DNA from: Candidatus Entotheonellaceae bacterium
Lineage (GTDB): Bacteria > Tectomicrobia > Entotheonellia > Entotheonellales > Entotheonellaceae
DNA: 64,000 nucleotides
Direction of reading: 5' to 3'
NCBI GenBank assembly: GCA_965238075.1
Contig: OZ250173.1
Location: 1,600,001 to 1,664,000, forward strand
A program made the position numbers and the translations under genes. Positions 1 to 64,000 of the stretch are shown piece after piece. How positions within the stretch are numbered: position 1 is the stretch's first letter; each line of letters begins with the position of its first letter. The notes under the pieces were generated by a model. That model saw only the letters and a list, made by a program, of their open reading frames with translations. It made no database searches and was not told the origin of the DNA.

Positions 1-247
1 TGAGCCAGCGTATCATCCTCAACTCCCGCGGCGAGGGGTGGATATCGGCGAAGCGATTCGACGTTGTAAGCCCGCATCGTCCCGGCGGTCAAGACCAAAC
101 CCACCGGCGCGGGGCTTGACGGGCGGCGGCGTTGGCACTTCTCACGGCTGCCGACTTATAATAGACTCTACCGTATCATCATGCCTCAGCAACGCGCCCG
201 TCCGGTCCTTGGCGCGCGTTTAACCCTTCGATAACGGAATCCATACT

Positions 248-1516
248 GTGGCACAAGAAGGCATGTCTGTGGAAGCGCAGGTTGACCTGCTGATGCGCGG
301 CACCCGCTTCGCCGACGAGGCCGATTACTGGGGCGCCGAGAGGCCCGAGGGCGGCGAGTTGCGGGGCCGCATGCATTCCGAGCTGCGCGACAAGCTGCGG
401 CTTGGGCGGCCGTTGCGCGTTTATCTGGGCGTCGATCCCACCAGCACCGAACTCCACGTCGGGCACTTCGTCCCCCTGCAAAAGCTGCGCAGGTTCCAGG
501 ACCAGGGCCACCAGGTGGTCTTTCTGATCGGCGATTACACCGCCACCATCGGCGACCCCAGCGAGCAGACGAGCGAGCGCAAGCGCCTGACGCACGAGCA
601 CGTGCTGGAGCTGGCCGGCAGCTATACCGAGCAGGCCTACCGCATCCTGGACCCCTCCAGGACCGAGGTGCGTTACAACGGCGATTGGCTGGGGAAGCTC
701 TCCTTTGCCGACATCATCGAGCTGGCCAGCATCTTTCCGATGAAGCAGATCGTCGCCCGCCGGGATTTCCAGCGTCGCATGGAGCAGGGCGAGTCGCTGC
801 GCTTCCACGAATCGCTGTACGCGCTGATGCAGGGCTACGACGCCTACATGCTGAAGTGCGACGTGCAGGTAGGCGGCTACGACCAGCATTTCAACATGCT
901 GGCCGGGCGCGCGATTCAGGAGCACTTTGGCGATAAGCCGCACGTCATGCTGACCAATCCGCTGCTCATCGGCACCGACGGGCGCAAGATGTCGAAGAGT
1001 TACGGCAACGTCATCAACGTGCACGACGCGCCGTTCGACATGTACGGCAAGACGATGCGCATGGCCGACGCGCACATTCCGGCATACCTGGAACTCGCCA
1101 GCTCGCTGGACGCCGATGACATCGACACCGAGGTGCAGCAACTGCAGGACGGCGCCAACCCGATGGAGGTAAAGAAGCGGCTGGCTTTCGACCTGGTGCG
1201 GCAGTATCACGGCGAGGCAGCGGCGGGCGAGGCAGCGGAAACGTTCCGGCGTGTCGTGCAGCGCCAGCAAGCGCCGGACGAGGTGCCGGAAGTGATCGTG
1301 CCGCCGCATCTGTTGGGGGCGACGTGGGTCGACCTGTGCGCCGGCCTCAAGTTGAGCCCGTCGAAAGCCGAAGCGCGCCGCCTGATGCGCCAAGGCGGCT
1401 TTTACATTGAACAGACGCCGGTGAAGGATACCGAGGCCCGCGCGGAGGTGCCGCCGGCGGGCATCCTGGTGCGGCTGGGCAAGCGGCGCTACTACCGCCT
1501 GCTGCCCGGTGCCTGA
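248..1516 (+). CDS. tyrS: Tyrosyl-tRNA synthetase
   Basis: YLGVDPT..LHVGH (HIGH), GGYDQHFN, KMSKS and a C-terminal S4-like domain (SKAEARRL..QGG..RLGKRRY). Confidence 0.96.
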   Translation: MAQEGMSVEAQVDLLMRGTRFADEADYWGAERPEGGELRGRMHSELRDKLRLGRPLRVYLGVDPTSTELHVGHFVPLQKLRRFQDQGHQVVFLIGDYTATIGDPSEQTSERKRLTHEHVLELAGSYTEQAYRILDPSRTEVRYNGDWLGKLSFADIIELASIFPMKQIVARRDFQRRMEQGESLRFHESLYALMQGYDAYMLKCDVQVGGYDQHFNMLAGRAIQEHFGDKPHVMLTNPLLIGTDGRKMSKSYGNVINVHDAPFDMYGKTMRMADAHIPAYLELASSLDADDIDTEVQQLQDGANPMEVKKRLAFDLVRQYHGEAAAGEAAETFRRVVQRQQAPDEVPEVIVPPHLLGATWVDLCAGLKLSPSKAEARRLMRQGGFYIEQTPVKDTEARAEVPPAGILVRLGKRRYYRLLPGA

Positions 1517-1615
1517 GCCCGGTACAGGCGAGCATTTCCCCTTGGTAAGCAGGGGGCCATTTTCCGGTTAGGCCGCTTCGCGCGGTTTGTGTGTGTTTTT
1601 GGAGGAGAAAAAGAC

Positions 1616-2416
1616 GTGGATATTATTGTCACCCTCAAGCAGGTGCCGGACCCGGAGGCGCCGAAGGAGACCTTTCGGATTGACGAGTCGGCGATGAAGA
1701 TCGTCAATCCGCCCAATATCGATCCGGTCATTAACGGGTATGACGAAAACGCCATCGAGGCGGCGCTGCAGCTCAAAGAGGCCGCCGGCGGCAAGGTGGT
1801 CGCGGTGTCGATGGGCGAGGCGAGCGCGAACCGCGCCCTCAAGCAGGCGATGGCGATGGGGGTGGACGAGGGTATTCTGCTGCAGGATGAATCGTTTGCG
1901 GGCGCCGACGCCGCCTCGACGGCTTACGTACTGGCGCGGGCTATCGAGAAGATCGGCTCGTACGGGCTGATCCTGTGCGGTCGCCAGGCGTCGGATTGGG
2001 ACCAGTCGCAGGTGCCTTCCGGCATTGCCGAGCTGCTCGGACTGCCGAGCGTGACCGCCGTGCAGAAGGTGGCGTTGCAAGACGATGCGGTGCGGGTCGA
2101 GCGCATCCTCGAGGACGGCTACGAGGTGCTGGATATTCGCGGGCCGTGCGTGGTGACGGTGAGCAATGAGGCCAACAAGCCGCGTTACCCGACGCTGAAG
2201 GGCATCATGACGGCGGGCAAGAAGCAGGTTCCGGTCTGGGATGCGGCGGCGTTGGGCGTCGATGCGGCACAGGTCGGCAACGCCGGGGCGCTGACCCGCG
2301 TCAGCAAGCTGTACGTGCCGAGTTTCGACGGCGACTGCGAATTCATCGCCGGCGAGACGCCGGAGGAGATGGGCGCGAATCTGGCCCTGCGCTTGCGGGA
2401 GTTGAAGATCATCTAA
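1616..2416 (+). CDS. etfB: Electron transfer flavoprotein beta subunit
   Basis: IIVTLKQVPD, YDENAIEAAL, LILCGRQASD, PRYPTLKGIM; GTG start at 1616 behind GGAGGA. Confidence 0.93.
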   Translation: MDIIVTLKQVPDPEAPKETFRIDESAMKIVNPPNIDPVINGYDENAIEAALQLKEAAGGKVVAVSMGEASANRALKQAMAMGVDEGILLQDESFAGADAASTAYVLARAIEKIGSYGLILCGRQASDWDQSQVPSGIAELLGLPSVTAVQKVALQDDAVRVERILEDGYEVLDIRGPCVVTVSNEANKPRYPTLKGIMTAGKKQVPVWDAAALGVDAAQVGNAGALTRVSKLYVPSFDGDCEFIAGETPEEMGANLALRLRELKII

Positions 2417-2459
2417 ACACCGGAACGCCTCATAGAATTGAACGATGGAGGATAGCAGC

Positions 2460-3455
2460 ATGACCCAGGGCGTAATGATTTTCGCGGAAACGAGCGGCGC
2501 CGCGCTGGCGCCGATTGCCAAGGAGATGTGCGGCGTCGGACGCCGCCTTGCCGATGCGCTCGGTGAGCCACTGGTCGCCGCGGTGGTCGGCTGCGGCGTC
2601 GGCGACATGGCCCAGGAAGCCATCGCGCACGGCGCCGACCGCGTTTACCTGGCGGACGCCGACGTGCTGCAGACCTACCAGACGGCGTCGTATTGCACGG
2701 TGGTGGGACAGATTGCCGAGCAGGCGGAGCCGGAAGTTTTGCTGGTGGGGATGAGCGACAACGGCCGCGACCTCGGCCCGCGGCTGGCGTTCCGGCTGCG
2801 CACCGGGCTGGCCTCGGATTGCGTCGACTTGGCCATCAACGCCGAGACACGCCTGCTGGAAGCGACCCGTCCGGTGTCGGGCGGCAATGCCATGGCGACC
2901 GTGGTGATCGAGAAGACGCGGCCGCAGATGGCCACGGTGCGCGCCAAGACGATGCCGGCCGCCGAACCGGACACTGGGCGGCAGGGCGAGGTCATCGCCG
3001 TTGACGTTTCGCTGGACGCCGCCTCGCTGCCGGTAACCGTCGTTGAGCGCGTCAAGGCCGAATCCGAAGGCGTGCGGCTGGAAGACGCCGACATCGTCAT
3101 CTCCGGCGGACGCGGCTTGAAGGGGCCGGACGATTTCTACGCCATCCTGGAACCCTGCGCCAAAGCGCTCGGCGGCACCATCGGCGCCTCGCGCGCGGCG
3201 GTGGACGAGGGCTGGGTGCCCACACAACTGCAGGTGGGGCTGACCGGCAAGATCGTCAGCCCGAAGCTGTACGTCGCCTGCGCCATCTCCGGCGCGGCGC
3301 AGCACATGGCGGGCTGCGGCTATTCGAAAACTATCGTGGCGGTGAACCGCGACCCCGACGCCCCGATCTACCAGCGCGCCAATATCGGCATCGTGGGCGA
3401 TTACAAGAAAGTCATCCCGGCCTTCCAGGCCAAATGCGCCGAGCTGCTTGGCTAG
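2460..3455 (+). CDS. etfA: Electron transfer flavoprotein alpha subunit
   Basis: [34 protein letters not shown]; follows etfB. Confidence 0.95.
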
Positions 3456-3565
3456 CGCCGGTCTTGCCGGCGCGCCCGAACCTTCCCGCCTCGCCGGGCG
3501 TGCCGGCGGATTGCAGTCCGTCCCGTCAACACACCCTTCCGAGAACACCGCAAAGGAGACCTATC

Positions 3566-4048
3566 ATGACCGTAGAGGAAATCGCCAAGCGATTGCTGGC
3601 TCAGAGCAGACGGGTGTCGGTGGCGGAAGCCGATACCTGTGGACTGGTCGGCTATCTGCTGAGCACGGTGCCGGGCAGCTCGAAGTACTTTCCCGGCGGC
3701 GTTATTGCCTACACCGGTGGCCTCAAGCAGAGCATCCTGGGCGTGCCCGACGACCTGTACGCCGCCAAGGGCAGCGTCAGTCCCGAGGTGGCGAGCGCCA
3801 TGGCCAGGGGCGTGCGCGATCTGACGGGCACCGACTACGGCCTGTCGGTGACGGGGGTGGCCGGTCCGGCTGGCGGCCAGCCCGGCGTGCCCATCGGCAC
3901 CTTTTATGTGGCGGTGGCCGGCCCCGACGGCCTTGACGTAGCGGAGCGCATTCAGGCGGACGCAGCCGACCGCGACGGCAATAAGCATCAGGCGGCGCAG
4001 GCCGTCCTGGATTTGCTCGGCCGCCATCTGCCGGCGGCCTCTGGCTAG
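3566..4048 (+). CDS. CinA C-terminal / PncC-like NMN deamidase family protein
   Basis: PGSSKYF, GSVSPEVASAMARG, SVTGVAGP, PIGTFYVAV; ATG behind AAGGAG. Confidence 0.85.
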   Translation: MTVEEIAKRLLAQSRRVSVAEADTCGLVGYLLSTVPGSSKYFPGGVIAYTGGLKQSILGVPDDLYAAKGSVSPEVASAMARGVRDLTGTDYGLSVTGVAGPAGGQPGVPIGTFYVAVAGPDGLDVAERIQADAADRDGNKHQAAQAVLDLLGRHLPAASG

Positions 4049-4130
4049 AGCATTTCCGTGGCCCTCTGCCTGGGCGGAGAAACCGCTACTCCCTCTCCCC
4101 TGGCGGGAGAAGGTTGGGGTGAGGGGGAAG
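4046..4130. repeat. MITE-like end (TAGAGCATTTCCG) plus CCCTCTCCC/GGGAGA palindromic repeat
   Basis: Same terminus as 8447-8459 and same core as 8570-8610; overlaps the TAG stop of the PncC-like gene. Confidence 0.75.
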
Positions 4131-4155
4131 TCGCGCCCGCCCTTGTCGGTTCCGG

Positions 4156-4497
4156 CTACCAGTTCACCAGATGCGGCTTTTGCTGCCGCCAGCCGGCGTC
4201 GGACGGGAAGACGGTGGTCAGCGGAATGGCCTGCGTGTCGCCGTCGAACCAGTCCTGCACGGTCTCCCGCCATTTGATGTAGTGGGGCGCGTTGCGGTGG
4301 GCAGTCATGTGGTCGTCCTGCGTTTCGTACACCTCATACAGATAGAACGTATTGGGGTTGGACGGGCTCTGGTGAATGTCGAACCGCAGGCAGCCGGGCT
4401 CATCGCGCACCGACCCCTGGGCGTCCCCCAGGCTGGCCTCCTTGAACTGCTCTGAAAATCCCGGCTTGATCTTAATGGTCACGAAGATGGCGTACAT
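4156..4497 (-). CDS. ABM-domain protein, LsrG-like
   Basis: SVRDEPGCLRFDI, FYLYEVY, AHRNAPHYIKWRETV. Confidence 0.85.
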   Translation of the reverse strand: MYAIFVTIKIKPGFSEQFKEASLGDAQGSVRDEPGCLRFDIHQSPSNPNTFYLYEVYETQDDHMTAHRNAPHYIKWRETVQDWFDGDTQAIPLTTVFPSDAGWRQQKPHLVNW

Positions 4498-4646
4498 GGC
4501 TGGTCCCTTCTTTCTCTGTGGCGCGGTTAACCGGCTGGTTGAAACCCGGTGTTGCGGTGGTGTGAAGCCGTTGAGCGGCTGGCCATTATAGGGAGGGCCC
4601 GGTGCCCGGACAAGCGACGGCGTGGACTTGCCCCCAAGAAGAGGGA

Positions 4647-5684
4647 CTACTCGACTCCCTCCGCCTCGAAGAGCTTGACAATCTCGTCGCGCGCGAAGCT
4701 TGGCAATTGCCGTGTGGCTTCCTGGCTACATAAGAACAAGCCTTCGTCGGGCGTTACGACCCTGCCGATGTCATAGCAGACGATGCCTGCGGCGCCGCAG
4801 GCTTGTACGGCCCTGGCGGCTTGCGCCGCCGGCACAGTAGCCAGCAGGGCGCCGGAGGCGATAACGCCCAAGGGATCGAGCCCGAAGGCGCTGCAGAGCG
4901 CCCGGCCTTCCGGCAGCAGCGGCAGTCGCTCGGCTTGCAGACGCAGCCCGACGCTGGAAGCGCTGGCTAACTCCCGCAGGCCGGTCGCCACGCCGCCTTC
5001 GGTCGGGTCGTGCATGGCGTGCACCTCAACCGCCTGTTGCAGCACCGCGGCGTCCCTGACCACGCTGATTCCCGGATCGAACAACAGCCCCTGCCAGCGG
5101 GCGATGTCGTGCGCCGCGAAGCCCTGAGCGGCCAATTGCGCCGCCCGTTCGCGGGCAATGATGGCGCTGCCCTCCAACGGATAGCCTTTGGTGAGCAGGA
5201 CGGCGTCGCCGACTTGCGCCCCGGCGCTGGTGACCAAGTCTTGGCGCGTCGTCTCCCCCAGCATGTGGCCGCAGACGAGCGGGCGGTCCAGTCCCAGCGT
5301 GATCTCCGTATGCCCGCCGACGAGCGTCACCTGCAGAGCCCGGCACGCCTCGCGTATCTGCGCAAAAATGTCCCGCACCAAGTCCGGGGTGGTGCCCTTT
5401 TCCGGCAGCAGCAGGGTGGCCAGGAACCAGCGCGGCGTGCCGCCCATGCTGGCGATGTCGTTGGCGTTGACGTTGACGGCGTAATAGCCGATGGCGTCCG
5501 TGGCGAAGGTAATCGGGTCGGACTTGGCGATCAGCAGCCGATCGCCAAAGTCGATCACCGCGGCGTCCTCGCCGGGGCGCGGGCCGATGAGCAGCCGCGG
5601 GTCGGCGGGCGTTTCCTGCTGCTGCAAGAGCTCTTCCAGCAGCGCTGCGGGAAGCTTGCCGGGTGGGAGAATTGGCTGCGCCAT
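4647..5684 (-). CDS. AIR synthase-related protein (PurM/HypE/ThiL/SelD superfamily)
   Basis: GEDAAV, KSDPIT, NANDIASMGG, VGGHTE, MHDPTEGG. Confidence 0.88.
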   Translation of the reverse strand: MAQPILPPGKLPAALLEELLQQQETPADPRLLIGPRPGEDAAVIDFGDRLLIAKSDPITFATDAIGYYAVNVNANDIASMGGTPRWFLATLLLPEKGTTPDLVRDIFAQIREACRALQVTLVGGHTEITLGLDRPLVCGHMLGETTRQDLVTSAGAQVGDAVLLTKGYPLEGSAIIARERAAQLAAQGFAAHDIARWQGLLFDPGISVVRDAAVLQQAVEVHAMHDPTEGGVATGLRELASASSVGLRLQAERLPLLPEGRALCSAFGLDPLGVIASGALLATVPAAQAARAVQACGAAGIVCYDIGRVVTPDEGLFLCSQEATRQLPSFARDEIVKLFEAEGVE

Positions 5685-5791
5685 GACTCTTCTTTCTCTG
5701 TGCGGAATGATACGACCGGCCCGCCGCAAGCCAGCTGCCGTCTCTCGGTGCGTCGTACTTAAACACGCGCCGGGTTACAGGGCAAGCTTGC

Positions 5792-5821
5792 TTGCACTCG
5801 TCGCGGCGATGCTGGTATAAA
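5792..5821 (+). promoter_or_regulatory. Putative sigma70 promoter of leuS
   Basis: TTGCAC-N18-TATAAA with an extended -10 TG, about 100 nt before the ATG. Confidence 0.45.
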
Positions 5822-5917
5822 GGGCGCGCCAACCACGCCTATCTTGATGAATTCCCTACTTAAAACTATCGGTTAACGAAGCCCGGCGAGCGCCGGGGCC
5901 ATGAGGTGCAACGAGTA

Positions 5918-8389
5918 ATGAGCAGCGAGGTCTATACCCCCGCAGAGATCGAAGGCAAGTGGCGGCGGCGTTGGGAAGAAAGCGGCGTGCACCGCGTGTG
6001 CGACGATGACCCGCGGCCCAAGTATTACTGCCTGGATATGTTTCCGTACCCGTCCGGCTCGGGGTTGCACGTCGGGCACTGGCGCGGCTACGTGCTGTCC
6101 GACGTCTGGACCCGCTACAAAACACTGCAAGGCTACTCCGTGCTGCATCCCATGGGGTGGGACGCCTTCGGGTTGCCGGCCGAGAACGACGCGATCAAAA
6201 AGGGGGTACACCCACGCCTTGGCACCGACCAGAACATCAAGACCTTCCGCCGCCAACTCGACGAAATCGGCGCCATGTACGACTGGTCGCGCGAGATCGA
6301 CACCACCGATCCGACCTATTACCGCTGGACGCAGTGGATCTTCCTGCAGATGCACGAGCGCGGCCTGGCCTACAAAGCCTCCATGCCGATCAATTGGTGC
6401 CCTAGCTGCAAGTGCGGCCTGGCCAACGAGGAAGTGGTGGACGGCGCCTGCGAGCGCTGCGGCACGCTGGTGACGGAGAAGGAGATGCGCCAGTGGATGC
6501 TGCGCATCACGCATTACGCCGAACGCCTGCTGCGCGATCTCGACAAGCTCGACTGGCCGGAGAAAGTCAAGACGATGCAGGCCAACTGGATCGGCCGCAG
6601 CGAGGGCGCCACCATCCGGTTCACGGCCGTATCGGCGCAGGACGGCAGCGAGCACGAGTTGCCGGTCTTCACCACCCGTCCCGATACCCTCTTCGGCGCC
6701 ACCTACATGGTGCTGGCCCCCGAGCATCCGCTCGTCCACACCCTATGTGCGCCGGAGCGGGCCAAGGCCGTCAAGCAATACATCGACAAGACCCGCCAGC
6801 AGAGCGACGTCGAGCGTACCAACGCGAAGCAGGACAAGACCGGCGTCGATCTCGGCGCCGTCGCCATCAACCCGGTCAACAGCGCCCGCATCCCTATCTG
6901 GATCGCCGATTACGTCCTCATGGGCTACGGCACCGGCGCCATCATGGCGGTGCCGGCGCACGACGAGCGAGATTTCGAGTTTGCTACCGTCTTCGGCCTG
7001 CTGATTATCGAGGTAATCGCCCACCCGGATAGCCCGAAGGATGCCGTCGGCCAACTGACCGAGGCCTACGTCGGCCCCGGCAACATGGTCAACTCGGGCG
7101 AATTCGACGGCCTGCCGTGGGAGGAAGGCAAGCGCCGCGTGGTGGACTGGCTCGCCGAGCGCGGCCAAGCCGAGGCGACGGTCAACTACCGCATGCGCGA
7201 CTGGATCTTCTCCCGCCAGCGCTACTGGGGCGAGCCGATCCCGATCATCCACTGCGACGCCTGCGGCGAGGTGCGGGTGCCCGAGGCCGACCTGCCGGTG
7301 CTGCTGCCGCACGTCGAGCGCTACGAGCCGACCGGAACCGGCGATTCGCCCCTGGCGGCGATCGCCGAATGGCTGCAGGTGGCATGCCCCACCTGCGGCG
7401 GCCCGGCAACCCGCGAAACCGACACCATGCCGCAATGGGCCGGCTCCTGCTGGTACTTCCTGCGCTACGCCTCGCCGGACTGCGACACCGCCCTGGTGGC
7501 CCCCGATGCGGTACGCGACTGGCTGCCGGTCGATCTGTACGTCGGCGGCATCGAGCACGCCATCCTGCACCTGCTGTACGCCCGCTTCTTCGTCAAGTTC
7601 CTCCACGACATCGACGCCGTCCCGTTCGACGAGCCGTTCGCCCGCCTGTTCAATCAGGGCATGATCGTGCGACGCTCCGAAATCACCGGCAAGCTGGAGA
7701 AGATGTCCAAATCCAAGGGCAACGTGGTCAATCCCGACGATCTGGTCGGCAGTTACGGCACCGATTCGGTACGCCTCTACGAACTGTTCATCGGGCCGCC
7801 GGAGGAGAGCTCGGAGTGGAGCGACAGGGGCATCGAGGGGATGTACCGCTTCCTGCGCCGCGCCTGGAACTGGGTGCTGGGCGCGGCGCCGGATGCCGCC
7901 GGCACAATCGCCTCCGAGGTCGCGCAGCCGCTGCACATCATGCTCAAAAACGTCGGCGAGCGGCTGGAGAGTTTCCGCTTCAATACCGCCATCAGCGCCA
8001 TGATGGAGTTTCTCAACGCCGTCACCAAGCCGGAGGTCGCCGACAAGCCCATCGGGCGCGACACCCTGCGAGCCTTTCTGATCGCCCTGGCGCCGTTCGC
8101 GCCGCACACGGCGGAGGAGCTATGGGAGCGGCTTGGCGAGGATGGCAGCATTTTCCGGCAGCGCTTTCCCGCCTACGACGAAGCGCTGACGCAAGTGAGC
8201 GAGACGGTGCTCGCGGTGCAGATCAACGGCAAGGTACGCGGCACCGTTACCGTGGCGACCGACAGCCTCGAGGCGGCCGTGCAGGAAGCCGCCCTGGCGG
8301 ACGCCAGGCTGCAGCGGCACGTCGCCGACAAGTCGATCGTCAAGACCATTTTCGTGCCGAACCGCATCCTCAATCTCATCGTGCGGTAG
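5918..8389 (+). CDS. leuS: Leucyl-tRNA synthetase
   Basis: MFPYPSG..LHVGH, GWDAFGLPAEN, FTTRPDT editing domain, SRQRYWG, KMSKS. Confidence 0.97.
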   Translation: MSSEVYTPAEIEGKWRRRWEESGVHRVCDDDPRPKYYCLDMFPYPSGSGLHVGHWRGYVLSDVWTRYKTLQGYSVLHPMGWDAFGLPAENDAIKKGVHPRLGTDQNIKTFRRQLDEIGAMYDWSREIDTTDPTYYRWTQWIFLQMHERGLAYKASMPINWCPSCKCGLANEEVVDGACERCGTLVTEKEMRQWMLRITHYAERLLRDLDKLDWPEKVKTMQANWIGRSEGATIRFTAVSAQDGSEHELPVFTTRPDTLFGATYMVLAPEHPLVHTLCAPERAKAVKQYIDKTRQQSDVERTNAKQDKTGVDLGAVAINPVNSARIPIWIADYVLMGYGTGAIMAVPAHDERDFEFATVFGLLIIEVIAHPDSPKDAVGQLTEAYVGPGNMVNSGEFDGLPWEEGKRRVVDWLAERGQAEATVNYRMRDWIFSRQRYWGEPIPIIHCDACGEVRVPEADLPVLLPHVERYEPTGTGDSPLAAIAEWLQVACPTCGGPATRETDTMPQWAGSCWYFLRYASPDCDTALVAPDAVRDWLPVDLYVGGIEHAILHLLYARFFVKFLHDIDAVPFDEPFARLFNQGMIVRRSEITGKLEKMSKSKGNVVNPDDLVGSYGTDSVRLYELFIGPPEESSEWSDRGIEGMYRFLRRAWNWVLGAAPDAAGTIASEVAQPLHIMLKNVGERLESFRFNTAISAMMEFLNAVTKPEVADKPIGRDTLRAFLIALAPFAPHTAEELWERLGEDGSIFRQRFPAYDEALTQVSETVLAVQINGKVRGTVTVATDSLEAAVQEAALADARLQRHVADKSIVKTIFVPNRILNLIVR

Positions 8390-8429
8390 TCTTCGCGGGC
8401 CTATTTTCAAGAAAACTCCACAGAGGAGC

Positions 8430-8659
8430 GTCGGATTACGCTTCGCTAGAGCATTTCCGCATCGGATTGCAACGAAAGCCATCAGGGACCTAAAGCCCCC
8501 TCTCCCTAGCCCTCCCCCGCGGAGGGGGGAGGGGAACCCAAAGTAACCCGCCAACGCAAAGGGGTTTACTCCCTCTCCCTTGGTGGGAGAGGGTTGGGGT
8601 GAGGGGGAAGCGCCGGCTATCAAGCCATTTTGATCCGGAAGTGCTTTAATCCGACCTAC
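8430..8659 (-). repeat. GTAG-type REP split by a MITE insertion
   Basis: Removing 8449-8646 and one TA rebuilds GTCGGATTACGCTTCGCTAATCCGACCTAC (reverse complement GTAGGTCGGATTAGCGAAGCGTAATCCGAC). Confidence 0.8.
8449..8646. mobile_element. 198-bp non-autonomous MITE with TA target duplication
   Basis: Imperfect TIRs GAGCATTTCCG / CGGAAGTGCTT, TA at 8447-8448 and 8647-8648, two internal C-rich/G-rich palindromes. Confidence 0.8.
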
Positions 8660-8667
8660 ATCCAATC

Positions 8668-9708
8668 ATGATGGTTCGTGAGCTCGGGGAATTTGCGCTG
8701 CTGGCGCGCTTGCAGCGGCGTCTGAAGCAGGCCGATGCGACGCCGGTCGTGCGCGGCATTGGCGACGACTGCGCGGTGCTGCGCCCCACCGACGGGCACG
8801 ACCTGCTGGTCACGACGGACACCCAGGAAGAGGGCGTGCACTTTCGACGCGACTGGTCAACGCCGGAGGATATCGGCTGGCGCTGTCTGGCGGTTAACGT
8901 CAGCGACATCGCGGCTATGGGTGGTGTGCCGTTGGGGGCGGTTGTCGCACTGTCGCTGCCGGAAACGCTGGCGGTGGCGTTCGTCGAGGCCCTGTACGAC
9001 GGCATGAACGACTTGGCCGAGGCTTACGACTGCCCGATCATCGGCGGCAACATCAGCAAGTCCGCCGAACGGCTGTCGGTGACCATCACCGTGCTTGGCT
9101 CGACACCGCAGGGCACCGCCGCGTTCCGAGCCTCGGCCCGCGCCGGCGATGCCATCTGGGCGACCGGCCACCTCGGCGGCGCCAAGGCCGGGCTGGAAGC
9201 CCTGATCCATCCGCAAGCAGTAGCCGGATTGCCCACTGACGCGGTGCTGTCTCGTTACCGGCGTCCCCTCCCCCGGTTGCAGGAAGCACTGTATCTGTGC
9301 CAGCATGGCGTGCACAGTCTGATCGATCTCAGCGACGGCTTGTCGAGCGACTTGGCGCACATTTGCGAGGCTAGCGGCGTGGGCGCACAACTCTACGCCG
9401 AACGCATCCCGGTCAGCGATGAAACCCGCCGGGTGGCCCGCGCCCTCGGCCTGGACGCCCTCACGATGGCCCTGCACGGCGGCGAGGATTTCGAGTTGTG
9501 CCTGACGGCACCACCCGACGCCGCGGCGCCGTTGGAACAAGGCTTCCGCGGCCAATTCGACTGTTTGCTGACCCGTATCGGCACCATCCAGGCCGGCGCC
9601 GGCGTGACGCTCCGCCACCCGGACGGCAGCCAGGAGTCCCTGGCCGCCGGCGGTTACGATCATTTCCGACCATCCCAACCCGACGCGAGGAATGCAACCC
9701 AGCCATGA
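8668..9708 (+). CDS. thiL: Thiamine-monophosphate kinase
   Basis: GEFALL, GIGDDCA, EGVHF, NVSDIAAMGG, IDLSDGL, GGEDFEL, GYDHF. Confidence 0.95.
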   Translation: MMVRELGEFALLARLQRRLKQADATPVVRGIGDDCAVLRPTDGHDLLVTTDTQEEGVHFRRDWSTPEDIGWRCLAVNVSDIAAMGGVPLGAVVALSLPETLAVAFVEALYDGMNDLAEAYDCPIIGGNISKSAERLSVTITVLGSTPQGTAAFRASARAGDAIWATGHLGGAKAGLEALIHPQAVAGLPTDAVLSRYRRPLPRLQEALYLCQHGVHSLIDLSDGLSSDLAHICEASGVGAQLYAERIPVSDETRRVARALGLDALTMALHGGEDFELCLTAPPDAAAPLEQGFRGQFDCLLTRIGTIQAGAGVTLRHPDGSQESLAAGGYDHFRPSQPDARNATQP

Positions 9709-11156
9709 ACGCCCATCACGTACCCCTGGAACGCATCGACAGTCACCGCTGGCGTATCCCGCGTCACGGCGGCATGAACGTGGACGGCCTAGTGTTCGCC
9801 AGCGATGCCATGATGCAAACCATCCGCGGCGACCAGAGCCTGCAGCAGGTGGTCAACGTCGCGCATCTGCCGGGCATCGTCGGGCACTCCATCGCCATGC
9901 CGGACATCCACTGGGGCTACGGGTTTCCCATCGGCGGGGTGGCGGCGTTCGACGTCCGCGACGGCGTCATTTCGCCCGGCGGCATCGGCTACGACATCAA
10001 TTGCGGCGTGCGGCTGCTGGGCTCAGGTCTGAGCCGACAAGACGTGCAGGGCCGCATGCGCGAGGTGGCTGAGGGCCTATTTCGCAACATCCCTTCCGGC
10101 GTTGGGGCGCGCCAGCAGGCGGTGCGTCTGTCGCACGCCGATCTGCAGGGCGTGCTCAAACGCGGTGCCGGCTGGGCGGTGTCGCAGGGCTACGGCACAC
10201 CGCGCGACCTGGAGCACACCGAAGAGAACGGCTGTTTGGCAGAAGCCGAGCCGCAATACGTCAGTCAGCGCGCCCTTGAGCGCGGACGCCCGCAGCTCGG
10301 CAGCATCGGTTCGGGCAACCACTTTGTGGAAGTCGATTACGTCGCCGAGGTCTACGACGAACAGGTGGCCGGCGCCCTGGGATTGTTCAAGGACCAGCTC
10401 GCCATCACCATCCACACCGGCTCGCGCGGACTGGGCTATCAGGTGTGTGACGACTTCATCAAGACCATGCAGCGTACCGCGCAGCAATACGGTATCGCCA
10501 TCCCGGATCGGCAGTTGTGCTGCGCCCCCCTGAAGTCCCCGCCGGCGCGCGAATACATCGGCGCCATGTACAGCGCCGCCAATTTTGCCTTCGCCAACCG
10601 ACAGCTCATCACCCACACGGTGCGCCAGACCTTTGCCGAGGTGCTGCAACGCTCGGCGCCGGACCTGCGGATCGAGGTGATCTACGACGTGTGCCACAAC
10701 ATCGGCAAGTTCGAGACGCACACTGTTAACGGGCAGGCGCGCCGCTTGTGCGTGCACCGCAAAGGCGCCACCCGCGCCTTGGCGCCGGGGCATCCGCAGT
10801 TGCCGGCGGTGTATCGCGATCTGGGCCAGCCAGTGCTCATTCCGGGCGACATGGGCCGATACTCCTACGTGCTGATCGGCACCCAACAGGGCGGCGAGGA
10901 GACGTTTGCCAGCAGTTGCCACGGCGCCGGCCGCCTCATGAGCCGTACGCAGGCGAAGAAAAGAGCGCGCGGACGGCCCATCGTGCAGGAACTGGAGGCC
11001 CAGGGTATTTACGTGCGCTCGGCCGGACGCGCCACCCTGATGGAGGAAATCCCGGAAGCCTACAAGGACGTTCGGGATGTGGTGGACATCGTGCACGGCG
11101 CCGGCATCAGCCGGAAAGTCGTGCAGTTGCGGCCTCTCGGCGTGATCAAGGGCTAG
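9705..11156 (+). CDS. rtcB: RtcB family RNA ligase
   Basis: MPDIHWGYGFPIGGV, GYDINCG, GSGNHFVE, HTGSRG, HRKGAT, HGAGR, EEIPEAYK; ATG overlaps the thiL stop. Confidence 0.96.
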   Translation: MNAHHVPLERIDSHRWRIPRHGGMNVDGLVFASDAMMQTIRGDQSLQQVVNVAHLPGIVGHSIAMPDIHWGYGFPIGGVAAFDVRDGVISPGGIGYDINCGVRLLGSGLSRQDVQGRMREVAEGLFRNIPSGVGARQQAVRLSHADLQGVLKRGAGWAVSQGYGTPRDLEHTEENGCLAEAEPQYVSQRALERGRPQLGSIGSGNHFVEVDYVAEVYDEQVAGALGLFKDQLAITIHTGSRGLGYQVCDDFIKTMQRTAQQYGIAIPDRQLCCAPLKSPPAREYIGAMYSAANFAFANRQLITHTVRQTFAEVLQRSAPDLRIEVIYDVCHNIGKFETHTVNGQARRLCVHRKGATRALAPGHPQLPAVYRDLGQPVLIPGDMGRYSYVLIGTQQGGEETFASSCHGAGRLMSRTQAKKRARGRPIVQELEAQGIYVRSAGRATLMEEIPEAYKDVRDVVDIVHGAGISRKVVQLRPLGVIKG

Positions 11157-11250
11157 GGCACTTTCGGATCAAGACGGCTTGCAGCGTGTCTCATTTCGGC
11201 TTTCCCCCTCACCCCAACCCTCTCCCACCAGGGGAGAGGGAGCAAACCCT
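11154..11250. repeat. Inverted partial copy of the 8449-8646 MITE
   Basis: TAGGGCACTTTCGGATCAAGACGGCTTG...CCCCCTCACCCCAACCCTCTCCCACCA matches the reverse complement of 8560-8648; starts at the rtcB stop. Confidence 0.8.
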
Positions 11251-11342
11251 CTCGACGTCGCCCGGGCAGTTGATCCAGGTATGCGGGCGGTACCTCGGTC
11301 GTCTCGCGGCCGCTCGGAAATCCCCACTTGGTGCCAAAAAGC

Positions 11343-11825
11343 GGCGTTATCAACCCAATCAGCTTGCCGTGGTGGTGCCTGGCAAGCCGCATGGCTTCGG
11401 CAATGTCGCTGTCGTTGCTGACCACAACCGCGCAGTCGTAGACGTCCAGCCAACTGTCGTTCAGGAGATGCACGGCGAGATTGACGTCCGAGCCTTTTTC
11501 CTCGGTCTTGATCACCTGTGCCGCGTGCTGGTTCCCGGCCACGCGAGCGGCATTCGGACCGGATGGCTCAGAAAATACCCGAAATACGCCTCGACCTCGG
11601 GCCGATAGTGGCGTAGCGCGCGAAGATACACGTCTTGCCGTTGAGGCTTCGACTGCTCAGCGGGCGTGCTTGACACTCTCGCCGTGAAGTACTTGACGGT
11701 CAGGATGTCGTGGTGGGGTTGCAGGACTTTCGCGAACAGGGCAGGCAGGTCCAGCCATTCCGGGCGGTTCCCTTGAGCGCTCCGTCGTAGAGATTGAACC
11801 CGTCTACATAGATGAAGGTGCGCAT
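11343..11825 (-). pseudogene. NYN/LabA-like (PIN fold) ribonuclease, two frameshifts, 3' end lost
   Basis: Three frames give YVDGFNLY / WLDL..VKYFTARV / EEKGSDVNLA..VVSNDSD. Confidence 0.85.
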
Positions 11826-11836
11826 CAATCCCCGCC

Positions 11837-11900
11837 AAAAAAGCAGGGACCTCCGAAAAGAGGCCCCGCGCCCTGCGGTCGAAACCGCAAGGGGTGTTGC
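11837..11900 (-). ncRNA. Candidate structured leader RNA (two hairpins plus U6) upstream of the NYN gene
   Basis: CCTTGCGGT-TTCG-ACCGCAGGG, then GCGGGGCCTC-TTTTCG-GAGGTCCCTGC-TTTTTT. Confidence 0.5.
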
Positions 11901-12081
11901 CAATAATCTAGACGATGTAAGCGATCAAGGTTAAGTGAGCGTAGCGCACCTTCGATTGGCGCTAAACGGGCCCACCTTGTTTTCATTCTCCAGCCCAGCA
12001 GGCGTCCACGACCATCGAGGGAGGGGCTTTAGGGCCGATATCTCAACCGGTGCAATCGGATACGGGAATGATCCAGGCAGG

Positions 12082-12975
12082 TTACGATGCAGCCACACCG
12101 CTCGCCACCGGCTCGCGCAGACCGGCGAACAGGTCCCATTCGGGGCTGCTGTGGGGTACGTGCGACGCCACGCAGACGAAGCATTCGTGGGCGAATTTGT
12201 CGCGCTGCACCTCGGGCGGGATGCGCCTGAACCACCAATCCGGCGCGATCTGGCTGCGGTGGCAGCGCAGCGCCTCCATCTTGAGCGCGAGATAATCGCG
12301 CACCTCGATACGCGTCGTGATGTCTTCGTCCGCTGTGCCGCCCACCTTCTGCGGGTCGAAATCCGGCCGGTCCATCGGTGACTCGACGCCCATCGAGCGC
12401 ATAACCTCGTAGCGCATCAGGATGTAGGAGCGCGGGTAAGACGTGTAATAGAGCTTCTGCGGCTGCCACGGCGCCAGCCCGTCCTCGGAGTATTGCGCGG
12501 GGTCCCCGGCAGCATGAAAGGCCGCGACGGTCGCGCGGTTGACTTGAATGTGATCCGGGTGGCCGTAGCCGCCGTTTTCGTTGTAGCAGGTCACCACGTG
12601 CGGGCGGCACTGCCGCATCAGGCGCACCAGCCGTCCGGTTGCCTCATGCAGGTCGGCCTGGTGGAAACAGTCGGGGTGGTTGTTGGCCGGCGTTCCGGCC
12701 ATGCCGGAATCGCGGTAATTGAGCAGGTGCGACTCCCCGATCTGCAAGTGTTGGCACGCCTTTTCGAGTTCCGCCACGCGCACGTCGGCGAGTTTCGGCC
12801 GCACCTCGTCGGGGTCCATTTCCGGATCCACGATCTCGCCCTCCTCGCCCCGTGTGGCGGTGACCAGGATGGTGTGTACGCCCTCCTCGCGGTAGCGCGC
12901 CAGGCTGCCGCCGGTACTCATGCATTCGTCGTCCGGATGGGCATGCACCGCCATCAGGGTCAGTCGTTCGGTCAT
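12082..12975 (-). CDS. PIG-L family deacetylase/amidase, MshB/Mca-like
   Basis: VHAHPDDE, TRGEEGEI, YRDSGMAG, GGYGHPDH, HRSQI. Confidence 0.88.
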   Translation of the reverse strand: MTERLTLMAVHAHPDDECMSTGGSLARYREEGVHTILVTATRGEEGEIVDPEMDPDEVRPKLADVRVAELEKACQHLQIGESHLLNYRDSGMAGTPANNHPDCFHQADLHEATGRLVRLMRQCRPHVVTCYNENGGYGHPDHIQVNRATVAAFHAAGDPAQYSEDGLAPWQPQKLYYTSYPRSYILMRYEVMRSMGVESPMDRPDFDPQKVGGTADEDITTRIEVRDYLALKMEALRCHRSQIAPDWWFRRIPPEVQRDKFAHECFVCVASHVPHSSPEWDLFAGLREPVASGVAAS

Positions 12976-13148
12976 TCATTCTCTCCTTGAACTAGGGTCG
13001 TTTCCAAGCGGGGGATTAGGGTTGGAAGTTTAACAGGTCCGTCGAAAAAATGCGCCCGGCGTTCCCTTTCACAGGCGGGTTGAGTACAATAGCCGCGGCC
13101 AAAAAAGGCCATCGGCGCAATCATCGACAGGACGGAACCCCGCACGCC

Positions 13149-13712
13149 ATGGAACACGTTCTCCTGCTCAACGCCTCGTTCGAACCCCTGCGCATTGTGA
13201 ACTGGAAACGCGCGCTGACGCTTTATTTCGCCGGCAAGGCGGAGATCGTCGAGGAGTACGCCCGCGAGATCCACAGCGTTACCCTCACCCTGCGCCTGCC
13301 GGCGGTTATCCGGCTGCACAAGCTGGTGCGCGCCCGGCCGCGCGGCGTCAAGTTTTCCCGCCAGAACATCTACGCCCGCGATCACTACGCCTGCCAGTAC
13401 TGCGGCGCCATGCCGCCGCCGAGCGAGTTGACCTACGACCACGTGCTGCCGCGCGTGCTCGGCGGCCTCACCGAGTGGACGAACATCGTGACCTGCTGTC
13501 TGGCCTGCAACCGCCGCAAGGGCGGCAAGACCCTGCAGAGCTGCGGCCTGCGCCTGAAGCGGCTGCCCCGCAAGCCCGCCTGGCAGCCCCACGTCACCAT
13601 GGCGGCGAGCCTGCGCAATCCGCCTGAGAGCTGGCATGACTACCTGAAGTGGTACGCCGCCTCCGAAAGAGACGCGCCGGCGGCCTCTCAAGCAGTTCTC
13701 GGGGCATCCTGA
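13149..13712 (+). CDS. HNH endonuclease (McrA-like)
   Basis: LLLNASFEPL, RDHYACQYCG, LTYDHVLPR..GG, CCLACNRRKG. Confidence 0.92.
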   Translation: MEHVLLLNASFEPLRIVNWKRALTLYFAGKAEIVEEYAREIHSVTLTLRLPAVIRLHKLVRARPRGVKFSRQNIYARDHYACQYCGAMPPPSELTYDHVLPRVLGGLTEWTNIVTCCLACNRRKGGKTLQSCGLRLKRLPRKPAWQPHVTMAASLRNPPESWHDYLKWYAASERDAPAASQAVLGAS

Positions 13713-13738
13713 CGACAACTGATTTTGCAACCGCGTTC

Positions 13739-13768
13739 TTGACAAAAGAGGCCCCGCCCGTTTATCGT
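13739..13768 (+). promoter_or_regulatory. Putative sigma70 promoter of groESL
   Basis: TTGACA at 13739-13744 and a weak -10 (TATCGT) just before the CIRCE. Confidence 0.55.
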
Positions 13769-13795
13769 TTGGCACTCAACTTCCTAGAGTGCTAA
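13769..13795. promoter_or_regulatory. CIRCE element (HrcA operator)
   Basis: TTGGCACTC-N9-GAGTGCTAA, one mismatch to TTAGCACTC-N9-GAGTGCTAA, upstream of groES. Confidence 0.95.
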
Positions 13796-13921
13796 TAATC
13801 GCAAACGTAACATACGCGGTCTCGGCTACCTCGTTTCCGCAGGGCGCCAGCCCTGTGCAGGAAGCGATGGCACGCCGCTTACCACTGCCTCAAACACGAA
13901 GAGAAGAGGAGAGCTTTAGTT

Positions 13922-15876
<1,955 letters not shown>

Positions 15877-15898
15877 CCCTAAGCCATCGTGCCAGGAG

Positions 15899-15931
15899 AA
15901 GGGAGGGGCGGTTCAGCCGTCCCTCCCTTTT
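15899..15931 (+). terminator. Intrinsic terminator after groEL
   Basis: AAGGGAGGGGCGG-TTCAG-CCGTCCCTCCCTTTT. Confidence 0.75.
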
Positions 15932-15970
15932 CGCCCTCCGCAAGGCTGTCCACCCACAGGAGAGCGTCCC

Positions 15971-17452
15971 ATGCTAAACACGACCCCGTTGCCCCGCCGG
16001 GCCAGTACCCTTGCCGCCGGGGTATTTGCTGCGCTGTTGCTCACCTGCACCGTGTGTCTGGAACCGCTGGCGGCAGCACAGCTTTGGAAGGAGGGCAGCG
16101 GCGTTGAGTTTGAGCAGCCGCAGGTGCCGTCCTTCACCGAGGCGGCCAAAGCCCTGAAACCCGCCGTCGTCAACATCAGCAGCCGCAGAACCGCCGCTCC
16201 CGCCGAACGACACTCACGACGCAGAAGGCCGTTTCCCTTCGGCGGCGAGGACCCCTTCCAGGAATTCTTCGACCGCTTCTTCGGCGAACAGCGCCGTCCA
16301 CGCCATCGCCCCAGCCTGGGCACTGGCTTCATTATCAACACCAACGGCTACATCGTGACCAATAACCACGTGGTGGAAGAAGCGGGCGAAATCACCGTGA
16401 CGCTGGCCTCGAAGGAGGAATTCGAGGCGACCCTGATCGGGCGCGACCCCAAGACGGACCTGGCACTCCTGCGCGTTGACAGCTCGCTGCCCCTGCCTAC
16501 CGTGCCGTTCGGTGATTCGGAAAACCTGGAGGTCGGCGAATGGGTGTTGGCCATCGGCAACCCCTTCGGCCTGGGCCACACTGTTACCGCGGGCATCGTC
16601 AGCGCCAAGGGCCGCACCATCGGCGCCGGGCCGTACGACGACTTCATCCAGACCGACGCCTCGATCAACCCGGGCAACAGCGGTGGCCCGCTCTTCAACA
16701 TGCGCGGCGAGGTCATCGGCATTAACACGGCCATCATGCGCAGCGGCCAGGGCATCGGCTTTGCCATCCCGATCAACATGGCCAAGAACGTCCTCAGCCA
16801 ACTGTACGACAAGGGCAACGTGACGCGCGGCTGGCTGGGCGTGGCCATTCAGAGCATCTCGCCTGAAATGCTTAATGCTTTCAAGCTCGACGACGCCAGC
16901 GGCGCTCTGGTGTCCGGCATCGTCAGCGATGCGCCGGCAGACAACGCCGGCCTGCAGCAGGGTGACGTGATCGTCGGCTTTCACGGCAGCGAGGTGGAGG
17001 ATTCCAGCACCTTGCCGGGTCTGGTAGCCGTTGTGGCGCCGGGCACCACCGTGGACGTGGAGATCATCCGCGACGGCCAGCGAATGACCATCCCGGTCAC
17101 GCTCGGTGAACTCGAGGAAGACGAGGCCGCGCGGATCGCCAGCCTGGAGCCGTCGGGCGTGGAAGAGTTGCTGGGTATACAGGTCAAGGCGATTACCGAG
17201 GATATGGCCCGCGAGCTACGGACCGATGACGACCGCGGTGTTGTGGTGACGGACGTTGCCGACGAAAGCCCCGCCGCCAACGCCGGCATTCAGCCGGGCG
17301 ACATCGTCCGCGAAGTGAATCGGCAAACGGTTGAGGACTTGGACGCCTATGAGGCGGCCACCGCCCAGATCGAGGGCGGCGAACCCGTGCTGCTGCTCCT
17401 CGAACGCCGCGGCAACCATCTCTACGTGGCGCTCAGGCCCGAAAGGAATTAA
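15971..17452 (+). CDS. degP: DegP/DegQ (HtrA) serine protease with two PDZ domains
   Basis: Signal peptide, TNNHVV, TDLAL, INPGNSGGPL, two PDZ repeats. Confidence 0.93.
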   Translation: MLNTTPLPRRASTLAAGVFAALLLTCTVCLEPLAAAQLWKEGSGVEFEQPQVPSFTEAAKALKPAVVNISSRRTAAPAERHSRRRRPFPFGGEDPFQEFFDRFFGEQRRPRHRPSLGTGFIINTNGYIVTNNHVVEEAGEITVTLASKEEFEATLIGRDPKTDLALLRVDSSLPLPTVPFGDSENLEVGEWVLAIGNPFGLGHTVTAGIVSAKGRTIGAGPYDDFIQTDASINPGNSGGPLFNMRGEVIGINTAIMRSGQGIGFAIPINMAKNVLSQLYDKGNVTRGWLGVAIQSISPEMLNAFKLDDASGALVSGIVSDAPADNAGLQQGDVIVGFHGSEVEDSSTLPGLVAVVAPGTTVDVEIIRDGQRMTIPVTLGELEEDEAARIASLEPSGVEELLGIQVKAITEDMARELRTDDDRGVVVTDVADESPAANAGIQPGDIVREVNRQTVEDLDAYEAATAQIEGGEPVLLLLERRGNHLYVALRPERN

Positions 17453-17502
17453 GGTGGGGCAACACGCTGCATTGCAATCCCGGTTGGTAAGGAGGACACC
17501 CA

Positions 17503-18051
17503 TTGATGACAAGGTCTATGCAAGTCGTGTTCGCCGTCACCCTCGGGCTGTTGGTAGCGTCGGTGACGTGGGCGGCGGACGCCAGCCCATCGATGTTGGG
17601 GAATGCCTGCGCGCCCTGCCACGGCACGGACGGCATGAGCCCCGGCGCCATCCCGGCACTGTCCGGCAAATCAGCCGACTACATCGTCCAACGCATGCTC
17701 GAATTCAAAGCCGGCGCCCGTGAAGGCACGGTGATGAACCGTATCGCCAAGGGCTACAGCGATACCGAAATCGCCGCCGTGGCGCAGCACTTTGCCGCTC
17801 TGGGGAAGACTGCCGCGGCCGGCGGGGCGACGCCGTCGGCGCTGGCCGACGCCTGCGCTGCCTGTCACGGTACGGACGGCATGAGCCCCGGCGCCATCCC
17901 GGCACTGTCCGGCAAATCGGCTGCCTACATCACGCAACGCATGCTCGAATTCAAAGCCGGCGCCCGCGAAGGCACGGTGATGAACCGCATCGCCAGAGGC
18001 TATGACGACGACGAAATCGCCGCCATCGCGCAACACTTGGGGACTCCATAG
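17503..18051 (+). CDS. fccA: Diheme cytochrome c subunit of sulfide dehydrogenase
   Basis: Signal peptide, CAPCH and CAACH, two TVMNRIA motifs; directly upstream of fccB. Confidence 0.85.
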   Translation: MMTRSMQVVFAVTLGLLVASVTWAADASPSMLGNACAPCHGTDGMSPGAIPALSGKSADYIVQRMLEFKAGAREGTVMNRIAKGYSDTEIAAVAQHFAALGKTAAAGGATPSALADACAACHGTDGMSPGAIPALSGKSAAYITQRMLEFKAGAREGTVMNRIARGYDDDEIAAIAQHLGTP

Positions 18052-18063
18052 GAGAGGGAACCG

Positions 18064-19353
18064 ATGACGTCCGTTACACGTAGACGTTTCATCCAGTTGA
18101 TCGGGAGTGCCGGCGCTTTCTCGACGGCAGGCGTTGCGGGGTTTCCGGCCCTCAGCCGGGCGGCCACGGGCCGGGTCGTGGTGATCGGCGGCGGCTTTGG
18201 CGGCGCCACCTGCGCGAAATACCTGCGGCGCGCCGATCCGGGCATCGAGGTGACCCTCGTCGAGCGCAACCCGCGTTTCATGACCTGCCCGTTCAGCAAT
18301 ACGGTTCTGGGCGGTCTGAATGACATGGACTTCATCACCCACTCCTACGACCAGTTGAGCAGCCGTCACGGGGTGACAGTCATCCACGATACCGCGAGCG
18401 GTATCGACCCGGCACAACGCAAGGTGTCGCTGCAGAACGGTATCGACCTGTCATACGACCGTCTGGTGGTGTCGCCGGGCATCCAGTTGTTGTGGGGCGC
18501 CCTGGAAGGGTACGACGAGCAGGCGTCGCAAGCCATGCCGCACGCCTGGCAGGCGGGACCGCAGACCACCCTGCTGCGCCAGCAGCTCGAAGCCATGCCC
18601 GACGGCGGCACCGTGGTCATTGCGCCGCCGGCCAATCCGTTCCGCTGCCCGCCCGGCCCCTATGAGCGCGCCAGCCTGATCGCCTTCTACCTCAAAACGC
18701 ACAAGCCGAAATCGAAAATCATCATCCTCGACGCCAAGGAAAAGTTCTCCAAGCAACCCTTGTTCATGGAAGGCTGGGCGCAGCGTTATCCCGGCATGAT
18801 CGAATGGCACCCCGGCTCGGCCGGCGGCAGTATTGTGCAGGTCGACGCCGCCAAGATGATCCTGGAAACGGACTTCGGCCAAGTACGGGGCGACGTCGTC
18901 AACGTCATTCCGCCGCAATCAGCGGGCCGCATCGCCGTGCAGGCCGGTCTGACCAATGACGCCGGCTGGTGCCCGGTGGACCAAGGCACCTTCGAGTCTG
19001 CCATTCATCCGGGCATTCACGTCATCGGCGACGCCTGCATAGCCGGCAAGATGCCGAAATCCGGCTACAGCGCCAACAGCCAGGCCAAGGCGTGCGCCGC
19101 AGCCGTAGCAGCCATGCTGCGCGGCGAATCGCCCGGCACCGTGTCGTTCATCAACACCTGCTACAGCCTGGTGGCGCCCGACTACGGCATCTCGGTCGCG
19201 GCCGTCTACCGCCTTGCCGACGACGGCACCATCAAGGGCGTTGAAGGCGCCGGCGGCGTCAGCCCCAAGGGCGCCTCGGCCGATTTCCGCAAGCGGGAGG
19301 CCGAGTACACCGTCGGCTGGTACAAGAGCATCACCTCCGACATCTTCGGTTGA
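18064..19353 (+). CDS. fccB: Flavocytochrome c sulfide dehydrogenase flavoprotein
   Basis: Tat signal [37 protein letters not shown]. Confidence 0.93.
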
Positions 19354-19509
19354 TCACCCTCTCCAGAGTGGCTAGTGGCTAGTGGCTAGCGATCAGTGTG
19401 AGACATTGACACCTTCATATTTGCTAAAGTCGATATGCGGTCATTAGACCGCAGCACGATCGCAATACGATAAGAGCTACTCCGCCGTTCCCCAGCAGAG
19501 GAGACTGTC

Positions 19510-20505
19510 ATGCTTCGCTTCGCCGTCCTCGCTCTGGCCTTCCTGATCACCCCTTCCTTTGCCATTGGCGCGTGTGACGGCAAGGACCACCGCGACACGC
19601 TTCCACCCGAAAGCATGATGGATATCCGCGCCGGCATCGCAGATGTTCCCTTCCGCGAAGGGATCGCCTTCGAGGCCGTGCGCGGCGACAAGCGTCTGAC
19701 GCTGTTCGGCACGATCCATACGTCCGATCCAGCTGTTTTCATTCCCGACGAGATCGCCTCACGCACCCGCACGGCTGATCTCGTCCTTGTAGAAGTGACG
19801 GAAGAGGCGGAGACGGAGATGCAGCGGCATCTGGTCGAGAATCCGTCAATGATGCTCTATCTTGACGGGCCCGGCCTGAGAACCCGCCTGACGGAGGAGG
19901 AGTGGGAAACGCTGAGTGGATCACTTTCCGAGCTTGGCATATCGCCTGAGTCGGCAGACAGAATGCGCGCAGGGTTCGTAGCCATGATGCTTGAGATACC
20001 ACCATGCGAGATGATCGCTCGGGCCTCGGGCGGCATGTCACTCGACATGCGTGTCGAGATGCTAGCCCGCGACGTCGGCGTCCCGGTCGAAGCCTTGGAT
20101 GAAAGCTTCGAGACGACTCTCGCCTTTTTCCTGGAGCCGCCGGAAGAGAAGCAACTCGATCTATTGCGAATGTCCCTTGCGGTGGGCGCTGCCGACAATG
20201 ATGTAGTCGCGACAGCCATCGGCACGTGGAGAGACGAGGAGCCCCTCGTGCTGTGGGAAATCGCCCGACAACACGCCGCTACCATGATTGAGGATGAGGA
20301 GGCGGTGGCAGCACTGTTTCGCGAGGCACACGATTCTCTCATTGTAAGACGCAATCGTGGATGGCTGGCAAGAATTCTGAACCGGCTCCACGGGGCGCAG
20401 AATATTGTCATCGCCGTCGGCGGGATGCATCTGCCGGGCGATCAAGGACTCGTGCGCATGCTGGAGGCTGAGGGATTCGTGATCCGCCGTTTAATCGTAT
20501 TCTGA
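19510..20505 (+). CDS. TraB/GumN family protein
   Basis: Signal peptide, LFGTIH, SLDM, LIVRRNRGW, IAVGGMHLPG..GLV; codon usage differs from neighbours. Confidence 0.88.
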   Translation: MLRFAVLALAFLITPSFAIGACDGKDHRDTLPPESMMDIRAGIADVPFREGIAFEAVRGDKRLTLFGTIHTSDPAVFIPDEIASRTRTADLVLVEVTEEAETEMQRHLVENPSMMLYLDGPGLRTRLTEEEWETLSGSLSELGISPESADRMRAGFVAMMLEIPPCEMIARASGGMSLDMRVEMLARDVGVPVEALDESFETTLAFFLEPPEEKQLDLLRMSLAVGAADNDVVATAIGTWRDEEPLVLWEIARQHAATMIEDEEAVAALFREAHDSLIVRRNRGWLARILNRLHGAQNIVIAVGGMHLPGDQGLVRMLEAEGFVIRRLIVF

Positions 20506-20613
20506 TTTATAGGCCTACATAATGGCGTCACGCTTGATGCCTTCAGACCTTGAAACCTGATCGACGACACCATCGTCAAGCTCTTCAACGGTCCATTCTG
20601 GGCCGAATACCTG

Positions 20614-20643
20614 AATTCTTGGTATCAAACGGGATTCACTTTA
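20614..20643. mobile_element. Orphan IS630-type terminal inverted repeat plus TA
   Basis: Reverse complement AAGTGAATCCCGTTTGATACCAAGAATT resembles the end AAGTGCGTTCACTTTGATACCAAGAATT at 31407. Confidence 0.7.
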
Positions 20644-20753
20644 GTGCCCTGAGTCAGAAGCTCATGTACAAAATGGTTACAGGCGCGGGCGGCATTTCAT
20701 CGGCCATTTCGGGGTGTCAAACAGAACCCATGCCGCCAAGGGGTTTCGCCTTT

Positions 20754-20845
20754 GTAGGGGCGGGTTTCAAACCCGCCCGCCTGTCATCCGTATGGTTTGT
20801 ATCCGGCAAGCTCTGTAAGCCGGGTTAGCCGGAGGCGCAACCCGA
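20754..20845 (+). repeat. Two REP-like palindromes
   Basis: GTAGGGGCGGGTTTCAAACCCGCCC and GTAAGCCGGGTTAGCCGGAGGCGCAACCCGA. Confidence 0.7.
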
Positions 20846-20926
20846 TATTCCGACGACGTTCCCCGCCCTTCGGCTGATCACTCTCCAGGCAGTGGTTAGT
20901 GATGAGACCCTGTTGTCTGACCACTA

Positions 20927-22170
20927 GTACCTGGCCCCTGTTGAATTGACTGGTTGGTGTGTTCTCTCCCGCAGCTGTTGGCAACGGACAAGGAGGGTTC
21001 ACCATGTCGGCAAAGAAATACCGGGTTCGCTTGCCCTCGGAGGAACAAATGGAACTGAAGGCGCTGGCATCCAAGGGACGGACGGCGGCGTACAGGCAGA
21101 GCCATGCGCGCATTCTACTGGCGTGCGACGAGGCGCAGGAAGGCGGGTCGTCGACGGACGAGGAGATCGCATCGGTGCTCAAGGTGGGGGTGTCCACGGT
21201 GACGCGGGTGCGACGACGCTGCGTGGAGGAAGGGCTGAGAGCGGCGCTGGGCCGCAAGAAGCAGGCGCGACGGCGACAGAGGCTCCTGGACGGCGAGGCG
21301 GAAGCGCATCTGGTAGCCCTCGCCTGCGGCAAACCGCCGCAGGGCCAGGCGAAGTGGACGATCAAGCTGCTGGCGCAACGCTTGGTGGAATGCGAGATCG
21401 TCGAGACCGTCGGGCTGGAGACGGTGCGGCGGGCGCTGAAAAAGCTTGTCCTCGTGTAAACGGGGAACGCTCTCAAGCCCTGGTTGGAGGCTTGTTGGTG
21501 TATCCCGCCGGAGGCGAATGCGGACTTCGTGTGCGCCTTGGAGGACGTGCTGGAAGTCTACCAACGCGACCGTGAGGGGAAGACGAGGTGCTGGTGTGCA
21601 TGGACGAGACGAGCCGACAGCAGCTTAGGGAGAGTCGCACGTCGCGTCCCGTGCAGCCGGGGCGCCGGCCATTTACGACTAGGACTGCGAGCGGTGCGGC
21701 GTGAGCAACCTGTTCATGCTGTTCGCGCCCCTGGAGGGGTGGCGGCGCGTCGAGGTGACGGAGCGACGGACGAAGGTCAACTGGGCGGAGTTCATCAAGA
21801 GCCTGGTGGACGAGGACTACCCAGACAAGCGCGTCGTGCTGGTGATGGACAACCTGAACACGCACGCCCCCGGCTCCCTGTACGAGGTGTTCGAGCCAGC
21901 CGAGGCGCGGCGGATTGCCGAGCGCCTGGAGATTCACGACACACCCAAGCACGGTAGCTGGCTAAACATGGCGGAGGTCGAGATCGGCGTCATGGTGCGG
22001 CAGTGCTTGGACCGGCACATCCCGGACCGCGACTTTCTGCGCAACGAGGTCAAAGCATGGCAGAATTGCCGAAACCGGGAAGCGGTGGCGGTGGACTGGC
22101 GTTTCACCACCGACGATGCGCGGATCAAGTTGAAGTCGTTGTGCCCGTCAATTCAAAGTGGGTAGAGTAC
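20927..22170 (+). mobile_element. IS630 family element with a degenerate transposase
   Basis: TA duplication within CTAG; TIRs GTAC..TTGAATTGAC / GTCAATTCAA..GTAC; HTH ORF 21004-21459; DDE fragments VMDNLNTH and TPKHGSWLNMAE in broken frames. Confidence 0.92.
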
Positions 22171-22242
22171 TAGGAGCTGAAGCCCGCCTGAGGGAGACGT
22201 TGCAGGCCCTTCTCGCGAGAAATCACGGTTGAGGGGCGACGA

Positions 22243-22274
22243 GCCGGCGGCGGCGATTTACCGCCGCCGGTTTT
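22243..22274. terminator. GC-rich hairpin, likely terminator
   Basis: CCGGCGGCGG-CGATTTA-CCGCCGCCGG-TTTT. Confidence 0.55.
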
Positions 22275-22344
22275 GCGTTCGTAAAGGGGGCACTCGGCAA
22301 TTTGTCGGAGGCGACCGAGAACCAAATTGGGTAACCCAACGTTA

Positions 22345-23199
22345 TCAGGTCTTCTCTTCGCCGAAGAAGGCCAGCAACTGCTCGACAACCCATTCCGGAC
22401 GCTCTTCCGGGATCCAGTGGCCGCAATCCTCGACGACGCCACCGCGGACATCTTCGGCGATGCGGCGCCATGACTCGATCGCCAACGCGCCGCGCCCACG
22501 CCCGAGCGCGCCCCCATAGCAGAGTACCGGCATTTTCAGCCGGCCTTCCGACAGGAACGCCTGGTTGTCGGTAACGTCCTGCGGCGCCGCGCGATAAAGG
22601 TTGAAACCGGCCCGCATCGCGCCCGGTTGCCGATAGGCGCGCAGATATTCGCGTTCCGCTTCGGCCGAGATGGAATTGGGGCGGCCGCCCCAATTCCGGT
22701 AGAAAAAACCGAGATAAACGGCCTCGCGACCTGCCGTCAGAGCCTCCGGAAAATCCAGTTCCCAGTGCAGGCCGTGATGCCAGCGGCTGGCAAACATCAC
22801 GGGGGTGCCGTCGCCCGGCACGGGAACGTCGAATATCGCCAGGCGCTTGACGGCGTCACGGTGCTGCGCCGCGATGGCGAACGCCGTCGGCCCGCCCCAA
22901 TCGTGGCCCACGACGAACAGTTCGTCCTCCCCGAGAACGTCATGAACCAGACGCCAGACATCCTGCGCGAGTGTCTTCTTGTCGTAGCCCCCCACGGGAC
23001 GCGAGGAGTCGCCCAGGCCACGCAAGTCCGGGGCAATGACGCGATGGCGCCCGGCAAGCCCGGGAATCACGTCGCGCCACATGTACCAGGTCTGCGGCCA
23101 GCCATGCAGCAGGACCGCCGCGGGCCCGCGGCCTGCCGTCACGTAATGGAGTCGCACATCGCCCAGGTCGGCATAAGCATGTTGAAACGTCTCGGCCAC
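22345..23199 (-). CDS. Alpha/beta hydrolase, epoxide hydrolase-like
   Basis: LLHGWP, PDLRGLGDS, GHDWGG nucleophile, CGHWIPEE. Confidence 0.9.
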   Translation of the reverse strand: MAETFQHAYADLGDVRLHYVTAGRGPAAVLLHGWPQTWYMWRDVIPGLAGRHRVIAPDLRGLGDSSRPVGGYDKKTLAQDVWRLVHDVLGEDELFVVGHDWGGPTAFAIAAQHRDAVKRLAIFDVPVPGDGTPVMFASRWHHGLHWELDFPEALTAGREAVYLGFFYRNWGGRPNSISAEAEREYLRAYRQPGAMRAGFNLYRAAPQDVTDNQAFLSEGRLKMPVLCYGGALGRGRGALAIESWRRIAEDVRGGVVEDCGHWIPEERPEWVVEQLLAFFGEEKT

Positions 23200-23250
23200 T
23201 GATCACCCTCACGGATTGAGACAAGGAGCGACAGAATCGTGTGGCATGGC

Positions 23251-24267
23251 TCAGCCATTGAGCGCGGCAGAACGCACGGGGAGCTGGGCGCGCACGTCGC
23301 CGTTCACCACCGACATCGGCCACTGGCCGCCCAACAGGCGCGCCGTCTCCTGACCCACCTGCACCTGCACCGCCACCCGAGAGTTATCCGACGTACCCGC
23401 CGAATGCGGCGTCACCGTCACGTTGTCGAAGCGCAGCAGCGGGTTGTCGCCGGGCGTCGGCTCCACCTCGAACACGTCGATGCCGGCACCGGCAATCTCA
23501 CCGTCTTCCAGCGCCTTGATCAGCGCCGCCTCGTCCACGGTCGGCCCGCGGCAGGTGTTGATGAAATACGCCGTCGGCTTCATGGCCTTGAAAAACGCCG
23601 TGCTCACCAGCTTGCGGGTCTCGTCGTTCAGCGGCGTGTGCATGGAAACGAAGTCCGAGCGCTGCGCCAACGCCTCCAGCGACGGCAGCAGCTCGACGCG
23701 GTATTCCTTGGCGATCCACGGCTGCACGTACGGGTCGTAGGCGATGACCTCCAGGCCGAACACCTTGGCCTTGCGCGCCGTTGCCCGCGCGATGTTGCCA
23801 AAGGCCACCAGACCGAGGGTCTGGCCGTCAACCGGCGCCATCGGCGTGATTTCCAGGCGCGTGCTGGCGTCCCACTGCCCCGCCTTCACCAGTCGGTCGA
23901 GATGGGTCAGCTTCTTGGCGCAAGCCAGCAACAGCATGAGGGTGTGATTGGACACCTCCTCGGTGCAAAACCCGGCGGAGTTGACCACCATGACGCCCTG
24001 CTCGGTGGCGGCGTTGTGGTCGATGTGGTTGAAGCCGTGGCCGAAGCTGACGATGGCCTGGGCGGCGTCGATTTCCTGGATGACCTCACGCGGCATCGGC
24101 ACGCCCTGGTCAATAATCACGTCGGCGCCCTTGATGGCTTCGATAGCCTCGCCGGGGCTGCTGCACACGTACGTCTCCAAGTCGTAATTCTGACCTTGCA
24201 ACTGCTGTTCGATGATCTCGGTGTTCGGCTCCGTCCGCGAAATCATGGCAATCCTTGGCCTTGGCAT
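23251..24267 (-). CDS. D-isomer-specific 2-hydroxyacid dehydrogenase (CtBP/SerA-like)
   Basis: LVAFGNIA, YDPY, INTCRG, DVFEVEP, TPHSAG. Confidence 0.9.
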   Translation of the reverse strand: MPRPRIAMISRTEPNTEIIEQQLQGQNYDLETYVCSSPGEAIEAIKGADVIIDQGVPMPREVIQEIDAAQAIVSFGHGFNHIDHNAATEQGVMVVNSAGFCTEEVSNHTLMLLLACAKKLTHLDRLVKAGQWDASTRLEITPMAPVDGQTLGLVAFGNIARATARKAKVFGLEVIAYDPYVQPWIAKEYRVELLPSLEALAQRSDFVSMHTPLNDETRKLVSTAFFKAMKPTAYFINTCRGPTVDEAALIKALEDGEIAGAGIDVFEVEPTPGDNPLLRFDNVTVTPHSAGTSDNSRVAVQVQVGQETARLLGGQWPMSVVNGDVRAQLPVRSAALNG

Positions 24268-24505
24268 AAAAGCGTCCTCCTGTGCTGGAAAAAGCAATGG
24301 TTAGTGACCGGTGATGAGACCCTGTTCTCTGACCACCAGTTTTTCGGTTTGGCGGAAGTCGGAAAAGGCCGCATTATACGGCAATTGCCCATGCCGTCAC
24401 GGGGCCGTTGTTGATCGTCCGGGGAGACGTCGGTAGAATGGCCGCGCCCACCGAGAGGGCCGGAATCGACTGGGAATCGTAACGCCAGGGAGCAACGACG
24501 CCGAT

Positions 24506-25396
24506 ATGACCGAAGACACACCGGAAGCGCAGTACCGCGAATACGCCATGGAAGCCTTCGTGGTGCGCAGCGAGCCGTATTACCGACCGGTTGCTGACGA
24601 GGTCGAATTGTTCACCGGAGCATACAACCAGCGCATCCCGGTGCTGCTAAAGGGTCCTACCGGCTGCGGCAAGACGCGGTTCGTGGAGTACATGGCGTGG
24701 AAGCTAGCTCGGCAACTGCACGTTGCACGCGACCAGGATCAGCCGCCGTCCGGCGACATGCAACTGCCCCTCGTCACCATCGCCTGCCACGAAGACCTGA
24801 CCGCCAGCGATCTCGTCGGGCGTTACCTGCTGGACGCCACCGGCACCCGCTGGATTGACGGCCCCATGACGCGCGCCGTCAAAACCGGTGCCATCCTCTA
24901 TCTCGACGAGGTGGTCGAGGCCCGCAAGGACACCACGGTTCTGATTCACCCCCTCACCGATCACCGGCGCCTCTTGCCCGTCGAAAAACGCGGCTCCGTC
25001 ATCGAAGCAGACGACCGCTTTCTGCTCTGCGTCTCCTACAACCCGCGCTATCAGAGCAGCCTCAAGGACCTCAAGCCCAGCACCCGGCAGCGCTTTATCG
25101 CCATCGAGTTCGACTACCCGCCGCCGCACATCGAGGCCGACATCATCCAGCGCGAAAGCGGCTGCAGCGCCGCCCAGGCCGAAACCCTGGCGCGGCTTGG
25201 CGTCAAGGTGCGCAACCTGCGCGAGCACGGCCTGCAGGAAGGCGCCAGCACCCGCTTGCTGATCTACGCCGCCCGCCTCATGACCGAGGGGCTATCCGCC
25301 CGCCGCGCCTGTCAGGTGTCCTTGGTGTGGAGCCTGACCGACGACGCCGAGTTGCAACAAAGCATCGCCGAAGTCGTCGGCGCCGTCGTCGAGTAG
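24506..25396 (+). CDS. CbbQ/NirQ/NorQ family AAA+ ATPase
   Basis: EPYYRP, LKGPTGCGKTRFVE, CHEDLTASDLVGR, YLDEVVEARKD, LKPSTRQRF, ASTRLLIYAA. Confidence 0.93.
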   Translation: MTEDTPEAQYREYAMEAFVVRSEPYYRPVADEVELFTGAYNQRIPVLLKGPTGCGKTRFVEYMAWKLARQLHVARDQDQPPSGDMQLPLVTIACHEDLTASDLVGRYLLDATGTRWIDGPMTRAVKTGAILYLDEVVEARKDTTVLIHPLTDHRRLLPVEKRGSVIEADDRFLLCVSYNPRYQSSLKDLKPSTRQRFIAIEFDYPPPHIEADIIQRESGCSAAQAETLARLGVKVRNLREHGLQEGASTRLLIYAARLMTEGLSARRACQVSLVWSLTDDAELQQSIAEVVGAVVE

Positions 25397-25404
25397 GGGC
25401 CGCC

Positions 25405-27303
25405 GTGCAAGTCGATCTTGAGGACGTGCAAGGCGTTCTGCGCCTCTATTGCCTTTCCCTCGCCGGCACGGACATTCAGATTGTTGACGCTGCCGACTCG
25501 CCCCGGACGCTCGGCGGCGTGACCGTCTGCCTGCCGCCCGTAACGGCGCGATACGACGACCGGCAGGACAATTTCGACTGGCTCAAGGTCATGGCGACGC
25601 ACCAGGTCGCGCACCTGGAGTTCGGCGGTATGGGCGTCGTGAAGTTTCTCGGCCGAGTTCCGCAGCCGCGCCTCGTTTACGACCTCTTCAGCATTCTCGA
25701 AGAAGGCCGTCTGGATGCTCGTATCGCGCTTGCATACCCCGGTCTGCGGCGGGCGCTGCAGCGCGCTCAGGCGGAGGCATTGGACGGTCGCAGAAGTTTT
25801 GATACAGCGTCGCCGCTCACCGCCATGCTGGAATTGCTGGTCCGCATGGGCCTTGGAGCTTTCATCGGTCTGCCCGTACCGACGGGTTGCGAAACGGTTG
25901 TCCGAGAACTCGCTGCGATTGTCCGCGCTCTGGACGACCCAAGCGCCGCGGTGCAAGACACGGCTGAGGCTGCCGTGCGGGCCTGCGACGTTCTATCCGG
26001 CCTGCTGGAAGACGGCGACGGCACCTACGACACACCCGACCCGGTCGATTACCGCGGTGCCTGCCAAGCACCCTTCTTTCGCCTTGACGCCCAAGGTGAG
26101 CAGCTCTCGGAGACGCCGACAGAGCCATCCGAACAGTCGGAAACGTCGGCGCTTACCATGTCCGTCAACGTCGAATTGGCGTCGGACACCGGACAGCGAG
26201 GCCAGCCCTTCGGCGCGTCCTCGCTGCTGCCGCAGTTCCTGCAGCAGCTTGACGGCCCGCCAGCGGCCACTCCGATGCCCGGCAACGGCGCGTCGCAGCA
26301 CGATGACAACGCCGACGAAGCGCTGCGGCCCCGAGAGCCCGGCACGTTCGTCTATCCCGAGTGGGACTACCAGGCCCGTGCCTACAAACCCCGCTGGTGC
26401 CTCGTCAAGGAACACACCCTCGACGAAGGCAACCCCGACTCCTTCAATGAAGCGCTGCGGCGGCACAGCGCCCTGCTAAGCGACGTGAAGCGCCAGTTCG
26501 AGGCCATCCTGCCGGAGGGCTTCGACAGGATCACCCGCCTCACCGACGGGGAGGACCTCGACCTCAATGCCGCCGTGGAAGCCCTCGCCGACCTGCGCAT
26601 GGGGGTGCCGCCGGACGACAAAATCTACTGGCGCCGCCACAAGGTGCGCCGCGACGTGGCCGTTCTGTTCCTCCTCGACATGAGCGCCTCGACCGCCGAA
26701 CCACTCAACATCGACGATCCAAGCCCGTCCGGACCCACGATACCCGGCCCACGGAGCGCTGCATCCCACTCCAAGCGCCGCATCATCGACCTGGAAAAGG
26801 AAAGCATCGCGCTGCTTATGCAGGCGCTCGAGGCCATCGGCGACACCTACGGCATTTACGGCTTTTCGGGCTATGGGCGGGACGGGGTGGATTTCTACGT
26901 CATCAAGGACCTGGCGGAGCGCTTCGGCGACCGCATCAAACGCCGCCTCGACCGCGTGACGCCGCGCCACGCCACCCGCATGGGGGCCGCCATCCGCCAC
27001 GCCGTCAGCAAGCTGGCCCCGCAAGCCGCCGCTACCAAAATCCTGCTGCTGCTGAGCGACGGCCGCCCCCAGGACCGCGGCTACAACCGCCAAGGCACCG
27101 AGAAAGCCTACGCCGTTCACGACACCCACATGGCGCTCATCGAGTCCCGCGCGCAGGGCATCACACCGTTCTGCCTCACCGTCGACAAAGCCGGCCACGA
27201 TTATCTGCAAGCCATGTGCGGCGATATCGGCTACGAAGTGCTGGACGACATCGCCACCCTGCCTGCCCGCCTGCCGATGCTGTACCGCGCCCTCACTACC
27301 TGA
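25405..27303 (+). CDS. CbbO/NorD family VWA-domain protein
   Basis: YPEWDY, DGEDLDL, LLDMSAST (MIDAS), TRMGAAIRHA, LSDGRPQD. Confidence 0.9.
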   Translation: MQVDLEDVQGVLRLYCLSLAGTDIQIVDAADSPRTLGGVTVCLPPVTARYDDRQDNFDWLKVMATHQVAHLEFGGMGVVKFLGRVPQPRLVYDLFSILEEGRLDARIALAYPGLRRALQRAQAEALDGRRSFDTASPLTAMLELLVRMGLGAFIGLPVPTGCETVVRELAAIVRALDDPSAAVQDTAEAAVRACDVLSGLLEDGDGTYDTPDPVDYRGACQAPFFRLDAQGEQLSETPTEPSEQSETSALTMSVNVELASDTGQRGQPFGASSLLPQFLQQLDGPPAATPMPGNGASQHDDNADEALRPREPGTFVYPEWDYQARAYKPRWCLVKEHTLDEGNPDSFNEALRRHSALLSDVKRQFEAILPEGFDRITRLTDGEDLDLNAAVEALADLRMGVPPDDKIYWRRHKVRRDVAVLFLLDMSASTAEPLNIDDPSPSGPTIPGPRSAASHSKRRIIDLEKESIALLMQALEAIGDTYGIYGFSGYGRDGVDFYVIKDLAERFGDRIKRRLDRVTPRHATRMGAAIRHAVSKLAPQAAATKILLLLSDGRPQDRGYNRQGTEKAYAVHDTHMALIESRAQGITPFCLTVDKAGHDYLQAMCGDIGYEVLDDIATLPARLPMLYRALTT

Positions 27304-27329
27304 CGGCGCGGTAGCGTCTCACTTTGAAC

Positions 27330-27425
27330 TTCCCCCTCACCCCAACCCTCTCCCAAGGGAGAGGGAACAGCAATTCCCCCAAGAAGAGAATTCCCCTCCC
27401 CCTGGGAGGGGTTAGGGGAGGGCTG
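27330..27425. repeat. CCCTCACCCCAACCCTCTCCC-type palindromic repeat pair
   Basis: Same core as the copies at 4090, 8570 and 11205. Confidence 0.75.
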
Positions 27426-27626
27426 GAAGACGCTCGCCGGCAGAAGTGCCGGGAGATTTGAAACTGGATACTACCGACGGCGCCCGCGCGTTGACTATAC
27501 GCCACCTTTACCGTACCCTTGCGCCTCCATTTTCCACGTCATCGACCCCTACGCAGGCCAGCCACAGCGAGCGAGGCGAGTCGGGCGTAACAGACTACAA
27601 GCAGCGCGAACGAAGGGAGCGATGCC

Positions 27627-29309
27627 ATGAGCGAACAGCCACTCAACCGGATCAGCGCCAACATCACCCAGCCCCGCTCGCAGGGTGCGTCGCAGGCCAT
27701 GTTGTACGCCACCGGGCTGACCGAGCAGGACATGCACAAGGCCCAGGTCGGCATCGCCAGCGTCTGGTACGAGGGCAACCCTTGCAACATGCACCTGAAC
27801 GATCTGGCCGCCACGGTCAGGGAGGGGGTCGCCAACACCGGTCTGGTGCCTATGCGCTTCAACACCATCGGCGTCTCCGACGGCATGTCCATGGGTACCC
27901 GCGGCATGTGCTTCTCGCTACAGTCGCGCGACCTCATCGCCGATTCGGTGGAAACCGTCATGGGCGGCCAGTGGTACGACGGCCTCATCACCATCCCCGG
28001 CTGCGACAAGAACATGCCCGGCGTCATGATGGCCATGGGGCGCGTCAACCGGCCTGCCCTGATGGTCTACGGCGGCACCATCCGGCCAGGCCACAGCGGC
28101 GGCAAAACCCTCGACATCGTCTCCGCCTTCCAGAGCTACGGCGAATACATCGCCAGTACCATCACCGACGACGAGCGTCAGGACATCGTGCGCCACGCCT
28201 GCCCCGGCGCCGGCGCCTGCGGCGGCATGTACACCGCCAACACCATGGCATCGGCCATCGAAGCCATGGGCATGTCGCTGCCCTACAGCTCCTCGACCCC
28301 CGCCACCGACCGCGCCAAGATCGCCGAGTGCCTGCAGGCCGGGCAGGCCGTCCGCGCCCTGCTGGAGAAGGACCTCAAGCCCCGCGACATCATGACCCGC
28401 GAGGCCTTCGAGAACGCCATGGTGATGGTCATGGTCCTCGGCGGCTCCACCAACGCCGTGCTGCACCTCATCGCCATCGCCCGCGCCGTCGACGTGCCGC
28501 TCACCATCGACGACTTTCAGGCCATGAGCGACCGCATTCCCTACCTGGCGGACCTAAAGCCGAGCGGCAAGTACGTCATGGAAGACCTGCACACCATCGG
28601 CGGCACCCCGGCGGTGATGAAGTACCTGCTGGACCAAAAACTGCTGAACGGCGATTGCATGACAGTAACCGGCAAGACGATCGCCGAGAACCTGCGCGAC
28701 CTGCCCGGCCTGAAGGAGGGGCAACCGATCATCCAGCCGCTGGAATCGCCCATCAAGGAAACCAGCCACCTGCGCATCCTCAAGGGCAATCTGGCGCCCG
28801 GCGGCGCGGTGGCCAAGATCACCGGCAAGGAGGGCCTGGTGTTCAGCGGCCCGGCCAAGTGTTTCGACGCCGAGGAGGACATGCTGCACGCCCTCGAGCG
28901 GCACGAGATCAATAAGGGCGACGTGGTGGTGATCCGCTACGAGGGTCCCAAGGGCGGGCCGGGCATGCCGGAAATGTTGACGCCCACCTCGGCGCTCATG
29001 GGCGCCGGGCTCGGCGGCGACGTGGCTCTGCTGACCGACGGACGTTTCTCCGGCGGCTCGCACGGCTTCATCATCGGCCATATCGTGCCGGAGGCGCAGG
29101 AGGGCGGCCCGATCTGTTTGATCCAGAACGGCGACCTGGTCACCATCGACGCCAAGCAGAACCGCCTCGAGGTGTCGCTCAGCGATGACGAACTGGCGGA
29201 ACGGCGGGCGCAGTGGACGATGCCGCCGTACAAGGCGACGCGCGGCACGCTGTACAAATACATCAAGACCGTCAAGAACGCCTCGGAGGGGTGTGTGACG
29301 GACGAGTAG
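27627..29309 (+). CDS. ilvD: Dihydroxy-acid dehydratase
   Basis: [39 protein letters not shown]. Confidence 0.96.
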
Positions 29310-29425
29310 CAGCGTGTTAGCCCCGAAAATGCACGGGCGAGCGAGGGAATGTCCACCATGCTATTAACTACTTGAGACAATTCACGCTGACGTTCGAGGA
29401 GCGGGCCCACGACAATGGGTAGCGT

Positions 29426-32400
29426 ATGAATCTTCTCGCCGAACTCCGCGCCGATGCCTATCACCGAAACTACTTCCAGCCCTGTTCGTCGGCTCGGCGC
29501 TCGGGGGCGTGCTTGTTTTTGAAGCGATCTCGATCTCTGCTCTGATCTTCTCCGGTCCGATGGCGCCGCTCGCCATTCGTGGCGTCGGGCTGCCGCTGTT
29601 CGCCGCCTTCGTTTTGTGTTTGACCATCACCCTGACCAGCGCCTACCGAGGAGCCATCTCCACCCCGCAGAGCCCGCCGTTTGCGGTGATTACCGGTATC
29701 GCGGCGGTCGCCGCAGCCAGCATGGCCGGCGTCGCCAGCGAGACAATGTTCGCCACCATTGCCGTCATCCTGATCCTGGCAACGGGGGTTGCGGGCGCAT
29801 GCGTTCTGCTGATCGGTCAGATCCGTATCGCCAACGTTTTCCGTTTCATCCCTTACCCCGTGGTGGGCGGCTATCTTGCCGGCGCCGGTTGGACCCTGGT
29901 TGTGGCGTCCTTCTCGATCATGAGCGGGGTCGCACCGACCTGGGAGACTCTGCCCCGGTTCATTGAGCCTACGATGCTTTGGAAATGATTACCCGGTGTC
30001 GTCTTCGCCGTCTTGCTGCGCCTTGCCCTGGTGCGATGGAAGAACCACTTCCTGGTCATGCCGGTGTCGATAGTCGTCGCGGCCGCGCTCTATCACGCGG
30101 GCTTGATGCTGCTCGGTATCTCCGGCGAGGACGCCCGGGCGTCGGGACTTCTGTTCGAGAGCATCGGAGAACACGGTTTGTGGCCCGCCTTCCACACCGG
30201 AGACCTGGTCCATGTGGATTGGCGCGTCGTTCTTCATCAAATGCCGAGTATTCTTGCCGTCATCCCGGCCCTACTGATTTCGCTGACCATGGGCCTCAAG
30301 GGCCTCCATGTAGGGAGCGGTGTCGATCTCGATCTGAACCGGGAATTCCGAGTGGCCGGGCTGGCCAATATGATTGCCGCTCTTGGCGGTGGCGGTCCGC
30401 CTGGCAACCATTCGGTCTCCCTTTCCCTGCCCGTCCGCATGTTCGGAGCCTGCAGCCGGCTGACGGGAATGGCCGCCGCTCTTCCGGTGGGCGCGGTCCT
30501 GTTCGGGGGCGAAGCGGTGCTGGAATGGTTCCCCGTTTCGCTGATGGGCGGCCTGTTCTTCGTGATCGGGTTCCAACTGTTGCACAGCTGGCTGATCGGA
30601 GGCCGCCTGAAACGGCTCTCCGCGGACTATGGGGTCGTTGTCCTGGTTTTCTTGACCATTGCCATTTTCGGATTCCTCCACGGCGTGGCGGTCGGTCTAC
30701 TCGTCGCGGCGTTCATCCTCGCCATCAACCTCGGTCAGGTAGATGTGATCGAGGCCGTGTATACGGCGCGCGCGCCGCAGCAACAGGATGCGCCCGGTGT
30801 CTCATCAAGCCATCCTGTTGAACCATGCCGACCGAACTCGGGTTTACCAGTTGCAGGGCTACGTATTCTTCGGAAGTGCGCAAGCGCTTGTCGACCGCCT
30901 CAAGGAGCCGCTATTGGAGGAGTCGCCGCCGTTGTGCATGTTGTTGGACTTCACGAGTGTCACCGGTTTCGACATCTCCGCCTTGGACGCGCTCGTCGGT
31001 TTCGTCAGCGATGCGGGTTCTATCGGCACGCGGGTCGTTATCGTTGCCCCGGCCGAGCTCCCGCACACCGAGCTGCGCCGCGAATTCTCCGGCGACGAGC
31101 GGGGAAATGTGATCTGGGAACAGGATCTCGATCATGGGCTGGAACGGTGCGAGGAGATCGTGCTGGCTAAGAATTCGAATGTGACCGACGTCGGCTCGGA
31201 AGGCCATAGGGCGCGAATAATCGACGATACGCTGCGCTATCTGGACAAGCTGGTTTTCTTCGAGGAATTGATAGAGCGGCTCCGGCCCTGGCTCGAAGTG
31301 CGCGAGTATGCCGCCGGAGAAACGGTTGTTGCCGCGGGCGAGAAACACGACGGCATGTTTCTGATCGTGGAAGGCCAGGTCTCCGCATTCGCCGAAAACG
31401 GGTCTAAAGTGCGTTCACTTTGATACCAAGAATTTCTCGAACTCCAGGTCGAGTTCGAATCTTGGCCACAACCGCGAGACCAACCGTTGCGGATCGGCAT
31501 TGATACGATCGATGAAGGCTTTGCAGGCATCAAAGAGATGGCGCATGGAGGCATGACAGAAATTGCGCGTCACCTCTTCGCGCATCCACTTCCAGAGACC
31601 TTCAATCGGATTCAGGTCTGGGCTATAGCTTGGCAGAGCGACCAACGTGAAGCCCAATTCCGAAGCCGCCGCTTGCACACGCTTGGCCTTGTGCCACGGG
31701 GCGCCGTCCCAGATGAGTACGACCTCACCAGGCTCATCACCCATCCAAGCGGCAACGTGGTGTAAGAATTCGATCGTATGGGCTTGGTTACAGGAGCCCT
31801 CGTTCCAGATGAAACACTGGCCGCAGGAGAAATCGTAGGCGCCATACCAGTTGATGCGTTCAGCCAAAGAGGCACAGCCGCTCAGACGCCAAGCGGGTTT
31901 GCCCTCGGGCGCCCAGGTGTAGCCCAGGTCCATATCGCGGTGCAGATGGGCTTCATCGATATAGAGCAAGCGGATATCCCGGCGACAAAGCCGCGCCAAC
32001 AATTCCTGGAATTGTTGGACAAAGGCGGCACGACGTTGCGGGTCGGCCTTCTTGAGCACTTTTTGGCATTTCTTCCAACTCAGTCTTTGAGCCCGCAGGA
32101 CTCGGTGCAAGGTCGTGCGGCTGCATGCGTAGCCGATGACCTGTTCAAGCCAACGTCGCAACTTTTTCAAGGTCCAGGCATGGCCTGGCAGGCCATGGTC
32201 GAGCGGGTCGGTCTCGACGACCGTGCGGACGAGTTGATCGAGTTGCTCTTGGCCAAAAGGGGGTGGCGGCCTCCGGTGTGACGATAGATGACGCCCGCGA
32301 GGCCGGCCAAATTGTAACGATGCACCCAACTCAGGACGGTCTCCTTGGTATGTCCGATGTGGGCTGCCCAGGTAGTCGCATTGGTTTGCTGAGAGGCGAT

Positions 32401-32816
32401 CATGTAGAGGGCCAGGAGACGCTCGCGACTGCGTGGATGCTGGGCGTTGACCGCGAGGCGTCGCAAATCAGCCAAGCTGTGACCCCAGGTGTTCAAATCG
32501 GGTCGAACCATCGTTTCCTCCGTTTTCGGTGGGGAGAGAGATACGCTTATAGATGGTTCTATCACACAGGGCCTGTCCATAGCCAAAATTCTTGGTCTCA
32601 ATAGGGATCTACATTAGGTTACGTCAGCATGGACCCGGCGACGTGCTCTCGCCTCAGGCCGCCATTCGGGACCACCAGGCAAACATGCGTGCCATCGCCG
32701 ATCGCCTGTGCCGCGTCATGGTGTTGACGCCGGTCGCTCGCCGGGTGCTCGAGAACGACGATGCCCGTCTGACCGTGGAGCTCGACCGATATGTGATCTC
32801 GTCCCTGAAGCCTTAG
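29426..32816 (+). pseudogene. SulP family anion transporter with STAS and cNMP-binding domains, inactivated
   Basis: FIPYPVVGG, DLNREF, LQGYVFFGSA, GETVVAAGE; frameshift near 29458, TGA at 29986, frameshift near 30775 and an IS630 insertion. Confidence 0.88.
31407..32614 (-). mobile_element. IS630 family element with an apparently intact two-ORF transposase
   Basis: 29-bp imperfect TIRs, TA duplication (31405-31406, 32615-32616), orfA from 32511, CCCCCTTTT slippery site near 32260, YIDEAH / WDGAPWH / SPDLNPIE. Confidence 0.93.
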
Positions 32817-32826
32817 ATGAGCTCAG

Positions 32827-33090
32827 TGGAATGCCCCCTGTATGTGGTCCGGGGTCTATTGGGCTCAGCTCAGGACGACGTGTACTTGCCCCCAACGTTG
32901 GACCGGCCTGATGCGGAACTTCCAGTCTTCTCAGGCCATCGGGCAATTGGGTTTGCCCGATGGCTTTCATCAACTCCATCGGGGATTGTTGCCGGTGGCG
33001 CTATGCGGCCGTTCTTCATTGTATTCCCTCCGGCAAGCTTCACAGGTAGGTGCCGCGGATCGGGTAGATGCCCGTCCGCAGGCGTAGGGT
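32827..33090 (-). mobile_element. IS3 family remnant(s)
   Basis: RREYNEERPHS integrase tail and TG-initiated ends at 32881 (TGTACTTGCCCCCAACGTTGGACC) and 32827. Confidence 0.65.
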
Positions 33091-33189
33091 AGCGAGATAT
33101 ACGGGCAAGGTTCGGATGGCCGGGGGGATTGCAAGGGAGCATCGCGGTCCTGCGGTCGAGAAGGCACCCGCTGCCTTCCGTCGGCCTCC

Positions 33190-34006
33190 TCATCAGGAGA
33201 CGGAACTGGTTGGGCCACCAGCGGTAGCAGCTGGTGCGGTCGGCAAACAGGCCGAGCTTGTTGTTCCTTGATGCGGTTTTCCAGCTCGCCTCGGGCACAA
33301 TAGAGCCGGTCATAGAGGCGTTTCGCCCTGCCGGGCAGGTTCGTCACGAGGTAGCGCGGGTTGGCCCCCTTGGCGGTGTACTTGGCTTTGACGATGATGC
33401 GTCGTTTGCGGTTCCAGCTCGCCGCGGCGTAGAGGAACTCGCCGAACAAGCGCTGCTTGTTCGCAGTGTGCTCAAAGCACCGTCGAGCCTCATCGAGCCG
33501 GGCATTGCGCGCGATGCCAACAATGTAGCCCGCGTCGTGGCGCTCACATCAGCTCAGCATCGGCCTGCGGCAAAACCCGCTGTCAGCGGGAAACACAATG
33601 CGCACCTTCGGCCACCTCTGGCGAAGCCGCTTGACCAGCAGCGCAAGAATCGCCCACGCGTGCTTTGCCCCATCCATCTTGCTCGGCCTGAGGTAACTCA
33701 TCAGCAGTTGGCCTCGACAAAAGACATACAGCGGCAAGAAACAGTAGTGGTCGTAGTATCCATGAAAGAACCGCCCCTACCGCTGGCCGTGTACCCGGTC
33801 ATGCCCGCATCGAAGTCCAGCACCAGCCGCCGTGGGGCACGGGTGATGTTACCACCTTCGAAACTCACCTCGACTCGTCGTCCTTTGCAGCCTGGAAAAG
33901 CCAATCGTTTCTGGATACAGTTTGTCATGGGCAAAGCCTTGTTCGAGTTCAGCCTAAGTAACTCAAACAATCAGGGCTTTGCCCTCTTCTTTCGTGCAAT
34001 ATCCGG
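33190..34006 (-). mobile_element. IS1380 family remnant with a fragmented transposase
   Basis: LVLDFDA, PLYVFC, ADSGFC, NPRYLVTNL, ENRIKEQQ, LFADRTSC in several frames; end CCGGATATTGCACGAA. Confidence 0.85.
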
Positions 34007-36682
34007 TTAGGCGTCGGGGGCGCGCGGCAGGCTGACGAGGTTGGCCAGCAGGCGGTAGGCGCCGGGAACGCCGGCGGGAAGTTGGCGGAACAGGGCATAG
34101 GCGCAATAGACGTAGTGGCCGCGACCCAGCCGGGCACGCAGCAACCCGCCGCGCCGGGGCGGCTCGCCGGGGTCGGCGCTTTCCAGCAGGGGCGTCATGT
34201 GCGGCGGCCATTCAGCGAGGAAATAGAGGCCGCGCTCCTGTTGCCAGCCGCTGAAGTCTTCAGTGCCCAGTCGATTCGGAAAGCTCAGGAGCGGGTCGTC
34301 CGCTGCCAGCAGGCGGACCGGCGCGGCGGCTTGGCTCACCCTCGGGGCCGGGCGCGGCAGGCTGACGCCGTCGAAGGGCACGAAGCGGCCCGGGCCATCC
34401 TCGCGCGGCTTGTGATATTGCACCACCACCGTGCCGCCGCCGCCCGCGTAGTCCCACAGCCGGCGGCGATGCGCAGCCAGAGAAGGGCTCGTTTCGAGGG
34501 CCCGCACGCCGACGACAATCGTATCGAATTCCGCCAGACTTCCATTCTGCAAATCATCTTCATCGATCGTTTGGACGCTGACGCCAAGCGCGCTCAGCGC
34601 CTCCGCAACGCCGTCGCCGGTACCCGGCAGATAGCCAACCCGCAAACCGGGCGCCACCTCGACGGGAACGATGCTGACGCACACCTCGGCCGGCGCCAGC
34701 ACGTACCCCGGCTCAAGGTGCGGATAACGCACGTCCTGCCACGATCTGAGCCGTGAGGCGGCCTCGGCGCCCGCCGCCGGAGTGATCTGCTCCTGCCATT
34801 CCACCCCAAACACCCGCTTGCCGGATGCGCCGGAACCGATGGGCAGCGTTTGCTGAACGGTGCGCTGCTCGCCGGCTTGCAGGCTGAGCGCGGCGGATGC
34901 GTGCGCTTCCGGCTGGCCACCGTCGCAGGTGCGCAGAACCAATCGGCCTCGACCGGCGGCATGGGCGTGCAGTTGCACGTCTACCGTCGGCACTGCCGCG
35001 CTGGATGCCGGTATGACAATGAGGCTCGGCGAAACGCTGATGGTGACGGTCGGGCGTACCCGCAGTGGGTGTCGCAGCTCACCGCGGGCGGGGTCCAGTT
35101 CGCGCCACGCAATGGGCGCCGACAGCGGAATGTCCAAGGCCTGCCCTGAACCCCGGATCAGGTCCGGGGCAAGCTTTGATTCAGCGTCACCGGCGTTCAG
35201 CATCGCCCGAACCCGTAGCGGCGGCAACGCGGCGGGCGCCAGGCACGGCAGCTCCTCATCAAAGCGATACAGGTCGGCCTCGGGCGGCAGGCGCAGCCAC
35301 GGCGGCAAGGTGGCCGCCACCGCGGTTGCCTCATCCTGCGGCGCCGTGAGGCGGAAACGCGCCGTAACGCTCCCACCGCCGCACACCTTCAACGGCAGCG
35401 CCGGGCCTTCGAGACACTCGACCTGCCAGCCCGGTTGCGCGTGCGCTTGCAGGGACGACAGGGTGACGTCGCTGTTGCCGCGCAGGAACAGTTCCGCTTC
35501 GACGTCTACGATGCCGCCGGCAATCACGTCGGGCTTCGCCGCCAGCACTTCGAGGGCAAGGCCGTGGGTCTGCAGCCAAGCCGCTTCAATGCGCCGCTGG
35601 CATTCCCGCAAGCGGTCGTGTAGGACCGTGGGCTCGCCGTCGAGCATCCGAATGGCATTCGTGAGCGCGCCAAGCCCGGCGGCGAGCGTGGGAGCCGTCC
35701 GTTCAGGCCGTTGCGGGTGGTAGCTCTCCCAAGCCGCGTCCAGGTGCTGCACGGCGGATTCAATGGCCGCGACGACGTCCGGGCGGTTCAAGGCTTGCCG
35801 GCCAGAGGCCGCCCGCGCCCACGCCTCCAGCCGCACGGGCAGACCCTCCAGCGGGTTGGCGTCCTGGCCGCCGGGTGGCGGCGGGCCCGCCGCCACCCGG
35901 TAGACAACGTGCTGGGCGCCCTTCAGCAGTAGTGCGCCCATGTTCTGCGAGCGGTGCAGGCTGCGGCCCTGCATGGCGATCTCAAAACACGAGCGCCCGA
36001 GGAGCGGATCGAAGCGCCCAACGTGGATGTGCAGATCGTCTGCCGCCTGGTGCGCGGCGTCCCGCACCCGCACCAGGAGGCGCTTCGGCCACCAGGGAGA
36101 CAGCCCGGCCCGGATCTGTTCCGGGAACGCCGCCGCATCGCCGGCCCGTTCGAACGCCTCGCGGGTTGCGGCGCCGCACGCCCGATGATGGCCATGCCCA
36201 TCGATCGGCGTGCCGGTCCATATCGAGATCACCACGTCGGGCTGCAGCGCCCGGATGGCCTGCACGATGCTGCCCACCACACGCTCGCGCGGCCAGTGCG
36301 CAAAGGCATCCTCAGCGCGTTTGGCGTAGCCGAAATCGATGCACGGCGAGAACAGTTGCTCGGCGCCGTCGTAGCGCCGGGAGGCCAGCAATTCGCCGGC
36401 GCGCAACACCCCGAAGGCAGCGCCGGATTCGGGGCCCAGGCAGTTCTGTCCGCCCTCGCCGCGGGTGAGCGACAGGTACGCGGTGCGGACGCCGTGACGC
36501 AGGGTCAACTCGGCGAGCAGGGCGCTGTCCTCGTCGTCCGGATGCGCCCCGACCATCAGGGCGCGCGCCGCCACCGGCAGGCCGCGCAGTGACAGAGGAA
36601 GGGAAACGGCGGTATGGGTCAATGCTGTGTGTTCGGTCACGGTGTTGCCTATGCGTGGGGTGTGAGTTACGAGCGCGGCCAT
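34007..36682 (-). CDS. Large multidomain PIG-L/LmbE deacetylase (Ig-like domains plus a C-terminal class I GATase-like domain)
   Basis: GAHPDDED, LTRGEGGQN, DFGYAK, HGHH, HRSQNMG, GWQQERGLYF, FRQLPAGVPGAYRL; start may be the GTG at 36640. Confidence 0.87.
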   Translation of the reverse strand: MAALVTHTPRIGNTVTEHTALTHTAVSLPLSLRGLPVAARALMVGAHPDDEDSALLAELTLRHGVRTAYLSLTRGEGGQNCLGPESGAAFGVLRAGELLASRRYDGAEQLFSPCIDFGYAKRAEDAFAHWPRERVVGSIVQAIRALQPDVVISIWTGTPIDGHGHHRACGAATREAFERAGDAAAFPEQIRAGLSPWWPKRLLVRVRDAAHQAADDLHIHVGRFDPLLGRSCFEIAMQGRSLHRSQNMGALLLKGAQHVVYRVAAGPPPPGGQDANPLEGLPVRLEAWARAASGRQALNRPDVVAAIESAVQHLDAAWESYHPQRPERTAPTLAAGLGALTNAIRMLDGEPTVLHDRLRECQRRIEAAWLQTHGLALEVLAAKPDVIAGGIVDVEAELFLRGNSDVTLSSLQAHAQPGWQVECLEGPALPLKVCGGGSVTARFRLTAPQDEATAVAATLPPWLRLPPEADLYRFDEELPCLAPAALPPLRVRAMLNAGDAESKLAPDLIRGSGQALDIPLSAPIAWRELDPARGELRHPLRVRPTVTISVSPSLIVIPASSAAVPTVDVQLHAHAAGRGRLVLRTCDGGQPEAHASAALSLQAGEQRTVQQTLPIGSGASGKRVFGVEWQEQITPAAGAEAASRLRSWQDVRYPHLEPGYVLAPAEVCVSIVPVEVAPGLRVGYLPGTGDGVAEALSALGVSVQTIDEDDLQNGSLAEFDTIVVGVRALETSPSLAAHRRRLWDYAGGGGTVVVQYHKPREDGPGRFVPFDGVSLPRPAPRVSQAAAPVRLLAADDPLLSFPNRLGTEDFSGWQQERGLYFLAEWPPHMTPLLESADPGEPPRRGGLLRARLGRGHYVYCAYALFRQLPAGVPGAYRLLANLVSLPRAPDA

Positions 36683-36710
36683 TATAACGCCTCAGCGCCG
36701 TGTGGACAGG

Positions 36711-36750
36711 GGTTTGGGAGGTCGGGAGGTTTGGGAGGTCGGGAGGTTTG
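36711..36750 (+). repeat. 17-bp G-rich tandem repeat
   Basis: GGTTTGGGAGGTCGGGA x2 plus GGTTTG. Confidence 0.85.
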
Positions 36751-36871
36751 TGTTATACAAGGAAAGACGCGGGGGCAGTCGGTTTGCTTCGCCAATCCGG
36801 CCTGCGTGTATGCCTGCACAAGTCTGCGATTGACAATGATTCCAACCCACGGGACAAACGACCGGATTCTC

Positions 36872-38026
36872 ATGCGACAACTGAAGGATTTAATGGCCTG
36901 CGGCGAGGGCGTGGCGTTCCTGGCTGAGCGGGATATGTTTGTTTGCGAGGCGGAATTCGCGGCGCGGCTGCAGGCGCCCGCGAACGGGGCGCTGGCGGCC
37001 TATTTTGAGGCTCCGCAAGGCAAGCCAGTATACGCGCTGCAGCAACTCTACACCGATTGTACGCCCTCGATGCTGGACCGCATGGCTCTGCTGCGCGATC
37101 TCGAACAGCGTCCGGCCTGCTTGCCCTTCTTTCTGTGGATCGACACCGACCTGGCCGGCAGCGACCCGCTCATGCTGCGAATGCTGTGGACGGTGTTCGG
37201 CAAGCAGGTTTCGCTGCGCCTTTGCCCCGCCGCCAATGACGTCCGCGAGTTGCGCTTCATCCCCGTTGATTCCGCCGCCGTGCGGGACGCCCTCGCCAAG
37301 CTTGAGGTCTACGTCAGCCAGTCCATTACCGGGCGCAAAAAGGTGGCGCGCGCCCGCATCCGGGAGCGACTGGACACGCTGCGGGATGTCCTCCTGCCGG
37401 ACCCGCCCGCCGCGCACAGTGACCTGAATCACCGATTGAGCTGTTTCCTGCTGAACCACCAGGCTGCGTTGAATCCGCATTCTGTCCGGGTATCCGAACT
37501 CCTCGCCCGCGGATTGCTCACGGCGTCAGCCAACGAATTCATCAACCGCCTCGACGACGCCATCCGCGTTTTCAACGCCGCTGCCGAAACCTTGAGAACC
37601 CAAGGCATCGAGCCGCACGTCAAGCCATTGGCGCCCGACTACCTGCCGCTGCACGTATCGTGCCGCGACTGCCGCCGCCGTTTGCGCCTGCGCCGCGAAA
37701 CGCAGGGCGTCGATCAAGTCGCCGCTGCTCGGTGCCGATGCGGCGAGGCGTACCGTTTTCATCTGGGCGGCAAGCGTTTATCCATCGATGCCATTACCGA
37801 CGCCGCCGACTGGAGTCCCGACGTGTCGCTGACGCTGTTTCTGAACGATTTGGTAAGCGGCTACGTCGCCGGCGCCAGTTCCGGCGCGTACTATGGCCTG
37901 GTGATGGCGGAGGTGCTGCAACAGGTGTTCGGCAAGCGCCGCGTACCCATCCTGCTACCGCGGCTCGACGGCGCCGGAGCCAGCGGCGGCTTGCTGTACC
38001 GTTATCTCATGGAAGGCACGGGATAA
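36872..38026 (+). CDS. Hypothetical 384-aa protein, remote BshC-like ligase with a Cys4 zinc ribbon
   Basis: Long ORF ending 4 nt before bshB1; YALQQ, FLWIDTD, CRDC..CRCG, WSPDV, YVAG...AYY, VPILLPR. Confidence 0.6.
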   Translation: MRQLKDLMACGEGVAFLAERDMFVCEAEFAARLQAPANGALAAYFEAPQGKPVYALQQLYTDCTPSMLDRMALLRDLEQRPACLPFFLWIDTDLAGSDPLMLRMLWTVFGKQVSLRLCPAANDVRELRFIPVDSAAVRDALAKLEVYVSQSITGRKKVARARIRERLDTLRDVLLPDPPAAHSDLNHRLSCFLLNHQAALNPHSVRVSELLARGLLTASANEFINRLDDAIRVFNAAAETLRTQGIEPHVKPLAPDYLPLHVSCRDCRRRLRLRRETQGVDQVAAARCRCGEAYRFHLGGKRLSIDAITDAADWSPDVSLTLFLNDLVSGYVAGASSGAYYGLVMAEVLQQVFGKRRVPILLPRLDGAGASGGLLYRYLMEGTG

Positions 38027-38030
38027 GGTT

Positions 38031-38756
38031 ATGGAAGAGGCGTTGGACATCTTGGCATTTGCCCCGCACCCGGACGACGCCGAACTGGGCTGCGGGGGCA
38101 GCCTGATTGCGGCGGCGGACAAGGGCTGGCGGGTTGCGGTGGCAGACCTGACGGCGGGGGAGTCATCCAGCCGCGGCACCCTCGAGCAGCGAGAGCGCGA
38201 AACCCAATGCGCCACGGCCTTGCTTGGTCTGACGGCACGTTTCTCCTTGGGCCTGCCGGACGGCGGCATCGGCACCCACCCGGACCACCGCCTGCCGATC
38301 ATCGAGGTGGTCCGCCAAACGCGCCCGCGTATCGTCCTGGCGCCCTACTGGGAGGACCGTCATCCTGATCACTCGCGGGCCAGCAATCTGGTGCGCGAAG
38401 CCTGCTTCTTCGCCGGTGTCGGCAAAATCGGCGACGGCGAGCCGTATCGCCCGCCACTGCTCTACTACTACCTGCTGCACACGCCTTTTTCGCCGTCGTT
38501 TATTATGGATGTGTCGTCCGTGTGGGAGCGCCGCATGGCCGCGGTGCGGGCATATGAGAGCCAGTTCATGGCGGGCGAGAAGACCGCTACGACGGCCTTG
38601 AGCCGGCCCGGCTTCCTGCGCGCCCTGGAAGCGCGGGCGGTGTGGTTCGGTTGGATGATCGGCGCAAGCCACGGCGAGCCCTTTCTGAGCGCCACGCCGA
38701 TGGCCGTCGGCAGCATGCCGGGTCTGCCGCCGCAAGCCGGTTTTCCCCCGGCTTAG
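38031..38756 (+). CDS. bshB1: Bacillithiol biosynthesis deacetylase BshB1-like
   Basis: LDILAFAPHPDDAELGCGG, DLTAGE..SRG, DRHPDH, AYESQF. Confidence 0.85.
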   Translation: MEEALDILAFAPHPDDAELGCGGSLIAAADKGWRVAVADLTAGESSSRGTLEQRERETQCATALLGLTARFSLGLPDGGIGTHPDHRLPIIEVVRQTRPRIVLAPYWEDRHPDHSRASNLVREACFFAGVGKIGDGEPYRPPLLYYYLLHTPFSPSFIMDVSSVWERRMAAVRAYESQFMAGEKTATTALSRPGFLRALEARAVWFGWMIGASHGEPFLSATPMAVGSMPGLPPQAGFPPA

Positions 38757-39120
38757 AGCGGTCTCTGGCGGGTAAACTTCAACTTATCGAAGCGTTTATT
38801 TCGTAGGACATCGAACCAGCGTTTTCGTTCCGCGAGGGTTGGGTTTTTTGCGGTTTTGGCACGCGTTTTCGGTCAAGGATTTGTTGTAGGGGATGTAACC
38901 CCCCTTGCCCCCCTGACAAGGGGGGTTGGGGGGTTGCACCAACGCAGTAGCCCCGCCACTCGTGGGCACCTCTTTGTCCAAAGCCTCACGCACCGTCCCA
39001 CATGCTGGCTCTCCGGCGCGGCCGTCCTGCCCATGAGCCTGAACCTATCGCATCGGATGCTCAGGGTTGGTTCGCCCATTGTGGATGCGTGCTGCCTACG
39101 ACTTGCCACCGGCAGCCCGT

Positions 39121-39777
39121 CTAGCGTTTATAGTTCTTCGCATACGCCGGAAGCGCGATACCGGCTCGGAGCTGCGGATCGGCAACCGGCAGTTGTGATA
39201 CCAGGCGTAGCGGCACCTCACCCGCCCAGCAGTCGAGTTGGTAATCGTCCTCATCATCCACTGGCGGCCCGGAGCGAATCTTTGCCGACACCTCTTCCAA
39301 GGGCACCCGTATCACGCTCGTGGCCTTCAGTTCCTGAGCGGACGGTTCGCGGACGTCCTCCCATCGTCCAACCATGACGTGATCGACGATGGCTTTGAGG
39401 GCGGCCATCTTTTCGTCAGAGTCGGTGACCTCCCTCGCCTGGCCGAGAACCACGACGGAGCGGTAATTCATCGAATGATGAAACCCCGAACGCGCCAGCA
39501 CCAGACCGTCCAGCAAGGTGACCGTGACGCAAACCGGCATCCTCCCCCCAATCGCGCCCAGCATCCGGCTCGCAGCAGAACCGTGAAGATACAGATGATC
39601 CTCGATACGAGCGTAGATCGTCGGGATGACATACGGCTGACCGTCAACACTGAAGCCGACGTGGCAGAACAAGCCTTCCGCCAAAATGGCCTCAACAACC
39701 GCGACGTCATACGAAGCCCGCTTCGGCATGCGTCGTATGCGGATGCGCTCGGTTTTCTCGTACTGCGGCATGGACAT
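39121..39777 (-). CDS. Pyridoxamine 5'-phosphate oxidase-like flavin-binding protein
   Basis: PYVIPT, LHGSAASR, DGLVLARSGFHHSMNYRSVV, SAKIRSGPP. Confidence 0.9.
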   Translation of the reverse strand: MSMPQYEKTERIRIRRMPKRASYDVAVVEAILAEGLFCHVGFSVDGQPYVIPTIYARIEDHLYLHGSAASRMLGAIGGRMPVCVTVTLLDGLVLARSGFHHSMNYRSVVVLGQAREVTDSDEKMAALKAIVDHVMVGRWEDVREPSAQELKATSVIRVPLEEVSAKIRSGPPVDDEDDYQLDCWAGEVPLRLVSQLPVADPQLRAGIALPAYAKNYKR

Positions 39778-39821
39778 TAACCCTTTTTTCCTTGTGCCTG
39801 CGTGTTCCCGTCTACCCTACT

Positions 39822-40946
39822 TTACGGCTGGTAAAGCGCCTCGTAGGCACGCACGCCCTGTTCGACCCCGAAGCCGCTGGCGTGTCGGATGGCCGCCTGC
39901 CGCATGGCTTCGTGCTGCGCCGGATCTGTCAACAGGCCCACGGCCAGATCAATTGCCTCGGCGTTGTCGCCAAGCGGAAAAAACAGCCCGGTACGGCCCC
40001 GCATCACCACCTCCGGCAGCCCGCCCACGCGCGTCGCGAGCACCGGCACGCCGCACGCCATGGCTTCCAGGGCCACCATGCAGAAACTTTCGTACAGGCT
40101 GGTCACGAGCAGCAGGTCGGCGCCGCGCAGGAAGGGCGCCACGTCGCGCTGCAGGCCCAGATAGCGCACGTCGTCCGCGTAGCAGCTGCGCTCCAGCAGC
40201 GCCCGCACGGCGGGTAGATCCTCGCCGCTGCCCACGAGCCACAACTCGGCGTCCAAACGCTCGCGAATGCCCAGGAAAATGCGCGCCACGCTGGGGGTGT
40301 CCTTGATCGGTCTGAAATTGGAGACATGCACGATACGGAGCGGTCGCGCCGGGTGGGAGGGCGGGGATGTTAGTAGGCATGGTTTGAAGCGCGCCAGGTC
40401 GATGAAATTACTGACCACGCGCGGGCGAGAAGACAGGTTGAACGCCGCGGCAGCCAATTTCGCGTGGCTGAAGGAAACGGTGCTCAGCACGTCGTTGCAG
40501 CGCAAAGCGGCGGCCAGTTTCGGCGCCACCGCGGGGTCCTTGCCAGAATGTGTCACGTCGGTGCCATGCAGCGTGCCGATCAGCCGGGGCGCCGCGTCGC
40601 CCAGGCAGCGGTGCACGTTCTGCGCCACAAAGGCGAACGGCACGGCATAGTGGAAATGCAGCACGTCCAGGCGCTCGGCGGCAATGACCCGCAAAATGTC
40701 CTCGGTGTAGCGCTGCAGATCGCCCTCCGACCAGTCGGTATGCAGGGTTGCCGGGTGCTGGGTATCGGCGGCGTCCGGCAACAGGGTGTGCAGCACCACC
40801 CCATTCGACCGGTCCCAGCCGACCAGCGGCGTCGTGCGGGTGAACAGGTGTACCCGATGCCCACGCCTGGCCAGAGCAATGGCCAATTCGATGCCAATGC
40901 GGGCGCTGCCGCCGAAACTGGCGTGACACATCATGCCAATTCGCAT
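39822..40946 (-). CDS. bshA: GT4 glycosyltransferase, GlcNAc-malate synthase BshA-like
   Basis: IGMMCHASFGGS, LHFHYAVP, TLHGTDVT, HVSNFRPIK, ESF..ALEAMACGVP. Confidence 0.82.
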   Translation of the reverse strand: MRIGMMCHASFGGSARIGIELAIALARRGHRVHLFTRTTPLVGWDRSNGVVLHTLLPDAADTQHPATLHTDWSEGDLQRYTEDILRVIAAERLDVLHFHYAVPFAFVAQNVHRCLGDAAPRLIGTLHGTDVTHSGKDPAVAPKLAAALRCNDVLSTVSFSHAKLAAAAFNLSSRPRVVSNFIDLARFKPCLLTSPPSHPARPLRIVHVSNFRPIKDTPSVARIFLGIRERLDAELWLVGSGEDLPAVRALLERSCYADDVRYLGLQRDVAPFLRGADLLLVTSLYESFCMVALEAMACGVPVLATRVGGLPEVVMRGRTGLFFPLGDNAEAIDLAVGLLTDPAQHEAMRQAAIRHASGFGVEQGVRAYEALYQP

Positions 40947-41005
40947 GCCTCACTCCTCTTGTTTTGAATTTGGATGCTGCCCATTTTAGATGCTGCCCAT
41001 CCGAT

Positions 41006-42472
41006 TTACAAACCATCGAATTCCGGCCGGTACGCCACGACGCCGCGAATGCCGTGCAGTGCGCCCCGCTTCAACGCCTGAACCATGAAGGCGTCCGGCG
41101 GCCCGGCGTGTTCCCAGTTGATGCCCAAGGGCTTGGCCGGCTTGAAACCGAAGCGCCCATAAAACTGCGGGGCGCCGAGCACGAAGACGATGCCGTACGG
41201 CGTTGTGCCGCAGGCCGCCAGCCCCGCCCGTACGAGCCGCGAGCCGATGCCGCGGCGCTGCCATCCCGGCAACACCGCCATCGGCGCCAGCCCTAGGGCG
41301 CTGAGGGTGCTTGTATCGTCCCGAATGACCACCGGGCTGAAGGCGATATGTCCGACGACCGTGCCGCCCTCGACGGCCACCAATCCAATACGCAACGCGC
41401 CGGCGGCCCGCAGGGCATCGACTAGGTTGGCCTCATCCGGCCGCCCAAACGCCTCGGCGTGCACTCGGCGGATGGCGGCGATATCGCCGCCGGCCTCAGG
41501 CCGAATGCCGCTCATGGGAGCCGTCCCTTCCGCTTGCTGCCTAACACGCAACAGCGCCAGCAGCCCCTCGTCGCGGCGCGCCGCGAGTGCCTGTCCTTGT
41601 TCCGGCGTGTACGTATAGAAACCGCTGCCGCTCTTGACCCCGAGCCGCCCTTCGGCCACCCGTCGATGCAGAACCGACGGCACCTCGGCGGCGCTGTTCA
41701 GGTCCTGAAACAGATAGCCGGCGATGGCGTCGAACACGTCCAGGCCGCCGAGATCGGCGATCTCCAGCGGGCCGAAGAGCGCCCAGCGCAGGCCGATGCC
41801 GTGCTTGATCGCCGCGTCCACGTCGGCAGCCGACGCCACACCGGCTTCGATGAGGTGCAGCGCTTCGCGCATGAGCGCAAATTGCAGCCGGTTGGCGATG
41901 AATCCCGGCACCTCGCGCCGCACGAGCACCGGGCGTTTGCCCAGGCGCCGCGCCAGGGCCGTCAGCACTTCGCAGGTGGCAGCGGACGTTTCTTCTCCTT
42001 TGATGATTTCGACGATGGGAATGATATGGGGCGGATTGGCGTAGTGTAACCCCACAAAACGCCCCGGCTGCGACACCGCTTCGGCGATGCGCGAGATGGA
42101 CAGGCCCGAGGTGTTGGTGGTGAAAAGCGTCGCGCCGCCGCATAACCTGTCGAGCGCCTTGAACAACGCCTGCTTGGCCGGCAAGTCTTCGGCAATGGAT
42201 TCCGACACCAACTGCACGCCGGCCAAGTCGGCCAACACCTCGGTCGGATACAGCCGTGCCAGCGCCACCTCCGCTTGACCTGCCGTCAGCACCCCGTGAC
42301 GGATCAGCAGGCTCTGGTTGTCCCGGATGCGCGACAAGCCGCGCTGCAGCCCCGCCGCCGAGCGGTTGTACCACCGCACCGCGTATCCGGCCTGCGCGAA
42401 TACCTGGGCGATCCCCGCGCCCATGGTACCGGCCCCCACTACGCCCACGTCCGTGATGTCTCCGAGTTCCAT
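41006..42472 (-). CDS. 3-hydroxyacyl-CoA dehydrogenase fused to a YhbS-like GNAT acetyltransferase
   Basis: GAGTMG, NTSGL, HYANPP, GFIANR, then GHIAFSPV, LAPMAVLP.WQRRGIG, FYGRFGF. Confidence 0.85.
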   Translation of the reverse strand: MELGDITDVGVVGAGTMGAGIAQVFAQAGYAVRWYNRSAAGLQRGLSRIRDNQSLLIRHGVLTAGQAEVALARLYPTEVLADLAGVQLVSESIAEDLPAKQALFKALDRLCGGATLFTTNTSGLSISRIAEAVSQPGRFVGLHYANPPHIIPIVEIIKGEETSAATCEVLTALARRLGKRPVLVRREVPGFIANRLQFALMREALHLIEAGVASAADVDAAIKHGIGLRWALFGPLEIADLGGLDVFDAIAGYLFQDLNSAAEVPSVLHRRVAEGRLGVKSGSGFYTYTPEQGQALAARRDEGLLALLRVRQQAEGTAPMSGIRPEAGGDIAAIRRVHAEAFGRPDEANLVDALRAAGALRIGLVAVEGGTVVGHIAFSPVVIRDDTSTLSALGLAPMAVLPGWQRRGIGSRLVRAGLAACGTTPYGIVFVLGAPQFYGRFGFKPAKPLGINWEHAGPPDAFMVQALKRGALHGIRGVVAYRPEFDGL

Positions 42473-42601
42473 CAATCCTCTCCCCTTGCGGCGCCGTGAC
42501 GCCCGTCGCCAGACAACGACCTTGCCCCTGTGCTGTGAATCCCATCATAATACGTCACCTTACGAATCCCGGCGCCCGGCGCCGAAACAAGGAGGCACGA
42601 C

Positions 42602-43810
42602 ATGTACGATCTGTTGCTGACAGGAGGCACGGTTGTCGACCCGTCCGTCGGGTTGAGCGGGCGGCACGACATCGCCGTTCAGGACGGCAAGATTGCCCAC
42701 ATTGCACCCCTCATCGCGGGCGACGAGGCGACGCGGGTTATCGACGTGTCCGGCCGGACGGTCACGCCGGGCCTCATCGACCTGCACGCCCACGTCTTCG
42801 ACGGCGTCATCAGCAACGGCGTGCATCCCGACCTTGGCGGGGTGCATTCGGGCGTCACCACGGTGGTCGATGCCGGCAGCGCCGGGTGCGCCACCTTCAG
42901 CGCCTTTCCCCGCTACATCATGCCGCAGTGCCATACCGAGATCATTCCCTTCCTGCACATCTGCCAGACCGGCTTGGCCACCATGCCCGACATCATGGCG
43001 GAAAGCAGCATCGACCTCGACGGCACGCTGCAGACGGTGGACCAAAATCGCGGGCTGATCCACGGCATCAAGGCCCGCATGGTGTCGCCGGCGCTGGAGA
43101 TCTTCGGCATGGAGATGCCCCGCTTGGCGCGTCGCGCGGCGCGCGAAAGCGGCACCCGGCTGATGGTCCACATCGGCGATACCGAGAAGCGCTATGACCC
43201 CAACGTCATCCGCGAGCTGCTGCCGCTGCTGGACGACGGCGACATCCTCACCCACTACTTCACCGCCAACCCCGGCGGCGTGCTCGACGCCAACGGCAAG
43301 CTGGTGCCCGAGGCGCGCGAGGCGGCCAATCGCGGCGTCTGGCTCGACACCGCCCACGGGCGCATGAATTTCAGCTTCGACGTGGGCCGCCGCATTATCG
43401 ACCAGGGCCTGCTGCCGCATTGCATCAGCACCGACCTCACGGTGCCGGGGCGCCGCATCACCGTCCACAGCATGACGGAGATGATGAGCCGCTTTCTCGC
43501 CCTCGGCTTCACCCTGGAGCAAGTTGTGACCATGTGCACCGAGAACCCGGCCAAGGCCATCGGCGCCGAACACCGTCTGGGCAGCCTAGGCGTGGGGCGC
43601 CAGGCCGATATTTCCGTGCTGGATATCCGGGAGGGCGAGTGGGTGGTGTACGACGTGCTGGGCGCCAGCCTGCCGGTGCAGCGGGCCTTCGTGCCGGTGC
43701 TGACGGTCAAACGGGGGCAGGTCTTCGAGCCGGACTGGGGGCCGCGGCCCTGGGGCTGGGAGCCGGACCGGGCGCCGCTGGCGGGCGCAACCTTCAATGG
43801 CTGCTGCTGA
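42602..43810 (+). CDS. Metal-dependent amidohydrolase (dihydroorotase/deacetylase-like)
   Basis: PGLIDLHAH, GVTTVVDAGS, GIKAR, MVHIG, ISTD. Confidence 0.88.
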   Translation: MYDLLLTGGTVVDPSVGLSGRHDIAVQDGKIAHIAPLIAGDEATRVIDVSGRTVTPGLIDLHAHVFDGVISNGVHPDLGGVHSGVTTVVDAGSAGCATFSAFPRYIMPQCHTEIIPFLHICQTGLATMPDIMAESSIDLDGTLQTVDQNRGLIHGIKARMVSPALEIFGMEMPRLARRAARESGTRLMVHIGDTEKRYDPNVIRELLPLLDDGDILTHYFTANPGGVLDANGKLVPEAREAANRGVWLDTAHGRMNFSFDVGRRIIDQGLLPHCISTDLTVPGRRITVHSMTEMMSRFLALGFTLEQVVTMCTENPAKAIGAEHRLGSLGVGRQADISVLDIREGEWVVYDVLGASLPVQRAFVPVLTVKRGQVFEPDWGPRPWGWEPDRAPLAGATFNGCC

Positions 43811-43816
43811 GCGCTT

Positions 43817-44521
43817 ATGAACAACTCCGTGCAACTGATCCCGATCGCCCAGCTAGCGCTCGTTTTTCTGCCGGTGGCAGTCGTGGTGGTGCTGCTGTAT
43901 CGCTGGTCGCTGGGCGTCGGCACAACGCTGTACGCCATGGCGCGCATGCTGGTGCAATTGCTGCTGGTCGGCTACGTCCTGACGTACATCTTCGAGACCC
44001 GGCACGCCGGCCTCGTCATCCTGGTGCTGGCCGTCATGCTGATCGCCGCCAGCTGGATCGCCCTGCGCCCCCTGCCGGGGGACCGGCGTCGGCGCTATGC
44101 CAGGGCGCTGGGCTCCATGGCGCTCGGCGGCGGGCTGACGCTGGCTCTGGTCAGCCAGGGCGTCCTGGCGCTCAATCCCTGGTTCGAGCCTCGCTACATG
44201 GTGCCCCTCGGCGGTATGATCTTCTCCAACGCCATGAACACCGTAAGTCTGGCGGCGGAGCGTTTCGAGGCGGAAACCGCCAATCAAGTGCCGTACGAGC
44301 AGGCGCGTAATACCGCCCTGCAGACGGCGCTCATCCCGCTGATCAACTCGCTCTTCGCCGTCGGCTTGGTGGCCCTGCCGGGCATGATGACCGGCCAGAT
44401 CCTGTCGGGCGTGTCGCCGCTGATCGCGGTACGCTACCAGATCATGGTGATGTGCATGACGTTCGGCTCGGCGGGCATTTCAGCGGTGTGCTACCTGATG
44501 CTTGTGAAGCCGCGTGGGTGA
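43817..44521 (+). CDS. FetB/UPF0014 family ABC-type permease
   Basis: RMLVQLLLVGYVL, PLGGMIFSNAM, GLVALPGMMTGQILSG, AVRYQI. Confidence 0.88.
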   Translation: MNNSVQLIPIAQLALVFLPVAVVVVLLYRWSLGVGTTLYAMARMLVQLLLVGYVLTYIFETRHAGLVILVLAVMLIAASWIALRPLPGDRRRRYARALGSMALGGGLTLALVSQGVLALNPWFEPRYMVPLGGMIFSNAMNTVSLAAERFEAETANQVPYEQARNTALQTALIPLINSLFAVGLVALPGMMTGQILSGVSPLIAVRYQIMVMCMTFGSAGISAVCYLMLVKPRG

Positions 44522-44689
44522 CCATGTAGGATGATCAATTGGGCAGCTACGCAGGTGACCTGCTAGAGTCTGGCTCAAATTAAGTTGAGCGATTGCAGTG
44601 ACTTGTAATTCACTGAACGGCTGGGTCCGCAACCGGCAAACCGCAAAAAAAATTCGAGCCGAAGGCCGTCACCTCTCAAGACATCCGCG

Positions 44690-45461
44690 ATGCTTCTATA
44701 CAAGTACACCTCACTCGCTGCCGCCCGGCAGATTCTCACTTCCGAGCGAATTGGATTCTCACGACCCACCTTCTTTAATGATCCTTTCGATAAGCCGGTT
44801 GCGATGCCGTATCCGACTGAAGATCCGATCAGCGGCATGTTCGCCAACCTTCGCGCACAGATCAAAAGTCAGATATGGGTGCAAGAAACAGGCATTCTGT
44901 CACTAACACGCTCGGCGACCAATGCGTTGATGTGGGCACATTATGCAGACGGTCACCGCGGTGCCGTGCTCGAGATCAACGCCGACACCGCGGGCTTCAT
45001 GGATGAGAAGAGAAACATGATCCCTGCTCAATTCGGCAGCGTCATCTATTCTCGTGGTCGGCCGATTGGCCCGTACTTCTCTACCTTCACGGAAGGTATC
45101 GTCGTCGGTGCAACCCATCGTTTTGTCCTCAGCCACTATGAAAAGTGGCAACGATTTATTTCTGACTAAGCCACTGGAACGGGCCTATGAAGAGGAAGTA
45201 AGGGTTGCCAAATGCTTGAATGGACTTGATTCCGCCGGGAGTTCGTCTAACGAGAGTGGAAATTGCACAATCATCGAGATCCACGAAAGACCGTTACACT
45301 GCTTTGAATTCCCCAAGAGTGCTATCGGCAGAGTATATGTTGGAGCACGGGCAGACGAGACTACTGTCGCAGAGTTGGTGGCGAAGTGCCCGCATATTCC
45401 GATGCACCGCGCAGTGCTTAGGGAAACAAGCTTCGATATCGACTTCGAACCTCTACCCTAA
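44690..45461 (+). pseudogene. DUF2971 family protein with one frameshift
   Basis: LYKY, FNDPFD, LMWAHYADGHRG; an extra T near 45154 moves LFLTK..YEEEVR into another frame; lower GC. Confidence 0.78.
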
Positions 45462-45569
45462 ATTACGGAGGGATTGCCCACTGCGACACTACTGACTTGA
45501 GAGTTTGGCTGCAGCAGACATTGATGGGTCAAACGGCCTCTGAAAATCTGACAGGTCGTTAAGAAACCG

Positions 45570-47327
45570 CTAAGCGGCAGCTTCCAAGAACAACAACGGC
45601 TCTCCCGCATTGACGACCCTCCCCTCGTCCACGGCGACACGACGCACGACGCCGTCCACCTCGGCGTGAACCTCGTGCTCCATCTTCATGGATTCCACCA
45701 CGACCAGCAGTTGTCCGGTCCGTACCGTGCCGCCCTCGCGCACCTCGACGCTGACGATGGTGCCTTGCAGGGGCGACGCGACGGGAACGGTGTCGTGCGG
45801 CTTGTCGATCTGGCGCGGCGGCGGTGCAGCGGGTTCCGGCTCGGGGGGGTCGGCTGGCGGTGGAGGGAGTTCGCTTGCGGCGGCGGTCTCGGGCGGTGCG
45901 CTCGGGGGCTCGGAAACAGTCGGGGCATGCTCATCCGGGACGACGAGCTCGGCAAGGTGATCGTCGATGAAGCGGGTGTGGAAAGCGGCGTTCCGGAACG
46001 CCGGGTGCCGCAGCAGGCGCTGCAGAAAGGAGATGTTCACCGCCACGCCGGCGACGCGGAATTCCGCCAGGGCGCGTTGCAGGCGGCTGACGGCGTATTC
46101 GAAGCGGCCCGAGGCGTGGCTGACGATGAGCTTCGCCAATAAGGCGTCGAAGCGCCCGCTGGGCGTGTAGCCGGCGTAGCCGAACGTATCGACCCGAATG
46201 CCCGGCCCGCAGGTGGGGACAAAGGCGCTCAGGGTGCCGCCGGACGGCCGCGTGGTGCCGTCCGCCTGCATCGTCTCCATGTTGATGCGCGCCTGGATGG
46301 CGACGCCGCGCGGCGCCGGCACGCCGACCTGCAGCAGCCCCAGGTCGGCGAGGCTGCGGCCGCCCGCCAGCTCAAGCTGGATGGCCACCAGATCGACCCC
46401 ATACACCTCCTCGGTCACCGTGTGCTCCGCCTGCAAACGCGGATTCGCCTCAATGAAGGCGAACGGCGATTCGGCGCTCAGCGCGCTGGCATCGACCAGA
46501 AACTCGAAGGTGCCGATGTTGTCATAGCGCACCGACGCGGCCAGGGTGGTGGCCGCGGTTACGAGACGCTGGCGCAGGCCGTCGGGCAAGCCGGGCGCTG
46601 GGGCGATTTCGACGAGCTTCTGATGGCGGCGCTGGATGCTGCAATCGCGCTCGCCCAAGTGGCTGACGGCCCCCGAGCCGTCGCCGACGATCTGCACCTC
46701 GATATGCCGGGCGCGCGGCAGGAGTTGTTCGACATACACGTCGCCGTTGCCGAACGCCGCCCGCGCCTCGGATTGACAGCGCGCGTAGGCGTCCTCCAGT
46801 TCCTCGCGGCGCCGCACCACGCGCATGCCGCGCCCGCCGCCACCGCCGATGGCCTTGATGAGCATGGCGCCGGTGGCAGGCAGAGCGTCGAAGAAATCGA
46901 CGGCCTCGGAAAGGCTGGTGGGTTCGGAGGTACCGGACAGGATGGGCACGCCGAGCCGTTCGGCCGTGGCACGGGCGTGGGCTTTGTTGCCGAACAACGC
47001 CAGCACTTCGGGGCGCGGCCCGACAAAGGTGAGGTTGGCTCCGGCGCAGCGGCGGGCGAACTCGGCGTTCTCGCTCAGAAAGCCGTAGCCGGGATGGATG
47101 GCGTCGCAGCCGGTATCCTTGGCCACCCGCAGGATGGCGTCGATGTCCAGATAGGCGGCGGCCCCGGCCCTCGCCAGGGGGCGCGACTCGTCCGCCAGGC
47201 GCCGGTGCAGTGATTCGACGTCGTCCTGCGAAAATACCGCCACCGTGCGCATGCCGAGTTCCGCGGCAGCGCGCAGGATGCGGACGGCAATCTCGCCGCG
47301 GTTGGCAATTAGCAGCTTGGCGGGCAT
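45570..47327 (-). CDS. Biotin carboxylase plus biotin carrier protein (acyl-CoA carboxylase, no carboxyltransferase domain)
   Basis: IANRGEIA, HPGYGFLSE, GGGGRGMR, DCSIQRRHQK, ESMKM biotinylation site. Confidence 0.9.
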   Translation of the reverse strand: MPAKLLIANRGEIAVRILRAAAELGMRTVAVFSQDDVESLHRRLADESRPLARAGAAAYLDIDAILRVAKDTGCDAIHPGYGFLSENAEFARRCAGANLTFVGPRPEVLALFGNKAHARATAERLGVPILSGTSEPTSLSEAVDFFDALPATGAMLIKAIGGGGGRGMRVVRRREELEDAYARCQSEARAAFGNGDVYVEQLLPRARHIEVQIVGDGSGAVSHLGERDCSIQRRHQKLVEIAPAPGLPDGLRQRLVTAATTLAASVRYDNIGTFEFLVDASALSAESPFAFIEANPRLQAEHTVTEEVYGVDLVAIQLELAGGRSLADLGLLQVGVPAPRGVAIQARINMETMQADGTTRPSGGTLSAFVPTCGPGIRVDTFGYAGYTPSGRFDALLAKLIVSHASGRFEYAVSRLQRALAEFRVAGVAVNISFLQRLLRHPAFRNAAFHTRFIDDHLAELVVPDEHAPTVSEPPSAPPETAAASELPPPPADPPEPEPAAPPPRQIDKPHDTVPVASPLQGTIVSVEVREGGTVRTGQLLVVVESMKMEHEVHAEVDGVVRRVAVDEGRVVNAGEPLLFLEAAA

Positions 47328-47362
47328 CGTGAGCTTCGGGGATTAGGGGTTAGCGGGGCGCC

Positions 47363-48397
47363 TTAAGCGGCTTTTTCCATGTGCTCGGCGTACTTGCCGT
47401 AACGCGCCGCGCCGTTGCATCGGGCGCGCTGCTGGAAGAACTTCTGGGCGGCGGGCACGTTGGCCGCCTGCCCCTGCCAGGCCTCCAGAACCGGCCCTTG
47501 CAGCGCCCGTCCGTAGGAAAAGCTGAGCTCCCAGGGCTGGCCGCCGCGCGCGTTCATGGCGTTGAGGTGCTCGGTGGCCCGAACGGCGCTCTGGCCGCCG
47601 GAGAGGAACACGATGCCCGGCACGGCCGCCGGGATGGTCTGCCGGAAGCAGGCCAGCGTCGCCGTCGCCACCTCATCCACGCCGGCCTGTTGCGGGCAGT
47701 CCTTGCCCGACAGCACCATGTTGGGCTTCAGCAGGATGCCCTCCAGCCGCACGCGGTGCTCGTGCAACTCGTTGAACACCCGCCGCAGGGTCGCCAGGGT
47801 AACCGCGGCGCAGCGTTCGATGGTGTGATCGCCGTCCATCAGCACCTCGGGTTCGACGATCGGCAGCAGGCCGGCCTGCTGCGACAGCGCCGCGTAGCGC
47901 GCCAGGGCGTGCGCGTTGGCCGCGACGTCGTAGGGCGTCGGACAGCCGGGGCCGATGGTGATCACCGCCCGCCACTTGGCGAACCGGGCGCCGATCTCGC
48001 GGTACTCGTCCAGCCGCTTGGCGAGGCCGTCGAGGCCTTCGGTGATCTTCTCGCCCGGAAAGCCCGCCAAGTCCGAGGTGCCGGTATCCACCTTGATGCC
48101 CGGCATGATGCCGCGCCCGGCCAGCAGCGCCGGAAAGGGGGTGCCGTCGCTGCTTTCCTGCCGAATCGTCTCGTCGTACAGGATGACGCCGCTGATGTAC
48201 GCCTCTACCTCCGGCGTGGTGAACAGCAGCTCGCGATAGGCGCGCCGGTTGTCCGCCGTCGAGGCGACGTTGATGGTGTCGAGTCGCCGCGTGATCGTTC
48301 CGGTGCTCTCGTCGGCGGCCAGAATGCCTTTGCCCTCGGCGACCAGGGCGCGGGCCACGGCGGCGAGTTCGCCTCTTGCTAGCAAGCTTTGAGTCAT
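47363..48397 (-). CDS. fba: Class I fructose-bisphosphate aldolase
   Basis: KGILAADES, GIKVD, FAKWR, PIVEPE, LLKPNMV, FSYGRALQ. Confidence 0.95.
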   Translation of the reverse strand: MTQSLLARGELAAVARALVAEGKGILAADESTGTITRRLDTINVASTADNRRAYRELLFTTPEVEAYISGVILYDETIRQESSDGTPFPALLAGRGIMPGIKVDTGTSDLAGFPGEKITEGLDGLAKRLDEYREIGARFAKWRAVITIGPGCPTPYDVAANAHALARYAALSQQAGLLPIVEPEVLMDGDHTIERCAAVTLATLRRVFNELHEHRVRLEGILLKPNMVLSGKDCPQQAGVDEVATATLACFRQTIPAAVPGIVFLSGGQSAVRATEHLNAMNARGGQPWELSFSYGRALQGPVLEAWQGQAANVPAAQKFFQQRARCNGAARYGKYAEHMEKAA

Positions 48398-48615
48398 GGG
48401 GGATCCTTCCTCGATGCGTATCGCGTTCTGTGGTTTGTCTCAGCGGCGCGCTGGGTGTGTTCGGACGGGTTGGGCATTGTGCGCATTTTCCCCTGCAAAG
48501 GCAAGATTCCGCATCGTCCACAGGGCGCCGTCATTGGGCATGCGGGCGGATTTTCTGCTAGACTTGGCGCTTCCGAAGCGACAGAAACGACAATGGACAT
48601 ACGCAAGGAGTCGTC

Positions 48616-49629
48616 ATGGATCGCAAGGGCATGACGCTATCTCAAGACCTGAAAGAATCCCGCTTGGGCAGAGACGGCGACCTGGCCGGCCTGCTCACCA
48701 CACTGGCCTCGGCTGCGCAACGCATTTCCCACGAGGTCAACCGCGCCGGGCTGATCGACATTCTCGGTTTCACCGGCGAGCATAACGTGCAGGGCGAGGC
48801 AGTGCGCAAGCTCGACGTGCTGGCGCACGACATGCTGATCGACGCCCTGCGGCCCAGCGGTCACGTCTGCGCCCTGGCCTCCGAGGAGGCCGAGCACCCT
48901 CTGTTCCTGGCACCGAACGAACCGCGCGGACCGTACGTGGTACTTTTCGACCCCCTGGACGGCTCCTCCAACATCGACGCGGGAATCACCATCGGCACCA
49001 TCTTCTCCATCTACCGCGCCCGGAGCGCTGATGCCACCCTGTCGGACCTACTGCAAACCGGCAGCCGTCAAGTGGCCGCCGGCTATGCGCTGTACGGCTC
49101 CAGCACGCTGTTCGTGTACACCGCCGGCGCCGGGGTGCACAGCTATACGCTCGATGCCGGTGTCGGCGAATTCCGCCTGACGCACGAAAACCTGCGCATG
49201 CCCGAGCGCGGCACGATCTACAGCGCCAACGAGGCCAATTACCCGCGCTGGTGCACCGGCGTGCAGCGCTATATCGATGCCCTCAAGGACCCCGACGGAC
49301 CATCCACCTACAGCGCCCGCTACGTCGGCTCGCTGGTGGCGGATTTTCACCGCACGCTGCTGTATGGCGGGCTGTTTCTGTACCCTGCAGACCCCCGCGA
49401 CGCGCCCAACGGCAAGCTGCGACTGCTCTACGAAGCGGCCCCGCTGGCCCGCATCGCCGAGGCGGCGGGCGGACGCGCCAGCACCGGCAGCGAGGACGTG
49501 CTGGCAGTGCAACCGACCGCCCTGCACCAGCGCGTACCACTGTTCATCGGTAGCACCGAGGACGTCAGCGCAGTGGAAGCCTCCATCCGCCAGTGCGCCG
49601 AGCCGAAGCCGGTAGCGTTAGGACGATAA
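48616..49629 (+). CDS. fbp: Class 1 fructose-1,6-bisphosphatase
   Basis: NVQGE..KLD, DPLDGSSN, RYVGSLVAD, GKLRLLYE. Confidence 0.95.
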   Translation: MDRKGMTLSQDLKESRLGRDGDLAGLLTTLASAAQRISHEVNRAGLIDILGFTGEHNVQGEAVRKLDVLAHDMLIDALRPSGHVCALASEEAEHPLFLAPNEPRGPYVVLFDPLDGSSNIDAGITIGTIFSIYRARSADATLSDLLQTGSRQVAAGYALYGSSTLFVYTAGAGVHSYTLDAGVGEFRLTHENLRMPERGTIYSANEANYPRWCTGVQRYIDALKDPDGPSTYSARYVGSLVADFHRTLLYGGLFLYPADPRDAPNGKLRLLYEAAPLARIAEAAGGRASTGSEDVLAVQPTALHQRVPLFIGSTEDVSAVEASIRQCAEPKPVALGR

Positions 49630-49653
49630 CCCCGACGAGGAGAGACGGAACGC

Positions 49654-50094
49654 ATGTTGACGTTCGACACCAGCTGGATCGGCAAGGAATTCGACCGCTA
49701 TGCCTTCGAGGTCACGCAGGAAGACATCGCCGAGTTCGCCGCCTCGGTGGGCGAGACGAACCCAGTGCATTGCGATGCAGCCTACGCCAAGACAACGCCG
49801 TATGGCGGCATCGTGGCGCCCGCGACGTTTTGCATCGTGTTTCGCAGCAACGCGGCGCTGCCCGATCTCAAGCTCAGCTACGGCGCACGCGCCTTTGACG
49901 GCGGCAAGGAATGCGTTTTCCACGCCCCGATTCGCCCGGGCGACATCATCACCGGCGTGGACCGCATCGCCGAGGTGTACGAGAAGACCGGGCGCAGCGG
50001 CAACATGATCTTCGTCGTACGCGAGAGCGAGTTGACCAATCAACACGGCGAGAAGGCGGCCGTGCTGCGCCAGATCCTGATCCAGCGCGACTGA
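49654..50094 (+). CDS. MaoC-like (hot-dog fold) dehydratase subunit
   Basis: EFAASVGETNPVH, APATF, PIRPGD, KTGRSG. Confidence 0.85.
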   Translation: MLTFDTSWIGKEFDRYAFEVTQEDIAEFAASVGETNPVHCDAAYAKTTPYGGIVAPATFCIVFRSNAALPDLKLSYGARAFDGGKECVFHAPIRPGDIITGVDRIAEVYEKTGRSGNMIFVVRESELTNQHGEKAAVLRQILIQRD

Positions 50095-50114
50095 GCCGGG
50101 GAGGACTTTCAAAG

Positions 50115-50561
50115 GTGGGTGAGCGCATTCATTTTTATGAAGATATTGAAGTGGGCGATGAGATCGAGGAACTGGAAATCTGCCCGACCACGGCGGACGT
50201 GGTGCGCTACGCCGAGGTGGCGCGCATGCAGAGCGGGCGGTTCACCGACGACGCTTACGCCCGCAACGAGGGGCTGCCGGGCGCCATCATTCCGGGCAAC
50301 ATGAGCCTGGGCTTTTTGTCCCGCATGGTGACCGAATTCTTCCCCAGCGGAGCGCTGCGCAACCTGACGGCGAACTTTCGCGCTACCGTGCCCCACAACA
50401 CACCGCTGATCTGCAGCGGGGTCGTCACCGAGAAACAGGAAGAGCAGAGCCGGCACCTGGTGTTTTGCGACATCCTGATGAGCAACGAGGCGGGCGACCG
50501 CTACGTGCAGGGCACGGCGCAGGTGGCGCTGCCGACGCGCCAATCCGGCGGCGGCTGCTAA
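50115..50561 (+). CDS. MaoC-like dehydratase subunit
   Basis: FYEDIEVGDE, DDAYAR..GLPGAIIPG, GVVTEK. Confidence 0.8.
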   Translation: MGERIHFYEDIEVGDEIEELEICPTTADVVRYAEVARMQSGRFTDDAYARNEGLPGAIIPGNMSLGFLSRMVTEFFPSGALRNLTANFRATVPHNTPLICSGVVTEKQEEQSRHLVFCDILMSNEAGDRYVQGTAQVALPTRQSGGGC

Positions 50562-50575
50562 GGACGCGTGATTCC

Positions 50576-50860
50576 ATGATGCGGATACCGTGGCTCGCCT
50601 GGAGCTTCATTCCCGGCTTGAACTGGGCGGCCTGGCTGCACGCCGCCATTTTGACGCGGGTGCCGATGTACGGTGCCCTCGCCGTGGCCTACGCGGTGCC
50701 CTACGTGTTCATGCTCTGGACCCGCGCGCTGTCGTGGCGCATCCTCCTGCTCACCTGGGGGCTGGGCATCCTGCATACGCAACTGCTGAAGAGAGAGATC
50801 AACCAGCGTCTGGCGGCTTTGTCGGGCGCTTCCAACAGTGAGACCGATCATGCGCATTAG
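50576..50860 (+). CDS. Small hypothetical membrane protein
   Basis: Trp-rich hydrophobic ORF filling the gap in a co-oriented gene run. Confidence 0.55.
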   Translation: MMRIPWLAWSFIPGLNWAAWLHAAILTRVPMYGALAVAYAVPYVFMLWTRALSWRILLLTWGLGILHTQLLKREINQRLAALSGASNSETDHAH

Positions 50861-51242
50861 GATCACGGTCGGAGAAGTGGCTCTGGAGGCCGAACTCAAC
50901 GACACGGCAACCGCGGCGAAAATCGGCGAGGCACTGCCGATTCGCACGCCGTTCAACACCTGGGGCGACGAAATCTACTTTTCCATCCCGGTCGACGCGG
51001 AACTGGACGGCAGTTCCCAGGAAGTGGTAGAGATCGGCGACCTGGGCTACTGGCCGCCGGGCAATGCGTTCTGCATCTTTTTCGGGCTGACGCCGGTCAG
51101 CGAACCCGGCAAGATCATGCCCGCCAGCGCCGTCAACGTCATCGGCAAGGTGGCGGGCGACGCCACGCTGTTCAAGCAGGCCATGCATGCGGGCGCGCGA
51201 GGTCGTGCTGGAAGCCCACAGCGAACGCCAGTGAGCGTATAA
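50850..51242 (+). CDS. Cyclophilin-like fold protein (TM1367 type)
   Basis: NTWGDEIYF, GDLGYWPPGNAFCIFFG.TP, PASAVNVIG. Confidence 0.85.
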   Translation: MRIRITVGEVALEAELNDTATAAKIGEALPIRTPFNTWGDEIYFSIPVDAELDGSSQEVVEIGDLGYWPPGNAFCIFFGLTPVSEPGKIMPASAVNVIGKVAGDATLFKQAMHAGARGRAGSPQRTPVSV

Positions 51243-51306
51243 GATGGAACAGCACGAGCGAAGCGAGTGATGAGTCGCGCGCACCGATGTTGAGAAAGAA
51301 CCCCCC

Positions 51307-52497
51307 ATGCTGGCCCGCCTGCTGCCCCGACATGCCAACACCCCGATAGCCGATGAACTGGCCCGCATGGGGCATTCGGCCCCTGGCAACGTACCCGCCC
51401 CATCCGTCGGACATTTCGCCTGCAAGTTGATCGACGTTCCCCGAGACATCGCCGTCGCTCTGGGTACTTGGCTGCGTCAAGTGCCAAGCGGCTGGTGCGT
51501 CGACGCGCCACACAACGACGCGGTAGATGTCCTGTGGGGCGGCGCGGAGGAATTGCCCGGCTCGTTGCGCGAGGCCGCCAACGATCAGCCGGCGTTGCTG
51601 CCCGTGGCGGCTGCGTTGGAACAGGCGCGCTGCCTGCAAGCGGGCGGCCCGCATGCCTTGGTACTGGGGCAGACGGCGTGGCCGCTGCCGCACCGCACCC
51701 GCGTAATGGGAATTTTGAACGTGACGCCGGATTCGTTTTCCGACGGCGGCCTGTACTGCGAGCCCGAACGCGCGCTGGCGCGTGCCGAGGCCATGCTGGC
51801 AGAGGGCGCCGACCTGATCGACGTCGGCGGCCAGTCATCGCGTCCGGGTTCGGAGCCGGTACCGGCAGCGGTGGAGCAGGCGCGCGTGGTGCCGGTGGTG
51901 CGGGAGATCGTCAAACGCCACAACGCGCCGGTATCAGTGGACACCTACCGGGCCGTCGCCGCCGCCGCTGCCCTGGATGCCGGCGCGGTCATGGTCAACG
52001 ACATCAGCGCCCTGCGCTTCGATCCTGACATGGCGCCGCTGCTCGCCCAACGCGGCGCAGCGGTGGTCCTGATGCACATGCAGGGGACGCCCCGGACTAT
52101 GCAGCAGGCGCCGGCGTATCGCCACGTGGTCGACGATGTCTACGGGTTTTTGCGTGAACGGCTGTACGAAGCCGTGCAGGCCGGCATCGAGCGGCAGCGC
52201 ATCGTGCTGGATCCCGGTTTCGGTTTTGGCAAGACGGTGGCGCACAACCTGGACCTGCTGCGCGGCCTGGACCATCTGGGTGCCCTGGGGCAGCCGCTGC
52301 TGGTCGGCACGTCGCGCAAATCGTTCCTGGGACACGTGCTGCATCGCCCGGTCGACGACCGGCTTGCGGGCAGCGTCGCCAGCGCCCTGTGGGCGGCGCA
52401 GCGGGGCGCGGCTTTGGTCCGCGTGCACGACGTGGGCGCCACCGTGCAGGCGCTGGCTCTGCTCGAAGCCTTGGATAAGCCCTCCGCCGGATCATAA
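51307..52497 (+). CDS. folP: Dihydropteroate synthase with an N-terminal extension
   Basis: MGILNVTPDSFSDGG, SVDT, DPGFGFGK, SRKS, RVHDV. Confidence 0.93.
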   Translation: MLARLLPRHANTPIADELARMGHSAPGNVPAPSVGHFACKLIDVPRDIAVALGTWLRQVPSGWCVDAPHNDAVDVLWGGAEELPGSLREAANDQPALLPVAAALEQARCLQAGGPHALVLGQTAWPLPHRTRVMGILNVTPDSFSDGGLYCEPERALARAEAMLAEGADLIDVGGQSSRPGSEPVPAAVEQARVVPVVREIVKRHNAPVSVDTYRAVAAAAALDAGAVMVNDISALRFDPDMAPLLAQRGAAVVLMHMQGTPRTMQQAPAYRHVVDDVYGFLRERLYEAVQAGIERQRIVLDPGFGFGKTVAHNLDLLRGLDHLGALGQPLLVGTSRKSFLGHVLHRPVDDRLAGSVASALWAAQRGAALVRVHDVGATVQALALLEALDKPSAGS

Positions 52498-52509
52498 GGA
52501 CATCCCGCC

Positions 52510-53895
52510 ATGCCGCCATCGCTAACCGTCTGGAAGGGCTGCCGGGTGACCGTCATGGGCCTCGGCTCATTCGGCGGCGGGATCGGTTTGGCCCGCTATC
52601 TCGCCGAGCAAGGTGCCTCGGTCACGGTGACCGATTTGAAAGACGCCACCGCCTTGCCAGACGCCCTGGAGGCGCTACAGGGCCTGCCCATCCGGTTCGT
52701 ACTGGGCGAGCACCGCGACGGAGATTTCATCGACACCGACCGCGTGTTCGTCAATCCCGCCGTGCCGCTCACCTCGCCGTATCTGCAACTGGCACGGTCG
52801 CGTGGGGTGCCACTGGACAGCGAGCTGAACCTGTTCGTGCGCCAGTGCGCCGGGCGCATCATCGGCATCACCGGCAGCGTCGGTAAAACCACCACCACGT
52901 CGCTGCTGGGCAGCATTCTGCAAACCCACGACGCCCGCACCCTGGTCGGCGGCAACATCGGCGGCTCACTGCTGTCCCGCCTCCCCGACATCGAGCCCGA
53001 CACCCCGGTGGTGCTGGAAATATCCAGCTTCCAACTGGAGCACCTCGACTGGCTTGGCTACAGTCCGCCCTTGGCCGTTGTGCTCAATCTGGCCCCCAAT
53101 CATCTCGACCGCCACGGCACCATGGCGGCTTACCAGGCGGCCAAGGAGGTCATCCTGGCGCACCAGACGCCGGACGACGTGGCGGTCCTCAACTGGGATG
53201 ACCTAACAGTTCGGGACATGGCGGCACGCGGCCGCGGTCGCCGCTTGTTTTACAGCGTCCAGGAGCCTCTGGAAGCCGGTGTCTACCGCGACGGCAGCGC
53301 CTTGATGCTGGCCTCGGGGTGCGAACGCCGCGTGCTCTGTCACGATTCCGACCTGCGTCTACGCGGCCTGCACAACCTCGGCAACGCCGCCGCTGCTGCC
53401 ACTGCCGCCACCACTCTGGGCGTGCCGCCAGCCACCATTGCCGGCGGCCTGCAAACCTTCACCGGCCTGCCGCACCGGCTGGAATGGATCGCCGACAAGG
53501 GCGGCGTCGCCTATTACAACGACTCCAAAGCCACCACGCCGTTTTCCACCCAGTGCGCTCTGCAGGCCTTTGAACAGCCCGTTGTGCTGCTCGCCGGCGG
53601 TTACGACAAAGGCACCCCGTTCGACGACCTCGCGCACGTCATGCAGTCCTGCGTCCGGGTCGCGCTGCTGTACGGCAACACCGCCCCCAAACTCGCCGCC
53701 GCCCTCGAGCGGGTGCCCACACCCCCCGAAATCGTCCAACTCCCCACCCTGGACGCCGCCCTGCACCGCGCCGCTGCCCTCGCCCGGCCCGGCGACGTCG
53801 TTCTCCTCTCCCCCGCCTGCGCGAGCTACGACCAATTTCCCCACTATGAAGCCCGCGGCGACCATTTCCGTGCCCTGGTCGGTAATTTGCCTTAG
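52510..53895 (+). CDS. murD: UDP-MurNAc-L-Ala:D-Glu ligase
   Basis: GITGSVGKTTT, GGNIG, EISSFQL, HLDRH, HRLE, NDSKAT, LSPACAS. Confidence 0.94.
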   Translation: MPPSLTVWKGCRVTVMGLGSFGGGIGLARYLAEQGASVTVTDLKDATALPDALEALQGLPIRFVLGEHRDGDFIDTDRVFVNPAVPLTSPYLQLARSRGVPLDSELNLFVRQCAGRIIGITGSVGKTTTTSLLGSILQTHDARTLVGGNIGGSLLSRLPDIEPDTPVVLEISSFQLEHLDWLGYSPPLAVVLNLAPNHLDRHGTMAAYQAAKEVILAHQTPDDVAVLNWDDLTVRDMAARGRGRRLFYSVQEPLEAGVYRDGSALMLASGCERRVLCHDSDLRLRGLHNLGNAAAAATAATTLGVPPATIAGGLQTFTGLPHRLEWIADKGGVAYYNDSKATTPFSTQCALQAFEQPVVLLAGGYDKGTPFDDLAHVMQSCVRVALLYGNTAPKLAAALERVPTPPEIVQLPTLDAALHRAAALARPGDVVLLSPACASYDQFPHYEARGDHFRALVGNLP

Positions 53896-53942
53896 GCATC
53901 CCGGCTTGCCGTTGAGAGGGATTTATGAGTGGTGTTTAAGGG

Positions 53943-53972
53943 TTGACAGTGCCGTCAGGGCTGCTCTACATT
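53943..53972 (+). promoter_or_regulatory. Putative promoter of the fdh operon
   Basis: TTGACA-N18-TACATT, with a TGAC-N6-GTCA dyad over the -35. Confidence 0.4.
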
Positions 53973-54060
53973 GGCGCTCTTCTCAAGGGTGCCGCCGTAT
54001 TTAATGCAACGCTTTTTCAAACAATCGGCGGTGGTATGAGAGCGGTGCGAGGGACACGAC

Positions 54061-55998
54061 ATGACGGCAAAGTGGGGCATATTCCTCTGTAACTGCCGAC
54101 ACACGCTGGCGCTTGACCCCGAACGGTTCGACCTTCCTACACCACACGTTCAGTTCGCCACCCATCCCGACGACGACTTGCAGGATTTCGTGGACCTCGC
54201 TAACCGTGAGCGCTGCACACACGCCATGATCGCCTGCTGCGATTCACCTGCCCGCTTCGAAGATGCCCTCCGGCCTGACATTGGCCCGAGTTTCAAGACT
54301 CACTTCGTCGATCTCAAGGAATCCTGTTTCGCGGTTCACGCCGACCCGCAGGAAGCACATGACAAGGCCAGCCGTTTGCTGCGCGCGGCGCTGCAGGCGG
54401 CGGAAGTGCAGACAGAACCCCGCTACCTTCCTCTTCGGAGCGATGGACGCGTTCTCATCGTTGCCGACGAGCCGTTGGCCGGGGACCTCGCACGGCGGTT
54501 GGGCAATGCTATCCGACCGATTCTTGTGCAGAGTCCGCACGCGGCTGCCGTCGAGCCGCTGCCTTCCTGGCGGATTTACCGAGGCGAGTTGCTGGAGGTG
54601 TCCGGCCGGCTGGGGGATTTCCGCGCCGTCGTCGGCTTGGCGGGCGGCGAGCAACAGGAACTCGTGGTCGATCAGGTGGTGACATTCGCCTCCGACCCGT
54701 CGGCGGGTCCTACGCGCACCGGTTATCACGTCCTCAGCAGCGCTGATAAGGCTGACCTCAGCCAGCTTGCCACACGCATCGGTGATCTGACCGGCGACTT
54801 CCTGAAGACCGTGCACGTGGCGTACGATGCCGATATCTGCGCCGGCGGCGCGGCCGGCCGACAAGCCTGCGGGGCGTGCATCCCGGCCTGTCCGTACGAG
54901 GCGATCCGGCGTGACCCGACAAACCCGCTGCGCATTGAGGTGGACCATCTGGCCTGCGAGGGATGCGGTGCCTGCAGTTCGGCTTGCCCGACATCGGCCT
55001 TGCGGTTCACGGAGCCGTCGCCGCAGGCGTTGTACGCGCAACTCGCGGCGCTGCTGGCGCCGAACAACGGCAACGCGGATCAGGTGGTGCTCTTTCATTG
55101 CAGCGAACAGGGCAAGCGGCTCATTGAGGAAGCGGGACGACAACCGTTGCCATACCCGGCCAAGGTACTCGGCGTGCAGGTGCCGTGTCTGCGGCACGTC
55201 TCCACCGCCGCCATCCTGGGCGCCTTGCGGCTCGGCGCCGCGGGGGTGGGATTGCTCGGCTGCGCCACATGCCCGCACGGCGAGCGCGCCCTGTTGGACC
55301 GCACACTCGAATTCTGCCGCCTGACACTCGAGGCATTTGAATTAGGCCCGGAGCGACTGCGGCTGTTCGTGACCACGGACGGCGACGAGGCCGAGACCGT
55401 TGCCGACCTGACACGTTTCGCCGAATCTCTGCCCCCGGCGCCCATCCACTGGAACGGCAAGCCCTGGCGTGTCAGCGGCAATCGGCAGGCGCTGACGGAG
55501 ATCGTCGGCACGTTCATTGAACAACGCCAGCGCGAGCCCGGTCGGCAGCCCGTTGACGCCGCGCTGCCGTTCGCCACGGCCGAGGTGGAAGCGGAAGGCT
55601 GCACGCTGTGCCGCTCGTGCGTCAACGTTTGCCCGACACACGCCTTCCGGCTCGATGAGCCGACGTTCTCCCTGCAATTCAACCACATTGCCTGCGTGGC
55701 CTGCGGGCTTTGCGAGACGCTGTGCCCGGAGCACGTCATCAGCCTGCAACACGAGGTGGTACTTTCACGCGAGGCGCTCGACTACCGCACCGTTGTGCGC
55801 GACGAGATGGTGGCCTGCTTGCAATGCAACAAGCCTTTCGTCAACCGGAAATCCCTGGACGCCATTCTGGCGAAGGTGCTGCAACTCGGACCGCTCATGG
55901 ACGCATTCGACGGCGAGCGCCAGAATCTGCTGAGGATGTGTCCCGACTGCCGGGCGGTGGCCGCCATGCGGGAAGTCGAACAAGGTTGGGAGCCGTAA
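54061..55998 (+). CDS. Poly-ferredoxin with an MvhD/FlpD-like domain (FDH-associated Fe-S protein)
   Basis: IFLCNC, four CxxCxxCxxxCP motifs, FHC..VPC..GC..CPHG, terminal CxxC..CPDC. Confidence 0.85.
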   Translation: MTAKWGIFLCNCRHTLALDPERFDLPTPHVQFATHPDDDLQDFVDLANRERCTHAMIACCDSPARFEDALRPDIGPSFKTHFVDLKESCFAVHADPQEAHDKASRLLRAALQAAEVQTEPRYLPLRSDGRVLIVADEPLAGDLARRLGNAIRPILVQSPHAAAVEPLPSWRIYRGELLEVSGRLGDFRAVVGLAGGEQQELVVDQVVTFASDPSAGPTRTGYHVLSSADKADLSQLATRIGDLTGDFLKTVHVAYDADICAGGAAGRQACGACIPACPYEAIRRDPTNPLRIEVDHLACEGCGACSSACPTSALRFTEPSPQALYAQLAALLAPNNGNADQVVLFHCSEQGKRLIEEAGRQPLPYPAKVLGVQVPCLRHVSTAAILGALRLGAAGVGLLGCATCPHGERALLDRTLEFCRLTLEAFELGPERLRLFVTTDGDEAETVADLTRFAESLPPAPIHWNGKPWRVSGNRQALTEIVGTFIEQRQREPGRQPVDAALPFATAEVEAEGCTLCRSCVNVCPTHAFRLDEPTFSLQFNHIACVACGLCETLCPEHVISLQHEVVLSREALDYRTVVRDEMVACLQCNKPFVNRKSLDAILAKVLQLGPLMDAFDGERQNLLRMCPDCRAVAAMREVEQGWEP

Positions 55999-56798
55999 TG
56001 CCGTACGTCTACCGCTACGAAAACGGCGTTTTCGCACAGTTCGAAAAGCCGGTGGTGCGCGAGCAGCCACTCACCATCACCGTCAACGGCGTCGAATTGG
56101 CGACCTTCCTGTGCACGCCGATGAAGCTGGATTATCTGGTGATCGGGTTCCTGTGCTTCGAGGGCATCATCAGCGGTTTGGACGATATCCGCGCCTTGGA
56201 CGTCGACGCCGACAACGGTGCGGTGGCGGTCGAATTGGGCACCGCCCTGGTACAGCCAAAGAAACGGGTCTTCACGTCCGGTTGCGGCATGGGATTGACG
56301 TTCAGCATCGAGACGTCGCACTACCCGCCGCTGCTCAGCGATTTGAGCTTGGCGCCGGAGGAGGTCTTTCCCCTCATGCGGCAGTTGTTCGACGGCGCCG
56401 ACATGTACCGGGCGTCGCGCGGTATTCACGCCGCGGCCCTGAGCGACGGCGACCAGATTTTACTGCTGGCGGAGGACGTGGGGCGGCACAACGCCCTCGA
56501 CAAGATTCTCGGCGAGGCGTTGACGCTGGGCATCCCCACGCAGGGCCGGATTCTCCTGACCACCGGGCGCATCTCGTCGGAAATGCTGCGCAAGGGCGCC
56601 CATATGGGAACGCCGTTTCTGATCTCGCGCACCTCGCCGACGACGTTGTCCATCGAGGCCGCCAAGCGGCTCGGCGTTACAGTCATCGGCTACGTGCGGC
56701 GCAACAGTTTCAACGTCTACACGCACCCCGAGCGCCTGCTGCACCAGCCATCTGCCGCGAGGGTGGAAACGGAAGCCGTTGCGGTGTCGGGGGACTGA
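55998..56798 (+). CDS. fdhD: Formate dehydrogenase accessory sulfurtransferase
   Basis: EQPLTI, TSGCG, HAAAL, EDVGRHNALDK, TGRISSEM. Confidence 0.92.
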   Translation: MPYVYRYENGVFAQFEKPVVREQPLTITVNGVELATFLCTPMKLDYLVIGFLCFEGIISGLDDIRALDVDADNGAVAVELGTALVQPKKRVFTSGCGMGLTFSIETSHYPPLLSDLSLAPEEVFPLMRQLFDGADMYRASRGIHAAALSDGDQILLLAEDVGRHNALDKILGEALTLGIPTQGRILLTTGRISSEMLRKGAHMGTPFLISRTSPTTLSIEAAKRLGVTVIGYVRRNSFNVYTHPERLLHQPSAARVETEAVAVSGD

Positions 56799-56801
56799 CG
56801 C

Positions 56802-57227
56802 ATGCGCGACAGGAAAAAACGCGGGCGCGGCAGAAAGCAGGGCAAGGAGTTCATGGACGCCGCCCTCGACGCTTACAAGCGCCACTTGGCGCTGCACAAA
56901 TGGCGGCAGGTGATGGACGTGCAGGCGTCCGTCAACATAGCGCCGGAGCAAGCCGTCCGCGAGGCGGGGCGGTTCCCGGGTCTGGGACCTTACCAGGACG
57001 TTTGGGAGCGCTGGTGGGACGCACAGGTGGTCGCTACCGCTGTCTCCGAGGCGCCGTTATTCGAACGCATCGAGGCAGCCGTGGGTGGGGCGCTCAACGA
57101 GGAGATCACCGCCCGGCGGCAGCGCGGTGACGCGCCGCTTGAGGATAGTTTGTCCTACAAGATGTTTGTGGATCAGGCGTTGGATCGTCTGTTTGAGGAA
57201 GAGTCCGGCAGTCTGGAAGAACTGTGA
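56802..57227 (+). CDS. Hypothetical protein in the fdh operon
   Basis: 141-aa ORF tightly packed between fdhD and the TorD-like gene. Confidence 0.7.
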   Translation: MRDRKKRGRGRKQGKEFMDAALDAYKRHLALHKWRQVMDVQASVNIAPEQAVREAGRFPGLGPYQDVWERWWDAQVVATAVSEAPLFERIEAAVGGALNEEITARRQRGDAPLEDSLSYKMFVDQALDRLFEEESGSLEEL

Positions 57228-57239
57228 GCGGAGGTGGGC

Positions 57240-57962
57240 ATGCTTCAGGACCACGACTTCATACAGTTTCGACAGACGTATTACCGCCTGTTCGTGCAAC
57301 TGTTGTGGAAGGAGCCGGAGACGGGTTTTGTGGCGGCCCTGCGCGACGACATGCACCCGCGCACCGAAGCCGCGGCGGCGGTGCATCCCCTGATGGGCAG
57401 CGGCTGGCGAATCATTGACGACTACCTTGCCGACCACCCGCCTGGTGGGGTGGCGATGGAATTCAGCCAGCTGTTTCTGGAACCGTTCGCCCGGGTGGTT
57501 CGGCCCTACGCCTCGTATTACCTGACCGGGCAATTCTTCACAGAGCCCCTGAAAACGTGGCGCGGTTTCCTCAAGCAGTTGGGCATTGAGAAACCGCAGG
57601 GCTTTACCGATCCCGAAGACGTGCTGGCGTTCGAGTTGGACGTCATGCGGTGGCTGATCGACAAACAGGCGGCGGCGCCCGATGACGCAGACCGCTGGTT
57701 GCGCCTGCAAGTCTCGTGTCTCAAGGAACATTTGCTGGTCTGGGCGCCGAATTGCGCGGCCGATATCGAACAGGCCCCGCAGGCGGCCTTTTATCGCGGC
57801 GCGGCGCAGTTGTTGCGCGGCTTTCTGAAAGTCGAGCAAAGCCTGTTCCGCGACTGGGGTCTGGACAAGGTGGCCACGCTTGCCGAAGCCCGCGCCCAAT
57901 ACGGCGCCGGGCCGGAGTGGCGCGGGCCGTTGTTCGACGTGGCGGACGAAGAGGTTGAGTGA
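57240..57962 (+). CDS. TorD/DmsD family molybdoenzyme chaperone
   Basis: EFSQLF, PYASYY, PEDVLAFEL, EHLLVW, FYRGAA. Confidence 0.87.
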   Translation: MLQDHDFIQFRQTYYRLFVQLLWKEPETGFVAALRDDMHPRTEAAAAVHPLMGSGWRIIDDYLADHPPGGVAMEFSQLFLEPFARVVRPYASYYLTGQFFTEPLKTWRGFLKQLGIEKPQGFTDPEDVLAFELDVMRWLIDKQAAAPDDADRWLRLQVSCLKEHLLVWAPNCAADIEQAPQAAFYRGAAQLLRGFLKVEQSLFRDWGLDKVATLAEARAQYGAGPEWRGPLFDVADEEVE

Positions 57963-57999
57963 GCGTGTGCAAACCGGCATCCGATAAGGAGGTGAGCAG

Positions 58000-58248
58000 G
58001 TGATCGCAGGACGCATCAAGGCACTGGACGTTGCCAATCGCAAAGGCATCATTACCACGCACGAGGGCGAAGACGTCACCATCACGTTTCCCGACGCCGC
58101 GGTGATCGAGGTGGCCGAGCCCGAAACCATGGGCACGATGGGGGGCGACCTGGGCGACTTGCAGGAAGGCTTCGAGGTGGAGGTCGAAGTCGCCGAGCGC
58201 GGCGCCGATGGCGATTTCCCCTGCGCCTCATTGCTGTGTGTCAGCTAG
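58000..58248 (+). CDS. Small acidic hypothetical protein
   Basis: GTG start behind AAGGAGGT; alternating beta-strand pattern. Confidence 0.65.
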   Translation: MIAGRIKALDVANRKGIITTHEGEDVTITFPDAAVIEVAEPETMGTMGGDLGDLQEGFEVEVEVAERGADGDFPCASLLCVS

Positions 58249-58272
58249 CGGCCATAGACAAAGGAGACAGGC

Positions 58273-58482
58273 ATGTCACGAGATGGTGAATCCCAAGCAG
58301 GACAGGCGCGGCGTACGTTTCTCGCCAGAATGCTGACGGGCCTGGGCGCAGCGGCGGCGTTGCTTTCCCGCCCCCGGCGCGGGCGCGCGGCGGCGCAGCC
58401 CGAATCTGTGTCGGCCAAAGGGCCGATCTTGTATCGCCGTACCGCGGAGACCGAGCGTTATTACCGAACCTTGTATCAATGA
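58273..58482 (+). CDS. Small Tat-signal protein of formate dehydrogenase regions
   Basis: ARRTFL twin-arginine motif and YRRT..TERYYRTL tail, directly before fdhA. Confidence 0.8.
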   Translation: MSRDGESQAGQARRTFLARMLTGLGAAAALLSRPRRGRAAAQPESVSAKGPILYRRTAETERYYRTLYQ

Positions 58483-58520
58483 TAAGGCTTGCTATCCATC
58501 GTTATTAAGGAGAACAGACG

Positions 58521-61355
58521 ATGAAACTCATCCGCCGGCAGGACCACGGCGACCCGGCGTTAAAGCCGGGATGGCCGCAAGCCCTGAACCCGCGCCTCGA
58601 CCGGCGTCATTTTCTGCGCGCCGCCGGCCTCGGCGGCCTGGCCGCCTCGATGACGGCGGGCTTGGTCAAGGAAACAGAAGCCGCCCAGGACCCGGAGGCA
58701 TTGAATCTCCCGCAGTTGGAACAAGTCAAAACAATCTGCGGCAACTGTGCCGTCGGCTGCGGCTTCGTGGGCGAGGTGCAGAACGGGGTTTGGGTAGGCC
58801 AGGAGCCGTGGTTCGAGCACCCCATCAACCTCGGCAGCCTGTGCTCCAAGGGCGCTGCGGCGCGCGAGCACGTCATCAGCGAGAAGCGCCTGCGCTATCC
58901 CATGAAGCGCGTCAACGGGCAGTGGCAGCGGCTGTCGTGGGATCAGGCCATGAGCGAGATCGTGGCCAAGCTCCAGGAAATCCGCGAGGAGCACGGGCCA
59001 GACGCCCTCATGCTCCTCGGCTCGGCGCACCACAACAACGAAACCGCCTACGCGCTGCGCAAGTTCGCCGCCTTCTGGGGTTCCAACAACATCGACCACC
59101 AGGCACGCATCTGCCACTCCACCACCGTCGCCGGACTGGCCAATGTGTGGGGCTACGGCGCCATGACCAACTCGATGAACGACATCCGCCACAGCCGCAG
59201 CATCATGATCATCGGCGAGAACGTCTGCACCTCGCACCCCATCGCCATGCAGCACATCCTGACGGCAAAGGAGGTGAACCGGGCGCAGGTGATCGTCGTC
59301 GACCCGCGCTTCAGCAAGACGGCGGCGTTCGCCAACCAGTACGTCCGCCTCCGCTCCGGCACCGACGTGGCGTTCATTTACGGCCTGATTTACATCATTC
59401 TGAAGAACGGCTGGGAAGACAAGCGCATGCTGAACGAGCGCACCTACGGCCTGCAGGCGCTGGTGGACGAGGTGGGTAAGTTCGATCCGGATACGGTGGA
59501 GAACATCACCGGCGTGTCGCCGGCCGAGTTGGAGCGCATTGCCAGAACCATGGCGGACAATCGGCCGGGCACGGTCATCTGGGCGATGGGCGGCACGCAG
59601 CACACCAATGGCACGTCGATCACCCGCTCCTACTGCGCCCTGCAGCTGGTGCTCGGCAACATGGGCGTGCCGGGCGGCGGCACCAACGTCTTCCGCGGCC
59701 ACGACAACGTGCAAGGCGCCACCGACCTCGGGGTGCTCTCCAACACCCTGCCCGGCTACTACGGCTTGGGCGCCGGGGCATGGAATCACTGGGCGAACGT
59801 CTGGGGCACCGACGCGGAGGAGCTGAAGGCGCGCTTCACCAACGAGAAGATGATGCAGAAAGTGGGCTTTACGGTGGCCCGCTGGTACGAGGGCGTGCTG
59901 CTCGACGCCGAGGAACTGGGGCAGGACGTGAACGTCCACGCCGCCTTTTACTGGGGGCACTCGACGAACTGCCAGTCGCAGCTCGACCGCATCAAGCGCG
60001 CCCTGGAAAAGGTGGACCTGCTGGTCGACATCGATCCGTTCGTCACCACCACCTCGATTCTGCCGGACCGCCCGGATGGCGTCTACATCCTGCCGGCGGC
60101 GACGGTCTACGAGCAGTACGGCTCGGTGACCAACTCCAACCGCGACATCCAGTGGCGCAACCGCGTGGTCGCGCCGGTGTGGGAATCGCGCTCCGACTTG
60201 GCCATTCTTCTCGACTTGGCCGAACGCCTGGGATTCAAGGACGGCCTGACCCGCAACACGCAGGCCGCCTGGGAGGGCGTGCCGGAGAGCATGCAGGACG
60301 TGAAGGAACTGCCGGAGGAGACCTACGCGTCGATCATCCGGGAATGGAACCTCGGCATGCGCACCATTGGCATGACCGGACAGACGTACGAGCGCATCAA
60401 ACGCCAGCAGGAATGGGCGCACGCCTTCGACATCAAGACGAAAAAGGCCATCGGTGGGCCGGTGGACGGCGAGCAGTGGGGCCTGCCGTGGCCGTGCTGG
60501 ACCGAGCAGCACCCGGGCACCCACATCCTGTACCGCACCGACATTCCGGTGTCGCAGGGCGGCTTGGGTTTCCGGGCGCGTTGGGGGACGCAGGCGCCGG
60601 ACGGCGACACGCTGCTGGCGGCGAACGGTTCCGCCCCGGCGAGGAGTTCGATCAACGGCGGCTACGCGGAGTTGAAGGACTGGAAGACGGACCTGACGGG
60701 TCAGGTATTCGCGGACGCCATGGCCAAGGAGTTGGCGCCGTTCGGCAATGGCCGCGCGCGGTTCAATTCGTGGAACATTCCCGATCCCGTGCCGGCGCAC
60801 CGCGAGCCGATTCACAGCCCGCGGCCCGACCTGATCGAGCAATGGCCGACGTATGACGACGTGAAGGACCATTACCGCGTGCCAACCCTGTTCAAGAGTC
60901 TGCAAAAGCTGGACTGGGTAAAGGACTACCCGATCATCCTGAGCAGCGGCCGGCAGGTGGAATTCGAGGGCGGCGGCAACAGCGAGCGTGCCTGCTGGTG
61001 GCTGGTGGAGCTACAACCGGAAATGTACGTGGAAATTCACCCCAAGCTGGCAAACGACCATCGCATCAGGCACGGCGACTGGGTATGGATTGAGAGTCCC
61101 GAAGACCAGGACGGCAAGCCGAGCCGCATCAAGGTGAAGGCCAAGGTCACCAAGCGAGTGAACCCCGACATGGTCTATCTACCCTTTCACTGGGGCGGCA
61201 TGCTGGAGGGCGAATCCCTGGCCAGCAAGTACCCCGCGGGTTACGTCCCGTACGGCTTGGGCGAATCTGCCAACATCGTGACCAATTATGGCTATGACCG
61301 GGTGACCCAGATGCAGGAAACCAAGACCGGCCTGTGCCGCATCAGCAAAGCCTGA
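58521..61355 (+). CDS. fdhA: Formate dehydrogenase alpha subunit (Mo/W-bisPGD, Cys ligand, Tat-exported)
   Basis: DRRHFL, CGNCAVGC..LCSKG, ARICHSTT, RGHDNVQG, QETKTGLC. Confidence 0.94.
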   Translation: MKLIRRQDHGDPALKPGWPQALNPRLDRRHFLRAAGLGGLAASMTAGLVKETEAAQDPEALNLPQLEQVKTICGNCAVGCGFVGEVQNGVWVGQEPWFEHPINLGSLCSKGAAAREHVISEKRLRYPMKRVNGQWQRLSWDQAMSEIVAKLQEIREEHGPDALMLLGSAHHNNETAYALRKFAAFWGSNNIDHQARICHSTTVAGLANVWGYGAMTNSMNDIRHSRSIMIIGENVCTSHPIAMQHILTAKEVNRAQVIVVDPRFSKTAAFANQYVRLRSGTDVAFIYGLIYIILKNGWEDKRMLNERTYGLQALVDEVGKFDPDTVENITGVSPAELERIARTMADNRPGTVIWAMGGTQHTNGTSITRSYCALQLVLGNMGVPGGGTNVFRGHDNVQGATDLGVLSNTLPGYYGLGAGAWNHWANVWGTDAEELKARFTNEKMMQKVGFTVARWYEGVLLDAEELGQDVNVHAAFYWGHSTNCQSQLDRIKRALEKVDLLVDIDPFVTTTSILPDRPDGVYILPAATVYEQYGSVTNSNRDIQWRNRVVAPVWESRSDLAILLDLAERLGFKDGLTRNTQAAWEGVPESMQDVKELPEETYASIIREWNLGMRTIGMTGQTYERIKRQQEWAHAFDIKTKKAIGGPVDGEQWGLPWPCWTEQHPGTHILYRTDIPVSQGGLGFRARWGTQAPDGDTLLAANGSAPARSSINGGYAELKDWKTDLTGQVFADAMAKELAPFGNGRARFNSWNIPDPVPAHREPIHSPRPDLIEQWPTYDDVKDHYRVPTLFKSLQKLDWVKDYPIILSSGRQVEFEGGGNSERACWWLVELQPEMYVEIHPKLANDHRIRHGDWVWIESPEDQDGKPSRIKVKAKVTKRVNPDMVYLPFHWGGMLEGESLASKYPAGYVPYGLGESANIVTNYGYDRVTQMQETKTGLCRISKA

Positions 61356-61389
61356 GCAGGCGCATACCGCCAAAAAAGGAGCCGAGAGC

Positions 61390-62043
61390 ATGGCACAGAC
61401 GCAAGTAACCATCCCGTTTCGTGAGTCGGAGGGACCCCAGGCAAAGCACGCCCCGGCGCGCTTGAAGTTCTACGTGGACGTGAAACGCTGCATCGAGTGC
61501 GGCGGCTGTGAGGTGGCCTGCAAGAACGAAAACAACGTGCCCGAAGGCATCGCGCGCATCCGCGTCGTGACGGTGAATGAGGGCGAGGCCGGCGAGTCCA
61601 ACGTGGCGGTGCCGTGCATGCACTGCTCCAAGGCGCCGTGCGTGGCGGTGTGTCCGGTGGACGCGTTGTATCACCGCGAAGACGGCATCGTGCAGGTAAA
61701 CAAAGAGACGTGCATCGGTTGCGGGTACTGCCTGTACGCCTGCCCGTTCGGGGCGCCACAGTTTCCCAAATCGTCGCCGTTTGGCGCGCGCGGCGTCATG
61801 GACAAGTGCACGTATTGTGCAGGCGGCCCCGAAGAACCGTTCTCGGACCGTGAGCGTCGGCTGTACGGCTCCAACCGCATCGCCGAGGGCAAGCTGCCCA
61901 TGTGCGCGTCGATCTGTTCGACCAAGGCGCTGGTTGCCGGTGACGGTGAGGAAGTGGCCAACGTGGTGCGTCAGCGTATGGCGGCGCGCGGTTCTGGCGC
62001 TGGCGGCTGGGCCTGGGGGACGGCTTACCCGGAGAGCAAGTAG
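61390..62043 (+). CDS. fdhB: Formate dehydrogenase Fe-S beta subunit (FDH3 type)
   Basis: CIECGGCEVACK, CMHC..APC, CIGCGYCLYACPFGAPQFP, MDKCTYCAGGP. Confidence 0.92.
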   Translation: MAQTQVTIPFRESEGPQAKHAPARLKFYVDVKRCIECGGCEVACKNENNVPEGIARIRVVTVNEGEAGESNVAVPCMHCSKAPCVAVCPVDALYHREDGIVQVNKETCIGCGYCLYACPFGAPQFPKSSPFGARGVMDKCTYCAGGPEEPFSDRERRLYGSNRIAEGKLPMCASICSTKALVAGDGEEVANVVRQRMAARGSGAGGWAWGTAYPESK

Positions 62044-62068
62044 GTCGGAGCAGGGCAGCGGAATCCGA
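62040..62068 (+). repeat. Degenerate GTAG REP overlapping the fdhB stop
   Basis: GTAGGTCGGAGCAGGGCAGCGGAATCCGA, similar to the REP rebuilt at 8430-8659. Confidence 0.6.
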
Positions 62069-62109
62069 TATTTCATCCAGGGCGCCGCGACCGGCCCCGG
62101 AGAGGCAGC

Positions 62110-63120
62110 GTGGAACCGATCATCCTGTGGCAAACGAAATGGAGCTACAGCCTGCACGTACCGCTGTACCTGTTTTTCGGCGGGTTGACGTCGGGGATAT
62201 TTCTGGCTGCCGTGGTCACGGATCTGCTGGAACGCAAGTGGCAGGGCGCTGCATTGGTGTCGAAGGTGTCATCGTATAGTGCCATCGTGACCCTCGCCCT
62301 GGCCGGATTCTTTCTCACCGTGCACCTCGGCAAGCCGGAGCGCGGCCTGGCGTTTCCCCTGTTCTTCACCAACTATGACTCTTGGATGACGCGCGGCGGC
62401 TGGATCGTCGGGGCCGGCACCCTGCTGGTGCTGCTCTACGCCGCCCTATGGTATCGCGGCGGCGCGGCTTGGGTGCGCCGCCTTGTGGGGCTCGTGGGTC
62501 TGCCGGTTCTCCTCATGCTTGCCGTCTACACCGGCTTGCTGCTCAGCAGCGGCACCTTCGTGCCGCTGTGGTCGAGCAAGTACCTGCCTTTCCTGTTCCT
62601 CAATTCCGGCGTCACCACCGGCTTGGCGGCAAGCGGCTTGGTGGGCCTCGTGGCGTTGTGGTTTCGCGGCCCACAGCCGCAGACCGTGCACAGCGTCGTG
62701 CGTTGGATCAGCATGGCCGTGGCGCTGTTCATCCTCTTGGAGTTGTTCGAGATCTACAACTTCATGACCTACCTTGCCGGCTCCGGCCAACACGCCCCCA
62801 CCGGCGAATTTGTGGCTCCCAAAGGCGGCGCGCATGCCTTCCAATACGTCACCCGCGGCGCCTTGGCCCCCTGGTTCTGGTGGGGCGTCATCGGCCTTGG
62901 CCTCACCGTCCCCCTACTCCTCACCCTTGTCGAATTCCTTCTCGACTGCCTCACCCGACCCCTCGGATGGCACAGGGTCCTGTTCACCGCCCCGAAATTC
63001 GCCCTCGTCCTCCTCGGCGGCATCCTTCTGCGCTGCGTCATCGTCTGGGGCGGCGACCTCAGCGCACCGCTTGACTTCCCGCCCTCCGTATGGCCCATCC
63101 CGCCCATTTCCGGCGGGTGA
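62110..63120 (+). CDS. NrfD/PsrC family membrane anchor
   Basis: W...PLYLFFGGL, HLGKPER, SWMTRGGW, YTGLLL..PLW, GGILLR. Confidence 0.88.
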   Translation: MEPIILWQTKWSYSLHVPLYLFFGGLTSGIFLAAVVTDLLERKWQGAALVSKVSSYSAIVTLALAGFFLTVHLGKPERGLAFPLFFTNYDSWMTRGGWIVGAGTLLVLLYAALWYRGGAAWVRRLVGLVGLPVLLMLAVYTGLLLSSGTFVPLWSSKYLPFLFLNSGVTTGLAASGLVGLVALWFRGPQPQTVHSVVRWISMAVALFILLELFEIYNFMTYLAGSGQHAPTGEFVAPKGGAHAFQYVTRGALAPWFWWGVIGLGLTVPLLLTLVEFLLDCLTRPLGWHRVLFTAPKFALVLLGGILLRCVIVWGGDLSAPLDFPPSVWPIPPISGG

Positions 63121-63179
63121 TACGGTGCTTCTCCAGCGCAGCACCGTTTTCTTCCGCAACCTGCGTGGCGCGATGGGAT

Positions 63180-63210
63180 GTCGGATGACCTTCGCCCATC
63201 CAACCCCTAC
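63180..63210 (-). repeat. GTAG REP-like palindrome overlapping the RNB gene stop
   Basis: Reverse complement GTAGGGGTTGGATGGGCGAAGGTCATCCGAC. Confidence 0.6.
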
Positions 63211-64000
63211 ACAACCTGAAAATATGCTTCCAGATCCGGCAGCGAGACGCCGCTAAGGGCGAGAGGGAGGACGGTGTTCAGGTCCGAATTGTCGCGGAGG
63301 ATGAGGACGGGTTCGAGCCCGAGGTCAGGGATGAGGACGGTCGTTCGGGGACCGCGTTTTTCGACGACAACGCCGACGCCACGCCAATCGGGGTGGGCAA
63401 GCAGGTAAACGAGCGTCCAGTGTCGGCGAGTGAGGCGTTCTGCTTGGTGACGGTTGTAGGTAACGGACTCGGCGGCGCCGACGCGCTCGAGAATCTGTTG
63501 GCTGTCCAGCAGCGGGTCGCCGCGCAAATATGCCCGTAGTTGCTGGTGCACGACCAGGTCCAGGTAGCGTCGCAGGGGACTGGTGGCGCGGACATAAGCG
63601 GCGAGGCCGAGGCCGGCGTGCGGTGCCGGTTCGCCCGTCTGCACGCTGCGCTTCAGGGTGCGCCGCAGGGCAAACATGCCCGCCAGCCCCTCAACCGCCT
63701 GGGGCGCCTCGGGCACGGCCTGGGTAGTAAACGGTAAGGGGATGTTCTGCGCCAAGGCAAACTGTGCCACGGCCTCGCCGGCCCGGAGCATTGCCTCCGC
63801 CACCAGATCCCGGCTTTTCAGGGGCGCCAGCGGCTGCAAGCTGACTTGGCCGTTTTTCACCTGAATCTTCAACTCCGGCAACTCGATGAACACCGCGTCT
63901 TGGGCACGCCGCCGGGCTTGCGACAGCTCAGCCAGACGCATCAGTTCCTTGAACGGCGATTCCTCAAGGCGAGCTTCCACTTCTCCGTAAGTCAACCGCG
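63207..64000 (-). CDS. RNB-domain ribonuclease (RNase II family), 5' part outside the window
   Basis: TYGEV, LVAEAM, PHAGLGL..Y.RATSPLRRYLDL. Confidence 0.9.
   Translation of the reverse strand, partial: RLTYGEVEARLEESPFKELMRLAELSQARRRAQDAVFIELPELKIQVKNGQVSLQPLAPLKSRDLVAEAMLRAGEAVAQFALAQNIPLPFTTQAVPEAPQAVEGLAGMFALRRTLKRSVQTGEPAPHAGLGLAAYVRATSPLRRYLDLVVHQQLRAYLRGDPLLDSQQILERVGAAESVTYNRHQAERLTRRHWTLVYLLAHPDWRGVGVVVEKRGPRTTVLIPDLGLEPVLILRDNSDLNTVLPLALSGVSLPDLEAYFQVV

Follow-up and report, generated by a model that had tools for sequence, protein, structure and literature searches.

BshC, the enzyme credited with ligating cysteine to GlcN-malate in the bacillithiol-type pathway, was assigned to this step in vivo, being needed for bacillithiol and leaving mutants that accumulate GlcN-malate, and its chemistry is a long-standing problem: a review describes the reaction as never reconstituted in vitro and the donor as unknown, with an activated form of cysteine being proposed (PMC5790435). 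Since, according to that review, the reaction has never been reconstituted, the statement that a protein works like BshC rests on genetics and not on known chemistry. Nearly all of the canonical BshC sequences listed here combine PF10079 with PF24850, and Q94/Q95, G101, K108, W132, D137/D139, R296, S330, G352, E355 and Y358 are invariant or nearly so among canonical members. Published surveys of bacillithiol distribution took a BLAST match with canonical BshC, at an E of 1e-20, as a requirement (PMC6282198, PMC12719100); genomes carrying the family described below would therefore be scored by them as pathway-less. A literature search for short or alternative forms of BshC found nothing relevant, and supplementary data of the surveys might list some of the carrier taxa.

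In this context, we analyzed a protein (P0001) encoded at 36872..38026 on the plus strand of a 64,000-nucleotide stretch of Candidatus Entotheonellaceae DNA, hereafter the window, where one single open frame gives, by translation, 384 residues and a stop codon for a putative compact ligase of the BshC superfamily. A longer alternative frame of 470 aa starts at 36614 and overlaps the divergent upstream gene; since the homologues are 380-395 aa long and align over 99-100% of the 384-aa form, position 36872 is the better start call. No Pfam model, PF10079 and PF01921 included, matched the 470-aa frame containing the target at E <= 1, nor did any NCBIfam model, those for BshC and MshC included, match the target at the same threshold, which agrees with the suggestion of the initial annotation that the family was undescribed. 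Indeed, source annotations of this conserved family read only "hypothetical protein", and, as judged by sequence, it is a family of previously unnamed short BshC relatives. In a strain of about 96% identity, 28 of the 37 listed differences inside the gene fall at codon position 3, a bias that we count as a sign of selection on it.

From the letters alone, a motif order parallel to that of BshC had been proposed, and all motifs are present in order, being paired likewise by hhalign: YALQQ (residues 54-58), PFFLWIDTD (85-93), WSPDVSL (314-320), YVAGASSGAYY (331-341) and VPILLPR (358-364), the last of which is followed by 20 residues up to the C-terminus. The first half of a Rossmann-like core (residues 49-116; 37016..37219, plus strand), delimited by AlphaFold strands at 51-58 and 83-90 and by hhalign columns, holds QQ (residues 57-58; nt 37040-37045) where BshC has GQQ, and PFFLWIDTD (nt 37124-37150) where BshC has PVFW..EDHD, with Q57, Q58, D91 and D93 kept in 159, 167, 168 and 160 of 169 members, respectively. 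Between the two halves lies a helical insertion (residues 134-243; 37271..37600, plus strand; helices 134-151, 157-174, 182-198 and 207-243), which hhalign aligns with the helical region of BshC. The second half (37811..37963, plus strand), also delimited by hhalign columns, comprises WSPDVSL, SGYVAGASSGAYYG (residues 329-342), which stands where BshC has YVGGPGE.AY and aaRS have KMSKS, and VPILLPR; here S315, D317 and S336 (164/169 each), G330 (168/169), G334 (167/169) and P359 (165/169) are conserved.

The AlphaFold (AF2) model of the target (pLDDT 93.5, pTM 0.91) retrieved Bacillus subtilis BshC (4wbd) as the first Foldseek match in the PDB (E 9.1e-12, probability 1.00, TMq 0.59, TMt 0.44), at a structural identity of 12% and an rmsd of 10 A, and the only PDB matches with E <= 0.001 were this structure and two chains of the class I LysRS 1irx; the comparison with both enzymes called for by the initial annotation thus returned a Rossmann-like core matched by each. 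Against 26 canonical BshC sequences, hhalign gave 96.1% and an E of 3.2e-9 over 275 columns (target 49-367 versus BshC 86-382), which together with the pairing of the motifs places the resemblance far beyond chance. Moreover, the profile of the family reached two PF10079-positive proteins, P0251 (E 4.6e-9) and P0258 (E 4.5e-7), and the proposal of a BshC-like protein is hence borne out by fold and profile alike. Searched against PDB sequences, the family profile found no BshC or aaRS match, its best match, a UvrB fragment at E 0.057, being rejected as chance. The target stops where the PF10079 part of canonical BshC stops, so the missing C-terminal coiled coil noticed earlier, the dimerisation domain of BshC, corresponds to PF24850. 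Among the residues (nearly) invariant in BshC, the target keeps QQ, W, D.D, the ribbon Arg, S, G and Y; it is devoid of the G101/K108 loop and has Ser for E355. The loss of several BshC-invariant residues, as well as the lack of a known in vitro activity of BshC itself (PMC5790435), would suit a non-catalytic scaffold or regulator retaining the BshC fold only. We regard this as the least probable of the readings and highly improbable, given that some 20 polar positions, nearly invariant from one phylum to another, cluster where the active-site motifs of aaRS/BshC lie, and that carriers, if the family is discounted, would be left with BshA and BshB1 and without a third enzyme.

A four-stranded ribbon (residues 257-299; 37640..37768, plus strand; strands 257-263, 269-278, 281-287 and 293-299) represents a putative metal (Zn) site, with LPLHVSCRDC (258-267) and CRCG (288-291) providing C264, C267, C288 and C290. 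R270 is found in 169/169 members; its counterpart in the alignment is the Arg of the BshC GxR motif, itself near-invariant. The likeness of this ribbon to the Cys4 ribbon of class I LysRS, as noted in the initial annotation, is supported in that 1irx was the second-ranked Foldseek match (E 5.4e-8 and 1.9e-7 for its two chains, TMq 0.45; restricted to the catalytic core), and in that the CxxC...CxC of the class I LysRS of the same genome falls in hhalign register with C264/C267...C288/C290. As a refinement, only three of the four cysteines are near-invariant (C264 in 160/169, C288 in 154/169 and C290 in 149/169 members), position 267 being Cys in 87/169 and Asp in 68/169. Taken alone, the LysRS alignment reached 13% probability, which is not significant. 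Four alphaproteobacterial LysRS-I sequences have no ribbon cysteines, and the ribbon segment alone found nothing in the PDB. Presumably, 1irx holds a zinc ion at its ribbon.

These observations also bear on an aaRS-derived enzyme acting on or with tRNA, either as a truncated class I LysRS paralogue charging tRNA or a carrier, or as an aminoacyl-tRNA-dependent ligase. The rank of LysRS among the fold matches, the ribbon pattern common with the LysRS of the same genome, and the invariant Arg and basic ribbon of the family would fit such an activity, as would an activated cysteine as the BshC donor, a proposal found in the review that describes this donor as unknown (PMC5790435). Nevertheless, this reading is very unlikely in our view, since HIGH and KMSKS are absent, the protein ends at residue 384 with no anticodon-binding domain, PF01921 does not match, the LysRS-I profile comparison is not significant, the genome encodes a complete class I LysRS besides the target, and the conserved neighbours are sugar enzymes and not translation genes.

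Regarding these neighbours, bshB1, encoding a GlcNAc-malate deacetylase (38031..38756, plus strand; TIGR04001 at 270.9 bits against a cut-off of 182.5; PF02585), starts 4 nt past the stop codon of the target, and the two genes are probably co-transcribed. The gene bshA, for a GT4 N-acetylglucosaminyl-malate synthase (39822..40946, minus strand; TIGR03999 at 277.7 bits against a cut-off of 273.7), lies 1.8 kb downstream on the opposite strand, and its product belongs to a divergent lineage: in relatives with canonical BshC, BshA scores about 490 bits and shares only 30-35% identity with it. Upstream, an 891-aa protein is transcribed divergently (34007..36682, minus strand), with an N-terminal PIG-L/LmbE domain (PF02585, residues 41-175), an uncharacterised C-terminus of about 700 aa resembling large LmbE/NPCBM_assoc proteins, and a weak Mca-like match (TIGR03446, E 1.3e-7). 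The divergent intergenic region (36683..36871) contains a 17-bp tandem repeat (36711-36727 and 36728-36744, with a partial copy to 36750), of which the strain of about 96% identity has one 17-nt unit fewer; by simple scans, no sigma-70-like promoter was found in this region and terminator-like sites occurred at chance level only. Positions 36600-38912 are covered at about 96% identity by contigs that derive from four RNA libraries, all of a single study, and such contigs can contain DNA.

Comparison of 36 loci from Tectimicrobiota, Chloroflexota, Actinomycetota, Alphaproteobacteria and others, at least five phyla, revealed BshB1 in the flanks of the target homologue in 33 and BshA likewise in 33, with both present in 32. 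As counted from coordinates, in 25/36 loci BshB1 comes next on the strand of the homologue, no more than 150 nt after it, and the 891-aa LmbE protein gave a tblastn match in 28/36, with alignments of at least 850 aa in 12. In Nocardioides immobilis, only 2 to 5 nt separate the genes of the arrangement BshA-homologue-BshB1, both neighbours being over the NCBIfam cut-off; this species carries MshC as well. In relatives with canonical BshC, bshC and bshA form an overlapping pair of their own, with a distant BshA and no BshB1 nearby; for this reason, an in-situ replacement of bshC alone was rejected.

The distributions of the two families are complementary. In the own genome of the target (93% complete, one contig) PF10079 had no match, and the same was true of the 30 other carrier genomes, which brings canonical BshC to 0/31 carriers. 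Within the phylum of the window, BshA was over the cut-off in 12 of 17 genomes, nine of which have the target family with no BshC and three BshC with no target family, never both; the five BshA-less genomes have neither. Furthermore, among 301 sampled Chloroflexota genomes, the one with the target family is the one with BshA over the cut-off, and BshC was found in none. GshB was absent from the own genome and MshC was not over the cut-off there, which leaves a bacillithiol-type route as the one dedicated thiol pathway recognised in it, within the set of pathways searched. As a separate observation, the flanking BshB1 and BshA and the BshC-less genome, which make up the strongest evidence, had not been used in the initial annotation.

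Other relatives were further detected. The long, PF10079-positive P0251 and P0258 (551-574 aa, with C-terminal extensions) are remote relatives that keep the Cys-rich ribbon, as does P0257. A short sister family (P0233 group, alignment A4) keeps the QQ, ribbon Arg, WSPD and G..S..Y motifs, but its members are of 416-495 aa with no ribbon cysteines; it adjoins BshA/BshB1 homologues in 3/37 loci only, and in the one locus examined (L062) its neighbours are a DegT aminotransferase, a PhyH dioxygenase and a GNAT protein. A search among proteins of 673-2000 aa found no fused forms of the target family, which is weak evidence. Four apparent fusions, drawn from the sets of near-length and of representative proteins, were taken for read-through or miscalled genes and left unused as Rosetta-stone evidence: P0105 (the target with 43 aa of BshB1, then a low-complexity tail rich in Arg and Pro), P0204 (three genes in one chimera), and P0213 and P0222 (a BshA C-terminus with a target N-terminus on short contigs) all look like artefacts.

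On balance, we consider it fairly probable that the target ligates cysteine to GlcN-malate, thus doing the job of BshC in a bacillithiol-type pathway. BshA would join GlcNAc to malate, BshB1 would take the acetyl group off GlcNAc-malate, and the target would acylate the freed amine of GlcN-malate with L-cysteine, giving bacillithiol or a very close analogue. As we infer, GlcN-malate would be the acceptor and cysteine the donor, with ATP or another activated form as the energy source and a metal in the ribbon. The predicted catalytic core would be a BshC-type, class I aaRS-like Rossmann fold in which QQ stands for HIGH and G-x-S-S-x-x-Y for KMSKS. The Cys3(Cys/Asp) ribbon, apparently lost in canonical BshC and present in class I LysRS, is probably zinc-binding, and its invariant Arg is common with BshC.

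Since the BshA of the window is barely over its cut-off and only 30-35% identical to BshA paired with canonical BshC, the whole cluster is a separate lineage that could make an analogue. The same chemistry may accordingly be directed to another product, with the target as an amino-sugar N-acyl/aminoacyl ligase and the divergent cluster (BshA-like, BshB1-like, ligase and large LmbE protein) making an undescribed GlcN conjugate, with a different amino acid or a different aglycone, instead of bacillithiol; this is possible, albeit rather unlikely. In its favour, BshC-invariant K108 and E355 are lost, and genuine MshC co-occurs with the family in two of the four actinobacterial carrier genomes tested, in which a bacillithiol-type product is consequently not the sole thiol. 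The sister family beside a DegT sugar aminotransferase, with no deacetylase, shows that the superfamily serves other amino sugars. In addition, YtxJ/BrxC, BrxA/B and YpdA/Bdr were not over the cut-off in the own genome; this absence is non-discriminating, because three relatives with canonical BshC lack YpdA and YtxJ as well. An FHA-IDO-flavin reductase-cytochrome b5 fusion of 1100-1330 aa adjoins the cluster in 15/37 loci and is likewise suggestive of another product, but it is absent from the neighbourhood in the window and from the own genome. Against such a product, the BshA and BshB1 neighbours pass NCBIfam "equivalog" cut-offs in the window and in Nocardioides immobilis, the target family and canonical BshC exactly interchange among the BshA-positive genomes of the phylum, and most near-invariant positions of BshC are kept (QQ, W/D.D, the ribbon Arg, S-P-(D/N), G...Y and P..PR).

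A bolder proposal, which we put forward tentatively and consider unlikely, is that the family represents a surviving intermediate form linking class I LysRS and BshC, a minimal metal-ribbon ligase in a separately evolved four-gene module whose glucosamine-based molecule would be undescribed and different from bacillithiol. The module may comprise the divergent BshA, BshB1, the ligase and the large LmbE-type amidase, with a self-sufficient haem enzyme (FHA-IDO-reductase-cytochrome b5) added in many Chloroflexota and Actinomycetota, and its product may be a new thiol or a non-thiol conjugate. If true, the core-only enzyme could show which activated donor serves the BshC reaction.

Returning to cysteine ligation to GlcN-malate as the preferred reading, the family would fill a gap in Entotheonella-type Tectimicrobiota, several Chloroflexota, some Actinomycetota and some Alphaproteobacteria, which have BshA and BshB1 and no recognisable BshC. 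The coiled-coil-free form of 384 aa, with a probable metal site and a short set of invariant residues, offers biochemists and structural biologists a new and simpler subject, and the prediction is directly testable since the carrier Nocardioides immobilis is in culture.

In brief, the target shares with BshC (YllA; PF10079 and PF24850; 4wbd) a Rossmann-like core with the same motif order, namely QQ, the strand end hydrophobic-W..D.D, the helical insertion, the beta-ribbon with a conserved Arg, S-P-(N/D), G..x..Y and P..PR; it is also clustered with bshA and bshB, and its family replaces BshC in phyletic patterns. It differs in being of 384 aa against about 540 aa, without the coiled-coil domain PF24850 and with about 40 N-terminal residues fewer, in the deletion of the QQPGL..GPLY...K loop with G101 and invariant K108, in Ser337 aligned with E355, in the Cys3(Cys/Asp) ribbon, whose counterpart in canonical BshC is a shorter hairpin free of Cys, and in being missed by PF10079 and all NCBIfam models. 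As in class I LysRS (PF01921; 1irx), the ribbon is apparently inserted at the same place, with CxxC...CxC(G) in the LysRS of the same genome, whereas the HxGH-type (HIGH) and KxSKS (KMSKS) motifs of five LysRS-I are absent from the target, as are the anticodon-binding and C-terminal domains (384 aa against 514-600 aa). MshC (TIGR03447; 3c8z, 8hfn) derives from CysRS and keeps aaRS motifs; it too is an aaRS-derived Rossmann enzyme that adds Cys to a de-N-acetylated glucosamine conjugate, but its Foldseek match to the target is marginal (E 0.13, ranks 31-32). Through the apparently common ribbon, the target family would tie BshC to class I LysRS, in parallel to the path from CysRS to MshC in mycothiol synthesis.

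The gene at 36872-38026 (+) reads without interruption through 384 codons to its stop, and the translation contains all the motifs quoted in the initial annotation, in the order stated there. An alternative longer ORF, beginning at 36614, overlaps the divergent gene 34007-36682 at its start, and the 384-aa form is covered over 99-100% of its length by homologues of 380-395 aa; 36872 was therefore considered the better start call. Searches of the protein against Pfam-A and NCBIfam gave zero matches, even at E <= 1. When contigs of about 96% identity were compared, 37 differences were listed within the gene, 28 of them at codon position 3, a bias that, at sequence level, fits purifying selection on this frame. 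Furthermore, metatranscriptome contigs from four libraries of one study cover the gene and the adjacent BshB1 gene at about 96% identity, which is no proof of transcription.

The AlphaFold2 model of the target, built on the compact-family alignment A1, was confident (mean pLDDT 93.5, pTM 0.91). Foldseek searches against the PDB yielded no more than three matches at E <= 0.001, namely B. subtilis BshC (4wbd, 12% identity; E 9.1e-12, TMq 0.59, TMt 0.44) and both chains of class I lysyl-tRNA synthetase (LysRS-I, 1irx; E 5.4e-8 and 1.9e-7), bearing out the BshC and aaRS fold likeness for which a structural check had been proposed; the mycothiol cysteine ligase MshC came no better than E 0.13. Moreover, hhalign matched A1 to an alignment of 26 canonical BshC sequences (A2) with a probability of 96.1% (E 3.2e-9, 275 columns; target 49-367 versus BshC 86-382), pairing ALQQ with GQQ, PFFLWIDTD with PVFW..EDHD, WSPDV with FSPNV, YVAGASSGAYY with YVGGPGEIAYF, and VPILLPR with VPMP.I.PR, the same pairing that had been made by eye. 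The A1 profile also reached two proteins above the PF10079 (BshC) cut-off, P0251 (E 4.6e-9) and P0258 (E 4.5e-7); ten distant matches scanned comprised two PF10079 proteins, one PIG-L protein, and seven without a family.

BshB1 is encoded by the next gene, which starts 4 nt past the target stop codon (TIGR04001, 270.9 bits; cut-off 182.5), and BshA at 39822-40946 (-) (TIGR03999, 277.7 bits; cut-off 273.7). Taking one genome per species, 36 loci with a target homologue were identified in Tectimicrobiota/Entotheonella, Chloroflexota, Actinomycetota, and Alphaproteobacteria, and in one MAG each labelled Zixibacteria, Bacteroidota, and Syntrophobacteria. By tblastn with the window proteins, BshB1 was found in 33/36 loci, BshA in 33/36, and both in 32/36; among the four loci without the pair (L005, L009, L018, and L023), L005 has BshA encoded elsewhere in the genome, and L009 and L018 are contig ends. 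BshB1 lies within 150 nt 3' of the homologue, on the same strand, in 25/36 loci (hand count from the tblastn table). In cultured Nocardioides immobilis, a CBS protein gene comes first, followed by those for the large PIG-L protein, BshA (282.4 bits), the homologue, and BshB1 (254.7 bits), the last four genes being spaced 2 to 5 nt apart.

The large PIG-L protein (891 aa), encoded upstream and divergently at 34007-36682 (-), was matched by tblastn in 28/36 loci and may be a thiol-conjugate amidase. Its N-terminal PIG-L/LmbE domain is weakly Mca-like; the remaining 700 aa or so gave zero Pfam or PDB matches and, in a language-model atlas, cluster with large LmbE/NPCBM_assoc proteins from Acidobacteriota and Bacteroidota, and the N. 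immobilis protein has an additional C-terminal cNMP-binding-like region. The divergent promoter region between this gene and the ligase gene carries a 17-bp tandem repeat (36711-36750, 2.3 copies), one unit shorter in a strain of about 96% identity. Downstream of bshB1, many unrelated RNA-library contigs meet and stop at a C/G-rich palindromic element (38895-38947; summed depth 630-1680 versus 74-240 on genes), which resembles a hairpin or a REP-like repeat present in multiple copies. Between bshB1 and bshA, a Pyridox_ox_2/Nim-like flavoprotein gene (39121-39777 (-); PF12900, 1.1e-46) occupies that site in L001-L005 alone, the five closest loci. A 3-hydroxyacyl-CoA dehydrogenase (N- and C-terminal domains) fused to a C-terminal GNAT domain is encoded directly downstream of bshA (41006-42475 (-)), and a DDE_3 (IS630-like) transposase with HTH_33/HTH_32 (31415-32329 (-)) lies about 1.7 kb past the 3' end of the large PIG-L gene.

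The window's genome, one 3.35-Mb contig that is 93% complete, has exactly one compact-family copy and zero PF10079 matches; this model found no match in any of 30 other carrier genomes, and it did detect B. subtilis, Thermus, and Deinococcus, run as positive controls. Within the window's phylum, BshA was above cut-off in 12/17 genomes, of which nine (two genera) have the compact family and no BshC, and three, from two further genera, carry a canonical BshC of 547-561 aa without the compact family; the other five have neither. Because kin are not independent, this 17-genome pattern represents few evolutionary events, not 17. Among 301 Chloroflexota genomes sampled, BshC was found in none, and the compact family and BshA above cut-off in one and the same genome, BshA being scored on only six first-look candidates per genome. 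In the canonical-BshC relatives, bshC and bshA form an operon of overlapping genes, and their BshA shares only 30-35% identity with the window BshA; there are therefore two separate cluster lineages, and a one-gene swap of bshC for the compact ligase is ruled out.

In the same genome GshB was not found, and the MshC model gave nothing beyond a CysRS-level match; among the pathways searched, the target cluster is thus, on gene content, the sole predicted dedicated low-molecular-weight thiol route. YtxJ, BrxA/B, and YpdA were absent or below cut-off, and were absent too in the canonical-BshC relatives. The best-supported reading assigns the target to the third step of a bacillithiol-type pathway, in agreement with the homology, fold, clustering, and replacement pattern observed. 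The enzyme would join cysteine to the amine of GlcN-malate, the acceptor being proposed because the flanking genes were assigned to BshA and BshB1, and the donor by equivalence to BshC. The review PMC5790435 describes the BshC reaction as never reconstituted; its energy source is not inferable even for BshC. The main competing reading, in which the same chemistry yields a different product, is favored by the divergent BshA, the changes at BshC-invariant residues, the additional conserved partner genes, and the coexistence of the cluster with a genuine MshC in two of the four actinobacterial carriers tested.

We rate the target, as putative third enzyme of the bacillithiol-type pathway, as a compact, ribbon-bearing BshC equivalent. 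Of 7999 candidates scored in a word-indexed search, 111 were relatives at E <= 0.001, named 'hypothetical protein' where a source name was given. Against 1.84 billion cluster representatives, the A1 profile (54 members) retrieved 167 proteins at E <= 0.001, 97 of them at E <= 1e-30; the family is therefore small and sharply delimited. Invariant or near-invariant positions include Q57, Q58, D62, W89, D91, D93, E126, R128, S208, N235, P259, R270, S315, D317, S329, G330, G334, S336, S337, Y341, and P359. None of the curated models or source annotations found describes the family, and no description was found in the literature covered, including PMC6282198, PMC5790435, PMC12719100, and PMC7278568.

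In a quick maximum-likelihood tree (37 members and five sister-family proteins), the compact family was split from the sister group (support 100), and the window sequence grouped, also with support 100, with five Tectimicrobiota MAGs (four of them labelled Entotheonella) as a six-member clade. Two sponge-type Chloroflexota/Dehalococcoidia MAG sequences (L006 and L008) were nested among Tectimicrobiota, and L020 (labelled Syntrophobacteria) was identical to L021 (Anaerolineales), which suggests transfer between co-habiting bacteria or binning errors. The sister family (P0233, P0234, P0238, P0243, P0246, P0253, and P0254; metagenome contigs, loci L051-L087) comprises short BshC-like proteins (416-495 aa) with no ribbon cysteines and no Pfam match. 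BshA/BshB1 homologues are near it in only 3/37 loci, and in L062 its neighbors are a DegT/EryC1 sugar aminotransferase, a PhyH dioxygenase, a GNAT, and a PAP2 protein; the sister family probably acylates some other amino sugar. Adjoining the compact-family cluster in 15/37 loci is a fusion of 1100-1330 aa joining FHA, indoleamine 2,3-dioxygenase-like (PF01231, 1.3e-34), FAD/NAD-binding reductase, and cytochrome b5 domains (L019:1159-5142; homologues in L010, L011, L014, L015, L017, L018, L021, L022, L023, L026, L027, L034, L035, and L036), which looks like a self-sufficient haem dioxygenase; it was not found in the window's genome, and control genomes gave no signal either.

Set against BshC, the target is shorter by about 40 residues at the N-terminus and is missing the PGL..GPLY..K loop with its invariant K108 and, as initially annotated, the whole C-terminal coiled coil (PF24850, present in nearly all canonical BshC listed), and Ser337 is aligned by hhalign with BshC E355. 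Residues 257-299 form four strands in the model, bearing C264, C267, C288, and C290. Among 169 members of 340-420 aa, C264 is present in 160, C288 in 154, and C290 in 149; at position 267, 87 members have Cys and 68 have Asp; and R270, which pairs with the Arg that is near-invariant in the BshC GxR element, is present in all; this Cys3(Cys/Asp) pattern resembles a structural metal site, with putative metal binding. The likeness to the Cys4 ribbon of LysRS-I that had been proposed was upheld in part: 1irx, which presumably has zinc at this ribbon in the crystal, was a fold match, and the class I LysRS encoded in the window's genome has a CxxC...CxC insertion in the same register, but hhalign gave a probability of only 13.4% (E 0.0021, not significant alone), and four aligned alphaproteobacterial LysRS-I sequences are without these cysteines. 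Canonical BshC has a shorter, Cys-free hairpin where the target has its ribbon, whereas a Cys-rich ribbon is retained in P0257 and in some long PF10079-positive outliers (P0251 and P0258).
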